Source: Methanobacteriota archaeon (lineage in GTDB: Archaea; Halobacteriota; Bog-38; Methanoflorentales; Methanoflorentaceae). Taken from it: DNA of 64,000 bases. The notes under the pieces are model-generated. The model had not been told where the DNA came from, did not search any database, and saw only the letters and a program-made list of their open reading frames with translations. Of this stretch, positions 1 to 64,000 are shown piece after piece; the stretch's first letter is position 1; each line of letters begins with the position of its first letter. The stretch covers positions 160,001 to 224,000 of the forward strand of contig CAVRAO010000008.1 in NCBI GenBank assembly GCA_963719035.1, in the 5' to 3' direction. Made by a program: the position numbers and the translations under genes.

Positions 1-2
1 GA

Positions 3-920
3 GCGGAACAGACCGTCTCACAGTCAAAAAAGCTCTATCGCAGCATTTTTGAACGGATTTTGCAGCTTGGCGATCATGTGGCTGTGTACCCTGCTCACGG
101 CGCAGGAAGCGTTTGCGGACACAATATGAGCACACGGGATATAAGCGTGCTCGGCTACGAACGGCGAATGAATCCGTTACTCCAGCTAGACGAAGAACGT
201 TTCGTGCGCTATTTGACCGGGCTGCACCTTTCACTCCCACCTTACTTCCGTAGAGCGCGTGACCTAAATCTCGAAGGCCCACCGCCGATGCCACATGCTG
301 TTCGCGAGGTCAACCCAGACGAATTTGACAATCTCGTCAAAGGAGGAATAACCGTTATTGATACCCGCGAGCCAGGGGCGTTTGCCAGCTCGCATGTGCC
401 TGGATCACTTAGCATTTGGCTTGACGGCACAAGCTTCTTTCCTGGATGGGTGCTTGGCGTCGATGAGTCAGTCGCGCTCGTGACAGAGAGCCCGTCTGAT
501 GCCGCGGTTGCTCGAACGTATTTGAGCCGGCTCGGCTTTGACGATGTCGCAGCCCACCTCTGCAACGGAATACCCGATTGGCGCAACCGAGGAAAGCCAA
601 TTGCGCGACTCAAGACGTGTTCCGTTGATCTTCTGAAAAAGGCCCTAGATCGGAATGCCGTTAGTGTGCTCGACGTCCGTGAAGAGCCAGAATGGCGGGA
701 GGGGCACATCGAAGGAGCCGCGCACCTCTTTGTCGGCCATCTGCAACAGAATCCAGAGGATATACCGCGGAACAAACCCCTCGCGATCCACTGTTCGTGG
801 GGGGGGCGCGCGAGCCTTGCCGCAAGCATTTTATCGAGACTCGGGCTCGTAAACGTCTACGTCGTTCTTGGCGCGATCAGAGCTTGGAAAAGCCGCGGAT
901 ATCCGCTCAAGCGCGGATAG
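3..920 (+). CDS. MBL-fold metallo-hydrolase / double rhodanese fusion (persulfide dioxygenase-sulfurtransferase-like), 5'-partial
   Basis: Frame is open from the window start. YPAHGAGSVCG MBL C-terminal motif is followed by two rhodanese domains (IDTREP..F..SHVPG; LDVRE..EW..GHIEGA; active-site CSWGGRA). Confidence 0.85.
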   Translation, partial: AEQTVSQSKKLYRSIFERILQLGDHVAVYPAHGAGSVCGHNMSTRDISVLGYERRMNPLLQLDEERFVRYLTGLHLSLPPYFRRARDLNLEGPPPMPHAVREVNPDEFDNLVKGGITVIDTREPGAFASSHVPGSLSIWLDGTSFFPGWVLGVDESVALVTESPSDAAVARTYLSRLGFDDVAAHLCNGIPDWRNRGKPIARLKTCSVDLLKKALDRNAVSVLDVREEPEWREGHIEGAAHLFVGHLQQNPEDIPRNKPLAIHCSWGGRASLAASILSRLGLVNVYVVLGAIRAWKSRGYPLKRG

Positions 921-1125
921 GATTGTGTCCGGGCAATCAATGTGCTCATAGCCGCTCGATGCAAGTTTCTCGATGAAGAGCTCGTCGTTCGTCTTATTTC
1001 TTAAAAACAGCCTTGTATGATAAAAGAGGGGACGATTCCGTTACCATGCAGCTCAGACATCTTGAGCGGCTTTGTACAAAGACTGCGCGAACCGAGACTC
1101 GCCTACGCTACGCAGTGTCGTCTCT

Positions 1126-1482
1126 TCACGTTCGGCGCTGTGTGTCACGCCACGCTGTCATGCCACCTTTCAAAACAAAGACTCGCTCAAATCCCGATTC
1201 CTGAAGCATTCGAGCTGCAGTCTCTGAGCGTTTCCCCGTGCGGCACACAACGATAATACCTTCCCCTTCGCGTTTCGAGAGCTCCCCTATACGCTGTTCA
1301 AGCTGTTGAAGCGGAATGTTCACCGCATCAGGCAATCGTCCCAACTCGCCCTCAAGTTCGTGCGGGGCGCGAACATCGAGCACCAGACATGCCGGCTCCG
1401 TCTTTAGTCTTCGCGCAAGTTCAGCCGGCGTCAAATAGACTAGGCGAATCTTATCACGCGTATTCTGATTCCTATTTACCAC
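1126..1482 (-). CDS. Rhodanese-like domain protein
   Basis: VLDVR..E, AVNIPL, active-site loop CRTGKRS, LKGGMTAW. Confidence 0.85.
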   Translation of the reverse strand: MVNRNQNTRDKIRLVYLTPAELARRLKTEPACLVLDVRAPHELEGELGRLPDAVNIPLQQLEQRIGELSKREGEGIIVVCRTGKRSETAARMLQESGFERVFVLKGGMTAWRDTQRRT

Positions 1483-1569
1483 AGGATCCTCGATTGTGCC
1501 CTCACGGCTTACGATGCCATTCGCCCCCCATGGGGCTTTCTTTACTAAAGCGCTTCAACTGACGTCGAT

Positions 1570-2265
1570 TTACTCTTCGAGCTCTTTATAACAGAACCAA
1601 AAGTCGTAATTATCATACATCTTGACACGTTCTTTGGCAGTCTTTTCGTCGGCTGGTGCAGGAATAAGGACTTTCTTCCCGATAAGCTCATTTTGAGGCC
1701 ATCCCGCGGGCATTGCGACCCCATATTTATCTGCGGTTTGGAGGGCTGTCACGGCCCTAAGTATTTCGTCCATATTTCTGCCGACTTCTTGTGGATAATA
1801 GATTATCAAACGAACGACGCTTTTAGGATCAACGATGAATACTGCGCGCACGGTATTTGACGCCTTACCCGGGTGAATCATTCCCAGCATCGAAGCGACC
1901 TTACCCGTATCAGCAATTATCGGGAACGGAATTTCAACGTCCATGTTCTGTTGGATCCACTCGGTCCACTTCATGTGCGAGATGACTTGATCAATGGACA
2001 GTCCAATGAGTTTGCAGTCTAGCTTCTTAAACTGGTCATACCGTTTGGCGAAGGCCACAAACTCGGTCGTGCACACCGGCGTAAAATCTGCAGGGTGACT
2101 GAAAAGCACGAACCACTTGCCGCTAAAAGCATCAGGCAGCGTCATCTTGCCGTGGGTCGTTTGGACTTCGATTTGCGGGAATTTGTCACCGATTAACGGC
2201 ATTCCTGGCGCAGCTGGTGCGCTTTTTGCTGCGCTCATTCCAGCGCTCGCGGTACTCGATTGCAT
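1570..2265 (-). CDS. Peroxiredoxin (archaeal Prx6/AhpC type)
   Basis: [15 protein letters not shown] peroxidatic motif, [10 protein letters not shown]-terminal DFWFC. Start codon uncertain. Confidence 0.92.
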
Positions 2266-2889
2266 ACAATCCGATTTCAAAGCGCGCATATATATACATT
2301 ATACAAAACCGTGAGCAGCGCGAGCCAAATCATGAAGCGAAAGAAACGTTGCACCTCACTACATGCACGAGCAGCTTCCCATTTGTGTGAGAGAGATGGG
2401 GAGGAGCGACCTGTGAGAGTTATCAAACGAAAAAAAGTCTTTGAAGTGTCCGACGTGTCCGGTCGTGCAATGTTGCACGCCCTTGGAGCAATCACTACAT
2501 GTTCGGTTCGCTGCGTTCAGGATACGTTCCAACGTTTTTTTAAACAGCCCGTGCCCAAGAGCGCGCCTTCGGGCTTTTTCTTGGTCCTTTGCCCAGTCTA
2601 GCCCGCGGCTGAAGCGAAAAGAGCGTTCTTTGGCGTTAACGGCGTGCTGGTGAGTTTGTCCACGCGCACTTCTAAGGAGAGAAGCGACTCGTCGACAAGC
2701 CGAACCGTCTGGTATTGTCCGTGTCGAGCGGCGCCACTAAAAACAAGTTTAAGAAGCGCTCAATCTGGCAATTTGCGGGTAATTCACTAATTAACAGCAT
2801 CAAAACGTTTTTATACCTTAGAAAAAGATTAATTACAGCACAGATGAATAGCGAAAGCTCTTATCCGTGCTACGTAAAGGAGATGAATC

Positions 2890-3468
2890 ATGAAAAAAAT
2901 AGCCATTTCTCTATTGGTACTGGCTCTTGTGGCTGCATTTTCAGCGACGGGCGTAGTGTCAGCGGCAACCTGTGCTGCAACGACGACTGCCTGTCCATCG
3001 ACCACGAGCGCTCAGTGCACCAGCTGCGTCACGTCAACGTGCTGCTGCTGTCCGTGCCCGGTAGTAACGTGCTGTCCAGTAGTCACGACCTGTGTCGTCA
3101 CCAAGTGCTGTGAAGTCAAGACTGAAGTCAAGGCAGCAGCCTGGGTACACCCACCAATCAAGGCAGCTGCTGGCGCAGTCGCAACGGATGGCGCCGCCGC
3201 AACCACTGGCGGACAAGCTGTCAACCAACAGATCGCGCAAAGCAACACCGCCAACGCCGCCATTAACGGCGATAACAACATTGTCACCTTCAACCAAGGG
3301 AACATCGCTGGCCAAATCGCAGTTCCGGTACAAATCGACATCAAGGACATAACGATCAACCCGGCCTTGGCGTGGAACGGTGGACAGATTGGCGACCGCA
3401 CCAACAGCAATAACGAAGAAGAAGTCGTAGTCGTAGTACCACCCGCGGCACTACCCGTGGCGCCCTAA
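2890..3468 (+). CDS. Secreted Cys/Thr-rich protein with Gln/Asn-rich chaplin/curlin-like C-terminus (copy 1)
   Basis: SD AAGGAG; signal peptide MKKIAISLLVLALVAAFSATGVVSA; 14 Cys in ~50 aa (TCCCCPCPVVTCC); Q/N-rich region; terminator follows. Confidence 0.8.
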   Translation: MKKIAISLLVLALVAAFSATGVVSAATCAATTTACPSTTSAQCTSCVTSTCCCCPCPVVTCCPVVTTCVVTKCCEVKTEVKAAAWVHPPIKAAAGAVATDGAAATTGGQAVNQQIAQSNTANAAINGDNNIVTFNQGNIAGQIAVPVQIDIKDITINPALAWNGGQIGDRTNSNNEEEVVVVVPPAALPVAP

Positions 3469-3489
3469 AACGTTAGTTGATTTCGATTT

Positions 3490-3520
3490 AAGCCAGGGAT
3501 AACCTGGCTTCCTTTTTTTT
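3490..3520 (+). terminator. Hairpin plus U-tract terminator
   Basis: AAGCCAGG-gataa-CCTGGCTT then T8. Confidence 0.75.
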
Positions 3521-3775
3521 ACTATTATTGCAGTTAGCTCTGCTTTGATGAGCAGTTGACAAGCGTTGCCGTAGCGGCTTGTGCCGTTTAACGAGAGACA
3601 TTTACGTCAGCTTTAAATGCCTGGGCGTCCAAAACCCCTTGAATTTATCTCGCCCTACGATCACGGAGGGGCACGAGCACCGCAGCAGCCTCACGTAAGA
3701 GAGGAGCTGCGTTAAAAGCGGTTAAAGGGATCTCACGCAGCGTATTAAGAAAGCGTATTAAGCCGACAAGAAGGG

Positions 3776-5074
3776 GTGAAGGGAACGTTGGAAAACCGAA
3801 CGAAAGCGCCGTACTCGGACCAACAAAAATATCCCTCACGCGGCGAAGCAAGGCTGTTCCCTAACGTTCAGTTTATTTATGAGCTTGTCTTAGCGCAGCT
3901 CGAGCTGCATTCTCTCAGTGCTGCTTTTGAGATGGATGATGAGCTTTCAGGCGTAACACTGCGCAACGCCGGAGACGATCAGCGACTAAAAAGGCGGCTC
4001 GCATATTTTCAGACGGTCAACGGAGAGCACACCGACTACTTCTACATTTCACGAAAAAATAGGACGCGATCGGTCAATCAGTATCTGACTCACTGGATCT
4101 ACCCCTACAAGGGTAAGTTCCATCCACAGATGATCAGAGCAGCGCTCAACATTATCGGAATGGAACCGGGAGAAACGGTCTTAGACCCCTTCGTCGGAAG
4201 CGGAACGACGGCACTTGAAGCGCAGTTGCTCGGTGTTAACTGCGTTGGCTTTGATGCATCGCCACTGTGCGTCCTCCAAAGCAGGGTCAAGACTGCGTCA
4301 CATGAAGCCATCAAGGAAATAAGAGACCAATGTGAAGCGCTTATGGCACTCAACCAGGCAGAAATGGCATTGGACGGAAAGGCTCTGAACCCTTTTACAT
4401 CAATTGCTGATCAAAGGGTTCAAGATTTCTTTCGATTGGCAAAGCTCGTCGCGCTGAGCGACAGCGTTCGGCGTCGAAAAGACTCATCGATGGCATTTGG
4501 CTCACGTACAAGATTAATGACGAAGTCGATTATGGATTATGATCAAATACGAACAGAACTCAAACTCTCACTGGGACGCGCAACGATCGAACAAGGGGAC
4601 GCACGCGCGCTGCTCTTACGCGATGAAAGCATCGACGGTATCATCACGTCCCCGCCTTATGCCATAGCACTTGATTATATCAAGAACGATGCTCACGCGC
4701 TTGAGGCCCTCGGACTGGACATACGTGAGATGCGCGAGCAGTTCGTCGGTTTGCGAGGTCCAATGAATGACCGGGTAGAGCTCTATGATGAGGACCTGAA
4801 GAAGAGTTTGGATGAGATGATGCGAGTGCTGAAGCCGAACAGATATGCGTTTATCGTTATCGGAAATGCCGTTTACAAGGGACGGACACTCGAATCAGTC
4901 GAGCTCATAGTCAAACATGCAAACAAGATAGGATTGCGTCTCACAAATAGGATCAACAAGACTATCTTTGGCCTCTACAACGTGATGCGAAGCGAAACAG
5001 TTTTAATCTTCAAAAAGGATAAAGACTGTAACAACACAGATGACGGGAAAAAGCCCCGCTCTGTGTTAAGTTAA
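3776..5074 (+). CDS. Orphan DNA methyltransferase (amino-MTase, SPPY type)
   Basis: THWIYPYKGKFHPQM, motif I DPFVGSGTT, motif IV TSPPY; no adjacent restriction endonuclease recognised. Confidence 0.85.
   Translation: MKGTLENRTKAPYSDQQKYPSRGEARLFPNVQFIYELVLAQLELHSLSAAFEMDDELSGVTLRNAGDDQRLKRRLAYFQTVNGEHTDYFYISRKNRTRSVNQYLTHWIYPYKGKFHPQMIRAALNIIGMEPGETVLDPFVGSGTTALEAQLLGVNCVGFDASPLCVLQSRVKTASHEAIKEIRDQCEALMALNQAEMALDGKALNPFTSIADQRVQDFFRLAKLVALSDSVRRRKDSSMAFGSRTRLMTKSIMDYDQIRTELKLSLGRATIEQGDARALLLRDESIDGIITSPPYAIALDYIKNDAHALEALGLDIREMREQFVGLRGPMNDRVELYDEDLKKSLDEMMRVLKPNRYAFIVIGNAVYKGRTLESVELIVKHANKIGLRLTNRINKTIFGLYNVMRSETVLIFKKDKDCNNTDDGKKPRSVLS
4979..5029 (+). repeat. 51-bp imperfect direct repeat, left copy (inside MTase 3' end)
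   Basis: 43/51 identical to 5789..5839; encodes NVMRSETVLIFKKDKDC. Confidence 0.8.
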
Positions 5075-5085
5075 GGAGATGAATC

Positions 5086-5646
5086 ATGATGAAGAAAATA
5101 GCCATTTCTCTATTGGTACTAGCTCTTGTGGCTGCATTTTCAGCGACGGGCGTAGTGTCAGCGGCAACCTGTGCTGCAACGACGACTGCCTGTCCATCGA
5201 CCACGAGCGCTCAGTGCACCAGCTGCGTCACGTCAACGTGCTGCTGCTGTCCGTGCCCGGTAGTAACGTGCTGTCCAGTAGTCACGACCTGTGTCGTCAC
5301 CAAGTGCTGTGAAGTCAAGACTGAAGTCAAGGCAGCAGCCTGGGTACACCCACCAATCAAGGCAGCTGCTGGCGCAGTCGCAACGGATGGCGCCGCCGCA
5401 ACCACTGGCGGACAAGCTGTCAACCAACAGATCACGCAAAGCAACACAGCCAACGTCGCCATTGACGGCGACAACAACGCTGTCGAAATCAACCAAGGGA
5501 ACATCGCTGGCCAAATCGCAGTTCCGATAAAAATCGACATCAAGGACATAACGATCAACCCGGCCTTGGCGTGGAACGGTGGACAGATTGGCGACCGCAC
5601 CGACAGCAACAACGAAGTAGAGGTCTTAGAAATCGGAGACGGCTGA
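5086..5646 (+). CDS. Secreted Cys/Thr-rich protein with chaplin/curlin-like C-terminus (copy 2)
   Basis: Paralog of 2890..3468; first ~115 aa identical, Q/N region variant, different tail. Confidence 0.8.
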   Translation: MMKKIAISLLVLALVAAFSATGVVSAATCAATTTACPSTTSAQCTSCVTSTCCCCPCPVVTCCPVVTTCVVTKCCEVKTEVKAAAWVHPPIKAAAGAVATDGAAATTGGQAVNQQITQSNTANVAIDGDNNAVEINQGNIAGQIAVPIKIDIKDITINPALAWNGGQIGDRTDSNNEVEVLEIGDG

Positions 5647-5669
5647 TAAAGCGTTAGTTGAATAGATTT

Positions 5670-5699
5670 AAGCCAGGAATAACCTGGCTTCCTTTTTTT
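5670..5699 (+). terminator. Hairpin plus U-tract terminator
   Basis: AAGCCAGG-aataa-CCTGGCTT then T7. Confidence 0.75.
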
Positions 5700-5788
5700 A
5701 TATTGTTGTAGTTAGCTCTGCTTTTGTTATCAGTTTTAAACGTTGCCGAAGCGGCTTATGCCGCTAACTATGTTAAAAAACAACAAAA

Positions 5789-5845
5789 AACGTAATGCAA
5801 AGGGAAAAAGTTTTAATCTTCAAGAAGGATGAAGAGTGCACTTAA
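5789..5845 (+). repeat. 51-bp direct repeat, right copy (displaced MTase C-terminus with stop)
   Basis: Reads NVMQREKVLIFKKDEECT* in one frame; preceded by the A-rich tract AAAAAACAACAAAAAA. Confidence 0.8.
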
Positions 5846-5863
5846 CGCCCTGAACCAGAATCC

Positions 5864-6172
5864 ATGCGAGCACTTATCGTGTACCCGTGGCAGGTGGAAG
5901 AATTTATCCAGTGGTTAGAGCCGGACGTTTCGAGATGGCCGATTGACAACGTGAAGGCAGCACTGACCAAAGTGTCCTATGAAGAGCTCATTAAGCTTCA
6001 CGTGGTTCCAGCGCTTTCCAGGTACGACGCGCTCAGATGGTTTGAAGATGGCAGGCTCGTTGGCAGTAAAAACAACGGGTCTCAAGAGATCTTAAATAAC
6101 TTTAAGGACTACCGCTTCAACGGCTTGTTCTACTCGGGTCTGTTCGACACCGAGGGCGAACCGGATTGGTGA
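5864..6172 (+). CDS. Hypothetical protein
   Basis: 102-aa ATG ORF with protein-like composition; no recognised motif. Confidence 0.45.
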   Translation: MRALIVYPWQVEEFIQWLEPDVSRWPIDNVKAALTKVSYEELIKLHVVPALSRYDALRWFEDGRLVGSKNNGSQEILNNFKDYRFNGLFYSGLFDTEGEPDW

Positions 6173-6224
6173 CTTTTTAAACCGCGCGCAGATTGACCAA
6201 AGCACGCGTTGACTGCCGTGGGCA

Positions 6225-6689
6225 TTATTTCCTGAGCGTTTCTAAAGTCTGTTTGACGGCGTCAACATGACCGCCAACCTTTACTTTTCGCCACTCGTGC
6301 GCCAGCTTCCCTTGTGGAGTGATCAGAAACGTGCTACGTTCAATGCCGTAATATTCCCGTCCGTACATGCGTTTTAGTTTCCAGACGCCATATTTTTCCG
6401 CCACTTCGTGATCTTCGTCACTCAGCAGCAACACGCCAAGCTTGTGTTTTTCAGCGAATTTCTGATGACTGGCAGGCGAATCCGGGCTAATCCCGATGAC
6501 TACTGCGTTGTGCTTCGCAAAGTCTGGGAGTTGTTCGCTAAACTCTATCGCCTCTCGTGTGCAGCCACTTGTGTTATCTTTAGGGTAGAAGTAAAGAACA
6601 ATCCATTTGCCCGTAAAATCGCTTAAACATTGTTGCTTGCCTGTGCGATCGGGGAGGCAGAACAAAGGCACTTCAGAACCGATTTCCAT
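6225..6689 (-). CDS. bcp: Thioredoxin-dependent thiol peroxidase (BCP/PrxQ)
   Basis: VLYFYPKDNTSGCTREA, GISPD, YGIERSTFLI; start trimmed to MEIGSEVP. Confidence 0.9.
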   Translation of the reverse strand: MEIGSEVPLFCLPDRTGKQQCLSDFTGKWIVLYFYPKDNTSGCTREAIEFSEQLPDFAKHNAVVIGISPDSPASHQKFAEKHKLGVLLLSDEDHEVAEKYGVWKLKRMYGREYYGIERSTFLITPQGKLAHEWRKVKVGGHVDAVKQTLETLRK

Positions 6690-7010
6690 TTTACACCTCA
6701 AAACCACTGCTCGCTCTGTTTGCGAACAACGCTTTACGCATGAATATAGGGGTATCATAACCTTCATAAGAATTACGTGCCTCCTGTCCTTTTTCAAACA
6801 GCGTAAGCATGTGTTTTAGTGTTCCGCTAACGGTTCAATCGATGCGGTGCCAAGCGTCTGAGGTAGTTTTAGCTCGTTCTAAGCGAAGGAACGACTTATA
6901 AATGTTTGTGGCAGCCTAAGACAGTCACGTTCGTATTCGACAGCATATAACTGAGCTATATATGAAAAACACTTATTGCGTTGTGACAATCGTTACAAGC
7001 GTGAAGACTT

Positions 7011-7289
7011 ATGCTAAATCCACTCTTGCACGACGGCCCTGCTGAAGTAGCGTTGATGACTGATCTGCAAAAAGAGGTTTTCAAAAGCATTAATGAAGCG
7101 AGCGGCGAAGGCCTTCGCTTGTGGCAGGTGCAGAAGAAGGTTTCTGGGTCGAAGTCACAAGTGCAAGAAGCGCTCCACGAGTTACTGGCGGCAGGCTATA
7201 TCGGGATTCTGTCAATGGGCGGGGGGCCCAAATACCATAAGATTGCCTCAAAAGCTTACATCTTGGCAGCGCTGGACGCAAATCGCTGA
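7011..7289 (+). CDS. Small winged-helix-like protein
   Basis: Q-K-E-V-F helix, SKSQVQEALHELLAAGYI pattern typical of wHTH. Confidence 0.5.
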   Translation: MLNPLLHDGPAEVALMTDLQKEVFKSINEASGEGLRLWQVQKKVSGSKSQVQEALHELLAAGYIGILSMGGGPKYHKIASKAYILAALDANR

Positions 7290-7365
7290 GACTCGCCAAC
7301 GATTCTCTTCCGACGCGTTAGCGGATTGGCTTTGCAATTTGTGCGTGTCCTTGATGGCTCCTCTA

Positions 7366-8172
7366 TTATGCTAATACAAAGCTAAACAACACAATTCTCT
7401 GCCTCGCATCGCGCTGGGAGATCAGCCCAAAATGAGCCTGCTTGTATCTAAAACGTTGATAACCTTCAGGCCCCGCAATTCCCACTCGTACGAGGTAGCT
7501 TGTATCTAAATCGCGCGCGATTCCACGTGAAGCCACTTCGTATCCGGCGTACCGATGGTGCTCCAAGCGCATCATTGCGAGAACGTTGCCTCGTCGGTCG
7601 GAGAACACCGCCGCATCGTGATCGTGTCCACAGAGGATAACGTATCCAATCCCGCACCTTTCCTTGACGTATTCGAAGGCTTCTGCTGGTTTGTAGTGGT
7701 ACCCGCTTGCGTCGATGTACGACCTTGACGAGATGCGTTGCCACGACCGATGATAGAGCCACCCGGCGCCGAGTCTGTGCGGGTCGATCGGGCCTCCATG
7801 AACGGCGAGAATCCGATTATCCTCGCTGATGTAGCAGTCGGGAAGCGCCTCCAGAAAAGATGCGTATGCGTCCAAGTTGGTGTGCGCCTGCCTGCTTCTA
7901 GCGTCACTGCCGGATAATGGATAACCTAAGAGCAGCGCTTCATCGTGATTCCCGAGCAAGGAGACGACGGGGCGTGTTTTTTCGAGCTCTCGCAACGTGT
8001 CGATGACCTCTCTCGGATGATAGCCGCGCTCGACCGTATCGCCGAGGTTGAGGATCAGTTCCACTTCGGAGTACTTCCGCACGTATCGCTTGTCGGCAGT
8101 AATGTTGAGGATTGCCTCGAGCGCGCGTATGTCGGCGTGCACATCCGATATGACTAGTATGGACACGTCCAA
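7366..8172 (-). CDS. Calcineurin-like metallophosphoesterase
   Basis: ISDVH, LGDTV, GNHD, AVHGGP, CGHDH motifs. Confidence 0.9.
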   Translation of the reverse strand: MDVSILVISDVHADIRALEAILNITADKRYVRKYSEVELILNLGDTVERGYHPREVIDTLRELEKTRPVVSLLGNHDEALLLGYPLSGSDARSRQAHTNLDAYASFLEALPDCYISEDNRILAVHGGPIDPHRLGAGWLYHRSWQRISSRSYIDASGYHYKPAEAFEYVKERCGIGYVILCGHDHDAAVFSDRRGNVLAMMRLEHHRYAGYEVASRGIARDLDTSYLVRVGIAGPEGYQRFRYKQAHFGLISQRDARQRIVLFSFVLA

Positions 8173-8984
8173 GCTCCTCTTGACGCACTTGAAGACTTAA
8201 AGCCGCTTTGACGTCTGTTGTGCGTTGAGATCTACTTTGCCATAATGCACGGTTGTGGCCGTATAGTCGCCTACGTCAGTATCGCAGCTTTCACGTTTGT
8301 CTTATGTTCAAAGGATTAAGCGCACCAAAACCGTTCCAAAACCACACCATTTTTTTTTGTTACGGATTGAATTGCAGAGGAAATACTTCCTGTCTAGAGG
8401 CGTGGTCGGTAGTGAGGACAATCTGAGTTAAACAAAGTAATTAATGATATGCGCTTTTTTATATTAATCTATATATATAACAAGGAGCCCAGCCGTACTC
8501 AGATGTAAATTGTCGGGCGCTGAAATGAGGCTGCTCTGTTAATCTTTACAAATTTAAAGCTCACATCTTTTTTTTAAATTGTCTAACGCCCAAACGTGAA
8601 ACATTAACTTGTTGCACAACATAGGGGTAATCGCTATTCTTTGATGCAGAGGGTTCAGCAAACCCCGTCTCCTCGGTATCGGCGGCCGGCTGGTGAGCTG
8701 TGACGCTGGGCAGAACGCGGAATAATGCTGAGAACGACGTTTTTAGATGCAACGCTCGAGCTTGCCGACCGCATTAGGGGCGGCGTTCACGCGAGCGAAT
8801 CGACGTCTAAAAAACGTCGACAGATACACAAAGAGAGCAGTGATACAATGAGACTGCACGGGACACAGACTAAGCGAGGCCAATCACGCCCTGCGTCCGT
8901 TGCGATACGCAACTGCGACACGCGGCGTGGCCTCTATGTACCGCACATTGACCAGCGTGGCACAAAGACGACGGAGTCTGGGGT

Positions 8985-9135
8985 ATGCAAGACGCAGCGG
9001 TGAGACAACAGTTATGCTCCTCAGGGCGCATGGCAAATCCATTGACGCCATCGCCCGCGAACTGAGCGTCCAGAAACAGACGCTCATTGCGTGGAAAAGC
9101 TCGTGCAAAGAGGAGATTGCTGACATGAAGGCATA
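8985..9135 (+). pseudogene. HTH protein remnant (paralog of 18376..18594)
   Basis: MQDAAVRQQ / 1-nt shift / MLLRAHGKSIDAIARELSVQKQTLIAWK..EEIADMKA aligns to MKDAEVRHQFITLRAQFKSFDTISKELRVHKPTLIEWE..EKIANLKA. Confidence 0.6.
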
Positions 9136-9154
9136 CATAATCTGGGAAACTATG

Positions 9155-9631
9155 CTACCGCTGTTTCAACAGCTCTTGTATCTGCTCTTCTGCAGGAACT
9201 GCCTGGGACCATACGTTCTCAAAGGATGTGAGGAGGTACTCAGCATAATTAGGACTCTCGCTCCAGAAGGCAGTGAGAGGAGTATCAAGCGTATATTCTT
9301 GGACGCCGAGATTTATCGCGCTGATGCTCTGCTGCTTATCACCTACGATCATGAAGATTTCATGGAACTGGTCACTATGACGCAGATCATAACCGATATC
9401 AAGTCGCTTTCGCACCCCTTCAACGTCATCGCGCGATATGGGTATAATGCCCCTGATCGCCCCGCCGTTTTGTATGAACCGGTCGGCGCTTTGCATAGAA
9501 GCATAATTCGCGGCGAGGGACACAAAGGAATAAGGTGTGACGTAGACAATCTCGTGCTTTGCTGATTCAAATATCCCTAAAATCACCGCTATGGCGTCTT
9601 TAACACTGTTGATAACTGTACCGGCAGGCAT
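9155..9631 (-). CDS. TrmB-family C-terminal domain only (truncated paralog)
   Basis: Homologous to the C-terminal half of 9741..10583 (ISAIN, YL..FE..W.Q.VPAE..IQELLKQ); no HTH. Confidence 0.65.
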   Translation of the reverse strand: MPAGTVINSVKDAIAVILGIFESAKHEIVYVTPYSFVSLAANYASMQSADRFIQNGGAIRGIIPISRDDVEGVRKRLDIGYDLRHSDQFHEIFMIVGDKQQSISAINLGVQEYTLDTPLTAFWSESPNYAEYLLTSFENVWSQAVPAEEQIQELLKQR

Positions 9632-9740
9632 GAAAAGTCATATCGAAACTGGCTTATACATAAGTATGTGACACAGGATGGTGTCGCTTGGATTTTGAAA
9701 AAAGATGGAAATTGTTCGGCTCCGTTGTGTAGTAAAGCTT

Positions 9741-10583
9741 TTAATGATCTGCCTGCGGAGGGCCTTGCTTGAGCAGCTCTTGTATCCTTTTTTCCGCTGG
9801 AACAGACTGCTTCCAAAGAGATTCAAAAGTGGAGACGAGATACGCGCCATATACAGGGTCACTAGCATAGAGCATATTGGCTGGTTCATTGAGCCTCACG
9901 TGCTTGACATCAATGTTAATCGCACTGATACAGTGCTTTCTTTCGAAGACTGCGTAATACAGCCCTTGGTAGCTGTCAAAGTGCCGCACGTCCTCGCCGA
10001 CATCTAAGACCTCTTGCACGAACGGTATTACAGAATAGGTGATGTCAGTGATGCCCCGCGTCTTCCCTCCTCGTTTAGATAGCTCACTAACGACGTCGTT
10101 GATGCCAAACATGGAGGCCAACTGCAATCCTTCTTTGGGCGCTATCCACAGAAACTCCTGTTCTATTGAGGAGAGGATGGGTATCGCAGTGTTGACGATC
10201 TCCTTGATGCTCTTGAGTATCTTAAACGGAGCAACTTCGTCGGAGCGTCGAAACTGTTGCTGCTTTGCCAGTTCCTGCAGCTCCCGTTTTCGCATTTCCA
10301 TCTCACGCAGTTCGCTCTGTTGGTTTTTCAGTACAGAGCTAAGGGCGACATTAATGTCCACTGCGGCGTAGACTGTCGGCGAATTTAGTGACGGACGCAC
10401 CATACCCCTCTCAACGAGACTATTCAGGGTGCGGTGCACGTCTTCACGATACGTCTTCAGTGACTTTGCGAGCGGGGACGGCGTCTTGGGGCCGTATTTG
10501 AGCAGGTGCAGATACGTCTGCGCCTCCTTTTCGCTGAGCCCGAATCCAATTAAACGGCGGGAGAAGTCTTCGTCAGTGGCCAT
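9741..10583 (-). CDS. TrmB-family transcriptional regulator
   Basis: FGLSEKEAQTYLHLLKYGP..wHTH..LNSLVERGMV..PTVY, coiled coil, C-terminal effector domain; SD GAGGTGA. Confidence 0.85.
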   Translation of the reverse strand: MATDEDFSRRLIGFGLSEKEAQTYLHLLKYGPKTPSPLAKSLKTYREDVHRTLNSLVERGMVRPSLNSPTVYAAVDINVALSSVLKNQQSELREMEMRKRELQELAKQQQFRRSDEVAPFKILKSIKEIVNTAIPILSSIEQEFLWIAPKEGLQLASMFGINDVVSELSKRGGKTRGITDITYSVIPFVQEVLDVGEDVRHFDSYQGLYYAVFERKHCISAINIDVKHVRLNEPANMLYASDPVYGAYLVSTFESLWKQSVPAEKRIQELLKQGPPQADH

Positions 10584-10622
10584 CAGTAATCACCTCGTAA
10601 GTGAGCTTATGATAGATATACG

Positions 10623-10775
10623 TTACTTAATGAGCGGGGGGCGAAGCACGCTGTTCACGGCGTTGGCGAGGCGCTCTGCGCACTTGGTGCAGTTTGGATC
10701 GTTTGTGTTCACGCAGCCGAAGTGGAGGCCATACCAGCAGGCCCCGGTTTTTATGGTCGTTAGGTTCGTTGCCAT
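10623..10775 (-). CDS. Small Cys peptide (50 aa; C-x7-C-x7-CxxC)
   Basis: SD GGAGATG before ATG; MATNLTTIKTGACWYGLHFGCVNTNDPNCTKCAERLANAV...; similar Cys pattern to 20336..20485. Confidence 0.55.
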   Translation of the reverse strand: MATNLTTIKTGACWYGLHFGCVNTNDPNCTKCAERLANAVNSVLRPPLIK

Positions 10776-10846
10776 AATATTCATCTCCGATCCAACTGCA
10801 CCGAGTAGTTTCATAAGGCCGCGTGAGACAGCGATTGTGTGGAAAA

Positions 10847-10871
10847 GCGTGACAGTGTGTTTGTGTCACGC
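10847..10871. promoter_or_regulatory. Palindromic operator candidate GCGTGACA-N9-TGTCACGC
   Basis: Perfect 8-bp inverted repeat upstream of the small Cys peptide and trmB; related sites at 20612 and 9668. Confidence 0.55.
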
Positions 10872-10979
10872 CTCACAGCGGCTATCGCAGGAAAGCGGCG
10901 ATCGAAAAAACAGAAGCTAATCGAGTTGCAGCTAATCAAGCAGCAGCTGCAAAAACAGCTGCATAGCGATAGCGCTATG

Positions 10980-12704
10980 CTAATGTCGACTGTGACCTTT
11001 CGATTGCCCAAGCCCACCGAACATCTCGAGTCCCTGCTGCGACGCGAGGATGCGCTTTAGGTCAGACCGATGCATGGCGACGTAGAGAAGACTCTGGATG
11101 CGTCGTAACCCAGAACTTGTCTCGGGATTGCGCAGGATCTGACGCGCTTGTTCGTCCGTGATGCCTGCAAGCGTGAGCATCGTGCCCGTCGTATCGGCGT
11201 ACTGCACCGACTCAGCAAAGCCCCGCCCGATATCATCACCGTGTGCGCTGCGCACGTAGACCGCCCCTTCAGCGTACTGACTGCCGTTCGCAAAATAATT
11301 CATCTGCCCTGATTCGACGATCGGGACGAGCGTAAATGAGCGGATATCCTCGGGCACAATCTCGCCAAACGTGAACTCCCATTGATTCGGGTGCCACGTG
11401 TGTGTTACGGGATATGACTGCTCGTTTGGCGAATAATCGCTCTTCACCCATTGAGAGACCACAAGCGTGCCGACCGTATTGGTAAGGTTTTTTTGCTCGT
11501 CCATGTACTTTCCAACAACGGTGGCCTGCATAACACCGGGTGGCTGCGCCCCGGTCTGATAATAAAACGAAATATACGCGTTCGTATGCGGGGCAAACAT
11601 CGTAAGCTGACGATCTCCGTTAAATTGTGCCATGAACCAGTCCCATCCGGGCGGTTCAGGCTGCTTGGTGTTGTTTGCGGCGCGCAAGACGGAAGACTGG
11701 GGATTGCCTGCAAGGTATCCCCATTGATGATCAAACCAAAACGTGCCGCGTTCAAGTTTGATGGTCTCGCCATCGATTCTAAGAGAGCTTTCAGGAGCGA
11801 CCTCCATGTGAGGGATGGAGTAATAGAGCGTTTCCATCCCATCAACGCACGGCATACAACCATTGGCACCTTGCAAGAGGTACTCCTTGCCTGAGGTGAA
11901 CGTAAGATCAATTTCCAATTCCTTCGCTTCAGCGCGCTTTTCGACCCCCCACGCAGCCAGATGAAGCGGGAAAAAGGAAGCGGTGGTCGTGCTCTCAATC
12001 CGGTTGCGACCGACTGCGTAGTGATACGGAGCAAGCCCACACGTTATGAGGCCCGTCGTGCCCGCAATCACGACAGGATCTGCTTGATAATGCCGATCGC
12101 CCGCTTTACTGATCCCTAGTTGGAGTTCGATGACCTGATTTTCGATATCAGTAAGGTTGAATTGCGCCGCCAGCGCGGGATTGAGCAGAGGAGCGCGGAA
12201 CAACATGTACTCGATACCGAATTCACGCCCTTCCGCGTCCCAACAGCTGCCGACAAAAAAGTGCCAGCCAACTTGTGTTTTGAGCTGAGGCAGGTGGTCG
12301 CGCGGAAACTCAAGATCGGCCGTCTCGGGTAATCGTTCGAATCCCTGGCTCGCGTTAAGGCCGAGGAACTTACTCACGATCACATACGCTTGATGAGGTG
12401 TAAGTTCTCTGCATAAGCGCTTGAGCGCAGTGTAACGCCGTTCATAATTTGGATTATGAGATTGCGGATGCGCCAGAAGCCAGTCAAGGTACGCGCCCAT
12501 CCTCGTGCCTAACGACTGCGTGCTGTTTTTGGAATCGCGGATTTGCACACCGACATCATCGGGGATATTGTCGGATTCAAAAAAACGCATCCAGAGCGCA
12601 TGCGCGATGTGCTGTTTCGTTGCGTCGTCAAGAGGCATCTCAAAATCGATAGCGTCATCCATTAATCTCAATCCTGATTGTACGGTCGTATGTTGCCCTT
12701 TCAA
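10980..12704 (-). CDS. Lipocalin-like/AttH (CrtC-like) domain protein
   Basis: FPRDH..GWHFF, YYSIP, FWFDHQWG, GWDWF, YAEG, GFAE motifs typical of AttH/CrtC-like beta-barrel proteins. Confidence 0.7.
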   Translation of the reverse strand: MKGQHTTVQSGLRLMDDAIDFEMPLDDATKQHIAHALWMRFFESDNIPDDVGVQIRDSKNSTQSLGTRMGAYLDWLLAHPQSHNPNYERRYTALKRLCRELTPHQAYVIVSKFLGLNASQGFERLPETADLEFPRDHLPQLKTQVGWHFFVGSCWDAEGREFGIEYMLFRAPLLNPALAAQFNLTDIENQVIELQLGISKAGDRHYQADPVVIAGTTGLITCGLAPYHYAVGRNRIESTTTASFFPLHLAAWGVEKRAEAKELEIDLTFTSGKEYLLQGANGCMPCVDGMETLYYSIPHMEVAPESSLRIDGETIKLERGTFWFDHQWGYLAGNPQSSVLRAANNTKQPEPPGWDWFMAQFNGDRQLTMFAPHTNAYISFYYQTGAQPPGVMQATVVGKYMDEQKNLTNTVGTLVVSQWVKSDYSPNEQSYPVTHTWHPNQWEFTFGEIVPEDIRSFTLVPIVESGQMNYFANGSQYAEGAVYVRSAHGDDIGRGFAESVQYADTTGTMLTLAGITDEQARQILRNPETSSGLRRIQSLLYVAMHRSDLKRILASQQGLEMFGGLGQSKGHSRH

Positions 12705-13256
12705 TGCACCTTATCCTTAAAAAAGGGGCCGTATGTTGATGGAGTGCTATCATAAGACAATGCATATGCAAAAACTAAATGCTTAAGCTCAGCCGCCTTC
12801 CCGTATCGCTTTTCAGACGGACTAAATCAGCAACCTTATACGCTACACTAAGGTGATAAAGAGCAGTTTTTCACATAGGCGGCGAATAGTGAACTAGCCT
12901 GTCGAAAAGCGGTGATTATGGCGGATAGACTAGATTTGAAACGTATGGCATTTATCGCCCTCTTGCTCTGCGTGATGATAGTCGCGGCTGTCGGAGCAGG
13001 CGCGCCCGAAACCGTGCTTAGTGCTAAAAATGCGATTTAAATTATCGCTAATTATAATACGCTCCGGGGGCGCTATATGGACATACCTGTCTCTGCGATG
13101 CGGTCGCCAAATCCTACGTGATAAAAGACGCCTGGGATGATGAGATAACGCTCGTACCGCGCGATGAGAAATTCCCAGAACTGGAAAAATAACCAAAAAC
13201 CCCCAAAACCACCCCGGCTCTAAGTGGGGCAATCGAATTCGAACTGGAGGCACAAT

Positions 13257-14219
13257 GTGAAGGAAATCACGATAAACGAAATCGAAGGCTTTCAGATAGG
13301 CAGCGACCAGGATACGGTCGGCGGAACCGGCTGCACGGTCATAATATGCAGGAATGGCGCCACTGCAGGCGTGGAGGTAAGGGGGTCGGCCCCCGCAACA
13401 AGGGAGACCGACCTGCTTTCGCCCCTGAACATGGTCGAAAAGATAAACGCTGTGATACTTTCGGGAGGCAGTGCCTTCGGGCTTGACGCCGCGGGAGGCG
13501 TCATGAAGTACCTGGAAGAGGACAGCATCGGCTTCGAAACCGGCTTCGGCGTAGTGCCGATCGTATGCGGAGCCGCGCTTTTTGACCTGTGCGTCGGAAA
13601 TCCGAAGGCCAGACCTGACATGAAAATGGGCTACGCAGCCTGCATGAACGCGAGGAAGAACAGCCCCAAGGAGGGGAATTACGGCGCCGGAACCGGCGCC
13701 ACGGTGGGAAAATTCCATGGGCCTGACCACATGATGAAGAGTGGGCTGGGGATGTACGCCGTGCAGGCCGGAAGGGTCAAATGCGGAGCCATCGTAGCCG
13801 TCAACGCCCTGGGAGACGTTTATGACGCGGATACGGGCGACCAGTTGGCGGGTATCCTGAACAAGGACAGGAACGGCCTGGACAATACCCATGCGCTCAT
13901 GATGGACTTCATGGAGCGTGATCTCAACGCGTTCAGGGCAAATACGACCCTGGGGTGCATCATAACCAACGCCAGGCTCACCAAGGCCCAGTGCACCAAG
14001 CTGGCCGCATTCACGCATAACGGATACGCCAGGGCGATACGTCCTGTACACACGACCGTGGACGGCGATACGGTGTTTGTGATGGCTGCGGGAAACGTTG
14101 ACGCAGCGCTGGACAGCCTGGGAGTCCTTGCTGCTGACGTCATGGCCAAGGCCATAGCAAGGGCGGTGCTGTCGGCCGAGCCTGCATATGGGCTTCCCGT
14201 CGCACGCAGTTTTAAGTAG
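13257..14219 (+). CDS. P1/DmpA family peptidase (S58)
   Basis: GTGCTV, RGSAPATRETDLL, LSGGSAFGL, GAGTGATVG, NTTLG, DGDTVF; SD GGAGG before GTG. Confidence 0.9.
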   Translation: MKEITINEIEGFQIGSDQDTVGGTGCTVIICRNGATAGVEVRGSAPATRETDLLSPLNMVEKINAVILSGGSAFGLDAAGGVMKYLEEDSIGFETGFGVVPIVCGAALFDLCVGNPKARPDMKMGYAACMNARKNSPKEGNYGAGTGATVGKFHGPDHMMKSGLGMYAVQAGRVKCGAIVAVNALGDVYDADTGDQLAGILNKDRNGLDNTHALMMDFMERDLNAFRANTTLGCIITNARLTKAQCTKLAAFTHNGYARAIRPVHTTVDGDTVFVMAAGNVDAALDSLGVLAADVMAKAIARAVLSAEPAYGLPVARSFK

Positions 14220-14520
14220 CGGGAATCAGCGTTTAGCCGAGAGCTTGGGCTCTTAATCAAGTCGCGTCCGCACTTTTCTCGTTTGGATACTGGGCGCGAG
14301 ATACGTTGAGTGTCGCCCCGCCGTGGAGGGGATGTTCACCAGCGTAATTCGTCCCCACGACCCCATCGTGATTGCCTGAGAGTAACCCCCGACGTGCGAC
14401 TTACGGCCTCAAAGGGCCAACCGGCGAAGACAATCGGTTAAAATAAAGTTAGTTACATAGATACCGCAATGCCAGCGTGGTGACAGATCATCGCTACGGT
14501 CAAATGAATGGAGACAGGAC

Positions 14521-14916
14521 GTGCAGAATCGCGCCAACTCAGAAATCGATAGCGTGAAGCGCTTGCTGCATGAAAGCCGCGGACTCATCGAGCACATTTC
14601 AACATTGACTGATGAGCGTGCCAAACTCAACCCGCTTCCCGGTTCACTTCGAAAACGGCATATGCGATGTGGCAAGCGGAGTTGCCGCTGTAGGACGGGC
14701 GCACTGCACGGCCCTTACTACTATTTTGAGCCCTCACGGCAGCACGGGAAGTGGCGCTACGTTTCGAGGGATCGCCTTGTTGACGTGAAGAAGGGCATCG
14801 CTGACTGGAAAAAGCAGCAGGAAATCGACGAAACGCTGCAGACGTGTGCAGCTCGGCTTGATGCTGTCCTTAAGGCGATCCAAAAGGAGATTGCCTCGGT
14901 GATTTCAGCACCCTGA
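14521..14916 (+). CDS. DUF6788-like protein (typically mobile-element associated)
   Basis: GSL....RCGKRSCRC..G..HGPYYY motif. Confidence 0.7.
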   Translation: MQNRANSEIDSVKRLLHESRGLIEHISTLTDERAKLNPLPGSLRKRHMRCGKRSCRCRTGALHGPYYYFEPSRQHGKWRYVSRDRLVDVKKGIADWKKQQEIDETLQTCAARLDAVLKAIQKEIASVISAP

Positions 14917-15057
14917 CGAGCACGCTATCATAAAACGTGCGGGTTGTTATCGTCGATAGATGTTTGTCCTACTCTAATAATGGATAAATTCATATATAAG
15001 TAGAGTAGGATAACGCGTACAAGATTCCTTCTTCAGAAGCTATCTGTGTTACCGGTT

Positions 15058-15711
15058 ATGGCTCACATTCATCTGCCGGATGGGGTGTTCTCGCTTCAAT
15101 GGGTGATCGTCTGGTGGACGCTCGCCTTGATCGTGCTTGCAATAGCGCTCCTCGTCTCGCGTCGCCAGACTGTCGCCACCCAGCGGATCACCATCGCGGC
15201 GTTACTCGCTGCTGCTGCGTTCGCCATATTTCAGGTGAACATCCCGTTCGCCGGCGGGGTGCATATGAACCTCACCCCGCTCATCGGCATTCTCGCCGGC
15301 CCTACCATCGGGTCGCTGATCGTGTTGATTGTCAATATTCTCAGTGCGGCGATCGGCCACGGCGGGTGGGGGCTGATCGGGGCAAACACCCTTGTGAATA
15401 TTAGCGAGGTCGGGAGCGCGTATTACCTCTTCTATTATGCGACCCGCCGTTTTGAGCTCTTCACCCGTGGAGCGGTCGCGGCGTTTGGCGGGTTGCTTGT
15501 GGGAAACGCCTTGTCAGTAATCATCATCGTGATTTCAGGGATACAGGGGAGCACCCTTTCGGGAAGTGCGTTGCTCGTGTACATACTCCAAGTCCCCCTC
15601 TTGAACCTGATTGTGGCCGTAGGCGAGGCGATTGTGACGGGATTTGTGGTAGAATATTTGGGCAAGGTGCGCCGTGATTTGCTCGCTCCGCGAGACGTTG
15701 TTGGTGAATGA
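15058..15711 (+). CDS. cbiM: ECF cobalt/nickel transporter S component CbiM/NikM
   Basis: HIHLPDG N-terminus, GGVHMNLTPLIGILAGP, GHGGWGLIGAN, multiple TM helices. Confidence 0.85.
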   Translation: MAHIHLPDGVFSLQWVIVWWTLALIVLAIALLVSRRQTVATQRITIAALLAAAAFAIFQVNIPFAGGVHMNLTPLIGILAGPTIGSLIVLIVNILSAAIGHGGWGLIGANTLVNISEVGSAYYLFYYATRRFELFTRGAVAAFGGLLVGNALSVIIIVISGIQGSTLSGSALLVYILQVPLLNLIVAVGEAIVTGFVVEYLGKVRRDLLAPRDVVGE

Positions 15712-15943
15712 CGTGAAGTGGCAATATCTCATATTGGCGGCGGTCTTTATTGGTGCGGTGGCAATCTCTCTCTGGACAGCCACGCGTGTCGACATGCACG
15801 AAATAGAACAAGGCTTAACCAACGTCTCAGAGGAGGAGCACGAGGGAGTTATTGAAGGAGGCAACGTCGCTCTCTACGGCGCAATCGTAATTATACTGTT
15901 TTTTATCGCCCTCGCTGTTTTTGTTTGGTCAAAATATCAATGA
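15704..15943 (+). CDS. Small 2-TM protein (CbiN/NikN-like)
   Basis: Overlaps the cbiM stop; two TM helices flanking an acidic His-containing loop. Confidence 0.55.
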   Translation: MNDVKWQYLILAAVFIGAVAISLWTATRVDMHEIEQGLTNVSEEEHEGVIEGGNVALYGAIVIILFFIALAVFVWSKYQ

Positions 15944-16064
15944 ATACGTGCCTAGGATGCACACACTATCAGTCTATCAGCTTATTGTGCACCAAAAACG
16001 TTCGGTTTTTGCATTACCGACTGGGGGGCAGAAGGGCAGTGATGAGCAGTCTTTACGGTGCACT

Positions 16065-17354
16065 TTACCCTTTCAGGCCCTGCACCACCGCGGTGGTCGT
16101 GCCCTGCCCTTGGACGACCGTTGCGCCTGAGCGGGGATCGGTGCTGAATTGCGCTGTCTCCACCTTCACGTACGTGCCGTTTTGACTTGTGATCGTCCAG
16201 AAGTCATAGTTCGCATACGCCCGATCGCCGACGGCGTTGAGCGTGGTATTGCCGGTGATGCCGGCATAGGCACTGGCAACGCGCGGAATGGCCTCTCGAA
16301 GCGCGGTGGTGTTCTGTGCGCCCACCTCGGCTATCGCGCGAGCCATGATCCACACCGCGTCGTAGGCGAAGGAGCCATAGGGGGTTTGCACCGTGCTATT
16401 CACGCTCGTATTATGCATGAGGCGATCGTATTGGGCGCCTTGCCCTTCGACCTGCTGAACGGCGGTGTAGTTCACACGGGCAGCTATCTGCGCCACTGTG
16501 TCGTTGGCGAGGATGGCGTTGATTGGCGTCGCTGCAACGCCCCACCAGCGCGCCGCCGACCATTGCGGGTCATTGCCCGCTGCGATGAGCATCGGCACCG
16601 TATTACGTTCGAACCCGATGAAGAGTACGCCGACCGAGCCCCCTTTGTACGTGGCTATCACTTGCGTGAGCTGTGGTCGCACGGCATCGAGCGCGCCGCT
16701 GAAGTTCGTGGTATTCGGCGGAAATCGCTCCGCCGCGGTCACGACGCCGCCCTGCTGTCGGAACGCGGTGGTCGTTGCGTTGATGAGTCCGTTGCCGTAG
16801 ACGTCGTCGCGTACGAAGGCTATGAGCAGACTCACTCCCTGTTCCGTCATCGCTTCAGCGAGCGCGGGGCCCTGGTGGCTGTCGTCGGGCACGATACGAA
16901 ACACGTTCCCTCGCGGAACGCCGAGCGACGAGGCGGTGCTTCCGTAGCTGATGAGTACCATGCCGACCTGGTCAGCATAGGGGGCGACGGCTTCGACTTC
17001 GGCGCTTGAGTAGGGCCCGATAACGGCCATCACCCCGTCTGCGTGCAGCGCTTGCATTGCCGCGAGCGCGCCATCAGGGGTCGTTCCCGTGTCCTTGACG
17101 GCGAGGTGGACGCGGACGCTCGCTTTAGCCGCGGTGAGGTAGTCGTTGACGTCAGCCTCCGCTGCGTGAATGGTGCTGTTCACGTTGGCGCCGACGTTCG
17201 CTCCGTCGCCTGTTAGCGGTAACAGCGCGCCGACGGTCACGCTTTTGGGTTGCGTCGTTCCCGGTTGAACGCTTGACGTGCATCCGGCGGTCAGAACGGT
17301 TCCAAGCACGACGAGCGCAATGAACGCCGTGCCCCAACGGCTCGTAAACGGCAT
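16065..17354 (-). CDS. ABC transporter substrate-binding lipoprotein (branched-chain amino acid/LivJ type)
   Basis: Lipobox-like LTAGC, VGALLPLTG, VIGPYSS, FRIVPDD, AYDAV, GITG; no permease adjacent. Confidence 0.85.
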   Translation of the reverse strand: MPFTSRWGTAFIALVVLGTVLTAGCTSSVQPGTTQPKSVTVGALLPLTGDGANVGANVNSTIHAAEADVNDYLTAAKASVRVHLAVKDTGTTPDGALAAMQALHADGVMAVIGPYSSAEVEAVAPYADQVGMVLISYGSTASSLGVPRGNVFRIVPDDSHQGPALAEAMTEQGVSLLIAFVRDDVYGNGLINATTTAFRQQGGVVTAAERFPPNTTNFSGALDAVRPQLTQVIATYKGGSVGVLFIGFERNTVPMLIAAGNDPQWSAARWWGVAATPINAILANDTVAQIAARVNYTAVQQVEGQGAQYDRLMHNTSVNSTVQTPYGSFAYDAVWIMARAIAEVGAQNTTALREAIPRVASAYAGITGNTTLNAVGDRAYANYDFWTITSQNGTYVKVETAQFSTDPRSGATVVQGQGTTTAVVQGLKG

Positions 17355-17679
17355 ACGCACGAGCGTGTTAGACGAGGCAATATGATATAAAGGTGCATGG
17401 GCCTTGCGGGGCGCAACGGCCGAATCTTCTGTCTCGTCCGATTGAGCGCTTCCCCATATTGGGCACACACCACTAGACGAAGGTGTGTTCTTACGCGGAA
17501 GCCAAAAGCCAGTGGTATCTGTCGTGCATGTAGAAGCTGCTGACACCGGCACATGCCCCCGTCGCATTTTTAAAGAAAGCCTTTTCATCAAGCTATCTGG
17601 TTTTAGTACTCATAAAGCCTACGCTCGTAAAAAACCGAAAAATTAATATTCTTAGCGAGCGTGGTAAGGTCAATAGATT

Positions 17680-18228
17680 ATGAATATAGAAGAGTTCACC
17701 GACAGGCTCCATCGCCTTGGCATCGACGTGCCTGCAGGCACGTTACGGCGGTGGGCAGCAGAAGGGCTTGTAACAGCACCGCGGCGGGTGCAGAACCCGG
17801 CAGGACGTGGGCGGCTGAGCGACTGGCCTGAGACGTCCGTTGAAGAGGCCGCGGCGTGCTGGGCCGTCCGGCACCTCACCACTCAGGGGGCGGCACCCAA
17901 CGTCGAAACGATGCAGCGTGTCCGGCTGCTTTCCCGAAAGCTCTCCGAGACACCGTTTGGCATCATAACAGGAGACGTCAAGCCCGACGGGACACGCGGC
18001 CTGTTTTTGTTCTCGTCAGCGCTCCACCCGCTCGTCGTGAACTGGGCGGTGACGGTGGAAAAGGTGCGCCGTGGCTGGCCGGTGCTTAAGCCGGCGCGCC
18101 TCACGTTTCGGTGGACGGTCGCGGGCACACCGCACGAGGGAACGCTGAAAACGGCGCTGGTCGATGCAACGCTCGAACCGGCAGATCGTAATTCAGTCAG
18201 CATTCACAGCGAGCGAATTGACGTCTGA
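17680..18228 (+). CDS. MerR-like HTH hypothetical protein
   Basis: TLRRWAAEGLV..P....GRGR N-terminal pattern. Confidence 0.6.
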   Translation: MNIEEFTDRLHRLGIDVPAGTLRRWAAEGLVTAPRRVQNPAGRGRLSDWPETSVEEAAACWAVRHLTTQGAAPNVETMQRVRLLSRKLSETPFGIITGDVKPDGTRGLFLFSSALHPLVVNWAVTVEKVRRGWPVLKPARLTFRWTVAGTPHEGTLKTALVDATLEPADRNSVSIHSERIDV

Positions 18229-18375
18229 GAGCGAACGACTAACGCCAGTAGTGAGACCATACATACAGAGACGACGCAGAGCCACTGTCGACTCTTGCAC
18301 GCAGACAGGACTGCGGCGGGATCTCCTGTCGCCACAGATCAGGTATTGACCATGCGAAACGCACGAGGCTGAAGC

Positions 18376-18594
18376 ATGAAAGACGCCGAAGTGAGACACC
18401 AGTTTATAACGCTCAGGGCACAATTCAAGAGCTTTGATACCATTTCCAAAGAGCTGCGCGTGCACAAGCCGACGCTCATCGAGTGGGAACATGAGTACAA
18501 AGAGAAAATCGCAAATCTCAAGGCTATCGAACTGGAGGAACTCAGAGAACGGTTTTGGCTTACGACAAAGGCGCAGACGACTCGCGGTCTTTGA
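18376..18594 (+). CDS. Small HTH protein (mobile-element type), probably truncated
   Basis: FITLRAQFKSFDTISKELRVHKPTLIEW HTH; paralog remnant at 8985. Confidence 0.6.
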   Translation: MKDAEVRHQFITLRAQFKSFDTISKELRVHKPTLIEWEHEYKEKIANLKAIELEELRERFWLTTKAQTTRGL

Positions 18595-18694
18595 GAAGCG
18601 TATTGAGCTGTTAGGGGGGGCGTCGCTTAAAATGTGCTTCAGACAGGCCGACAAGACAGAGGACGGCCAAGGGTATCAGTCAAGAAGGTGAACA

Positions 18695-20023
18695 ATGACG
18701 AAGGGACTGCTCATCGCGGGAACCAAAAGCGGGATCGGAAAAACGACGGTCGCACTCGCCATCCTCAAAGCGCTTGTGGACTCAGGCTTTACGGTGCAGT
18801 CATACAAAGTAGGCCCGGATTTCATCGACCCCAGCCACCTCGAAAAGGTGACTAACGCGCCGTGCTATAATCTTGATTCGTTCATGATGGGTGACGACGG
18901 CGTCAGGCGAGAGCTGGCAAAATCCACCGCCGACTACGCCATCATAGAAGGGGCAATGGGCTTCTATGACGGGATCTCAAGCTGCGCTCAGATTGCAGAC
19001 CTGGCGAAAGTGCCGGTTCTTCTGGTGATTGACGCAAGCGCTTCTGCGGAAAGCGTCGCTGCAGAGGCTTTAGGGTTCGTGAGGTACGCATCTTACACCC
19101 CATACGAACTCACGATAGCTGGCGTTATAGCCAACCGCGTCAGCACCCAAAGACATGGTGAAAGCATACGACGGGCGATGAATGTAATAAATGTGCCGCT
19201 GGTCGGAACGGTTGAAGGAAACGCCGAGGGCATCCCGTCACGACATCTCGGACTGCATTTGGGGTCGGAAGTTTCACTGTCCAACGCCGCCTTAAAGTCA
19301 ATCTACGAATCACTGGATATCGATTTTATAAAACGAATAGCGGCGCCCATCGCGCCTCACAAGCCGCACGAGCTGCGCGAGAAAACCGGCACATACGATG
19401 CGCGAATTGGGATTGCTTACGACCCCGCATTTTGTTTCTATTATCGCTCAAACATCCAGTCAATTCAAAAACACGCCCAAATTGTCTATTTCTCTCCCAT
19501 GCGCGACGCACTCCCAGACGTCGACGGGTTGTACATCGGCGGCGGGTATCCGGAACTTTATGCTACCCAGTTGAACAAGAACAGACGCCTTCTCAACGAT
19601 GTGAAAAAAAATGCGGAAGACGATATGCCCGTTTACGGCGAATGTGGGGGGCTCATGTACCTGTCGCGCTCGCTCACCACAACTGATGAAGAAAGAGTCA
19701 CTATGGGAAACGTTCTTCCGATGGACGTTCAAATGACAAAAAAGCTCCAAGCCTTAGGGCATGTAGCGGTCGAGACTGTTATGGAATGTCCAATCGCACA
19801 GCGCGGCGATGTCTTACGCGGACATGAGTACCATTACTCGATTGCTTCGCTAGATTCTGATGCGCGATTCGCTTATCGCGTAGCACAAGGTAAAGGAATT
19901 GACGGACGTGATGGGGTAATAGAGGGCAACGTCGTGGCTTCGTATCTTCATGCGCATGTATACTCTATGCCTCGCGAGTTTGACTTGTTTTGCGCAAAAG
20001 CGAGTGCTTTCTCTCACACGTAG
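18695..20023 (+). CDS. Cobyrinate a,c-diamide synthase family (CbiA/CobB or F430 CfbB)
   Basis: SGIGKTT, KVGPDFIDP, IEGAMG, SRHLGL, AFCFYY, GGGYPE, GECGG, RGHEYH. Confidence 0.9.
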   Translation: MTKGLLIAGTKSGIGKTTVALAILKALVDSGFTVQSYKVGPDFIDPSHLEKVTNAPCYNLDSFMMGDDGVRRELAKSTADYAIIEGAMGFYDGISSCAQIADLAKVPVLLVIDASASAESVAAEALGFVRYASYTPYELTIAGVIANRVSTQRHGESIRRAMNVINVPLVGTVEGNAEGIPSRHLGLHLGSEVSLSNAALKSIYESLDIDFIKRIAAPIAPHKPHELREKTGTYDARIGIAYDPAFCFYYRSNIQSIQKHAQIVYFSPMRDALPDVDGLYIGGGYPELYATQLNKNRRLLNDVKKNAEDDMPVYGECGGLMYLSRSLTTTDEERVTMGNVLPMDVQMTKKLQALGHVAVETVMECPIAQRGDVLRGHEYHYSIASLDSDARFAYRVAQGKGIDGRDGVIEGNVVASYLHAHVYSMPREFDLFCAKASAFSHT

Positions 20024-20335
20024 AATCAATCGCGAAGGGTGTAGTGATAAGGTCACAGCGGGCGTTAGGTGTGGTTTCACCCCTCGACCGTTTCAATGTA
20101 GTCGCAGCGACTGATATTCGTAAGAATCAAGATGTTACCTTTCCACTGCGACTTCTCAGAGGTGAGGTCATTCAGACATTAATACAACAGCAGTTTACCT
20201 GAAGTTCAATGACCAGGACCTACAAGATGTACATGCTAATGTGCCGGTTTAAAACCTCTTAATTGCGTCTGTGGTAGACTACAACAGCTCAGCTGTGCCA
20301 GACTATCGAACGGCCTTGTTTGCCTAGTGCCATAA

Positions 20336-20485
20336 TTAAATTCTTACGATATCAGCGTAAGCGTTGGCTACGCATTTGGCGCACAACTTGCTGTCCGGAC
20401 TTACTAGTCCCAGCCCGCACTCCGTATTTATGTCAAAATAGCAATAGTTGAGGGCGAGTGCTGTTGTTTTGACTTCTGCTTCCAT
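20336..20485 (-). CDS. Small Cys peptide (49 aa; C-x7-C-x11-CxxC)
   Basis: Strong SD AAGGAGGTGA; MEAEVKTTALALNYCYFDINTECGLGLVSPDSKLCAKCVANAYADIVRI. Confidence 0.6.
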   Translation of the reverse strand: MEAEVKTTALALNYCYFDINTECGLGLVSPDSKLCAKCVANAYADIVRI

Positions 20486-20611
20486 TTGTTTATTCACCTC
20501 CTTTACTCTCATGTAAGCAGGGAGGACACGTGCCGCCATTCGCAAGTCCAGGAGGCTGGTACGCTCTTCCTCACTTTCGATAACCCAAACAATAAGTCAA
20601 TATGTAAATGT

Positions 20612-20636
20612 GCGTGACACGACTTCTGTGTTACAG
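20612..20636. promoter_or_regulatory. Operator candidate GCGTGACA-N9-TGTTACAG
   Basis: Same left half-site and spacing as 10847..10871; upstream of the second Cys peptide. Confidence 0.5.
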
Positions 20637-21338
20637 ACTAACACTGCGTGCGGCAAACTGCAGTTAAACCGACGAGTTTAGATAGTTTTTATAATAAGTA
20701 AGTGCCTGAAGACGTAGGCATTTATTCGTGCAATTTCGTTTTTATTTGAGTAAAGAGAAGTGTTATTGCAATTTTTAAACAGGCTTACGCGGCGGCTTTT
20801 TAACTACCTTCATGCCGCTAAAATCGCTTATACGCCCACCCTGCCATCTTCTGGAACATTAGCTCGGTTCTAGACCCGCCGTCGTCCATCATTCACGTTC
20901 TCATGCACCCGGTGAGATCGTCCTTTTCTATCTTTAAAACAAAAATACTTACCTTCAATCTCCTTTTCGAGCTCTTGAAACGCTTTTTCGTCCGGTGACA
21001 CGATCACACAAAATAATTTTAAATCATCCAACGCCTTTTTCGGATTCAGTGGGTCTATCTCCATCACTCTAGCCTGCTATCGTTAAAAAACACAAAGTTT
21101 ACGAAGCCAACCTAATCCGCGCGAACAAGCGCCCCGACTGGCTCAGGCATCATCACTTCCCTTGTTTGTTAGCTAAAGCCTACAAGTTGTAAGAACGGGC
21201 TCTTATTTTATTATTGCGTTGCAGCCAAGTGTGACGCTAAATTGTAGTCACGCGGGTTTACATAACGACGTATCGTTGGTGCTATCGGGAGCAATGAGGG
21301 CATTGCTGTCACAACACCAAAAAGGCGAGTCAAACAAA

Positions 21339-21641
21339 ATGAACGAACAAGAACATAAGATAATGGAGGGAGTCAAGAATATGCCTACCCATAAGAAAGT
21401 ACCCGATGAAATTGCTGTGGCATCGGTGACAGCAGCATGCGTCATCGGCCTTGCCGTAGCGTTCAAGAACGTTTTTAACGTAAATGTCCCTTTTCTCTTC
21501 TCAATAACCGTTCCGCTCTATCTATTTATTGTTTATATGATTACACGGCCGACGGTACAAAGATTTAAACACGAAACACTGCTGTGGAGTGCAGTAATAG
21601 TTCTCGTGTCCGCGTTCACGCTTCTTTTTTACGTTCTGTAA
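21339..21641 (+). CDS. Small 3-TM membrane protein
   Basis: Three hydrophobic segments; start uncertain. Confidence 0.55.
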   Translation: MNEQEHKIMEGVKNMPTHKKVPDEIAVASVTAACVIGLAVAFKNVFNVNVPFLFSITVPLYLFIVYMITRPTVQRFKHETLLWSAVIVLVSAFTLLFYVL

Positions 21642-21903
21642 CGTTTTATCATCTCCTTACGCGGCATATCGTGTTCCGTTAAACCTATCCTCTGGGCTAA
21701 ACGCAGCCCTAGTAGGATGGCAAGCGTAAACGGCCACTATACGCGAGTTTTACGCTGCCGCTACTGTTTCACGCTCACAGATACAACTTCAACTATTAGT
21801 GATAACTGCGCGACGGAACAGGCGACCAGGATTAAGCGCGGGTATAAAAGGCGTCGGTATATGCCTCGTAAAGCTATTAGTTCAAAAAAAGAAAAGATGC
21901 AGG

Positions 21904-22221
21904 TTACTTAGCCTGCATCCACCGCTGCATCATTTCTGCTAAAGGCTCGGCGACCCTCAGGTCACTTGTATAGAAACCCAGCATTTTATTGATCGCTGGT
22001 TCTGCGGACCATGCTAACATCGCCTCAAAACTTGGGGCTTCATACACCATAACCTGCAAGTGCTTACGATGTACGTTCCATCCGCCAACTATTTTGATGC
22101 CGTGTTTGTTTGCGAGCTCTTCGAATTTGCTCATGGCTTCAAATGTCACCTTTCTCACGCTCTCGTTGTGAGTCAGACAATCTGCGGCAGTGTGCTTAAT
22201 AACCGACAAAAACGTCAGCAT
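21904..22221 (-). CDS. DUF3303/GYD-like dimeric alpha-beta barrel protein
   Basis: SD AAGGAGG; KHTAADC, KHGIKIVGGW..H..VMVYEAPSFEA pattern. Confidence 0.6.
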   Translation of the reverse strand: MLTFLSVIKHTAADCLTHNESVRKVTFEAMSKFEELANKHGIKIVGGWNVHRKHLQVMVYEAPSFEAMLAWSAEPAINKMLGFYTSDLRVAEPLAEMMQRWMQAK

Positions 22222-22241
22222 CTTTGATTCGCCTCCTTTCA

Positions 22242-22357
22242 CGTTTAGCGGCGGTGGTAGTGACCCCGCTTTTTCTTAAAACGCGTAAATAGGCACCTTA
22301 AGGAAATAAATGTTGTTGCAACGTCCGCTTGTTATACTGATGGGCTTTATTTTCGGC
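22242..22357 (-). repeat. Duplicated promoter/leader module, copy 1
   Basis: Closely matches 23525..23641 (core AGGCACCTTAAGGAAATAAATGTTGTTG identical). Confidence 0.85.
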
Positions 22358-22850
22358 CTACGAACGGCAGTGCGACTCAATCTCATTTTGTTCTTTGCGA
22401 TCTAAGGAAGTTCACAGAACAACACGGCGACATATTGCAGTTGGGATCAGGCAAATCGAGCGTACATAATGACGCACGGAGTCAGCGGAGTCGATTGGAA
22501 GCACTACAAACACCCATTGCCTGCGCACGTGTATAATACCTATATGCGATATTGGCGAGATGTAGATTTGCAATTTTGACCGCAGGGAGCACATTCATGC
22601 GAGCGGATGGATGCAAAATATCTCAAATCGGTTACACTAATGGTGCATTCGTATTGACGGTGATGACCCAAAGGCAAGAACGTGCCGAAAGTGAAAAGAA
22701 AAAGAGGGGGCTACAAAGAAGCGAGGCCTACATCACCTTTAACTCTTGTATCAGACGCTGCACCTTTTGATCTCGCTTCGCGAGGCAACTGGAGCTCGTT
22801 TCTGAAAGGCAATGCGCTGAAACTTTCGCCCCTGTATTATCGAAGCACCA

Positions 22851-23171
22851 CTAATAACCCTGCACGGCCGCAGCTGCTTCCTTTATCACCACCCTCGATT
22901 CGGCAACATTAAGCACCGGGTATATTTCCCACGTGATGATCGGCCGGTACTTGAACATGACCGCGGCCAGGGCTACTTTATCGTCGAGCTCGCTTAAAGC
23001 GTATCCATCCATTCCGTTGCCAAACTGTCCCCAGTCGCTAAATGACCCGTAGTGCAAATCTACTTTTGCCATTTTGAGCATCGATGAGAACAGTTTCCCT
23101 ATCTCTGTTGGCGTCGTGGGAAGCTCAAGCTTTGAATTGTCAACGTGCCACCTTACAAAGAACTTTGGCAT
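22851..23171 (-). CDS. DUF3303 family protein
   Basis: MPKFFVRW, DWGQFGNGMDGYALSE, FKYRP; SD GAGGTGA. Confidence 0.7.
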   Translation of the reverse strand: MPKFFVRWHVDNSKLELPTTPTEIGKLFSSMLKMAKVDLHYGSFSDWGQFGNGMDGYALSELDDKVALAAVMFKYRPIITWEIYPVLNVAESRVVIKEAAAAVQGY

Positions 23172-23185
23172 TTTTCACCTCGTTA

Positions 23186-23509
23186 TCATTTAATCAACTG
23201 CGCGGTCGCGGCTGCTTGATTTATCACCGCTGTCGATTCGTCCACACCATACACCGCATTTATGTCCCACGTGATGAACGGCCTGTACTTGAACATGACC
23301 GCAGCCAGGGCTACTTTATCGTCGAGCTCGCTTAAAGCGTATCCATCCATTCCATTGCCAAATTGTCCCCAGTCGGTAATTAATCCATTGTGCAAATCCT
23401 CTTCTATCATTTTGAGCATCGATGAGAACAGTTTCCCGATCTCTGTTGGCGTCGTGGGAAGCTCAAGCTTTGAATTGTCAACATGCCACATTATAAAGAA
23501 TTTTGACAT
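23186..23509 (-). CDS. DUF3303 family protein (tandem paralog)
   Basis: Long blocks identical to 22851..23171; SD GAGGTGA. Confidence 0.7.
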   Translation of the reverse strand: MSKFFIMWHVDNSKLELPTTPTEIGKLFSSMLKMIEEDLHNGLITDWGQFGNGMDGYALSELDDKVALAAVMFKYRPFITWDINAVYGVDESTAVINQAAATAQLIK

Positions 23510-23524
23510 TTTTTCACCTCGTCG

Positions 23525-23641
23525 CGTTTTGGCGGCGGTAATAGTGATCGCCGCTTATTCTTAAAACACGTAAAGAGGCACCTTAAGGAAATAAATGTTG
23601 TTGTAACGTCCGCTTGTTACAACGACAGGTTTTATTTCGGC
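23525..23641 (-). promoter_or_regulatory. Duplicated promoter/leader module, copy 2, with operator GTTGTAAC-N8-GTTACAAC
   Basis: Perfect 8-bp inverted repeat at 23600..23623 just upstream of minus-strand TTTATT; leader hairpin GCGGCG...CGCCGC. Confidence 0.7.
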
Positions 23642-24090
23642 TGCTAGACGGCTGAAGTATGAGGGATCGTGAAATGGGTGCCGGTGCGTCGCTATTATCG
23701 TCATCAGAAAAAACCCATCATGCTTAAAAGTCGAGCTTGTTCATTGTCGACTGACAGCAACGGCAGTTTCATTTACCCATGCGAGTTTGATCGCAAAATC
23801 TTCGTTGAAGATCAAGAGAGTTGACGTTTTAGCAAATAGTTAGCTCTCACTTTTGCTTCTGCTAAACCGCCCTTGCCAAAAAAATCAGCATCCACAATAA
23901 ATGCATAGCGGAATTTTTAGATCATGTTAATTTGATTAATATTCTTAATAATTTTATAAAAAAAATTGAATTATTAAGAGAGAGCTTACTTGACGGCAAA
24001 ATTTGCCTTATTGTATAAATTCGCAGTATCGCACCTAAAAGGAGGTCAAAATAGCAAGCTTTATTTCCCAAAATGTGTATTTTCGGAAAT

Positions 24091-24617
24091 GTGAAGAATA
24101 TAACCGATTATTTGGAGCGAGAGCAGGTCGATGCGATCCTTGAGGCAGCGAAGATCACAAATTTTAGAGACTATCTCCTCATCCGTGTATTGTGGCGCAC
24201 TGGTGTCCGTGTAAACGAGTTAGTCAATATCAGGCCGGGAGATATTGAGTGGAACAATCAAGTGATCAATATTATTAAAGCCAAACGTGGAAAGCAGCGA
24301 AGAGTGCTTCTTGACGAAGAAACCCTTAAAATGCTCTCCGATTATGTCTTAGCACAGAATACCCCAGAGGATCACCTATTTTCGGTCTTACAAGCAGACA
24401 AATCCGATACATTGTCAAAAAATACGGGAATACGATAGGCGTTAATATACACCCGCATATGCTAAGACATAGTTTTGCGATCCACTTGGTTCGCGGCGGC
24501 ATGGATTTGCGGCGGTTACAGCTTCTTTTAGGACATAGTAGCCTTAATATGACGCAGATTTATTTACAATTCAAAGATGATGATATTCGAGAGGTTTATC
24601 AGAAGGTAGATTTTTAG
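24091..24617 (+). CDS. Tyrosine recombinase/integrase, catalytic domain only (1-nt frameshift near 24373)
   Basis: TGVRVNEL (R), KAKRGKQR (K); in the shifted frame HPHMLRHSFA, LLGHSS, TQIY, so all catalytic residues are present. Confidence 0.85.
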
Positions 24618-25273
24618 ACGTGGTATTTTTATAAAAGTGAGAGTTAAGAGCCCAAAAAAAAGTTAAGAAACAATAGTCGACCAAGTAGAAAAATTTGATG
24701 CTCCTTGAAACTCATATAATTTGATGATATCTAATTACTTTTGTAACTTCGAGAGCTGTAATTATGACTGAATTACGCTCAAGATATCTTCGATTGAAAT
24801 TTAACGTAACATCTAACGAGTAAAATTAGGTCGCGTACGTTGTTTCTTATGATGTGCTATCATTAGCTCAAAATGAGTGATATTAGACGAGCTAAATAAG
24901 CTGAAAAACGAGATATATTTAAGTAAAAGTCTTAATTTTAGGGCCATCTCATGCATTTTGTTGCTAAGTCATTAAATCAAAATTATAAAAGTAAGTTCCA
25001 ACCTGTAATGACGAATCATAGAGATTGGGACAAATAACATTAATTTAAATAGTTATTATTTAATAGATATATTAAAATTAATCTAATATGTTATAATAGG
25101 TATGATTATTCTTTTAAATAATAACTATATCACTTGTAGCTGGTCTTACAATCTATGCAGGAATAATATAATAGGCTTAAGCCGTATATTCCCAAAAAAA
25201 ATCAGGTAAAAGTGAGAGTTAATGCAGTTGCCGATGCGTGTGAGTTGGCGAAAGTTAAAATTTGGATCGCGGC

Positions 25274-25495
25274 TTATAAATCGCCATCAAATACGGCTAG
25301 AATCGTTTCAAGTTCGTCTTTATCAACACCTTCTTTTGGGTGGAACTTTATGCCATGGTCCCCATGATGGTGCTTCCTGTGATCATATTTACCTATTAAG
25401 ATAGCTTGAGGAATTCTTAATGGAAATGCTTCACATCGCTGCGCTTTTCGATAATATTTGCAGACCAAACACATTGAAACTGGATATACTGGCAA
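25274..25495 (-). CDS. Small phage-type CxxC protein
   Basis: CLVCKYY...CEAFP.RIP..I..G.YDH.....GDHGIKF pattern, recalled from phage head-gene regions; SD GGAGG before TTG. Confidence 0.6.
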   Translation of the reverse strand: MPVYPVSMCLVCKYYRKAQRCEAFPLRIPQAILIGKYDHRKHHHGDHGIKFHPKEGVDKDELETILAVFDGDL

Positions 25496-25844
25496 AATGA
25501 GGCCTCCATTTTCGATTTTTTTTCCATCGTCGTAATGTGAGGTATTTCCGTTTTAAAAAGGGAAAGGTTCCTTTTACATGATCCCATTACTTATCGCGTC
25601 CCATTTCCGCGTCGTGATCGATGGATTATAAACTGTTACTTGCACTAAATAAATATTTACAGTAAAACCCCATCGCCGCGCAGGCAGAGGCTCCATCCCC
25701 AGAATCGAACGCGACGATTGATGAGCCTAAATTTTGGAACTCTCACTTTTGCCAGTTCAGACTCAATTAGTTTCACTTGCCTTTCAAGACATATATGAGC
25801 GTGTGCCGTCTTAAAGGGAAAAAAGAAAAAGCAGGCCGTTAGGC

Positions 25845-25880
25845 CTATTTTGGCTGCATCATCTGCATAGCTTCTTCCAT
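25845..25880 (-). pseudogene. C-terminal remnant of a DUF3303-like gene
   Basis: MEEAMQMMQPK* resembles the LAEMMQRWMQAK* end of 21904..22221; both are followed by a similar T-rich tract. Confidence 0.35.
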
Positions 25881-25952
25881 CGTCTGTTTAATATTTGTCG
25901 TTAAACATATTAATAGGATGGACACATTTAACGTTGCTGAGGTGTATAAATC

Positions 25953-26048
25953 ATGAACCCAAAGCTTGAGGATTTTTTTACGATCGCCGAGTTCGTGATG
26001 ATGGTGATCATTATAGTTCTATTCATAATGTCGTTCTTTCTGTATTGA
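25953..26048 (+). CDS. Small single-TM protein (31 aa)
   Basis: SD GAGGTG 8 nt before ATG; MNPKLEDFFTIAEFVMMVIIIVLFIMSFFLY. Confidence 0.45.
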   Translation: MNPKLEDFFTIAEFVMMVIIIVLFIMSFFLY

Positions 26049-26717
26049 CGGTTGTGAGCGTTTGTTAGTTGCTCGTCGGCCAGATCACATAAAGTCCTTT
26101 AACCAATGCTAAAACGATAGTCACTCAAATATCCGCGTTTTTATCCTTTCGCCCATCTAGGAATGGAATAATCGCTTCCACTACATGCAGAAGAAGCGGG
26201 CAGCAATGTTGTATACAAATCTTGTCGCACTCAGGCGGAATTTCGAGAACAGGCTTGTCGCGCGCCTGTTAGATCAGCGAACTGAGATTCAATAGCAAAA
26301 AGCTGTTGCTCGTAGCCTGTATTTGACTCCGCTTCCGTATGATACCCACTAGATTAAAACTAGAAATGCTTCGGATAAACCTCACAGAAGCTATGCTTAT
26401 GCTAGTCTGCTAGTCCTATGCACTCGTGTCGCCGTGCTCCCACACCGTAACGTTCTGCAAAGGCCAAACTGGGGATGCTATCGAAAGTGTTGCCAGCCAA
26501 CTTATGATCGACCGTAACCAGTTCAAGACCGGCGCAGTCAATTGCTACAGGATCGGTTCCCGCAAGTATGTAGCCGAGACACGCTTTCTACCTCTTCTTT
26601 TATGACTCTGGTTACCTTCACAAATGTAACTTTGTTATTTACGATAAACGAACTTTTTGGTGTTGACATAGCAAAGCGGGTTTCGTACTTCAGTGAACGC
26701 TCCGACAGGCGGTGCCG

Positions 26718-27542
26718 TTACTTATTGATCTCTTTTCCACAATAGGGGCATGTAGACGGAATATCGCGTTCCTGTGCCCTCCTTCTTTGATACTCTTCAT
26801 AGAAAGCCGATCCAAGAATTCCGGTAGGTAGCGCAAATAGTGCAATGCCGAAGAAAGCTATTGCACTACCGACTACCTTGCCGATTGGAGTAACTGGCCA
26901 TACATCTCCGTAGCCGACAGTGGATAGCGTAACAACAGCCCACCACATCGCGTCGGGAATACTTCCGAATTTTGCCGGTTGTGAGGGGCCTTCAACAAGC
27001 CACATCACTGCAGATGCTGCGATGAGAACCGTTGCTCCTACAATTGCAACCGCGAAGAGTTCCCAGCGGCGTTTGTAAAGGACTGTTTTTAGAATATCAA
27101 ACGCAGGGCTATAGCGGCTAAGCTTGAATATCCTTAGCACAATTAGCAGCCGAAGCGCGTGAGTGATAGGTTCATCCACGACAAAGAGCGTGAGATAGAA
27201 AGGCACGACCGTTATAAGATCAATGATGGCTAAAGGCGTGAGAGCGTAACGCATCCGTCCTCGAATCGTCTCCTTAAATCGCTCGTCGAGCGTACACGTC
27301 CAGAGACGCAGTGCGTATTCAACCGTAAACACGATAGTTGAAAAGAGCAGGAACGAGTAATAGAGCACTGCGCTATGTTCATAAAATGCCCGATCGCTCG
27401 CAAGTATGACGGCAAGCACGTTAAGACAGATAAGAAAGATGAGGAACCAATCTACAGCCTTTCCTATTAGACCGGCCCGGCTACCACTTAGAGCCTTAAA
27501 AACCTGATGTTGTGCTACGCGATAGAAAGATGAGACATTCAC
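26718..27542 (-). CDS. Voltage-gated potassium channel
   Basis: S4-like ALRLLIVLRIFKLSRY, SIPDAMWWAVVTLSTVGYGD filter, C-terminal CPYCG. Confidence 0.9.
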   Translation of the reverse strand: MNVSSFYRVAQHQVFKALSGSRAGLIGKAVDWFLIFLICLNVLAVILASDRAFYEHSAVLYYSFLLFSTIVFTVEYALRLWTCTLDERFKETIRGRMRYALTPLAIIDLITVVPFYLTLFVVDEPITHALRLLIVLRIFKLSRYSPAFDILKTVLYKRRWELFAVAIVGATVLIAASAVMWLVEGPSQPAKFGSIPDAMWWAVVTLSTVGYGDVWPVTPIGKVVGSAIAFFGIALFALPTGILGSAFYEEYQRRRAQERDIPSTCPYCGKEINK

Positions 27543-27845
27543 TGTTCTTCCTCGAACACGTAAGCTGCATCGATATATTAATGCTCGGGCGGGTCGTGCA
27601 ATTTTGCCGTCTTTGCTTTTGCAAAAGAACGCAGTCTGAGCCCCTGCAATTCGCCAACCACCATCAGACAACGCGCCGCAAAATACCCGCTCTCGCGGAT
27701 TAACGACCGTGCTTTTTAATTGGCCAGACCTAATTTAAGCAGGCAAAAGGAGAAAAAAACAAGAAGGGAGTGCTAACTTCTTTTGTTGCCCATTCTACTA
27801 TCGCCACAACACAGTATACGCTACACGCTAGAAGCAACGTTGTCC

Positions 27846-28538
27846 TCAACTGATGATGTTGAAAGACTGTATCATTTTTTGCGCAATTTCGAGATTCGAA
27901 GCGTATGCGCTCTGCGTCGCCTTGTACAGCACAGTATATCCGGTGTTGTTAGCCACTGTTACCACTAACAAGCTTTGCGTGGGACCAGACATGAAGACAT
28001 ACTCCTTGGAAGGATAACCTGAAAGTGTGCTGTTGCTGGAGTTGAGCAGCTTGAAGCCGGACAGCAACTGACTGCTGACTGATATCTCATCCGCTGAGTA
28101 GTTGCTAAGCGTCGTATTCGCCGGTAACGCTACGGGCTTGTTGACCGTAACGGTGCTGACTTCTCCTATATTGTTATACTGGCTAGTATTGTTAAAAATG
28201 GCAAATCCTTCTGTTGGTTGCGTTACTTGCCAAGACGAAGGATATTGGATCGTAAACCCAGAAGAACGATTCCCATACGTGATATATCCTAACACAGGAG
28301 AGGTATTCAGAGGAGATGGGGTGCTGTTACCTACGTTGTACGTGCAACCCGAACTGAAGACCGTTGCTGCGAGCACTATGGCCACGATTATAGAGAGCCA
28401 CTTTTTTCCAGATATATCGACTTCCTTTGCATGTTGTTGAACCTGAGGTAAAAGGCCGTCGTGATAATATTTCAGTTTATAAAGAAAAGGTAGAATAGCG
28501 CAAAGCAAGCAGGTTGCTGGTAGACACGATGTGCGCAA
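27846..28538 (-). CDS. PsbP-like lipoprotein (start uncertain)
   Basis: Hydrophobic segment ending SSGC, GFTIQYPSSW, TLSGYP, MIQSF. Confidence 0.7.
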   Translation of the reverse strand: MRTSCLPATCLLCAILPFLYKLKYYHDGLLPQVQQHAKEVDISGKKWLSIIVAIVLAATVFSSGCTYNVGNSTPSPLNTSPVLGYITYGNRSSGFTIQYPSSWQVTQPTEGFAIFNNTSQYNNIGEVSTVTVNKPVALPANTTLSNYSADEISVSSQLLSGFKLLNSSNSTLSGYPSKEYVFMSGPTQSLLVVTVANNTGYTVLYKATQSAYASNLEIAQKMIQSFNIIS

Positions 28539-28591
28539 GTCCAGAAGTTCCGTTCTGTATACGCGGCTGTCAACTCCCAGCAGCTATAGCG

Positions 28592-29068
28592 TCAATAGAG
28601 GGGCCCTAAGCACAAATGCAGTAAAGAGGCATCTGACACTTCAATGAGCTCATCGATTGCTTCTATTTTGCTCCAGGGAACCGTTATTTCGATATGCAAC
28701 GCTTGAATACCAACGCCAATCTCTAAGCCAATCTCTTTTGAATCGGAATCAATGCTAAAGTTTTTAACGTGACCGATATCACACCCACTTAACGAGACAA
28801 CTGCTTTTTTAAGCAACCCTTTCGCGTAAACGGCCTCAGCATCGCTCTCATTGAGTGACCTAAAACGTGCTGTATCGGAAATAGTCAAAGAGTCGTCGCC
28901 TGGTTCAACTTCAGATGGTGGAATCACAAAGGCATGTTTAGCAAATTCATCTTTAACTACCAACAGCCCCTCTTTAAACCCATCTTTATACGTCACGTCT
29001 GCGACGATGCCCCAGTCAGTCCCGCTTCTCGACGACACAGGCTTATTCAAAATGTTTTTTTGCCACAT
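28592..29068 (-). CDS. Tandem PRC-barrel domain protein
   Basis: KPVSSRSGTDWGIVAD and KAVVSLSGCDIGHVKN..VPWSKIEAI repeats. Confidence 0.65.
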   Translation of the reverse strand: MWQKNILNKPVSSRSGTDWGIVADVTYKDGFKEGLLVVKDEFAKHAFVIPPSEVEPGDDSLTISDTARFRSLNESDAEAVYAKGLLKKAVVSLSGCDIGHVKNFSIDSDSKEIGLEIGVGIQALHIEITVPWSKIEAIDELIEVSDASLLHLCLGPLY

Positions 29069-29161
29069 AGTATGACCCTTATGCACGTTACGAGTTAAAA
29101 ACCATATTGTTTGCTGTGAGCTATCGAAAAGGAAAACGAAAAGCGAAAAGTTCAATGCCCG

Positions 29162-29719
29162 CTACGGAAGCAAAGTGGCCATAATCACATAATGGTAGGG
29201 CCCCGAGTCCTGAATTGAAACCACATGAAATCCTGCTCGTTCGATGAGAGACGCGGCTTCTGACTCACTGAACCTTATGTCAACCGGCGGCCCAAACGGC
29301 GTCGGTTCTTTTTTCCAGTCCAGGTTGACGAGTCTACCGTCGATCTTAAGGGCCCGCTTGGCATTCAGCAAGACCTTGAACGGATCTTTGAAATCGTGCA
29401 GAGCTATTCCGATAAACGCAATGTCTGCACAACGCTCACACAAAAAGACGTCTTCGGCTGCGGCTCGCGTGACCCGAATATTGCCTAAACCCGCCTGTTC
29501 AGATTGCGCACGCAATTCTTCGAGAGCTTCACCGTCAATATCAATGCCGCATACTAAGCCGTCAGAACCTGCCATCTTGGCTGCTGGAAGAGCAAAAAAA
29601 CCAAATCCACAGGCGAGATCTATAAAAACGTCGCCGGACTTAACCCCCGCTTCGGTCAGGATTTGTTCAGGGTTCTGCCAGCTCCTTCTCTCTGCCTCGT
29701 TACGATACGTATGATGCAT
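29162..29719 (-). CDS. Class I SAM-dependent methyltransferase
   Basis: WQNPE, IDLACGFGFF, GIDID, LHDF, DWKK..GPP. Confidence 0.85.
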   Translation of the reverse strand: MHHTYRNEAERRSWQNPEQILTEAGVKSGDVFIDLACGFGFFALPAAKMAGSDGLVCGIDIDGEALEELRAQSEQAGLGNIRVTRAAAEDVFLCERCADIAFIGIALHDFKDPFKVLLNAKRALKIDGRLVNLDWKKEPTPFGPPVDIRFSESEAASLIERAGFHVVSIQDSGPYHYVIMATLLP

Positions 29720-29834
29720 GATCCTTCGCGTGCGAAAAAAGAAGCACACAAACTATTTATGTCTCCCTGGAGGTGAAAGATCGGCTCCGCTTTTCGGATC
29801 TTCAACTATTGATCACATGCTGATCCGTAACCGA

Positions 29835-30404
29835 TCATAATCCGTCTATCCTTACGTAATTTTCAGTAAATCGCAGGAATTGGACGAGCAAAAACCCCAG
29901 AAAAGTCAAGATGAGGGTATAAAGTATCATATCACTCCACAGATACCCGCCAATATTATCGATAATCGCATACTTTCGCATGTCAGCGATGAGATGGCTT
30001 GCCCAGATAGCGCAAGCGGCATAACCGGCGATTAGCGCAGTCCTCGGTCGACGTATAAAAGGCACAAATCCCACCAAGAAAACGAACGGTAAAACAACAA
30101 GTGAGTGCGAGATCTCGATGTTATTTACGAAATCAAATCCTCGTGCTAAGTCGGGCAAGAAGGCTATAAACGGCACCACAATCAAATAACGATAATTGAT
30201 GAATGGAAAGACGATACAAATTGCCAGCACAACATGTGCTATGATTTCATAGCGCTCCCGTGGTGGAAGATTAAACCATAGGTAAAAAAAGAGCAGCTGC
30301 GCAACGATAGCCACAGCAAGCTTAATGAGATCACCTTCAAGGGCCCGTCTCTTATAATCCCCTATTTGATCAGTCGGATAATAGGTCCTCTTTTGCGTTT
30401 CCAT
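29835..30404 (-). CDS. Hypothetical membrane protein
   Basis: Multiple TMs; FLPD, SHSL and SHLIAD resemble membrane metal-dependent hydrolases. Confidence 0.55.
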   Translation of the reverse strand: METQKRTYYPTDQIGDYKRRALEGDLIKLAVAIVAQLLFFYLWFNLPPRERYEIIAHVVLAICIVFPFINYRYLIVVPFIAFLPDLARGFDFVNNIEISHSLVVLPFVFLVGFVPFIRRPRTALIAGYAACAIWASHLIADMRKYAIIDNIGGYLWSDMILYTLILTFLGFLLVQFLRFTENYVRIDGL

Positions 30405-30546
30405 CGTAAAGCCTTTTCGAAAGAGCTTGTCTTTGTATATAGTTGTGCTGAGCGATCCTTACGTGATTTTTTGTACGATGAGTATTTTGTTGAGCGGGTT
30501 GTAATACGCCAAAAGCGCTACTAACAAAGCCACTATACCAGACGTA

Positions 30547-31761
30547 TCAGAATACTTTGAAGATGAGCAGGAGCCCAAATGATACCATCAGAAGCCCGGC
30601 TATAAGCCGCATATATCGCGCTGATTTCATTCTCCATTCTTCGGCCCTGTCTGTACTCACCTTGATCGCGTAGATCGCTATGAATACGAGGATCATTGGC
30701 AAGACAAATGCAAACGAAAACAAGGCGGTGTAGAGGTTGTTCTGCATCGTAGGCATGCTGGTCAAGTATGTCGTCGAAAAGTATGTGAACGGACCGATTG
30801 TGCACGGCAAAGCGGCAATCGTTGCTATGCAGCCGAGCCCTATTATCGCAATAAAAGAGCCGGTTTTTCCGAGAGTGCTGATGCTGTGTTTGGTGAACGT
30901 TGGGATTTTGAAACTAAACCAGCGGTTATACCAGAAGAAATCCTTGATCGAAACGATCCCGACAACGAGGAGGAAGATGCCAATTGCAGTCTTTGTCAGT
31001 GCAAGGTTCGATGCGCCAATAATTCGAACAAACTGCACAACCGCAAGTGCTGTAAGGAAGAATACAACGAACACCGTGGCAATGTAAGTCACCCCGATAG
31101 CGAGAGCGCGAGAGCGCGAGCCGGTTAGGGCAATCGTCCCCATGAGGAATATGAGCACCGAAAACACACACGGGTTTATTCCACTAATTAGCCCCGTCGT
31201 GATAAAAAGAGGAAGGGGGAAGCTGCCTTGGGCGTTTGTACCGTCGTCTGTCGTTGTTGAGTTCCCTGTGGAATTGCTTGTATGAGTCGTGGGTTTAGGC
31301 GTCGGGGTTGGCACGACGTGGCCCGTGATCTGATCGCCAGGGCCGGTCGCTCCGTTCTGAACGGCCCTCGCAACTTCTGCTTGCACGTCGGAGATTGACT
31401 CCTCGCCTCCCAAGAACTTCTTTTTGCCGATGAATATGGATGGCACAGAGTCAAACGTCATATTGTATGCTGCTATAAACTTCTGAAAAAGGGTGTAATT
31501 CGCGTCATTTTGGGTTTCGATCCTATAGACGTGAAGGGTGGGGTACTGACGTTCCAGCGCCGCTATCGTCGGCGCTATAGCCTGACAGTGCGGACAATCA
31601 GTTCTATAAAATTCATACAAGTTTACAGGCCACGGAGGATATTTCGCAATTGAGGTAGTGTTTGAAAGCGATGGCGTCTGCGCTGCCACGGGACCAACGG
31701 CTGAGCTAAATAACAGTGTTATTAGCACAATCGACAGTCCGAAAATCGCTTTCTTGTGCAT
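30547..31761 (-). CDS. Exported thioredoxin (CPHC) fused to CcdA/DsbD-like membrane domain
   Basis: Signal peptide, CPHC, VP motif, Pro/Thr linker, INPC and LPCT membrane cysteines. Confidence 0.85.
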   Translation of the reverse strand: MHKKAIFGLSIVLITLLFSSAVGPVAAQTPSLSNTTSIAKYPPWPVNLYEFYRTDCPHCQAIAPTIAALERQYPTLHVYRIETQNDANYTLFQKFIAAYNMTFDSVPSIFIGKKKFLGGEESISDVQAEVARAVQNGATGPGDQITGHVVPTPTPKPTTHTSNSTGNSTTTDDGTNAQGSFPLPLFITTGLISGINPCVFSVLIFLMGTIALTGSRSRALAIGVTYIATVFVVFFLTALAVVQFVRIIGASNLALTKTAIGIFLLVVGIVSIKDFFWYNRWFSFKIPTFTKHSISTLGKTGSFIAIIGLGCIATIAALPCTIGPFTYFSTTYLTSMPTMQNNLYTALFSFAFVLPMILVFIAIYAIKVSTDRAEEWRMKSARYMRLIAGLLMVSFGLLLIFKVF

Positions 31762-32078
31762 AAACCTCAGTACCCTCGTGTTCTTGTGTTGTGTGTAAAA
31801 CGAGACGAATCTTCGTTAACGCATTTGTTTTGAATGTATGCGTCTTTTTAATAAATTATCTTCTTGTTCGTATAATTAAGTTTTGTTCTCAGTAGCTATA
31901 ACGTTCACTGTCGACATCAAACGATAAGGCAGTAGCACTCATTTCTTCTGTACTTTATATCCTTCTTCGTACCGTTTAGCGAGGATATCTAAAAAAACAA
32001 TTGACTGATCTCCCCATGTAAGAAGGATGTGTGGCCTTTTACTTGGTCGCAAAAGACGCGAATCAACATTAGGGCCGT

Positions 32079-33518
32079 CTAGTAAGTCTGCAGTCGTATC
32101 CGTTGGCCTAGTATGCACTTCCCGCCCCTTAGTCCCCCAAATGGGTTTTTCGGTGTCCCTAGTGAATTCATGCAACGCGCCATGATGGCAGCTCCTCGCG
32201 CGAGCCCATCATCGACGAACACGATATACTCCTCTGGCTTAGCGTAGATGCCCAGCTCTTTGATGACCTTCAAAATATGCTTCGGCTTGTTTCCAGTGAT
32301 GCCCGCGCGGCCTGTTATCCCAATACTTGTCTTGTCATTGATCAGACCCTTTGTAAATGCCGCCTTTATGATCCTCTCAGCGATGCCGGTAGAGACCCAG
32401 TCAATCACGTCGTAGAGCATTTCGAGTCCAAAATCGTGATAAATCTCGCCGCCAACTTTCGAAATCCGGTGAAGATCGCTGCCGTTTTCACCCGAATCAA
32501 CGCCGATGAGTGTTAATCCTATTTGCTCTGCCGCGCGTGGATTGACGGGAACGCTCCCAAATCGCTTCGATGTTTTTGGCACTTCTTCTATTCGGATGTG
32601 TTCGTGGATCTCGTTTGCGAGAGCTCTTGCGTCCCGCTCCCGCCCAATGCCGACCTTTAACCGGCTGGGCTTTGGCAGATCGAACGTCGTACCGCTCGTT
32701 TCATCTACGAGACCGGTGCCGCGCCCAACGGAATCGACGATTTCCCCTGAGATGCCGCAAAAGTTCGCAATTGTGTTCGCATAGGGAAGAACGTCGTTGG
32801 TAATGCGCCCTTTGAAGGTCGTTCCGAAATCCATCGACAGGCACGGATTTCGGAAGTCAACATCTGCCCATTTCGCCCCTTCCTTGATTCCCGCAGTCGC
32901 TAGCTCCCCTTCCATCTCATTTGCAACTACTTCAACGCCGGTCGAGCCTATCGGAGGCAGGACGCCACTCACCGAACCGTCAAACGCGACTTTATCGAGG
33001 AGACTGTATTCGCGAAACTTCTTCGGAAGGTGGTGAAGACTCATTGCTGGCGTCATTTTTCTTGCTGTAACGCCCGCCATTAAACAGCCATCGGCGAGTG
33101 CCTTTATGAACTCGCCAATGTCTTCGGGCCGATCAAACCCGGCGACGACGCCGGTAGAGCGCACGACAAAGTGAAGATCATCAGCAAGCTCGAGATTAGC
33201 GTTTCGCACCGACTGAATTAGGGTCCGTTTCACCATTTCGGCGATGCTGTTTCGTGTAAGCGGCTTGTAGGTAAGTGTACGCCCAAAGATCTCTTCGCCT
33301 GGCTTCGGGTCGCGCACGTCACGCGTCATACTGACGACTTTGTTAACGACATATGCCTTGCCTTCACGCATGTTCGTGGCCGTGAGGATACTCTTTGTCG
33401 TCGTGTTGCCCACTTCGACGGACGCCACCACATAGAACGGCCCCTTTTTGATTTCAAGCAGGGACACCTCTTCGTTCCTTGCTATCTTCGGTTTAGCCCC
33501 CCACAGACCTAAGGCCAC
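32079..33518 (-). CDS. Methanogenesis marker protein 14
   Basis: VASVEVGNTTTKSILTA, FVVRSTGV, VANEMEGELATAGIK, DFGTT, ARCMNSLG. Confidence 0.85.
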   Translation of the reverse strand: MALGLWGAKPKIARNEEVSLLEIKKGPFYVVASVEVGNTTTKSILTATNMREGKAYVVNKVVSMTRDVRDPKPGEEIFGRTLTYKPLTRNSIAEMVKRTLIQSVRNANLELADDLHFVVRSTGVVAGFDRPEDIGEFIKALADGCLMAGVTARKMTPAMSLHHLPKKFREYSLLDKVAFDGSVSGVLPPIGSTGVEVVANEMEGELATAGIKEGAKWADVDFRNPCLSMDFGTTFKGRITNDVLPYANTIANFCGISGEIVDSVGRGTGLVDETSGTTFDLPKPSRLKVGIGRERDARALANEIHEHIRIEEVPKTSKRFGSVPVNPRAAEQIGLTLIGVDSGENGSDLHRISKVGGEIYHDFGLEMLYDVIDWVSTGIAERIIKAAFTKGLINDKTSIGITGRAGITGNKPKHILKVIKELGIYAKPEEYIVFVDDGLARGAAIMARCMNSLGTPKNPFGGLRGGKCILGQRIRLQTY

Positions 33519-33633
33519 GATGTTTTCCCCTCCTCAATATTCCTCAATGACGCAGCAATCGATTTCTTCCAGCTATTAAACCAGATCATTTATTTTCTGC
33601 TCTGTTACGGCAACGTATTTTTTTAGCTTATAA

Positions 33634-34377
33634 TCATTGATTTTTATTTGGATTCTCGTTAATAAGTCCTAAGAGCATTCCTCGCCCCTTTCGCGATTTA
33701 AAAAGCGGAACGTCCCAATTTTGAACAATTCTTGATCGCTGCCCACTGCTTGGCCGACCTGTGTTGTCAATGCCCTGCTTTTCGTAAAGCTCCTTATGAA
33801 CAAGAATCCCCTTCCGCTGCCACGATGGAGTCTTTGCAAGGTTGACACCGCGGTTGAACATAAACTCGTGCATTTCGCTAGCGTTCATCTCAAACAGTTT
33901 AGCGTGAGCGTCTCGCGCACACTCGCCTTCTTGTCTCAAATGGTAGTAGGTGTATGCGTGCAGATGATTTCGCCAAGCTTCATTTTGTCGCCATTCGAGA
34001 TACGGAGGTACATCCAGCTTGTTCACGGGAACGACGCGTGCATCGAACGCTAAAGGCATACTGGGCGCGAGCTGTAATGTCACTGCACTCGCAAAGAAGC
34101 TGGCGATAACAGAATCAAGCTTCTCGATCCTGCCATCAAAAGGAGCTTCAAGAAAGAGAGCATTTGCTTCGTCAGAAAACGTGAAAACCAGCTGCGCCGG
34201 CAGGCCACTTCGGTGCATAAGGGCTTCCGAAGCAGCGGCCATAGACTTCGCAAAGGTGAGGTCGTGCGGCTGTTCGCTTTTAAGCAGCGAAAGCGCGTGT
34301 CGGAAATTCCTTCCGTCAACACGAACAAAAAAAGGAGCGACTGTACGCAAGCCTGCGTAGATCTCGCGCTCTTTCAT
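33634..34377 (-). CDS. thg1: tRNA(His) guanylyltransferase Thg1-like
   Basis: RVDGRNF, FSDE, FDGRIEKLDS, FDAR, WRQ.EAWRN. Confidence 0.9.
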   Translation of the reverse strand: MKEREIYAGLRTVAPFFVRVDGRNFRHALSLLKSEQPHDLTFAKSMAAASEALMHRSGLPAQLVFTFSDEANALFLEAPFDGRIEKLDSVIASFFASAVTLQLAPSMPLAFDARVVPVNKLDVPPYLEWRQNEAWRNHLHAYTYYHLRQEGECARDAHAKLFEMNASEMHEFMFNRGVNLAKTPSWQRKGILVHKELYEKQGIDNTGRPSSGQRSRIVQNWDVPLFKSRKGRGMLLGLINENPNKNQ

Positions 34378-34646
34378 TACGCTTCTTCTTTGGGCTTGGC
34401 TCGACTGATGAGCGTTTTCACGACGCTGCTAACGAGGATAATGTCAGCTATAGACTTTGCGAACCGGTAGGGTATCACTACAAATCGGTACTTTATGTCA
34501 AAAATATTATGGTTAATGTCGCCAATAACGAGGCCTGTAACCCTCTTATCGTTCGTGTCGATCTTGATATCCTCCACTTTTCCTACATAATCTCCTTTAT
34601 CAGTGTATACGTTAAGATCCATTATCTGTGTTAGCTCGATTCGCAT
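34377..34646 (-). CDS. PRC-barrel domain protein
   Basis: VYTDKGDYVGKVED, IPYR..KSIADIILV. Confidence 0.85.
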   Translation of the reverse strand: MRIELTQIMDLNVYTDKGDYVGKVEDIKIDTNDKRVTGLVIGDINHNIFDIKYRFVVIPYRFAKSIADIILVSSVVKTLISRAKPKEEA

Positions 34647-34745
34647 TTTAACCTCCCTTTCGAGTTTCGTGTAACAGCTCCTCCATGCACTATCGACTAA
34701 AGTGATATATAGTTTATTAAATAAAGGCTAAATCAGGATTATTCT

Positions 34746-35852
34746 ATGGCTTGGTCTTTTCGAATCGCTACCGTTCGCGGAATCCCGATTCTTATCAATA
34801 TTACGCTTATACTGATTATTCCCCTCTTCGCCTTCGCGTTTTCCATCTCCCCCCCGCCTCTAGGGTTTGGAAACGTTCCCAACTCATTCGTTTACGGGAC
34901 AATAGCGGGCATTATGATCTTTGTTTTCGTGCTGCTCCACGAGCTTGGGCACTCCCTTCTGGCCTTGCACTACAGCATCGAAGTGAAAAGCATAACGCTT
35001 TACCTCATCGGAGGGGTTTCTGCAATCGAAATCCCGAAAGATCCAAAACTCGAGTTCAGAACTGCGTTAGTCGGGCCACTGGTCAGCTTGGGCCTCGGCG
35101 CGCTCTTTTTCGGATTGAGCCTTGCAGTGACCGCAACTGTGCCAAATCTGTTTTTGCAGAACTTTGCGTATATTAACCTTGTTCTCGGTGGGTTCAATAT
35201 CCTTCCAGCGTTTCCTATGGATGGCGGACGCGTGTTCCGGGCATGGCTTGCCGGTCGGCAGCCTTATTTGCAGGCGACGCACACCGCCGTGCAAATTGGC
35301 AAGATTTTTGCGATTGCAATGGGCATCGCCGGATTGTTTTATCTCGGTCCATTTATCATCATCATAGCTTTCTTTATCTATATCGCGGCGTCTGATGAGG
35401 AGCGACAGACGACGATCACGCAGACGCTTGCGGGAATTAAGGTGCGGGATATCATGACGACGGACGTGATGACCGTCCCTCCGTCGATGCCGATTACCCA
35501 GCTGATCGAAGTGATGTTTCAGAGCAAACACGCGAGTTATCCTGTCGTCGACAAAGGAACGCTTGTGGGTCTCATTACCTTTGGCAATGTGCATCAGGTG
35601 CCCGCAAACCGTCGAGATGATATTATGGTGGGCAACGTCATGACGCGCAACTTTGAGCCCGCAAAGCCTGATGACGAAGCTTCTGAGGCATTCGTTAAGC
35701 TTGCGCAACAGAAGCTGGGGTCGATTCCGGTCGTGCAGGATGGCAACGTGGTCGGGATCGTCACGCAAAAAGACGTAACAAGCGCCATGACTCTGCTCGG
35801 GGAGGCGCGCGAACAGCTCGTGCGCCCTGACGGCACTGTGATCAAAGCTTAA
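34746..35852 (+). CDS. Site-2 protease (M50) with tandem CBS domains
   Basis: HELGH, GP, FNILPAFPMDGGR, two CBS repeats. Confidence 0.92.
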   Translation: MAWSFRIATVRGIPILINITLILIIPLFAFAFSISPPPLGFGNVPNSFVYGTIAGIMIFVFVLLHELGHSLLALHYSIEVKSITLYLIGGVSAIEIPKDPKLEFRTALVGPLVSLGLGALFFGLSLAVTATVPNLFLQNFAYINLVLGGFNILPAFPMDGGRVFRAWLAGRQPYLQATHTAVQIGKIFAIAMGIAGLFYLGPFIIIIAFFIYIAASDEERQTTITQTLAGIKVRDIMTTDVMTVPPSMPITQLIEVMFQSKHASYPVVDKGTLVGLITFGNVHQVPANRRDDIMVGNVMTRNFEPAKPDDEASEAFVKLAQQKLGSIPVVQDGNVVGIVTQKDVTSAMTLLGEAREQLVRPDGTVIKA

Positions 35853-35867
35853 TGGAAGCAGGACCTG

Positions 35868-37071
35868 ATGAACGAAAGCCCCGATCAGCCCCCAGAAATC
35901 ATCGTTGTCGGAACTGCACATATCTCAGAAGAGAGCATCGCAGAAGTACACCGGACCATCGAAGAGAACGACCTGACGTCGTGGCGGTTGAGTTGGACCC
36001 TGGACGGTACCAGGCGTTGACGCACCCTGAACAACAAAGTGCATCGATCAAGGATATCCTCTCGAGCGGCAAACTATACCAGTTCTTAGTTCACTGGCTG
36101 CTCGCCTACGTACAGAACAAGCTCGGCGTCGGAAGTCGGCGTTAAGCCCGGGAGCGAGATGCTGTCCGCTATCGATGCGGCACGGAGCGTCGGGTGCGAG
36201 CGTGGCACTCGTCGATCGCGATATTAACGTAACCATCGCTCGATTCTGGGCGAAGATGCGCCTCATTGAGAAGTTGAAAATGCTTTTCGCGCTTCTCGGG
36301 ATTACGACAAGTGACGAGGAAATCGACCTCAACGAGATCACGAACGACGATACTATCTCACAACTTGTCACTGAACTGCGGCAATTCTCACCAAACGCAG
36401 CACAAGTGCTCGTCGACGAGCGTGACGCGTACTTAGCAGGCAATTTACTCAGACTACGCGGAAAGATCGTAGCAGTCGTCGGCGCGGGCCATAAAGAGGG
36501 AATAAAACATTATCTTGACCACCCAGAGCTCGTTCCGTCACTTGAAGAGCTCAATACTATTCCGAAGAAACGCTTCAACTTCACAAAAATTGTGGGAATT
36601 GCTTTTTTAGCGGTAATAATAGGATTATTCGCGCTCATAATTCTTTCCGGCGCCCCACTCGCCGTCGTGTTGCTTGCCTTCGGGTATTGGTTTATCCTTC
36701 ACGCTGTTCTTGCAGCTGGTTTTGCTACAGCTAGTAGAAGTCATCCGCTTACAATTGCTGCGTCCGCCGGTTACGCTGGCTTTAGCCCCTTTATTCCGAT
36801 TCCATTTCTCAAGGTTGGCGTCATTGCCGGATTAATTGAAGCGGCAAAGCGACCACCAAGAACCGAAGATTTTTCAGGAATCACTAAAGCTACTTCAGTC
36901 CGAGAACTTCTTTCGAACAAGCTTTTTAGAATACTCGTAGTTGCCGTCGCGGTTAACGTAGGCAGCTCCCTAGCGACTTTCATCGCTCTGCTCGTTATAT
37001 TTCCGATGACTGGCGTGAACCCGTATGATCTCCTGCAAACCGCCTTCTCGCGCATAGCGGGGATGGTGTAG
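35868..37071 (+). CDS. TraB/PrgY family protein (three apparent frameshifts in 35960-36195)
   Basis: VGTAHIS, PDVVAVELD, KPGSEM, DRDI, ERD, VVGAGH recovered across frames. Confidence 0.8.
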
Positions 37072-37075
37072 AGCA

Positions 37076-37699
37076 ATGACGCGACACACGACAAGCAGCA
37101 AGGAAGTGCTTGACCTTCTTATAGCGTGGCTGGGCGTGTCATTCGCCTTCTATCTCGTATTATTCCGACCGAACTGGTCTCACGCGTCGTTCGAGAGCGT
37201 CCTCCCTCCACTGATCATCACCCTAGTCGTCGTTGGCTCAAGTTTTGTCTTACACGAGCTTTTGCACAAGTTTACGGCTCAGCATTTTGGTTTCTGGTCT
37301 GAATTTAGAGCAAGCTATACTATGCTTGCATTTGCGATCCTGTTTGCCGCCATTGCAGGAATCGTTTTCGCGGCCCCCGGCGCTACGATGATTTACGGAC
37401 CGACCATCACCAAGCGACAAAATGGGATCATTTCTGCCGCTGGACCCCTACTAAATCTAGCGTTAGGTGGATTGTTCTTACTACTCTATCTCCTCGCGCC
37501 GTCGGGAGGCGTGCTCAGAGAGTTGGGGTACCTCGGTTTTTTTATCAACGTTTGGCTTTCTGCCTTCAACTTGCTGCCGATAGGCCCCCTCGACGGAAAA
37601 AAAGTGCTTGACTGGGGGATCCCACAATACGTAGTGATAGCAACGCTGCCTTTTTTAGCGGCCATTTTTATCTTTACTGGCGGTTTCAACCTGCTCTAA
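37076..37699 (+). CDS. Site-2 protease family (M50) zinc metalloprotease
   Basis: HELLHK, FAAPGA, AGP, FNLLP..PLDG. Confidence 0.88.
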   Translation: MTRHTTSSKEVLDLLIAWLGVSFAFYLVLFRPNWSHASFESVLPPLIITLVVVGSSFVLHELLHKFTAQHFGFWSEFRASYTMLAFAILFAAIAGIVFAAPGATMIYGPTITKRQNGIISAAGPLLNLALGGLFLLLYLLAPSGGVLRELGYLGFFINVWLSAFNLLPIGPLDGKKVLDWGIPQYVVIATLPFLAAIFIFTGGFNLL

Positions 37700-37854
37700 A
37701 CGATATTAGTCTGCGTTATCTTGCACATACATCTTTCTAACGACAGAGGTGGCTCAAAAAACAGAGCTGTGGAAAAAAGGAAGCTACAAAGAACAGTTGA
37801 TTTGCAACAAACTATTAATAGTAACAAGAAGGGCGGAAAATTACAAGGCAAAAT

Positions 37855-39033
37855 ATGCAACAGAAGATGAAACAGAAGAGACCTTTTCACGTCATGATAA
37901 TACCGACCCTCGGCTGTCCCTCCAAATGCGCCTACTGCTGGAGTTCTGAGGTAGGTTCACCCGTCATGAGCATCGAGACGATAAAGGATATTATAGCCTG
38001 GCTCAAGGACTTCAGAAACGATCCGGTCACATTCACGTTTCACGGCGGAGAACCCCTCCTGGCCGGGGCCGATTTCTATCAGCAGGCTCTGCCCCTGCTG
38101 ACTAATGAACTTCAGGATATCGAGCCCAACTTCGCCTTGCAGACCAACCTCTGGAAGCTCACTCCCGATCTGGCTGAGATTCTGGCCAAATACAAAATTC
38201 CTATCGGCTCCAGCCTGGACGGGCCGAAGGAGCTAAACGACCTGCAGAGATCAAAGGGCTACTATGACAGGACCATGAAGGGGTATGAGCTGGCCAAAAA
38301 ACATGGACTTCAGGTGCAGTTCATTTGCACCTTCACCTCCCACTCCGTGCAGTTCAAGGAGGATATCTTCAAATTTTTCATGGATAACCATCTCACCCTC
38401 AAGCTGCACCCGGCGCTGCCCTCTCTAAAAAGCTACGAGCCGGACCGGTGGGCCCTTTCCCCTGAGAAATACGGAGACCTCTTGGTCTATCTGCTGGACA
38501 AGTATCTGGAGAATATGGACCAGATAGAGGTGCGAAACATCAACGACTATGCCCGATGCGTCTTGACCGGTAGAGGTACGGTCTGCACTTTCGTAGACTG
38601 CATGGAGAACACCTTTGCCGTGGGCCCTGATGGCAGCATTTATCCCTGCTACCGGTTCGTGGGAATGCTCGAGTATGTCATGGGCCACGTCCGGGACCGC
38701 CCCAGCCAAGAGGATCTAATCCAGTCGGCGGCAGGAGTTCGCATGCAACGCTTCAAGGAGCATGTAGACCGGGAATGCACGGGTTGCAGACACATCCGCT
38801 ACTGCCGGGGGGGCTGCCCCTACAATGCAATAGCGCGGAGCGACGGTGAGATCGAAGGGGTTGATCCCCACTGCCAGGCCTACAGGCGGATTTTCAAAGA
38901 GATTGCCGATCGCTTCAACCTAGAGCTGATGGGCTCGCTGGACATGGAGATGGGACTGCCAGCCAGGCCAAAAGCCGAAAAGGGAATCAGGCCGGCGATT
39001 ATGCCCCTAGTGCGAAAGCTGGCATCGGATTAA
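37855..39033 (+). CDS. Radical SAM/SPASM enzyme, TIGR04083-like (putative peptide-modifying)
   Basis: PFHVMIIPTLGCPSKCAYC (CxxxCxxC), FHGGEPL, SPASM CTFVDC..DGSIYPC..CTGC.....CRGGC. Confidence 0.85.
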   Translation: MQQKMKQKRPFHVMIIPTLGCPSKCAYCWSSEVGSPVMSIETIKDIIAWLKDFRNDPVTFTFHGGEPLLAGADFYQQALPLLTNELQDIEPNFALQTNLWKLTPDLAEILAKYKIPIGSSLDGPKELNDLQRSKGYYDRTMKGYELAKKHGLQVQFICTFTSHSVQFKEDIFKFFMDNHLTLKLHPALPSLKSYEPDRWALSPEKYGDLLVYLLDKYLENMDQIEVRNINDYARCVLTGRGTVCTFVDCMENTFAVGPDGSIYPCYRFVGMLEYVMGHVRDRPSQEDLIQSAAGVRMQRFKEHVDRECTGCRHIRYCRGGCPYNAIARSDGEIEGVDPHCQAYRRIFKEIADRFNLELMGSLDMEMGLPARPKAEKGIRPAIMPLVRKLASD

Positions 39034-39193
39034 TACTTATCCTCCAGCAGGGTAATGCTACCTATCCAGAGTGAGTGTATTCTCACTTCGTGAATTGATC
39101 CAGCGGCATTCAGCTCCTTATCTCCGTCAGAAGGCTTTAATACCATCAATCTGGATAAACTGCTTCAAACACAGCCAATAAGGTCAAGATAAA

Positions 39194-40609
39194 ATGAGAT
39201 ATGTAATGAAATTCGGCGGCACCTCTGTGGGAGATGGGACGAGAATAAAACAGGTCGGGGAGCTCGTACGAAGCTATTATGACCAAGGAGATGAAATTGC
39301 AGTGGTCGTTTCTGCCATGTCCGGCTTGACGGACGAACTTCAAACCATCGCAGAACGCATGACGAGTGAACACGCCGAGGTTACTGAGGTCTCAGAATTT
39401 GTTAATAAGGTAGGTAAGAGACATTTCGATGCCACCTATACTGCAATCGAAGACGAGATGATCGTCACGGAGGTGATATCAGAAATTGAAACGAGACTCG
39501 AAGAACTTAAAAACGCACTCACCGGCATATATCATCTCGGAGAGCTCACTGATAGATCTTATGACTATATCTCTTCTTTTGGTGAACGATTATCTGCCCC
39601 AATCGTCTCTGGCGCGTTAAAATCGCTTAAAGTCCAATCAGTCTTTTTGATGGGTGGTGAGGCAGGTATTATAACCGACAGCAAACATCGTGGCGCACGC
39701 CCAACGGAGATCACAGAAAGGCGCGTTAACGAGCGTCTTGATCCACTTCTGAAAGTTGGCATTGTGCCCGTTATCACCGGTTTTATTGCATACAACATAC
39801 ATAATATCATCACAACACTGGGGAGGGGCGGTTCCGACTACACAGCATCAATTATTGGCAGCGCCGTCGACGCAGACGAAATTTGGATTTGGACTGACGT
39901 CGATGGCATCATGACTGCAGATCCTAAGCTCGTTTCCAACGCCCGAACACTACCGCAGATATCTTACGTCGAAGCGATGGAAATTTCGTACTTTGGAGCG
40001 AAGGTCATACATCCAAACACAATAGAACCGGCGGTAACTAAGGGGATCCCTGTACGGGTGAAGAACACTTTTAATCCAAGCGGCGCAGGCACGACTATCG
40101 TCGACACCGTCAGTAATGACCAAAATCTCGTCAAAGCTGTGACAGCGGTTAGTAACGTTGCCCTTATCACCCTCTCAGGCGCGGGGATGGCCGGAACTAT
40201 CGGCGTCGCAGCCCAAGTGTTTTCTAAACTTGCGAACGTGGGAGTAAACATTATCATGATAAGCCAAGGATCCAGTGAAGCGAATATATCCGTGCTTATA
40301 GAAGAAGAGCATTTAAGCAGCGCTTTAAACGCTCTCCACAACCTTAAGGGTGAGTTTAATAGCAATATCATCAAAGAGATCTCCTGCAACGAGGACGTGA
40401 GTGCGATAGCAGTTGTCGGCTCTCGAATGGCTGGAAAGCCCGGCATAGTCGGCAGGATTTTCAGCTGCATGGGGGGTATCAACGTTAGCGTTATTATGAT
40501 AAGCCAGGGATCAACCGAGCATAACGTCTCATTTGTTTTAAGACGAGATTTCGTTCGTCGCGCTGTAGAAAGTCTACATGATGAGTTTTCTCTTTCAGAA
40601 CTCCAATAG
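39194..40609 (+). CDS. lysC: Aspartate kinase
   Basis: VMKFGGTSV, VVSAM, TLGRGGSDY, WTDVDG, two ACT domains. Confidence 0.95.
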   Translation: MRYVMKFGGTSVGDGTRIKQVGELVRSYYDQGDEIAVVVSAMSGLTDELQTIAERMTSEHAEVTEVSEFVNKVGKRHFDATYTAIEDEMIVTEVISEIETRLEELKNALTGIYHLGELTDRSYDYISSFGERLSAPIVSGALKSLKVQSVFLMGGEAGIITDSKHRGARPTEITERRVNERLDPLLKVGIVPVITGFIAYNIHNIITTLGRGGSDYTASIIGSAVDADEIWIWTDVDGIMTADPKLVSNARTLPQISYVEAMEISYFGAKVIHPNTIEPAVTKGIPVRVKNTFNPSGAGTTIVDTVSNDQNLVKAVTAVSNVALITLSGAGMAGTIGVAAQVFSKLANVGVNIIMISQGSSEANISVLIEEEHLSSALNALHNLKGEFNSNIIKEISCNEDVSAIAVVGSRMAGKPGIVGRIFSCMGGINVSVIMISQGSTEHNVSFVLRRDFVRRAVESLHDEFSLSELQ

Positions 40610-40642
40610 CGAAAAACGGGTTACTATACTGATGAGCGATAA

Positions 40643-41653
40643 ATGAATTCGCAGCACCGTCACACTTACGCGGAATCTGGAGTCGACATACTAGTCGAAG
40701 CAGAGGCAATAAGAGCCCTGACAAGGCATTTCACTGCCAAAAAAAAGGGCCACGGCAGTCCTATCAATATAGAGGGTGCTTATGCCGGTTTATTGGATAT
40801 GGGCGATTTCATCATAGGTATCACCACTGATGGGGTCGGATCAAAGGTCCTCGTCGCGACAGAAATGGGTAACTGGCGGACTATTGGAATAGACTGTATG
40901 GCAATGAATGTCAACGATCTTTTTGCAATGGGACTGGAGCCAATCGCGTTTGTCGATTATCTAGCGATGGAGAGCGTGGAACCTTCCATTGCCGATCAAA
41001 TCGGCCAAGGACTCGCAAAAGGGGCAAAGATAGCTAACGTATCCATCGTAGGCGGCGAAACCGCAAGCCTGCCTGATATCATTAGGGGTTTCGACTTGGC
41101 AGGCAGCTGCATTGGAATTGCGACTAAAGAGAAGCTTGTCACCGGCCACAAAATCGAAGAAGGAGATGCCATTGTCGGCATTCCAAGCAGCGGCGTCCAC
41201 AGTAACGGACTTACTCTTGCGCGCAAACTGTTGGCCAAATACAGCTTTCATACGCGTTACGGAAGTATGGAGCGGACACTGGGTGAAGAGCTGCTCGTGC
41301 CTACACGGATCTACTCAGAGGTACTTGACATTAATAGGAATTGCGAAGTGCATGGGATGGCGCACATCACGGGAGGGGGGCTTCTAAATCTCAAGAGACT
41401 TACACACCTAGGTTTCAATTTATCAGATCCACTTGCGCCTCAAGAGATATTCAAAATGATTCAAGCAGAGGGCGTCGACGTTGAGGAGATGTACAAAACC
41501 TTTAATATGGGAATGGGTTTTGCCATAATTGCACCTGAAAGCGAAGCAACACGCATCAAAAGCCTCAGTGACGGCGCCAGGCAGGTCGGCTCTATTTCGA
41601 AACGAGGGATACACGTTCAGTATGATGGCGGTCAGATCGAAATCGCAAAGTAA
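40643..41653 (+). CDS. purM: Phosphoribosylformylglycinamidine cyclo-ligase
   Basis: YAESGVD, DGVGSK, GGETA, SSGVHSNG, AHITGGG, TFNMG. Confidence 0.95.
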   Translation: MNSQHRHTYAESGVDILVEAEAIRALTRHFTAKKKGHGSPINIEGAYAGLLDMGDFIIGITTDGVGSKVLVATEMGNWRTIGIDCMAMNVNDLFAMGLEPIAFVDYLAMESVEPSIADQIGQGLAKGAKIANVSIVGGETASLPDIIRGFDLAGSCIGIATKEKLVTGHKIEEGDAIVGIPSSGVHSNGLTLARKLLAKYSFHTRYGSMERTLGEELLVPTRIYSEVLDINRNCEVHGMAHITGGGLLNLKRLTHLGFNLSDPLAPQEIFKMIQAEGVDVEEMYKTFNMGMGFAIIAPESEATRIKSLSDGARQVGSISKRGIHVQYDGGQIEIAK

Positions 41654-41844
41654 CGCCCTTGTTCAAATGTCGCATTTCTTAAAAATCGGTCGTAAAGTAT
41701 GTGACGAGCTGGATTATAGGGGTCAAAACAGCGTCCTAAGGTTGGCAGACGCCTGCGATGATTCTCTTGAGCTAATGGAGACCGCGTGCATTCTTTTGCA
41801 AATTGTCAATTCAAGCAATAAAGGGGGCATAGAGCTTCGAAAAG

Positions 41845-42312
41845 ATGATAGACGATTTTTTTAAACAGACCGGAATTACGCGCCAAGATATTGTTGATAC
41901 CGCTATGCTGCTGTGGAGTCCACATCCCGGGGTCGAGACCGAAACACGTGCGAGAGAAGTCTTCTCGAGCGAGCTCCGGCGAGCACTTACTGACCCAAAC
42001 TTATGGGTTCTTTTGCACGTGGGAGTGGCGCTAGAGCGAGATGCATTAGATGGCCGTATTCCCAAACTCGACCCTGCCGCTTACGAAGACGACCTGACTT
42101 GCTTGATCGCAGACGAAGTATTAGGCATGGCCGTAGCGATGTACATCAGTGGGTATAAAGGGCACTTTGATTATGCTCGATTCGACAGACAAAAACCTGG
42201 GATTCTCGGATCGCTCGGGCCGTTCTTAGATGACATCGTTGCTGGCTTGATTGGCGGAGTTTCTGCTAACATGTACGATCGAGGAGCTGCTGATGCCACT
42301 ACGCCTCGTTAA
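41845..42312 (+). CDS. cobZ: Alpha-ribazole phosphatase CobZ-like (PgpA-like)
   Basis: DPN, LIADEVLG, RFDRQKPGIL, GPFLDD; located upstream of cobS. Confidence 0.75.
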   Translation: MIDDFFKQTGITRQDIVDTAMLLWSPHPGVETETRAREVFSSELRRALTDPNLWVLLHVGVALERDALDGRIPKLDPAAYEDDLTCLIADEVLGMAVAMYISGYKGHFDYARFDRQKPGILGSLGPFLDDIVAGLIGGVSANMYDRGAADATTPR

Positions 42313-43040
42313 TAGCGTTCGAGCCGGCTTCGGATTCTTAACGACGATTCCGGTAGGATTTCACCAAGAAGATCTCGAGAGCTTAGCCAACCACATGTGG
42401 GTTTTCGTACTGGTCGGAGCCAGTGTCGGGCTCCTAGTTGGAGGAATCAGTTATGCGCTTAGTCTCACCCCGCACCTAAACAATTTTGTACATGCGGGCT
42501 TGACCCTCGTGGCACTGTACACGCTAACAGGATTCATGCACCTTGACGGGTTAGCTGACGTCGGAGATGGATTACTAAAGCATGGTACCTATACAAGAGC
42601 GACTTAGAGTCATAAAAGACCCGTATATCGGTGTAGGGGGGATATCGTTTTGTGCCCTCGCGTTCCTTCTGCTCTTCTCTGCAGTAACAGCGATTAAACC
42701 AGCCGCTTTTATACCTGCATTCATAACCGCCGAAGCTGCCGCAAAGCTTTCCATGGTCGAAGTTGCTTCGTTCGGAAATGCGACGCATAGCGGTCTTGGA
42801 TCACGTTTTTCTGAGAGAAGTGGCCCGCTGACTTTTGTTGTGGCACTGGCGCTAACAATAGTTGTTGCCGTTCTTTTTTTTGGTGTAAAAGGTATCATTG
42901 TGCTACTACCCCCTATCATTCTATCGCTAGGATTGGTAAAACTCGCTAATGTGGCGTTCGGCGGAATCAACGGGGACGTAATTGGATCCTCAAACGAGTT
43001 GGGACGCTTAGCTGCGCTTATAGCTATAGGGCTCGTATAG
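42293..43040 (+). CDS. cobS: Adenosylcobinamide-GDP ribazoletransferase (1-nt frameshift near 42590)
   Basis: FLTTIPV, GFMHLDGLADVGDG, KDP.IG, FGGINGDVIG. Confidence 0.9.
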
Positions 43041-43048
43041 GTGATAGC

Positions 43049-43657
43049 GTGCTCGCGCTCCTCATGGCAGGTGGCAAAGGGGAAAGGCTTGGTTTAGTCG
43101 GTGTGGAAAAACCACTATTAGAGTTCGCTGGAAAACCGCTCGTTGCGTACGTCGTCGCTGCCTTGATGAAATCACAAATTGAGAGTATCGTGATGGTAAC
43201 ATCCCCTCATACACCACGCACAACGCACTGGGCTAGAAGCTCTTGCGTTCCCTTACTTGTAGCGCCAGGCCTGGGATATATCGACGACTACAAGTGGGCT
43301 ATGAAACGGCTAAACCTTCAAGGCCCAGTTCTCATCATCTCAGCAGATCTTCCCATGATCAATCACCAACTCATTGACAAGATTATCGAACATCAGGCAC
43401 GAGTCGAGAGTCCTGCGCTTGGAGTTTACCTTCCCTCTACGTTTTTGGACGAGGCTGACGTGAGCACTGACCTCGTATTACGCGCTGGTGCGAAACTCCT
43501 AGTCCCTAGTGGCCTAAATATCGTTGATGCAAGCCTGCCCGATCAAATGCAGCAAGAGACGATGCTCGTGCTTCACGATGAATCACTGCTGTACAACATC
43601 AACAAGAGAAGCGACCTGAAACGACTGAAGCGAAAAGTAGGCGAGAGCGAATCATAA
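43049..43657 (+). CDS. cobY: Adenosylcobinamide-phosphate guanylyltransferase
   Basis: MAGGKGERLG..EKPL, SADLP, NIN; cob context. Confidence 0.85.
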   Translation: MLALLMAGGKGERLGLVGVEKPLLEFAGKPLVAYVVAALMKSQIESIVMVTSPHTPRTTHWARSSCVPLLVAPGLGYIDDYKWAMKRLNLQGPVLIISADLPMINHQLIDKIIEHQARVESPALGVYLPSTFLDEADVSTDLVLRAGAKLLVPSGLNIVDASLPDQMQQETMLVLHDESLLYNINKRSDLKRLKRKVGESES

Positions 43658-43673
43658 AAAGCAGAAATAACGT

Positions 43674-44165
43674 CTAAAGCTTGAGACTTTTATGTTCGAC
43701 AAGATCTACCAGCTCAGCGACATTGAGGAGCGCGTTGATGACTGGAATCCCCTTATAAACTGTGAGTTGCGCCGAGACCACCCCCGAAATACAAAAGACG
43801 GTATCCTGCAGTTCATCTTCCACGCCCTTTTCGTCTCTTGTACAAAGCACCTTGGGAAGAACTGCCCCTCTAAACCCTTCTAATACTAGGTAATCGCATT
43901 GGATGTGGCTTATCAGTTCATCGAGCATCACTGACCGTTTTATCATCAGTACGCTTTCGTTTGGCGCCCGCAAGCCGACGACCTCGGCTCCGGCTTTCCA
44001 ATGGCGCCATGTGTCTTTTCCAACTGCGTCGAACGCGAAGTCGTTTACGTGAACGTCTTTGATCGTTGCGACTCGATACCCGCGCACCCGTAGCTCTTTA
44101 ACGACCTCAACGACAGTCGTCGTTTTTCCTGTTTTTGAAGATCCATAAATGGCTATTACCCGCAT
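43674..44165 (-). CDS. mobB: Molybdopterin-guanine dinucleotide biosynthesis protein B
   Basis: GSSKTGKTT, GKDTWRH..AGA, EGF. Confidence 0.88.
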   Translation of the reverse strand: MRVIAIYGSSKTGKTTTVVEVVKELRVRGYRVATIKDVHVNDFAFDAVGKDTWRHWKAGAEVVGLRAPNESVLMIKRSVMLDELISHIQCDYLVLEGFRGAVLPKVLCTRDEKGVEDELQDTVFCISGVVSAQLTVYKGIPVINALLNVAELVDLVEHKSLKL

Positions 44166-44315
44166 CTAGTAAATGTTAAACTTTTAAAGTTAAATTATCA
44201 TCGCTTGCGGGTGAGGCCAGTAGACAAAGAACCGATAGCCCTAACGGACTTTTTTGCCTGAGCCGAGCAAAATATTAGGTAGGGTAGTTTTTTGTGTTAA
44301 AAGCCGCGAGTGTTC

Positions 44316-45239
44316 TTAAGTACCGCCAGCGTGAGTATTGGTCTTTCTGGACTTCCAGTAACGCGGATACGTCCCAGGCGCCATCATCACTCTTTTGACT
44401 TCGGCTACTATTCCACCTTCAAGAATCGAGATGGCTAAAGCCACTATTTCATCCTTTGCAGAATAAATCCCCACGAGCTGTTTTGATTCAAGATGAGGCA
44501 GCGAAATAACGCCGGGTTCAGCGAGGCGAGCCCCGTGACAAATGGCGTCGACTGCGGTATCTCGGATAATAATTTTTGGGAGATGTTCTAATGCGCGTTC
44601 AAGAGGCATAATGATGTTGCGCAGTGGAGTCTCATCGGAATCTTCAATCCAAAAGTGGTATGCATCTGTCAAATCGTGTAAGGTGGTCAGCTTTGATTCA
44701 TCAAACGGGCCCACCTTCGTTCTTCGAAGCTCTTGCATGTGTGCCCCGACACCTAACGCCTCACCTATATCGTGACACAGCTTGCGAATATAGGTCCCCG
44801 CCTCACAGCCAATTTGGAGGAGAACGTCGTTGCCTTCCCGCTCGAGCACATTGATGTAATAAACCTCGCGTTTACGAATCTGACGTTTTACAGCCGATTT
44901 AAGGGGCGGACGTTGATAGAGCACGCCGGTAAACTCCTTTGACACGTCAAGGAACTCTCCTTCTGCGACCATTTTGTGCAAATGGAGCACACAGACGTAT
45001 TCTTTGGGTAATCTTACGAGTGCTCCGACCGCCTTGGTGGCGTCTTGCAACAAGATCGGAAGCACACCGGTAGCCTTCGGGTCCAACGTCCCGCTGTGAC
45101 CGGCCTTGTTTATGTTTAAAATTCGTTTTACCCACGCAGCAACCTCGTGGCTGGTCGGCCCAGCGGGCTTGTCGAGGATGATGACTCCTTTTCGAATAAG
45201 CTCTTCTGGTGTCCTTTGACTGTCTACAGAATCCGCCAT
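44316..45239 (-). CDS. cbf5: RNA-guided pseudouridine synthase Cbf5
   Basis: DKPAGPTSHEV, GHSGTLDP, QRPP, GTYIRKLCHD, PUA domain. Confidence 0.95.
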   Translation of the reverse strand: MADSVDSQRTPEELIRKGVIILDKPAGPTSHEVAAWVKRILNINKAGHSGTLDPKATGVLPILLQDATKAVGALVRLPKEYVCVLHLHKMVAEGEFLDVSKEFTGVLYQRPPLKSAVKRQIRKREVYYINVLEREGNDVLLQIGCEAGTYIRKLCHDIGEALGVGAHMQELRRTKVGPFDESKLTTLHDLTDAYHFWIEDSDETPLRNIIMPLERALEHLPKIIIRDTAVDAICHGARLAEPGVISLPHLESKQLVGIYSAKDEIVALAISILEGGIVAEVKRVMMAPGTYPRYWKSRKTNTHAGGT

Positions 45240-45241
45240 CG

Positions 45242-45772
45242 TTAGCCAACCTCCCGACGTGACCTCACAGCCTGTGTAATAATGTCAATAACTGCGAATT
45301 GGTTCCAGTGTCTCGTATCTATGATGAGGTCATAGATGTCAAGGTTCGCCGTGTCGATATTGTAGAACGCGAGATACCGCGCTGCCTCGCTGTTGTCGCG
45401 GGCCCTTGTTTCGCGCAAAGCGATCGCGCGGTCCTTGCCTTCTCTTCGTGCAATTCTGTCTGCTCGCACTTCGAGCGGCGCTTTTAGCCAAACAGCTATA
45501 CCCCCTTTGAGGACCCAGCCGGATAGCCGACCGTCAACGATTACACTTTCGTGTGACTGAGCAAGCTCGGCTTGCCGCGCATCAACCATTTGGTCGATTT
45601 CCGGGTCTTTTTCTGCAAGCTTACTCAGCTGCTCCAAGCTTAAGGCACGCTCGCGTGCCAGTTCCCTGAAGACTTCTCCTGCCGAAATGTGAGTAAAACC
45701 GAGTCTCTGCGACAAACCGCTCGCCACCGTCGTCTTGCCGCTGCCTGAAGGTCCGCTGATAGTTAGTAACAC
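45242..45772 (-). CDS. cmk: Cytidylate kinase
   Basis: ISGPSGSGKTT, SAGEVFR, GRLSGW. Confidence 0.92.
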   Translation of the reverse strand: MLLTISGPSGSGKTTVASGLSQRLGFTHISAGEVFRELARERALSLEQLSKLAEKDPEIDQMVDARQAELAQSHESVIVDGRLSGWVLKGGIAVWLKAPLEVRADRIARREGKDRAIALRETRARDNSEAARYLAFYNIDTANLDIYDLIIDTRHWNQFAVIDIITQAVRSRREVG

Positions 45773-45804
45773 ACTTCACCCCGTTAGGCACTGCGATGAC
45801 TGGT

Positions 45805-46383
45805 CTAGTGTTCCTGCAACGTAAGAACCAGTTCGGCGACTGCCTCATCGAGTTTTCCGTCAGGGTTCTGCAGTATTTTGACTGTAGCTCCTGAATACGC
45901 AGCATATGCCATGCAAATTGCCTTATTGACGTCTTGGTGTTGTTGAACCGCCACCGCATCTTGAACGTCTCGCTGGCGTGATTTATCAGCTTTTCTGCGT
46001 CGAATGATATCAGTGGGTGCTGTTTCAACGATAAGGATAAGTTCTGGCTTCAACTCGTCTAAAACCCACGTAGGCAACCCAGGCAGGTACCCGCGGGGGG
46101 TTCTGACTGTTGCGTGCGTGTCAACGACAAGAGCTGTTGTCGCCATCTGTGCTATTGCACGTGCCGCAATCTTTTGAAGGTCGCGCTGCTGAACCGGCTC
46201 GAGCTTTCGGATATCATCACGCACTTTAACCCAGCCGCGCCGCAGCGCTTCATCTAACATAACATCGCTGTACGTCACCATTTTAAACGGCTGGCCCTGC
46301 CTTTCCAGCTTTTCGATGGCTTTTTTAGTGACTGTCGTCCCGCCGCTTGCTGGCACTCCGGTAAGCACTATGACTTTTCGCAT
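45805..46383 (-). CDS. adk: Adenylate kinase (archaeal type)
   Basis: GVPASGGTT, VDTH, GYLPGLP. Confidence 0.93.
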   Translation of the reverse strand: MRKVIVLTGVPASGGTTVTKKAIEKLERQGQPFKMVTYSDVMLDEALRRGWVKVRDDIRKLEPVQQRDLQKIAARAIAQMATTALVVDTHATVRTPRGYLPGLPTWVLDELKPELILIVETAPTDIIRRRKADKSRQRDVQDAVAVQQHQDVNKAICMAYAAYSGATVKILQNPDGKLDEAVAELVLTLQEH

Positions 46384-46545
46384 TCTTACCCCCAACTTAT
46401 ACAACGAACTATTCCAAACATCCTACTTTAAACTACGCAATCGTAGAGCAGCATAGCTCTTGTTTGCGCTTTTTATCCAACAAAAAGCTTCAGAAAGGAT
46501 ACCGGGCCAACTGAGAGCGAAAAAACCAGTCTGGCTATTCGCAGA

Positions 46546-48004
46546 TCATTCCCCTATGAATCTCCGCAACATAGGATGCATCTCCATAACTTCCTCGTTG
46601 GCGAGCTGCTCGTAAAGCCTGTACACGATGCTTACAGCCAACAACAGTGAAGTCCCCCCCACGTTTCCGATCGTCCCAAAAAAACCCGCAATGACCGCAA
46701 GGAAGCCTATAAACGCGCCTCCAATGACGGTAACTTTCGGAATATATCGCTTCATGACACGTTCAATGATCTTAGGATCACGACGGAAGCCAGGAATGGA
46801 CATTCCTGAGCGTTGTATTTGCTCTGAAACGGCCTTTGGACCCATACCAGTAGTCTCAACCCAAAAGAGGGCAAATATGACGCCGCCAATAACCATCACA
46901 GCAATGTCTATTCCACACCGCAGTGCGACTTGCCATCCCGGGTTGGTTGTTAACGTTGGGAACCAATTTTGTGGACCATTAATTGGCGCCAGATAATACA
47001 TCAGCCCGCTTGTCGGCGTATTGCCTACATACGTCCCCACCCACGTAAATCCCGCGTTGTAAAGCAGAATCCCAATCATCTGAATGTTCGCTTGCAGCGC
47101 CCGCACTAATATTAACGGCAAGACACTTGCATACACGAGCTTTACTGGGAACCTGCCTCGCGCGCCTCTGACAGAACTGTGCGCAAGCGGGATCTCAATA
47201 CGCGTCGTTTCCACGTAAACGACGATGGCAAATATCGCTATCGTGCTTATTGCGGCTAAGATATCTCCACGGAACAGGAGGAATATCAGTCCCTCAGCGC
47301 TTAGCAGCTGCTGGACGGTGAACTGTTGGAAGATCTGAATAAAACGTGGGATCATCCCAAAGGCCAACCCAGTCGTAGGATCAGTTTGCCAGTTGATAGT
47401 CCCAGTCACCAACCCTTGTGCAACTCCGGCCACGATAAACAGGCCGACTCCTGAGCCAATTCCCCACTTGGTGATGATTTCATCTAAGAACAGAACGAGG
47501 ACGCCCCCGAGACAGACCTGGAGGAATATAAGCAATGAGATGCTTCCGAGCGTCAAACCAGTCGAAGCAGCAAGGGCCGGATCAGGTACCGAGGAAGCCT
47601 CCGAGCACTTGAGGCAAGGCTTCGACGATGATCATGACGAAGATGAGCAACTTCTGGAGTTGTTGGTATACTGATTGATCACGCGGATCGCTCGTGTCAA
47701 GCTTTATGATGTCTGCGCCCTTGAAGAGCTGAAGTATGATCGAGGCCGTGACAATCGGACCGATGCCGAGCTGAACGAGAGAGCCCTGGCTTCCTGCCAT
47801 TATTGCCCTGTAAAACCCAAAAAGGTCCTGAGAGGCGGGTGAAAGCCCAAAAAGTTGGACGTTTGTTAAAACGAAGTATATGATAAGAATGCCGATCGTC
47901 CACGTGAGCTTCCGTCTGAAGTGTACGTGCCCTTCGGGCTTGGAGACGGCGGGGAGTCTTTGCAGGAAAGGCTCAATTCTGTCTATTAGTGGATGCTCAC
48001 TCAT
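46546..48004 (-). CDS. secY: Preprotein translocase subunit SecY (1-nt frameshift near 47590)
   Basis: [44 protein letters not shown] across two frames. Confidence 0.95.
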
Positions 48005-48056
48005 AATTCACCGCGCTCAAACTGGAGACGTGTACGTGGTCACTACAGAAAACAGA

Positions 48057-48485
48057 TTATTGTCCTAGAACTTTTGCTTTCCCGCCGGCTGATTCCAGTT
48101 TTTCTTGTGCTCGTTTCGAAAAACTTCTGGCAGTAACTATGAGTGGTTTAGTTACGCGGCCGTTTCCAAGCACTTTGTCTACATCGAGAGTGATGTAATA
48201 CTTGCCTGTACGCACCTTGGCGTGCTTCCGTTCCACGAGTTGGTCGGCAGCTTCGTCTAAGGCACCTACATCAACGATTGTGGGATCGCTTAGCATGGTC
48301 TGTGGCCTCACGAACCCGTAACTACCGTAACCACGACCGAGCAAGAGCTCCCTGACGAAATGATGTTTGCAACCGCCCGCATGCCCACGCCCTCCTCGAC
48401 TCCCTGCACCGCGGCGGTTTTTATGAGTGCCGCCGCCACACGTGCGACTTCCTCGAAACTTCTTGGCTTTGTTTTTCGCGCTCAT
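48057..48485 (-). CDS. rpl15: 50S ribosomal protein L15
   Basis: [22 protein letters not shown]. Confidence 0.95.
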
Positions 48486-48488
48486 TGC

Positions 48489-48950
48489 CTACCTCATCGT
48501 TAAAAGCAGCCTGTTGATGTCGCTGCCATGAAACCCGAGAACGCCCTCAGGAAACGGTTTTTTTATTCCTTTATGGCCCTTACGTGGCGGGTGGAGCCGC
48601 AGCACAAGTTTCAGCTTTGGTACATCCCGTAAAGTCGCCTCGCCATCAACAACAGCTTTTGCGAGCGATTCTATATCATTAAAAGCAGTTTGGTCTTTGA
48701 CGTAAGCGCTGGTGAGTCTTTGATGACCTTCAAGCATGCCCCTTTTATCGAGGAGCACGCAGAGAGTTTCACCATCGATGTTGCCCCAAGCAATATAATC
48801 CTTCACTTTCTGCAGCATGCCGTTGTAGTGCACATTGTCCTCTATGAGAACGCAATGATTAGTTCTGTCAAGATTCAGTAGTTCGAGCGTGCGCCGTATG
48901 TCCGGCTTCGTCTTTGCTATGCTGCGCATCTTAACAACGGCGTACGTCAC
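48489..48950 (-). CDS. rpl30: 50S ribosomal protein L30
   Basis: [21 protein letters not shown]. Confidence 0.95.
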
Positions 48951-49567
48951 TGAGTCCCCCCACCAATTCTAACCGTGGTTGTGCCCTTGAGCGCTTCAAA
49001 GGTAGCGCGAGCAAAGTTTATTGTGGTACACGTTTGTCCAGATGATCTCGTCCACACGTCTTTTATGCCTGCGAGCTCGAGCACTTTCCGTGCCGTGCTA
49101 CCTGACGCTATACCAAGCCCTTGTGGCGCTGGTTTTAGCACAACGCTCACGGAGCCCGCTTTGCCTTTAACCGTAAAGGGAACGGAGTGCGATTCGCCGC
49201 AACCACATTCCCACGAACCGCAGCCTCGATTTATCTTGATAAGATTCAACTTAGCAATCTCAATGGTCTTTCTTATGGCCGGTCCCGCTTGTAGATCCTT
49301 CCCTTCCGCAAAGCCCACATATCCATCACGATTGCCGATCGCCACCGCTGCCCTAAACTTCACACGCCGCCCAGAATCCGTCATTCGCTGCACCATGTTT
49401 ATGTCCAATACCTCGTCGCTTAAATCAGGTAAGAGCACATCAATGATTTCTGGTTCTTTGACAGGAAATCCGGTGTTTACAGCATCGTCGAATGTGGCTA
49501 TCTTACCCTCATAAACAAGGTGCCCCAATCTTGTCCTTGGTGTCCATCCTTCTATCATTTCAGCCAT
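48947..49567 (-). CDS. rps5: 30S ribosomal protein S5
   Basis: [26 protein letters not shown]. Confidence 0.96.
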
Positions 49568-49587
49568 TCTGTCCCTGTTTCCTTTGT

Positions 49588-50151
49588 TTATTTCTGCGTA
49601 AAACGATCTAGTATCTCTTGCTTAACCAAATCAACGTGACCGGGAAGATCTTTCGGATCGATGCCATATTGTGAAAACCGTGCTCGGTTATCGGTTGCAT
49701 AAGCAGCAATATGTTCTCCGCGTGCCCTCTCATGCGTAGGGAGCGGTTCTTGACTGAGAGGGATGTCCAGTCCTGCTTCGACGGCGCCTAGCAGGGCAGC
49801 ATATATTCGCGACCCGCGTGAGTTAGCGTTCAGACCGAGATCGAGCACACCGTTCGAATAACCAGCAGCGAGCGCACGACGTGCAAAAAGGACGCCCGTC
49901 AGGTATGCAGCGGGGGTGTTACCAGTGGCACCTTTATAGCCGACTTTTTTAAGATCAAGGGCGCTGGCAGACGTTAAAGTTCTATCCCCGGCCGTGCTGT
50001 GCTCGACAAGCTGCACTGTCAAGTTGCAGCCACTTTTTCGCACGACCACCCGGGGCTTCTTTGAAAGCAATAAACCTAACCGTTTGTGGTAATTCGTCCT
50101 TCCTTCGCGGCGACGTCTAAATGGGACGTGATAGCGCGGACCTGTGGCCAT
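49588..50151 (-). CDS. rpl18: 50S ribosomal protein L18
   Basis: [20 protein letters not shown]. Confidence 0.96.
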
Positions 50152-50609
50152 TATTCCTGCCTCCTTGCCGCTATTGCGATTTCAATCTGAGAATTCAAAA
50201 CGCTCAAGGTTCGATACTCTCCCCCTTTAGCCTTCCGATACATTCGACGATACGTCGTCCGATCCAGCGTATTATCGTCCCTCAATTCGCGAAGGGTCCT
50301 TCTCTGCGCTCGTATCTTCCGCATCCATAGGTGCTTCTTAGGGCTTCGAGCATTTTTTCCTCCTTTGCGATTCCCTTGTCCAGTTCTGTGCCCTTTCTTG
50401 CGCTTTATATCGTTCCCGCGTGCACGCCCGCGGCTGATGCCTTGCGCTTGTCTTGCTTTGACTGTGCCTTCCCCAATAAGACCACGAATGTCTTCACGAG
50501 TAATAGCGTTCGCAACGTCGGTGAGTTTGTCAGGATCAAGCCACACCCTGCTTAACCCAACGTTGAGTACTTCAGCGGCAATTCGCTTTTGGTTCGAAAG
50601 GCCGGTCAC
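50151..50609 (-). CDS. rpl19e: 50S ribosomal protein L19e
   Basis: [27 protein letters not shown]. Confidence 0.96.
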
Positions 50610-51217
50610 TCGTTCTCCTCCGTCAATCTCCCCGATGTTTGTTCCTCTTCATCTAAGGATCGGCCTTCGATTCTGGGGTTGAGGACCTTTAGGCCCTTAG
50701 CAAAGGCGCGTTCTAGGATGATCTGCTTCTTACGAGCCCCCACAGTCCGACCGATTCTCACTGCTTGGTCAGGCAGCACCTCTTCCAAATCAGCGTAGCA
50801 CTTGACAAGCACTTCCTCAAATCCTGAGGGATGAAAACCCCGTATTGCAGTTGGCGCACCATATCCAACTTGGACGACAGCTCCTTTGTCGGGAAACCCT
50901 CGCCGCATTTTGTTGAAAAGTCCGCGTGGCTTCCGCCAGCTCGAACTAAGCTTCTTTTTCTTTTCGTAATCGTCGCGCTTGAACCAGGGTTTTTTGTGGC
51001 GCTTCCTGACGACGAGCAAGTGCTTATGCTCCGCGCTGAAGTCCTTATGTTTAAACAAAGGTAATTCTTGAGCGATTTGCTGTGCAAGGTCGGCGTCGAG
51101 ACCCGTATTTGTCACGAGCTCATCGACTGTAGCATCCCTAAGATCATCTACGGTTCGGTATCCTGCGCCGATGAGTGCCTTGATCTGATCATCATTCAAT
51201 TCATCTAAAGCCTTCAT
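50606..51217 (-). CDS. rpl32e: 50S ribosomal protein L32e with N-terminal HhH-like extension
   Basis: [26 protein letters not shown]. Confidence 0.93.
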
Positions 51218-51759
51218 GCGCGCGCACCTAAGCCCTTTTCAACGAGATAAATACCATCTTGAAACACGCGAGGGTCGCGTCCTTTGATCCGAGTCGCTTG
51301 TTCGATGTTGGCAGCGGTTTGCCCGACGTCTTCCTTGTCGATGCCCGTAACGATTAGCTCGTCGCCTTGAACAACAACACTTGAGTCCCCCACAATTCGA
51401 GCACTTCTCGGCTTGCGTTCACCCAAAAAATTGTCGATGGATATAGTTTTTCCTTCAACCTTGACTTGAATGGGGAAGTGTGAGTAGACAAGCTTCAACT
51501 TATATTGAAATCCATAGGCGACCCCACTCATCATATTGGCGACGTGAGAGGTATACGTGCCTACGATAGACTTTTGAGTTTTCTTATTAACACTGGTCCC
51601 GATATATACCTTGTCCTGTTCGACACGAATCTCGATGTTCGGGTACCACAGGTCGCGTTTAAGAGTTCCGCCAGGGCCTTCTATCGTTACTACTCCGTTA
51701 TTGACGTTAACCTCGACGCCTGCTACAATTGGGATCTCTTTTTGTATAACCTGAACCAT
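51214..51759 (-). CDS. rpl6: 50S ribosomal protein L6
   Basis: YSHFP, NFLGE, DPRVFQDGIY. Confidence 0.96.
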   Translation of the reverse strand: MVQVIQKEIPIVAGVEVNVNNGVVTIEGPGGTLKRDLWYPNIEIRVEQDKVYIGTSVNKKTQKSIVGTYTSHVANMMSGVAYGFQYKLKLVYSHFPIQVKVEGKTISIDNFLGERKPRSARIVGDSSVVVQGDELIVTGIDKEDVGQTAANIEQATRIKGRDPRVFQDGIYLVEKGLGARA

Positions 51760-51768
51760 GTGACTCTC

Positions 51769-52161
51769 CTAGTAGCAGTAAGCGATGAGTTTTCCTCCGA
51801 TACCGCGTTCTCGAGCTTCGACGTGAGTGATTATTCCTGCGGAAGTCGTAAGTATTAGAAAACCAAAATTGCGCGCTGGTAAGTACCGTTGTTCCCATCT
51901 CTCTAGATCACTAGTCTGAACGGAAAATCGTGGTTTTATGGCACCACATCTATTAATATTCCCGAGCAGCGCGATTTTGAATATACCTGTTTTCCCATCT
52001 TCGATGAGCTCATAGTCGCCAATGTAGTTACCTTGCTGCATAACCCGAAGCACATTGCCGATGAGCTTTGAAACTGGTTTTATACAACACTCACTTTTTC
52101 CGACGCCTTCAGCGTTTTTAATCGATGAAAGAGCGTTTGCGAGCGGATCTAGCAAGACCAT
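51769..52161 (-). CDS. rps8: 30S ribosomal protein S8
   Basis: [25 protein letters not shown]. Confidence 0.96.
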
Positions 52162-52172
52162 TCTTTGTCACC

Positions 52173-52316
52173 TCAGTTGTACTTAGCGAACTGCATGTCG
52201 CTGGCAATCTCTCTGAAGCATTGTCTGCAGAGATAGATATCATACTTAGATACTAGGCCCTGTTTACGCCCACAGCGCCTACATTCGTGCGCCTCACGCC
52301 GCGTTTTTTCCGCCAT
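52173..52316 (-). CDS. rps14: 30S ribosomal protein S14 (zinc-binding; missed by the ORF track)
   Basis: [36 protein letters not shown]... Confidence 0.93.
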
Positions 52317-52856
52317 TTACCCCAACACCACGTTATAATTGTTTTGTAGAAAAGCGATTGCTTCATCGCGTTTTACTCTGTGCCGAATAGGAATGCGACG
52401 TTGCACCGCATGGCGCCGCGCGACGCGGTAGCCTGGCTTCTTAAGCGAGACAATAACGTCCATGCCGAATATGCCAATTTGAGGGTCATACGTCATTTCT
52501 GAAAAGTCTGTATGATCGACGATGCCAAACGATACGTTGCCATTTTCATCAAACTGAAACTCATGCACAAGATTCTGCCTAGTTTCAAGCGCGCGATGAA
52601 GAAATGTGCTCGCTCGATTACTTCGCAGGGTCGTTTTACAGCCTATATCCTGCCCCTTCCTGATTCCGAATATCGGCTGCGTCTTCTTAGCCGACGTTCG
52701 CACAGTTGCTTGTCCTGTAAGCGTCCTGACGATATTCTCCGCGTTGATCAACTTTTGTCCGCCTTCACCGACACTGACGTGAACGACAACTTTGTCGAGT
52801 GTCGGCGTCGTCATGGGGTTGTCACCTAGCGCTCGCGCCGTTTGGTTATCAGCCAC
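52317..52856 (-). CDS. rpl5: 50S ribosomal protein L5
   Basis: NPM, FGIRKG, GNVSFG, YDPQIGIFGMD. Confidence 0.96.
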   Translation of the reverse strand: MADNQTARALGDNPMTTPTLDKVVVHVSVGEGGQKLINAENIVRTLTGQATVRTSAKKTQPIFGIRKGQDIGCKTTLRSNRASTFLHRALETRQNLVHEFQFDENGNVSFGIVDHTDFSEMTYDPQIGIFGMDVIVSLKKPGYRVARRHAVQRRIPIRHRVKRDEAIAFLQNNYNVVLG

Positions 52857-52858
52857 GA

Positions 52859-53530
52859 TCAGCCACCACCGTTACCAATAACAAAGACGTAATCTTGTAT
52901 CGTCTCAAATTGTGTGTCACCGCGTTCAATTCTTACCATATTCGGACGTGAACTCGCTACGTTTTTTAGTTCCAGTATCGTGCCCGTTTCACCTGAGTGC
53001 TTTCCTCCAACAATCATTGCCTTGTTGCCGGCTTTGCGTTCAAAATGTTCGATGATGTCGTAACCAGGTAATGAAAACACAAGTGAGTCACCTGTGCCAA
53101 ATTTTTTCTCGAGAAGCATGTTGGTCCCGTCGTGCAAGTTGTACTGCAGTTTGCCCCCTTTCACGACCGTAATGTTGTCAATTCGGGCCAACTTACGCTT
53201 CGCTTCCTCATCACTAATCTCAGTGAGTTGATACCTTCCGCGAGGATTAGGCAGCATACGATAGTGTCTGCCTGCAGCGGCGACTATATCAAACAGTCCG
53301 ACTTGCGCCTTGTGCTTCTTTATTGTGCGTCCATTCACCGTGACATCTCCACTATGCAAAATGCGCTTCGCCTCTTTAGCGTTGTCAGCAAGGTGTAACA
53401 TGTCCCTTAGTACAACCAATATTGGAACTGCATCGCTCGAGTGTGCGCCAGGAGACGCAGCAACAACCCACTTGTTTGTTTTTTTTGCGATTGGCCAACT
53501 CTTCGGTGCTGAGATCCGTTTTTGATGCAC
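52859..53530 (-). CDS. rps4e: 30S ribosomal protein S4e
   Basis: HQKRISAP.SW, NLHDG.N, GGKHSG. Confidence 0.96.
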   Translation of the reverse strand: MHQKRISAPKSWPIAKKTNKWVVAASPGAHSSDAVPILVVLRDMLHLADNAKEAKRILHSGDVTVNGRTIKKHKAQVGLFDIVAAAGRHYRMLPNPRGRYQLTEISDEEAKRKLARIDNITVVKGGKLQYNLHDGTNMLLEKKFGTGDSLVFSLPGYDIIEHFERKAGNKAMIVGGKHSGETGTILELKNVASSRPNMVRIERGDTQFETIQDYVFVIGNGGG

Positions 53531-53531
53531 G

Positions 53532-53897
53532 CTATCCCCCCTCTAGTTTGCTCATTCGGCGCTTGTCCTTGACTTCAAGTTTCGTTACTATCACGTTTGA
53601 CGGATGAATGGGCCTCGATACTTCAGACCCATCGGCCTTGTGCACCGTCACCCCATCTACTTCTATGGTTTCGTCCTTAAGATTGACCTTCGCTACTTTT
53701 CCTTCCCGGTCCCGAAAATCCCCGCGAAGCACTTTTATTGTGTCCCCTTTTCGTATCTGAACGCTTCGAAGCTTATATTTGTCTGCAAGCTTCTTTTCCA
53801 GACGGGCGTGCAAATACTTCTGACGCACGTGGAGGGGGGCGACGAATCGTGCCTTCCGCTGTTTTCTCGGTTGTCCAGAACTCACTTTATTCACCAA
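53532..53897 (-). CDS. rpl24: 50S ribosomal protein L24
   Basis: QPRKQRK, GDTIKVLRGD, IHPSNV. Confidence 0.96.
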   Translation of the reverse strand: MVNKVSSGQPRKQRKARFVAPLHVRQKYLHARLEKKLADKYKLRSVQIRKGDTIKVLRGDFRDREGKVAKVNLKDETIEVDGVTVHKADGSEVSRPIHPSNVIVTKLEVKDKRRMSKLEGG

Positions 53898-53906
53898 TCT
53901 GATCCC

Positions 53907-54305
53907 TCACACTATAATTTGGGCCATCGAAGCAATCTTGCCGAAGCGTTCCGCGACTTCGCGGGCAACGGGCCCCTTGATCTCTGTTCCGCGGGGCTCC
54001 CCATTGTCGTCCGTTATAACGGCTGCATTGTCTTCAAACTTCACCCTTGTACCTTCAGGCCTTCTGAATTCCTTTTTCTGCCGCACGATGACGGCCCTGA
54101 GGATTTGTTTCCGCATATCAGGCGCCCCCTTCTTGACCGACACGACCACCATCTCACCTAATCCCGCCTTAGGTTGTCGCTTCTTGACTCCCCGATACCG
54201 TTTGACAGCGATAATTTCTAGAGTTCTTGCCCCCGTGTTGTCGACGCAGTCAAGTTTCGAGCTCGTTGACAGAGATCGCGGAATTTTTGCCTTTAAGCTC
54301 TTCAT
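53907..54305 (-). CDS. rpl14: 50S ribosomal protein L14
   Basis: [20 protein letters not shown]. Confidence 0.96.
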
Positions 54306-54622
54306 AGTACCTGAATCACCACGAATGACTTAGTCTTGGACAATGGCCGACACTCTGCCAGGCTCACGCGGTCTCCCGTTTTTGCCGCGACGCAATCTGG
54401 ATTATGAGCGTGCAGCTTCGACCTCCTTTTTTCGTACCTTTCATATTTCGGGATATATTTGAGGTACTCCCGTTGCACGACAACGGTTCGCGCTGCCTTG
54501 TCGCTGACAACCGTTCCGTCCATCACTTGTCCACGTACTGATAGCGTGCCGTGAAAGGGACAATTTATGTCTTTGCACTCCTTTGTCGGGGGGACTACCT
54601 GAAATCCGATGTTCGTTCCCAT
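54302..54622 (-). CDS. rps17: 30S ribosomal protein S17
   Basis: [22 protein letters not shown]. Confidence 0.96.
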
Positions 54623-54625
54623 ATT

Positions 54626-54916
54626 TCACCTGTTGTGCCATTTTCGAAGCCTTTTCGCGACGCGATCCTCAGGCCGTCCGACGACGAGACTTCCATCTAT
54701 TCTTACTTTGTCGCCATCTGATAACCAAAATTCAAACGTATTGCCGTGCTTAGCGGCCTTTTTCTCACGTCTGCGGCTTTCTAGCGTAAAGAGGTTTCTG
54801 CTTTCGTCAATGATCCGACCGCTCAGGCCTACGCTGTCCCTGTTGGTGCTCTTCACCACTGTCGCGCGTAGCCCAATCAGCTCGTGATTTACGACATTTT
54901 GATGATCAATTTTCAT
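54626..54916 (-). CDS. rnp1: Ribonuclease P protein component 1 (Rpp29)
   Basis: HELIGL, G.IIDESRN, GRPEDR. Confidence 0.92.
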   Translation of the reverse strand: MKIDHQNVVNHELIGLRATVVKSTNRDSVGLSGRIIDESRNLFTLESRRREKKAAKHGNTFEFWLSDGDKVRIDGSLVVGRPEDRVAKRLRKWHNR

Positions 54917-54923
54917 CTAGCAC

Positions 54924-55142
54924 CTACGCAAGTCCTTCCGGCTTCTTTTTATCCTCGTTAATGATTGTGTGAATTCGAGCAATAGTCCGTCGAAGTTCCT
55001 TTGATCTTCCTGGATTTTCGGGAGCGCCGCCAGCAGAAACAAGGGCTCTTTCTCTCAAGAGCTCCGCAATCAGCTCGCTCAGCTGCTTGCGACGTTCATC
55101 CGGTTTCATCTTGCGTATCTCTTGGCTCCTCAATATTGCCAT
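54924..55142 (-). CDS. rpl29: 50S ribosomal protein L29
   Basis: [24 protein letters not shown]. Confidence 0.95.
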
Positions 55143-55758
55143 GCGATTCGACCCCTTCGTCAACTTGTTCAACTAGTCGTATGTCATCGGGAAGCCTGAC
55201 TCCCGGAGGCACTATGAAGACTTTGACCCCGATGATACCAAGCTTTCGTTTTGCCACGGCGTAGCCTTTCATTACCAGGTCCTCTGCAGGCTTTCCGCAA
55301 TGTTTTATGTATCCAGCTAGAAACTTCTCCGTTCGTGATCGCGGGCCTGTGATTTTTCCGGCAAGGATCACCTCACATCCAAGCGCGCCGGCATCCATGA
55401 CCCGCTGAAGCGTAGATTGGCCTGCCTTTCTGAAGTACCAGCCACGCTCAAGCGCGTTGGCTAACCGATGGGCCATTATCTGGGCGTTTAACTCGGGAAC
55501 CTCAATCTCTTGAACATCGAGCTGCGGGTTGTCGAGCTTGAAACTTGCATCGAGCTCCCTGGTAACCCTTCGGATCGTTTTACCGCTCTTACCAATGATC
55601 ATACCAGGTTTCTCTGCATATATAGTGATGTGCGTTCCCATAGGAGTGCGATTGATCTCCATACCGCCGTAGCCTGCGCGCTCCAGTTCCCGGTTGAAGT
55701 ACTCATTCATTTGAGACCGCTTCAAGCCCTCCTCCACAAATTTTTTTTCAATCCCCAT
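55096..55758 (-). CDS. rps3: 30S ribosomal protein S3
   Basis: RAGYGG, KPGMIIG, ERGWYFR, GIIGVKV. Confidence 0.96.
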
Positions 55759-56218
55759 TTGTTAACTCCTGCAGCACTATCTCGACGGTTACCGTAGCCG
55801 TATTCTTTGCGGTAGCGCGACCCATCGCACGGGGCATTCGGCCTTCAATGACCCGACCACGTCTCGCCAGACTGTGGACAATGAACGTTTGCTCCGTATC
55901 GAGCCCTTGGTATTCAGCATTCGCTTCAGCGTTCCTCAGGACTATCAATATCTCTCGAGCTGCTTTTTGCGGGTAGCGCCCTGCATCCCATCCGTGCATT
56001 GCCGCTCGGTGCCCTACCCCCGAATTATGGCGCTTGAAAGGCACCGGCGTCTCCATCTTCGTGACCGCTTCCAGATAGGATTTGCCTTCTACGAGAGACC
56101 TTCCACGCAGCTCCCTGCAGATTTCCACGCAATGTCGAGGTGATACATGCAGTTCATGCCCCTGCGAACGGGCGGTTTTTTCCTTCTGAAACTCTGCCGA
56201 ATACGTCGTGAATGCCAT
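55748..56218 (-). CDS. rpl22: 50S ribosomal protein L22
   Basis: VPFKRHN, GRYPQKA, PRAMGRA. Confidence 0.96.
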
Positions 56219-56222
56219 TTTA

Positions 56223-56633
56223 TCACTTCAGCGGAACATATCTACTCGATCGCGTGGCTCCCACCCCTGCACTGCCGTGCGATACCCTTTTCCTTGTCAG
56301 CGCATATTCACCAAGGTAATGCCCAATCATTTCCGGCATTATCTCAAAGCTAGCGAATGTTTTTCCATCGTGCACTCCGATGGTGGTGCCAACCATTTCA
56401 GGAAGAACGATCATATCCCTTTGGTGGGTCCGGATCGCTTTTCCGTCTCGTATTTTCTGCAAAAGCTTTTTTTGTTCTTCAGTGAGCTCTCTTGTAAGCT
56501 TCCGGCGTTGCCGCGCAGGAAAGAGCTGAGTTAGTCCGTCAAGGTCCATATCCTTGAGCCCCTGAAGAGAGAGACCCCTGTACGAGAACTCTTCCTTTCT
56601 GCGAGGCGCCTCGACCTTTCGTCTCTTAGCCAT
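56223..56633 (-). CDS. rps19: 30S ribosomal protein S19
   Basis: [26 protein letters not shown]. Confidence 0.96.
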
Positions 56634-56655
56634 TCATTCACCAGCCTCAATTTAG

Positions 56656-57369
56656 TTATCGTTTACCCGTACGTCGTGCGGCTATGCTGCCAACTTTCCG
56701 GCCTGGAGGCGCATTCCGACTAACTGTTTTTGGACGACCCGGGTGTTGCCAACCGCCGCCGCCAAATGGGTGATCGACTACGTTCATTGCAACTCCACTT
56801 ACCCTTGGATATTTAGCAGCTCTTGAACGAAGTTTGTGGAATTTCTTGCCTGCTTTGACAAAGGGTTTGTCAAGGCGGCCTCCGCCCGCCACCGTCCCTA
56901 CCATAGCCCGGCAATGCGGATGTAACCATTTCATTTCCCCACTGGGGAGCTGCACGACAGTTTTTTGCACATCGTGCGCGACAAGCATCGCGTACACGCC
57001 GGACGCTCGTGCGAAACAACCTCCGTCGCCCGGTTGCGATTCGATGTTACAGATTGGGACCCCTTCGGGGATTTCAGCAAGCGGCAGGATATTGCCCGCC
57101 TTGATCTCCGCCGATGCGCCGCACGCGATCTCATCGCCTACACATAGACTTTCAGGTATCAACACTAAGCGCTCAGTCCCATCCGCCAACTGAACCCGCC
57201 CGATTGGAGCGCTCCGAGCAGGGTCGTGTAGCACTTCAACTACGCGGGCTTTCACGGTCTCGTTCTTGTCAGCTTTTATGAGTTTCAAAGCGGCCTTGAA
57301 GCGGTGAGAAGGTGCACGATAGGTTGGTGTGCCCTTGCCTCGATTTTGCGATATAATCCTCTTTCCCAC
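56656..57369 (-). CDS. rpl2: 50S ribosomal protein L2
   Basis: [29 protein letters not shown]. Confidence 0.97.
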
Positions 57370-57381
57370 AGCACGACCCCC

Positions 57382-57627
57382 TTAGAAGATACCAAGTCTT
57401 GACGCAATTTCTTCAGCAGAATCATCGCTCGAAAGCGTGATGGTGGCCTTCTTAAACCCTTTTGGCGTGACAAGTGTCTTCACATCGACAACTGTCACTT
57501 CATAGATCTCTTCTACCGCTTTTTTTATGTCGTCTTTTGTATCTTCCACATCGACGATGAAAGTAAGCTTGTTTTCTCTGTCAAGCTGAGCAGTCGCCTT
57601 TTCTGTAACATACGCATATTTCAGCAT
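57382..57627 (-). CDS. rpl23: 50S ribosomal protein L23
   Basis: VTEKA, NKLTFIV, KKA, ASRLGIF. Confidence 0.95.
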   Translation of the reverse strand: MLKYAYVTEKATAQLDRENKLTFIVDVEDTKDDIKKAVEEIYEVTVVDVKTLVTPKGFKKATITLSSDDSAEEIASRLGIF

Positions 57628-57631
57628 GACG

Positions 57632-58375
57632 CTAACCTTTTCCCACGGCATTTATCGCCGATTGTGTCCATATTGCAAGTCTCCCAGCGTGAGTGCCTGG
57701 TGCCAGAAGCTCCACGTTTAACTTATCCACAGTAGTTACGTCAACTCCAGGAAGATTACGCGCTGCTAATACAGGCTTGGTACTAATAATAAGGACGCTC
57801 TTCTTATTTTTGTAGCGTCGGCCGCGCCGCTTACCTTTCCCGGCACGCACATGTTTACCACGTTTCGCTTTCTCCACGTCTTGCCAGACGTTGAGCGCAG
57901 CCAATACTTCAGCGATTTGCCGAGTTGATGCCAAGTCTTCGAAGGCATCCTCTACGATGAGTGGAAGCGTTGCGTCAAACCGGTGCCCTCGTGCCTTTAC
58001 CAAATCAGGATTTGCCGTTGCTGCGATTGCAGACCTTATCGCTTTCTGCTTCTCCTTTTTATTTATCTTCTCTACAAAAACCCTAGTAACAGACGGCGGA
58101 TGCGCCCTTCTTCCACCTACGGCTTGTGGCACCCTCGCGACTCTACTCGAGTTCTTTAAACGCGGAACTTGTGCGACCCCGCGCCCGGAGCCCCACGATT
58201 CTGCTGAGGTCTTAAGACCTGCCGTGGGCTGCGGTCCGTATGCTTGCCTCCGATTTGCCTGCGAGACAACGACTGCCTTTTTTATGAGATCTGGGCGGTA
58301 AAATTCCTCGAAAAGCTCGGGGAGATCGACTTGCTTTTTCTTTTTTCCCTTCAGGCTCAGCACTTTGCCTTTCAT
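57632..58375 (-). CDS. rpl4: 50S ribosomal protein L4
   Basis: [27 protein letters not shown]. Confidence 0.96.
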
Positions 58376-59368
58376 CTATCTCACTCCTTGCTTCGACTGA
58401 AGACTTATGTAGCTCAGCTCCGGAATCGCGCGCGTGGTCTTTTTTGGCCGGCTTGCGTGTCTCATCCTAATAAGCCTTTTGGAAGGCCCAGGAATCGAAC
58501 CATGGAGTAGAACGTAAGCGCCTTTAACGACTCCATATCCTATAAATCCGCCCGCGGGCGTCACTGTGGTTCCGTCCGATCCGATCTTAAGTATTCGTTT
58601 GTTATACTCAGTTCTTTGTTGATAGCCCATCTGGCCAAGTTGGGGGACCGTCCATCTAACTCGCGCAGGGTTCCAAGGCCCAAGATTCCCGATATGGCGC
58701 CCCTTGCCACCCCTGAAAGCCTTTCTGTCCTGGATGGTAACACCCCACCTTTTGACCGGTCCCTGCACCCCTTTTCCCTTTGTTACTGCGGTGACGTCGA
58801 TGAGCGTGCCTTCCTTAAAGACGTTGACCGCCTCAATTTCCTTTCCAAGCATACCTTGCGCATATGTATACGCAGCATTCACATCGTCCCCACCAACAGG
58901 CATTTCCATCAGCTCAGGCACCTTCTTGGGTATCCCGCTAACGTCCGCCGGCGAGGTGTACGCCAGCACCCTGATCTCATCAGCACCGTCGAGACTTCCT
59001 GCATCAAGTGCTCCCTTCTTTGGAAGCGGCCTCAGCTTTGCCAGATCCCCGCTGATATCGCTAGCCCACGTTTCAAGCTCAACTCGTTTTCCATATGACG
59101 TCTTTTGGTACGCTCGTAAAGCCGCTATTTTCATTGGTGGAGTTTCTACGGCGGTGACGGGCACACTTATCTCCAAACCCTCTGTTGGGCTATTGGGCGT
59201 GTCATCGACAATAATAACGTGCGTCATCCCAGCTTTGTAGCCTGCGAATCCCTGAATTTCTGGTTCGCCTTGCTGTGGCCACGAACGGATTCTCGGTATT
59301 TCGCTCTTCGCCCTCTTTCGCGGGCTGTAGGCGAGCGATCCGCGCCTTGGACGATGTCTTTTTGTCAT
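58376..59368 (-). CDS. rpl3: 50S ribosomal protein L3
   Basis: PRRGSL, GYKAGMTH, TKGKG.QG.VKRWG, GQMGY..RTEYNK. Confidence 0.97.
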   Translation of the reverse strand: MTKRHRPRRGSLAYSPRKRAKSEIPRIRSWPQQGEPEIQGFAGYKAGMTHVIIVDDTPNSPTEGLEISVPVTAVETPPMKIAALRAYQKTSYGKRVELETWASDISGDLAKLRPLPKKGALDAGSLDGADEIRVLAYTSPADVSGIPKKVPELMEMPVGGDDVNAAYTYAQGMLGKEIEAVNVFKEGTLIDVTAVTKGKGVQGPVKRWGVTIQDRKAFRGGKGRHIGNLGPWNPARVRWTVPQLGQMGYQQRTEYNKRILKIGSDGTTVTPAGGFIGYGVVKGAYVLLHGSIPGPSKRLIRMRHASRPKKTTRAIPELSYISLQSKQGVR

Positions 59369-59377
59369 TATTTTACC

Positions 59378-60176
59378 TCACGTTGATTCGTGCAGCGCGA
59401 CGTTAAACACACTCAACGTAGCCATGATAGCTTCTTCTGTTCGCACCGTTTCTGTGCCTTGGTCAGGGATCGTATTAACGATAAAGTCTGACGCTTCCTC
59501 GATCGATAGCCCTGCTTCGTTAAGAAGCGCTTCTACTCCGCGGTTTGGAGCGCCAAACACAAACGTTGTCAAGCCGGTGCCTCTCCTTTTAATGTCATCT
59601 CGCATTGTAGGGCTTATTACCTTTCCGCGCTTCGCGGTGGTCACCACCAGCCCCTCCAGTGCGTCTTTGATGCTAGCCACCACCCGAACCGAATATCCCC
59701 AATATTCAGGCGGCTTTTGAATCGCTTCAACTTCGAGCGGATCTCGCGAAAAGATCTTGACTGTCACGCGCTCCCCTTTGTGCAGCGTCTTCGTGCACAA
59801 AAAGGCTGGGCAATCCAAACCGATTTCAACCCAAGCGCAGTCAGTCCCGACGTCTATCACAATTCCATCACGAACGTTATCACGCTCGTGCACATGATGA
59901 CGAGTCTTTAACGGGGGGACAACCCCGACATATCTCAATTCATTTGAGCGCGGGAAAAGCAGCTTTCGAAAGGTACTGCGGTGCCTCCATGTACTGCAAT
60001 ATCGCCGCGATGAATCGACTGTCATCGTGCGCAGCGTCGCGGAAGATCGCGATGCGATTTACCTTGAATATTGCTGCCGCCCGAGCTATCTGTCCGACCT
60101 TATACGTCTTGATTTTCTGATCAGCCGTTTCGATGGTCAGGGAGGACGGTATAGCGAGCTGTATCTCAGGGTACAT
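59378..60176 (-). CDS. SPOUT RNA methyltransferase (1-nt frameshift near 59968)
   Basis: KVGQIARAAAIF, YWGY, FGAP.RG, NTIPDQGTETVRTEEA; conserved position upstream of rpl3. Confidence 0.88.
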
Positions 60177-60651
60177 CTTCGCTCGTTCTTCGCAATAACG
60201 CGTAAACCCGTGTAGTCTTTAGAACTACAACAAAGCTACTTAAAGGTTTCTGACTCGATTACGGCGCGTCAATGGATTCCGATAGAATGCTTGTCGCAGA
60301 AGCTACGCAAGATACCCCCAGTAGACAACGCAAGCGGCTCTGGGATGTCACTGAACGGGTAATGCTTGCAATTTTATAAAACGCTAGTTACTACACAAAA
60401 TCAGTCATACGGTTTGCGACTGGCAATGCCCACCGAAAGAAATAACTGTAAAAATTAAGACTTAATAGCTCAAACGCAAAGTCAAAGACGTACAGTATCT
60501 GCAGCTCAACAAACTGACGCTGGCAACAACTGACTCTCCTTCAATCGGAAGTTGAGTCGGTTCAGTTTGCTGCTCCAGGCCGAAACAGCAAAAACCGCTC
60601 TGTAATCAAAATCTATTGTTAAAAAAACGGGACGTCGAATCGACAAGTGAC

Positions 60652-61608
60652 ATGATTCAAGTAGTAACGCCTTCGAGGCTTCATATTACGCTCATTGATT
60701 TAAATGGAGCGTTGGGACGAGTTGACGGTGGCGTTGGACTTACTCTCGACTATCCATCAATTAGAATCAACGCAAAAAAAGATGCACAACTTTCAGTTTC
60801 AGGAACCACAGAGTTCGCAGAGAGGATCACGAGTGCTGCTTCTGCAGTTCTAACACAATATAGCATCAATGGCGTCGCGATTGACGTGGTTCAAGAATAC
60901 CCTAGCCATGTGGGACTTGGTTCAGGAACACAGGTCGCACTTGCCGTAGGGACTGCTATAAGCGAACTCTATGATCTTAACCTCAATCCGACGACTATCG
61001 CAAAATTGACGGGGAGGGGGGGTACATCAGGCATAGGTGTAGCAGCTTACGAGTTGGGCGGCTTCCTCGTTGATGGGGGTCACAAAGGCAAAACGGAATT
61101 CTTGCCATCATCGGCTTCAGGCAAATTCGGTCCTGGACCAATAATCGCCCGTCACGATTTTCCAGATTGGGACATCGTTCTCGCAATTCCAAACCTGCGC
61201 GGAGCAAGCGACAAACACGAGATCGACGTTTTCAAAAAACAGTGTCCGCTGCCGCTCAACGAAATTCAGGAGCTATGTCACGTCATTTTGATGGAGATGC
61301 TGCCAGCTGTTGTAGAACGCGACATCGAAAGTTTCGGCCGTTCGATCAACCGAGTTCAGACGATCGGCTTCAAGCGTCGTGAACTTGAACTACAGCCATT
61401 TTGTACGCATCTCGTTCAATTCATGCGCGAAAATGGAGCGATCGGCGCTGGAATGAGTTCTTTTGGTCCCGTCGTTTACGGGATAACCGATAGAAAGCAG
61501 CTGCAAAAAACAGTTCAGAGCTATTTAAATGACTCTATCGGCGGAAAAGTACGTATCGTAAAAGCGCAAAACACCGGTGCTTACATTCAAGAGATCGTGG
61601 AGAGCTGA
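60652..61608 (+). CDS. mptG: Beta-ribofuranosylaminobenzene 5'-phosphate synthase (methanopterin biosynthesis)
   Basis: TPSRLHITLIDLNG..GRVDGGVG, HVGLGSGTQ, RGGTSGIG, GMSSFGP. Confidence 0.92.
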   Translation: MIQVVTPSRLHITLIDLNGALGRVDGGVGLTLDYPSIRINAKKDAQLSVSGTTEFAERITSAASAVLTQYSINGVAIDVVQEYPSHVGLGSGTQVALAVGTAISELYDLNLNPTTIAKLTGRGGTSGIGVAAYELGGFLVDGGHKGKTEFLPSSASGKFGPGPIIARHDFPDWDIVLAIPNLRGASDKHEIDVFKKQCPLPLNEIQELCHVILMEMLPAVVERDIESFGRSINRVQTIGFKRRELELQPFCTHLVQFMRENGAIGAGMSSFGPVVYGITDRKQLQKTVQSYLNDSIGGKVRIVKAQNTGAYIQEIVES

Positions 61609-61617
61609 AGGTCTTCT

Positions 61618-62178
61618 TTGGATTGGGAGTATCAAACGATTCACATGGAACGTTTTGACGTTAAATTATCAAAGGCTCAACGGCTGTTGCTGATGACAGA
61701 CGGCTCAGTTACGACTTTGCTTGAAGTATTGACCGGCAAACCTGTCGTCGTGACAACTTTGCTACAGCAGGTGGTCAAAGCAGATACCGACAAGGCAGCG
61801 GACTTAGATGTAGCAGAAGGGGACAACATAAACTATCGCGTCGTTGTTCTGAAAAACGAGGGTGATGATCGACCGCTGATTTACGCAGAGTCCTACACCC
61901 CCATCGCACGTCTGCAAAAAGAGTTCAGACACGACCTGATGAAAGCTGATATACCGATAGGACGAATTATGGCACAACGAAAAATAGAGTCACGACGCGA
62001 AATCAGACATATCGCTACGACGTTAAACGAAGAGCTTAGCGACTTGTTTGACGTTGCTCACGACATACCCATGTTGTCGCGCACCTATGATATTATAAGT
62101 CACGGCATGGTGCTGATTCGCATAACTGAGACGTTCCCTTCGACCAATTTTGCAAAAATAGTGATGGAGCTCCCTTGA
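61618..62178 (+). CDS. Chorismate pyruvate-lyase/DUF98 family protein
   Basis: LLMTDGSVTTLLE, R.V.L, DIPIGRI, RTY.I, ITE.F; adjacent to mptG. Confidence 0.85.
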   Translation: MDWEYQTIHMERFDVKLSKAQRLLLMTDGSVTTLLEVLTGKPVVVTTLLQQVVKADTDKAADLDVAEGDNINYRVVVLKNEGDDRPLIYAESYTPIARLQKEFRHDLMKADIPIGRIMAQRKIESRREIRHIATTLNEELSDLFDVAHDIPMLSRTYDIISHGMVLIRITETFPSTNFAKIVMELP

Positions 62179-62270
62179 CGGCGCAAGCCGACTAGACGAT
62201 GCCAACTGAAAAATCTAGCGTCGAACTGCTATTACAGAGCTAAAATTAAATAAAGCTCAGCAAAACTTGA

Positions 62271-63497
62271 TCAGCTAGCACGCTTCTTTAACATCGCAGC
62301 GATAATTGTGGCAAATAGCAAGCCAAGCATCGCTGATACAGTCTCGAATCCCGGCGTTAGAACACGCTGAGCTGCGGCGGTTGCGGTCATATTCTCGTTT
62401 GTAACAGAACTCGTAGAGGTAAGCGTTGTAGTAGGGGTCGGGGTCGCTTGAATTAAACCGTAGTTCTCAATCGGCTTAACAAGAGGATATTTGTCTCCCC
62501 CAAAAGAAGAGTCTGCGATTCCATTTCCGTCTGAATCGGTTCCTGCGTAATTCGAATAGTAATTGCCTACAAAACTGCTGAACGGATTGCCGTTAAACGT
62601 ATAATTCAGCTTTTTTGTCGAATTGATGTTGTTATCTTCCTGCGTATAGAAATGGCTCTTTTCATTAACGAAGTTGTTGAAATAAAACGTGTTGCTTCTT
62701 GAGTCCCCGATCAGAACGCCGTTTTCCTCGTTTGCTTTGAAAGTGTTCCACGAAAACTTGTTATTGTCCGACCCTTCTCGAAGCCGCACACCAAACTGTG
62801 CGTTTGCACTTATCGTATTATGTGAAAAAACGTTGTTCTTTGATTGGTAAAGAGAGGCCCCAAAGTTGTCATTGTTGCTCAGATCGCATTGCGTTACGTT
62901 GTTATTGTTTGAATTATACATATAAATGCCATCACTTAGAGAGGCTTTACCACCGCCACCTTTTTCATTCGATGCGCTGTTGTTCGACAATCTGTTTCCG
63001 GACGATCCGTCCAAATAGATGCCAAAACCGTTACCATCGAGGTTGTTGTTGCTTACCAGATTGGATGTTGCGGCAGCCAGGTAAACTCCAAAAACGTTAC
63101 CATTAACAACACTGTTAGTAAGTATGCAGTTCGATTGTCCAAAAGTTACTCCTCTGTTGCCCCCCGTAATAGTGAACGCTTGTATGCTGATGTCGGAACT
63201 GCCAAGCAGAAAGACGTCTTTGCTCGTGTCTGAAGCTTTTACTATCGTCGCTTGAGCTCCGTTCGTGGAGAGTATCTTAAGAGACTTGTCTACCGCGACG
63301 TTTTCAACATAAGTCCCAGGGCTAACAAGTATAGTGTCTCCAGCGTTTGCAGCTTTCACTGCTGCAGAAATTGTACTATACTTACCCCCGCCGCCGACTT
63401 TCAGTTCACTAGCACTGACGCAGGGGATTGAAGCTGAGACGCACGCTGCCAAAACGACGGATACAATAACTAACTTTAATAGTTCTTCAGCTTTCAT
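62271..63497 (-). CDS. Surface protein with NosD/CASH beta-helix and PGF-CTERM sorting signal
   Basis: Signal peptide, YSTISAAV..A..GDTI, GIYL repeats, GNYYS, Thr-rich linker, PGF + TM + KKR. Confidence 0.88.
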   Translation of the reverse strand: MKAEELLKLVIVSVVLAACVSASIPCVSASELKVGGGGKYSTISAAVKAANAGDTILVSPGTYVENVAVDKSLKILSTNGAQATIVKASDTSKDVFLLGSSDISIQAFTITGGNRGVTFGQSNCILTNSVVNGNVFGVYLAAATSNLVSNNNLDGNGFGIYLDGSSGNRLSNNSASNEKGGGGKASLSDGIYMYNSNNNNVTQCDLSNNDNFGASLYQSKNNVFSHNTISANAQFGVRLREGSDNNKFSWNTFKANEENGVLIGDSRSNTFYFNNFVNEKSHFYTQEDNNINSTKKLNYTFNGNPFSSFVGNYYSNYAGTDSDGNGIADSSFGGDKYPLVKPIENYGLIQATPTPTTTLTSTSSVTNENMTATAAAQRVLTPGFETVSAMLGLLFATIIAAMLKKRAS

Positions 63498-63711
63498 AAT
63501 TATAGTGAGACTAAATGTTCGTCAATCTCCCCCTATCAAACTGTGCGGTGCCACTCGGCTTGTATTTCCGTTGCTGAGAGATATAAGAATATCTAAATTC
63601 CGCAATTTACCGAAAAGTCAACAGGCCTACCTAAACCGATTATTGTGACGTTGTGACTAAAGACACAACAGGTCTACACGCCTTTTCGAATCAGAACGCA
63701 GTCTGATATGG

Positions 63712-63999
63712 TTATGTGATAGTAATCTTTGACGTAAGTTGCGAAGGTTGATAAGTACTATCACCTGCAAATTTCAGTGTGACGTCATATGTGCCTGGAT
63801 TCAAACCGCTTGTGTCGAGGTACGCGGTATAATAACAGTCACTGCCTCCTGAAGTTATTGTGCCAATTGTCGCAGTGACCGCTCCGTGGCCACAAATCCG
63901 GATCCCTGAAGCAATTACATTGATTCCTATGTTGTCTCCCCCGCTTGGATCGCGGACGAATTGAATTGAGGTCGCTGTCGTCCCTGATACCGTCGGCGT
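63712..63999 (-). CDS. Ig-like domain protein, 5'-partial
   Basis: Frame open to the window end: ...LDTSGLNPGTYDVTLKFAGDSTYQPSQLTSKITIT*. Confidence 0.7.
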   Translation of the reverse strand, partial: TPTVSGTTATSIQFVRDPSGGDNIGINVIASGIRICGHGAVTATIGTITSGGSDCYYTAYLDTSGLNPGTYDVTLKFAGDSTYQPSQLTSKITIT

Positions 64000-64000
64000 T

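Follow-up and report, generated by a model that had tools for sequence, protein, structure and literature searches.

Putative secreted Cys-rich proteins with a Q/N-rich C-terminal domain, encoded by a recently duplicated gene pair in a methanogen-type archaeon

The window analysed here, a stretch of 64,000 nucleotides of contig CAVRAO010000008.1, carries two closely similar genes whose products we tentatively read as secreted, self-associating proteins of the envelope or of an extracellular matrix, with a Cys module that cross-links them or binds metal; this reading is possible rather than probable. In the mechanism proposed, both proteins would be exported by the Sec route and cleaved behind VSA, leaving small mature proteins that are kept outside the cell. 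The Q/N-rich C-terminal domain (approximately residues 103-157) would form parallel, in-register β-pairs with its counterparts in adjacent molecules, in an amyloid-like stacking, while the Cys/Thr/Val module would hold these assemblies together, or fasten them to the cell, by disulfides, metal-thiolate bridges, or both. The self-associated proteins could then make up an envelope or matrix layer, or decorate one, and, after the recent tandem duplication, divergence would have been confined to the exposed C-terminal domain and tail.

Gene pair, signals and neighbourhood

Copy 1 (2890..3468, 192 aa) and copy 2 (5086..5646, 186 aa, or 185 aa from a second ATG at 5089, whose product begins with MKK as in copy 1) lie on the forward strand, and their proteins are 93% identical across 182 residues. 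In copy 1, the signal peptide takes up codons 1-25 (nucleotides 2890-2964), the Cys/Thr/Val module codons 26-77 (2965-3120), the Ala/Gly/Pro linker codons 78-112 (3121-3225), the Q/N-rich β-domain codons 113-172 (3226-3405), and a variable tail codons 173-192 (3406-3465). Copy 2 has the same set of modules on the same strand (signal peptide 5089-5163, Cys module 5164-5319, linker 5320-5424, Q/N-rich domain 5425-5604), except for a different tail (5605-5643). The layout that a preliminary description had given for each protein, namely signal peptide, Cys segment, Ala/Gly linker and Q/N-rich C-terminus, is real; the ORFs exist as it described them, and the Cys and Q/N segments that it quoted are found letter for letter in the sequence. 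Its view of the host as a methanogen agrees with the presence of McrA in the assembly (E 4.8e-68).

The same description had assigned a Shine-Dalgarno sequence and a terminator to each gene, and both elements are found at both genes on the forward strand. A strong Shine-Dalgarno-like AAGGAGAT lies at 2877..2884 in copy 1, 5 nt upstream of the ATG, and at 5073..5080 in copy 2; terminator-like hairpins with a T-run follow copy 1 at 3490..3520 (hairpin 3490-3510, 8 pairs, 5 of them GC) and copy 2 at 5670..5699 (hairpin 5670-5690, 8 bp, GC-rich), and these regions are themselves duplicated, with 97% identity. However, copy 2 does not have a free upstream region of its own, because the stop codon of a methyltransferase ORF (5072-5074) abuts its Shine-Dalgarno-like sequence, its start being located 11 nt past that stop. 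Upstream of copy 1, a TATA-like TTTTTATA at 2808..2815 on the forward strand, read from the sequence and just preceded by an A-rich stretch (2801-2807), is a possible candidate for the archaeal promoter of this gene.

The pair is a recent tandem duplication. Between the copies, codons 1-115 differ by two synonymous changes and by none in amino acids, and the 12 amino-acid changes are confined to codons from 116 onwards. This agrees with the earlier statement that most of the differences lie in the amyloid-like part; dS in three parts of the protein is 0.034, 0 and 0.067 (≤0.07). Moreover, a 47-nt remnant of a methyltransferase 3' end at 5789..5835 (forward strand), 87% identical to 4979-5025, marks a tandem duplication of the Cys gene together with the methyltransferase, followed by a deletion of about 1.4 kb. 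Such duplications are recurrent, since a relative genome (G017) also contains a gene pair, 100% identical, and short and long forms are paired in G019 and G023. Recurrent duplication and divergence in the C-terminal part only would suit an abundant, surface-exposed protein. The proposal that the copies represent a major and a minor subunit is weakened by these low dS values, by the complete identity of the G017 pair and by the comparison with the curli subunits CsgA and CsgB, which share only 31% identity in the curlin alignment.

The neighbours of the pair are a methyltransferase and peroxidases. The methyltransferase ORF (3776..5074, forward strand, 432 aa, matching N6_N4_Mtase and UPF0020) belongs to the segment that was duplicated, and it is syntenic across the genus. 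A role for it in the system is improbable: in G003, of the sister genus, another ORF lies downstream of it and there is no Cys gene, G018 has a broken version, and in G009, G014 and G015 the match is limited to its C-terminal end. A 102-aa ORF with neither a signal peptide nor a family match (5864..6172, forward strand) is always found 3' of the methyltransferase in the genus. Both flanks, on the reverse strand, are conserved in the genus and consist of a peroxiredoxin upstream (1570..2289, AhpC-TSA and 1-cysPrx_C domains) and a thiol peroxidase downstream (6225..6797, AhpC-TSA domain), which we take to be of the Bcp type. The whole order of peroxiredoxin, Cys gene or genes, methyltransferase, 102-aa ORF and AhpC-TSA peroxidase is present in G023, and G019 shows the same order, its peroxiredoxin flank being read from the ORF by eye, without a family scan; G017 keeps the downstream half only, and in G021 this half is accompanied by a partial frame that we interpret as the peroxiredoxin flank. 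Integrase-like ORFs, named from their sequence only, are located close to several loci in relatives.

Two thiol peroxidases frame the locus and two rhodanese-domain genes lie immediately upstream of them, which suggests another role: outside the cell, the proteins would serve as a sacrificial thiol or as a redox buffer and, together with the flanking peroxidases, would shield an O2-sensitive methanogen during oxygen pulses. The conservation of gene order and the very high thiol content argue for such a buffer. Nevertheless, the flanking peroxidase ORFs do not have signal peptides and would act in another compartment, the synteny extends over one genus only and may be simple inheritance, and further copies in G019 are located elsewhere, without these neighbours; we consider this role quite improbable.

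Copy 1 is covered between 2876 and 3465 by contigs of four metatranscriptome libraries from three studies, two of these contigs having 1 and 0 mismatches, and RNA-library contigs on copy 2 extend over 5171-5363, where the two copies are almost identical. These contigs do not prove transcription, as DNA carry-over is possible. The methyltransferase, the intergenic parts and the 102-aa ORF are not covered by any RNA-library contig, which is uninformative on their expression. The ORF pair is not a product of chance, because it has 46 profile-detected relatives, its N-terminal part is under purifying selection, and it is matched by RNA-library contigs.

Family range and the Cys module

An exhaustive search of 1.84 billion proteins matched 14 representatives of 69-226 aa. 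Relatives, which the preliminary description had suggested surveying, are present in 11 of the 17 other genomes of the genus and in none of the six of the sister genus, and a search for relatives with an alignment across species genomes gave one locus outside the own genome. As judged from these searches, the family is an orphan restricted to its genus. Pfam and NCBIfam scans of both proteins returned only PF20585 below threshold (E 0.019) and noise, and a Pfam scan of 29 members only scattered single matches; two of these 29 weakly match PF20585, a pectate-lyase-like adhesive domain, with a best E of 0.0039, below the cut-off. In a profile search of the PDB, the best match (E 1.1) fell on the signal peptide and no solved relative was found, while the best score for residues 100-180 in the ESM Atlas (0.80) lies in a range that shuffled sequences reach one third of the time. 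The family has no name or domain annotation in any database searched, and a literature search found no paper on it, which is no proof of absence.

Both proteins look secreted. Their N-terminus resembles a Sec signal, with MKK, a hydrophobic core and VSA followed by A or Q, and residues 1-28 are invariant across 15 homologs with overall identities of 56-91%; the mature protein is estimated at approximately 17 kDa. No membrane anchor or lipobox is found in the sequence. Anchoring as a lipoprotein or through PGF-CTERM was rejected, judging by sequence alone, since there is neither a lipobox nor a hydrophobic C-terminal helix, and so was a RiPP or lanthipeptide precursor, since the leader is of the Sec type and a maturation enzyme is absent from the locus.

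All 14 Cys residues are located within residues 26-77, where they make up 14 of 52 positions (27%) in CC, CxC and CCCC runs; the C-terminal domain is free of Cys. Val, Thr and Pro are abundant in the module, which does not contain His, and its Thr/Ser runs are candidate O-glycosylation sites. Most family members have 12-17 Cys per approximately 52 residues in this module, and the number varies across members from 8 to 17, with both odd and even counts. With all Cys in the N-terminal module, this variation speaks for chemistry between molecules or with metals, and against a disulfide knot fixed within one molecule. By analogy only, keratin-associated proteins, Cys-rich spore-coat proteins and metallothioneins share the CC, CCP and CxC runs and a low-complexity composition rich in Pro, Thr and Val. 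Such high-sulfur composition is typical of covalent cross-linkers or of thiolate-cluster binders. There is no sequence-family match, however; here, the module is part of a protein that an anaerobic archaeon would, as predicted, secrete, and a Q/N-rich domain is fused to it.

The signal peptide and Cys module together form the most constrained part of the protein (dN/dS 0.02-0.42) and are shared throughout the family, and not the C-terminus, on which the preliminary description had placed its emphasis. The motif VVTKCCE is invariant in 19 sequences, and the two elements also occur alone, as short forms of 94-134 aa, or, in P0018 and P0020, joined to unrelated tails. Constraint is weaker on the domain presumed to assemble (dN/dS 0.27-1.3), and in close pairs the linker and Q/N-rich domain show a dN/dS of about 1. 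The core function may lie elsewhere than in assembly, because the Q/N-rich domain, besides being less constrained, tolerates large insertions and is swapped or absent in some members.

Alternatively, the proteins may be extracellular, thiol-rich metal binders, similar to a secreted metallothionein, in which the Cys module would capture or buffer toxic or trace metals (Ni, Co, Zn, Fe, Cu or Hg) and the variable C-terminus would be only a tether or spacer. The conservation of the module, its occurrence alone or with unrelated tails and its Cys runs all favour such a binder, as does one short-form paralog in the own genome that directly follows a PadR regulator and a Cys/His-rich DUF5320 protein, with an ABC ATPase adjoining. 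In addition, the genome (91% complete) contains three genes of the DsbD_TM/CcdA type, which is usually reductive, and no detectable DsbB or VKOR, which are usually oxidative; this balance, as well as anoxia, would favour reduced thiols. It also makes enzyme-made disulfides doubtful in the preferred reading, because no DsbB or VKOR is detectable and the habitat is anoxic. On the other hand, none of the 29 members matches a metallothionein or metal-binding family at E ≤ 1, the His-free composition rich in Val, Thr and Pro is unlike that of known metallothioneins, the main locus lacks a metal transporter, and the PadR/DUF5320 neighbourhood is found at one paralog only. A purely metal-binding role is somewhat unlikely.

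The combination of a conserved leader with a variable C-terminus could also be explained by a secreted factor for competition or defence, such as a Cys-rich antimicrobial, an adhesin-like protein or a decoy for virus receptors, the C-terminus of which would be engaged in an arms race. This would be consistent with the dN/dS near 1 in close pairs, the multi-copy nature of the family with its repeated duplications and nearby integrase-like ORFs, and the PF20585 matches. However, no toxin, bacteriocin or maturation gene is found nearby, the substitutions are too few to demonstrate positive selection, and the PF20585 match stays below threshold in two members only, so that we give this explanation very little credence.

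The Q/N-rich domain in models and among known assemblies

The reading as a self-associating envelope or matrix protein draws on structure prediction. A four-copy model of residues 100-176 reached a score of 0.43, and the best of three controls 0.00, these being unrelated partner proteins that were not composition-matched, and predictors often align low-complexity chains side by side. The score clears the mark of the tool (0.42) only narrowly; that mark was calibrated on two copies, where it was reached by 20 of 30 proteins whose solved structure is a pair of one chain and by 1 of 23 whose solved structure is a single chain, and these counts are only rough here because an own alignment and four copies were used. 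Three four-copy runs agreed in at least 92% of their contacts, with a partner pLDDT of at least 63, and the contacts of lowest error join residue i with i or i±1 (120:120, 116:116 and 132:132) across 103-157, which in the models is a parallel in-register sheet. These predictions lend some support to self-assembly of the Q/N-rich domain, and there is no solved relative from which the model could have taken the arrangement. AF2 models of the monomers have low mean pLDDT values (48.8 and 51.7), and in the model based on 49 sequences most of the chain lacks structure, apart from one long hairpin (E112-126 and E131-145, turn at GDNN) of low confidence. A lone hairpin in a modelled monomer that is otherwise unstructured fits a domain that folds upon assembly.

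The C-terminus had been likened by eye to bacterial chaplins and curli, and profile comparisons do not bear this out. None of the 29 members matches ChpA-C or Curlin_rpt at E ≤ 1. A six-frame search of the own genome with ChpA-C (PF03777) at E ≤ 1 gave one unrelated sub-threshold match on contig C2, and Curlin_rpt (PF07012) had no match there at E ≤ 10, with the E. coli control above the cut-off. Aligning the family with a 13-sequence curlin alignment in hhalign gave a probability of 2.2%, and no internal repeat is found in the C-terminal domain, the best off-diagonal match of a self-hhalign having an E of 0.83 over 11 columns. On these comparisons, the proteins are unrelated to the chaplins and curli of bacteria.

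The likenesses that remain are general. As with the chaplins of Streptomyces, the proteins are small and, by prediction, secreted, with a short hydrophobic/polar β-prone domain and several paralogs per genome, and the stretch 'Q..VPV.I' is alike by eye. However, chaplin domains contain a conserved Cys pair, whereas the C-terminal domain has no Cys here, the Cys-rich N-terminal module does not have a chaplin counterpart, and the host is an archaeon. Curli, which are thought to assemble by parallel in-register stacking, resemble the proteins in their Q/N/G-rich β-domain, in secretion and in this stacking, both of which are predictions here; in contrast, they consist of tandem repeats, absent here, and CsgA and CsgB, a divergent pair of nucleator and major subunit that has its own export operon, are far less alike than the two copies in the window.

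The sheath proteins of Methanospirillum and Methanothrix (SH/MspA) are likewise secreted envelope proteins of methanogens with several paralogs, secretion being predicted and an envelope location proposed in the present family. SH proteins are described with amyloid-like cross-β contacts between monomers, and disulfide links between rings have been proposed (PMC6242892, PMC10593813, PMC11576556). The sizes given are 40.6 and 60.9 kDa (PMC6242892), and the SH monomer of M. hungatei is described with two Cys (PMC10593813), whereas the mature proteins here would be much smaller and have 14 Cys. A signal-like N-terminus is present here, but the size does not fit that of a sheath protein with a large two-sheet amyloid core, and the confidence of the models is too low for comparing folds. 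The strings 'Methanocell' and 'Methanoflor' do not occur in the main text of PMC11576556.

The overall interpretation in the preliminary description holds in part: the secreted look, the layout, the homologs, the RNA-library contigs and the modelled stacking speak for it, but the kinship with chaplins and curlins and the major/minor pair have to be given up or are weak. The gene structure, the family with its range, the pattern of selection, the duplication and the matching RNA-library contigs are observations, whereas secretion, self-assembly, cross-linking and location are inferences. The most far-reaching reading, an undescribed, genus-restricted archaeal functional amyloid, unrelated to chaplins, curli and known sheath proteins, in which the Q/N-rich domain stacks in register and the Cys module locks fibres or a coat by disulfide or metal-thiolate bonds, is in our judgement unlikely.

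Implications for methanogen surfaces

The family has no annotation, yet it is matched by contigs in RNA libraries of three studies, and it is small, can be produced at low cost and lends itself to direct tests, whether it acts by assembly or by metal or redox chemistry. If the Cys module were a secreted metal or redox buffer, this would be an unusual extracellular, metallothionein-like chemistry in archaea. If self-assembly were true, the proteins would represent a third type of amyloid-like polymer outside archaeal cells, unrelated to the other two, and a functional amyloid would provide an envelope or matrix polymer for a group of environmental methanogens, in which the cell covering bears on sticking to particles and partners, tolerance to oxygen pulses, uptake of trace metals and resistance to viruses.

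Layout, range and expression of the Cys-rich pair

The two Cys-rich ORFs, copy 1 (2890..3468, plus strand, 192 aa) and copy 2 (5086..5646, plus strand, 186 aa, with an ATG at 5089 giving the MKK start of copy 1), encode proteins that are 93% identical across 182 residues. Each comprises a Sec-type signal read from the sequence (residues 1–25; MKK, a hydrophobic core, and VSA followed by A), a Cys/Thr/Val/Pro segment containing all 14 Cys (residues 26–77), an Ala/Gly/Pro linker (residues 78–112), a Q/N-rich domain with polar/hydrophobic alternation (residues 113–172), and a short C-terminal tail that is unlike between the copies. The motif AAGGAGAT precedes each start (2877–2884 and 5073–5080) and a hairpin of 8 pairs with a T-run lies 3' of each stop (3490–3510 and 5670–5690). 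The preliminary description of the pair, its layout, SD motifs, and terminators was right in all checkable details.

Searching 5.8 billion clusters by word index returned 21 proteins, exhaustive phmmer against 1.84 billion representatives gave 14 matches at E ≤ 0.001, and a profile search recovered 46 relatives. No family member found in these searches has a Pfam domain assignment or an informative name; in the few cases where the source gives a name, it is "hypothetical protein", apart from one evident mis-annotation. Among the species genomes examined, the whole class amounts to one order, one family, and 24 genomes; homologs do exist in related genomes, being present in 11 of the 17 others of the same genus and in none of the six of the sister genus, many genomes being incomplete. 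A one-genome-per-species scan found a single locus beyond the own genome, in a metagenome-assembled Methanomicrobia archaeon. The family is real, unannotated, and genus-restricted, and its host is a methanogen-type archaeon, since its assembly contains McrA. Moreover, the family is probably expressed: contigs matching the genes occur in four metatranscriptome libraries from three studies, spanning 2876 to 3465 of copy 1 and the 5' part of copy 2, where the two copies barely differ, and one library (X1) holds two contigs with 1 and 0 mismatches. Being contigs and not raw reads, they show presence in RNA libraries and say nothing on level, strand, or transcript ends.

Duplication history and genomic surroundings

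The DNA at 2864–3586 and 5060–5763 is 90.6% identical, and the 3' end of the intervening methyltransferase ORF (4979–5025) recurs as a 47-nt copy at 5789–5835, shortly upstream of a 102-aa ORF (5864..6172). Relatives carry Cys gene(s), methyltransferase, and 102-aa ORF in that order. The most parsimonious account is that the Cys gene plus methyltransferase was duplicated in tandem across 2864–5835 and that the second methyltransferase then lost about 1.4 kb. The final codons of the intact methyltransferase (about 5031–5074) are homologous to the Cys-gene 5' leader at 2835–2889 (76% identity), so the junction of the duplication gave this protein a new C-terminus. The duplication is recent, because dS between the copies is low (0.034 in signal plus Cys module, 0 in the linker, 0.067 in the Q/N part); the copies encode the same residues over codons 1–115, and their 12 amino-acid differences all lie from codon 116 onward. 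The resemblance to a major/minor subunit pair is weak, the pattern not being that of an old pair: the copies are 93% identical with dS ≤ 0.067, whereas CsgA and CsgB share 31% identity in the curlin alignment built here. Duplication has recurred within the genus, where the two copies of G017 are 100% identical, a long form is adjoined by a shorter Cys/Thr-rich form in both G019 and G023, and G019 has three further long-form copies elsewhere.

The locus is flanked by a peroxiredoxin with a 1-Cys C-terminal domain (1570..2289, minus strand) and an AhpC-TSA peroxidase (6225..6797, minus strand). Both belong to a sulfur/redox cluster (3–2289 and 6225–6797) that includes rhodaneses further upstream, one a double-rhodanese protein cut by the window start and one single. 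The complete frame from peroxiredoxin to AhpC-TSA peroxidase is seen in G023; in G019 the putative peroxiredoxin flank is an ORF identified by reading its sequence only. G017 shows the downstream half alone, and in G021 this half is accompanied by a partial frame read as the peroxiredoxin flank. Since these four genomes belong to one genus, the order may simply be inherited, with no functional link behind it.

The methyltransferase (3776–5074; matching N6_N4_Mtase and UPF0020, its SAM motif preceding SPPY) looks like an independent module. It forms a fixed pair with the 102-aa ORF (5864–6172) within the genus, and in one genome of the sister genus (G003, L045 7955–10027) it precedes a 219-aa ORF without a Pfam match, with no Cys gene. 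It is in four pieces in G018, and G009, G014, and G015 match only its C-terminal end, the last ~65 residues. The picture resembles a module in decay, of restriction-modification-like or orphan-methylase type. At most a few kb from Cys-gene loci in G017, G018, G019, and G023 are pairs of ~180-aa ORFs resembling tyrosine-recombinase/integrase fragments (L027, L028, L030, L031, and L032), and three loci have nearby a lipobox-type secreted protein whose start is Ser/Pro/Thr-rich, both named by sequence alone.

Constraint on the Cys module

The signal and Cys module are common to the family. VVTKCCE is unchanged in 19 of 19 sequences, and residues 1–28 (2890–2973 and homologs in the family alignment A2) are invariant in 15 sequences whose identity is otherwise only 56–91%. 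Signal peptides usually drift, so that this invariance of the signal and first mature residues is unusual. The part after the module is variable: the Q/N domain takes large insertions between conserved strands, two members (P0018 and P0020) carry unrelated G/S/T-rich tails, in a G010 variant (L037 3480–3857) the signal leads into a 17-residue Thr/Ser/Cys unit (PTTTSAQCTSCQKTSAC) repeated in tandem at least three times, and short forms of 94–134 aa have nothing after the module.

Two short forms, nearly identical ORFs of 94 and 112 aa, are in the own genome (L004 656–1770 on contig C10; L003 1441–1779 on contig C2), both with the Cys module and a Trp-rich end. That on C10 sits immediately after genes for a PadR regulator and a DUF5320 protein rich in Cys and His, with an ABC ATPase alongside, a neighbourhood that hints at control linked to metal or thiol stress. 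Near both lies a similar short ORF fragment, suggesting a repeated element. On C2 (L003 about 3000–3225, near 785,300), a run of >200 A, poly-Lys/poly-Phe in all frames, ends an O-methyltransferase-like ORF and is probably an assembly artefact or masked stretch.

dN/dS ranges from 0.02 to 0.42 in signal plus Cys module, 0.35 to 1.07 in the linker, and 0.27 to 1.3 in the Q/N domain, divergent pairs being saturated and counts small. Even so, the Cys module is the most constrained, family-defining element, rather than the putative amyloid part. Because signal plus Cys dS reaches 0.2–1.2 in other genomes with very low dN, this conservation is protein-level constraint and not gene conversion alone. 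This pattern favours a secreted metallothionein-like metal binder, which is possible but rather unlikely. Members hold 8 to 17 Cys, odd and even, all in the N-terminal module, and enzyme-made disulfides are not favoured, since three DsbD_TM/CcdA-type genes are present in the own genome (91% complete) and neither DsbB nor VKOR was detected there. A role as extracellular thiol redox buffer seems improbable, and a competition or virus-interaction factor slightly more so.

Likeness to amyloids and predicted self-association

The resemblance to chaplins and curlins judged by eye was not borne out by profile searches. ChpA-C gave no match at the two genes (six-frame search, E ≤ 1), Curlin_rpt gave none at E ≤ 10 in the own genome with a positive E. 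coli control, and neither matched any of 29 family members at E ≤ 1. Against a curlin alignment of 13 sequences (E. coli CsgA, CsgB, and CsgA homologs), hhalign gave the family alignment a probability of 2.2%, and self-comparison of the C-domain revealed no internal repeat. Thus, the likeness lies in composition and beta-strand pattern and is not homology; the family is related to neither chaplins nor curlins. The known archaeal amyloids, the SH/MspA sheath proteins, are much larger, and the M. hungatei SH monomer is described with two Cys, versus 14 in copies 1 and 2.

AF2 monomers were of low quality, reaching a mean pLDDT of 48.8 from 29 sequences and 51.7 from 49, the latter containing a long hairpin (E112–126/E131–145) with a turn at GDNN. 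A four-copy model of residues 100–176 scored 0.43, the best of three controls scoring 0.00. In calibration, the mark was reached by 20 of 30 proteins whose solved structure is a pair of one chain and by 1 of 23 solved as single chains, counts that are only roughly applicable given the own alignment and four copies used here. Runs agreed in at least 92% of contacts, with partner pLDDT of at least 63, and the strongest contacts join residue i to i (or i ± 1) of the next copy over 103–157, a predicted parallel in-register sheet with the geometry expected of an amyloid-like stack. The predicted stacking was a narrow pass against unrelated, not composition-matched, proteins, so self-assembly has model support, not demonstration. 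The amyloid-like reading of the C-terminus is plausible but unproven, and the half of the protein to which it applies is the less conserved one. The leading, though tentative, reading of the pair is as secreted self-associating envelope or matrix proteins, in which the Q/N domain would stack in register between molecules and the Cys module would cross-link them or bridge metal.
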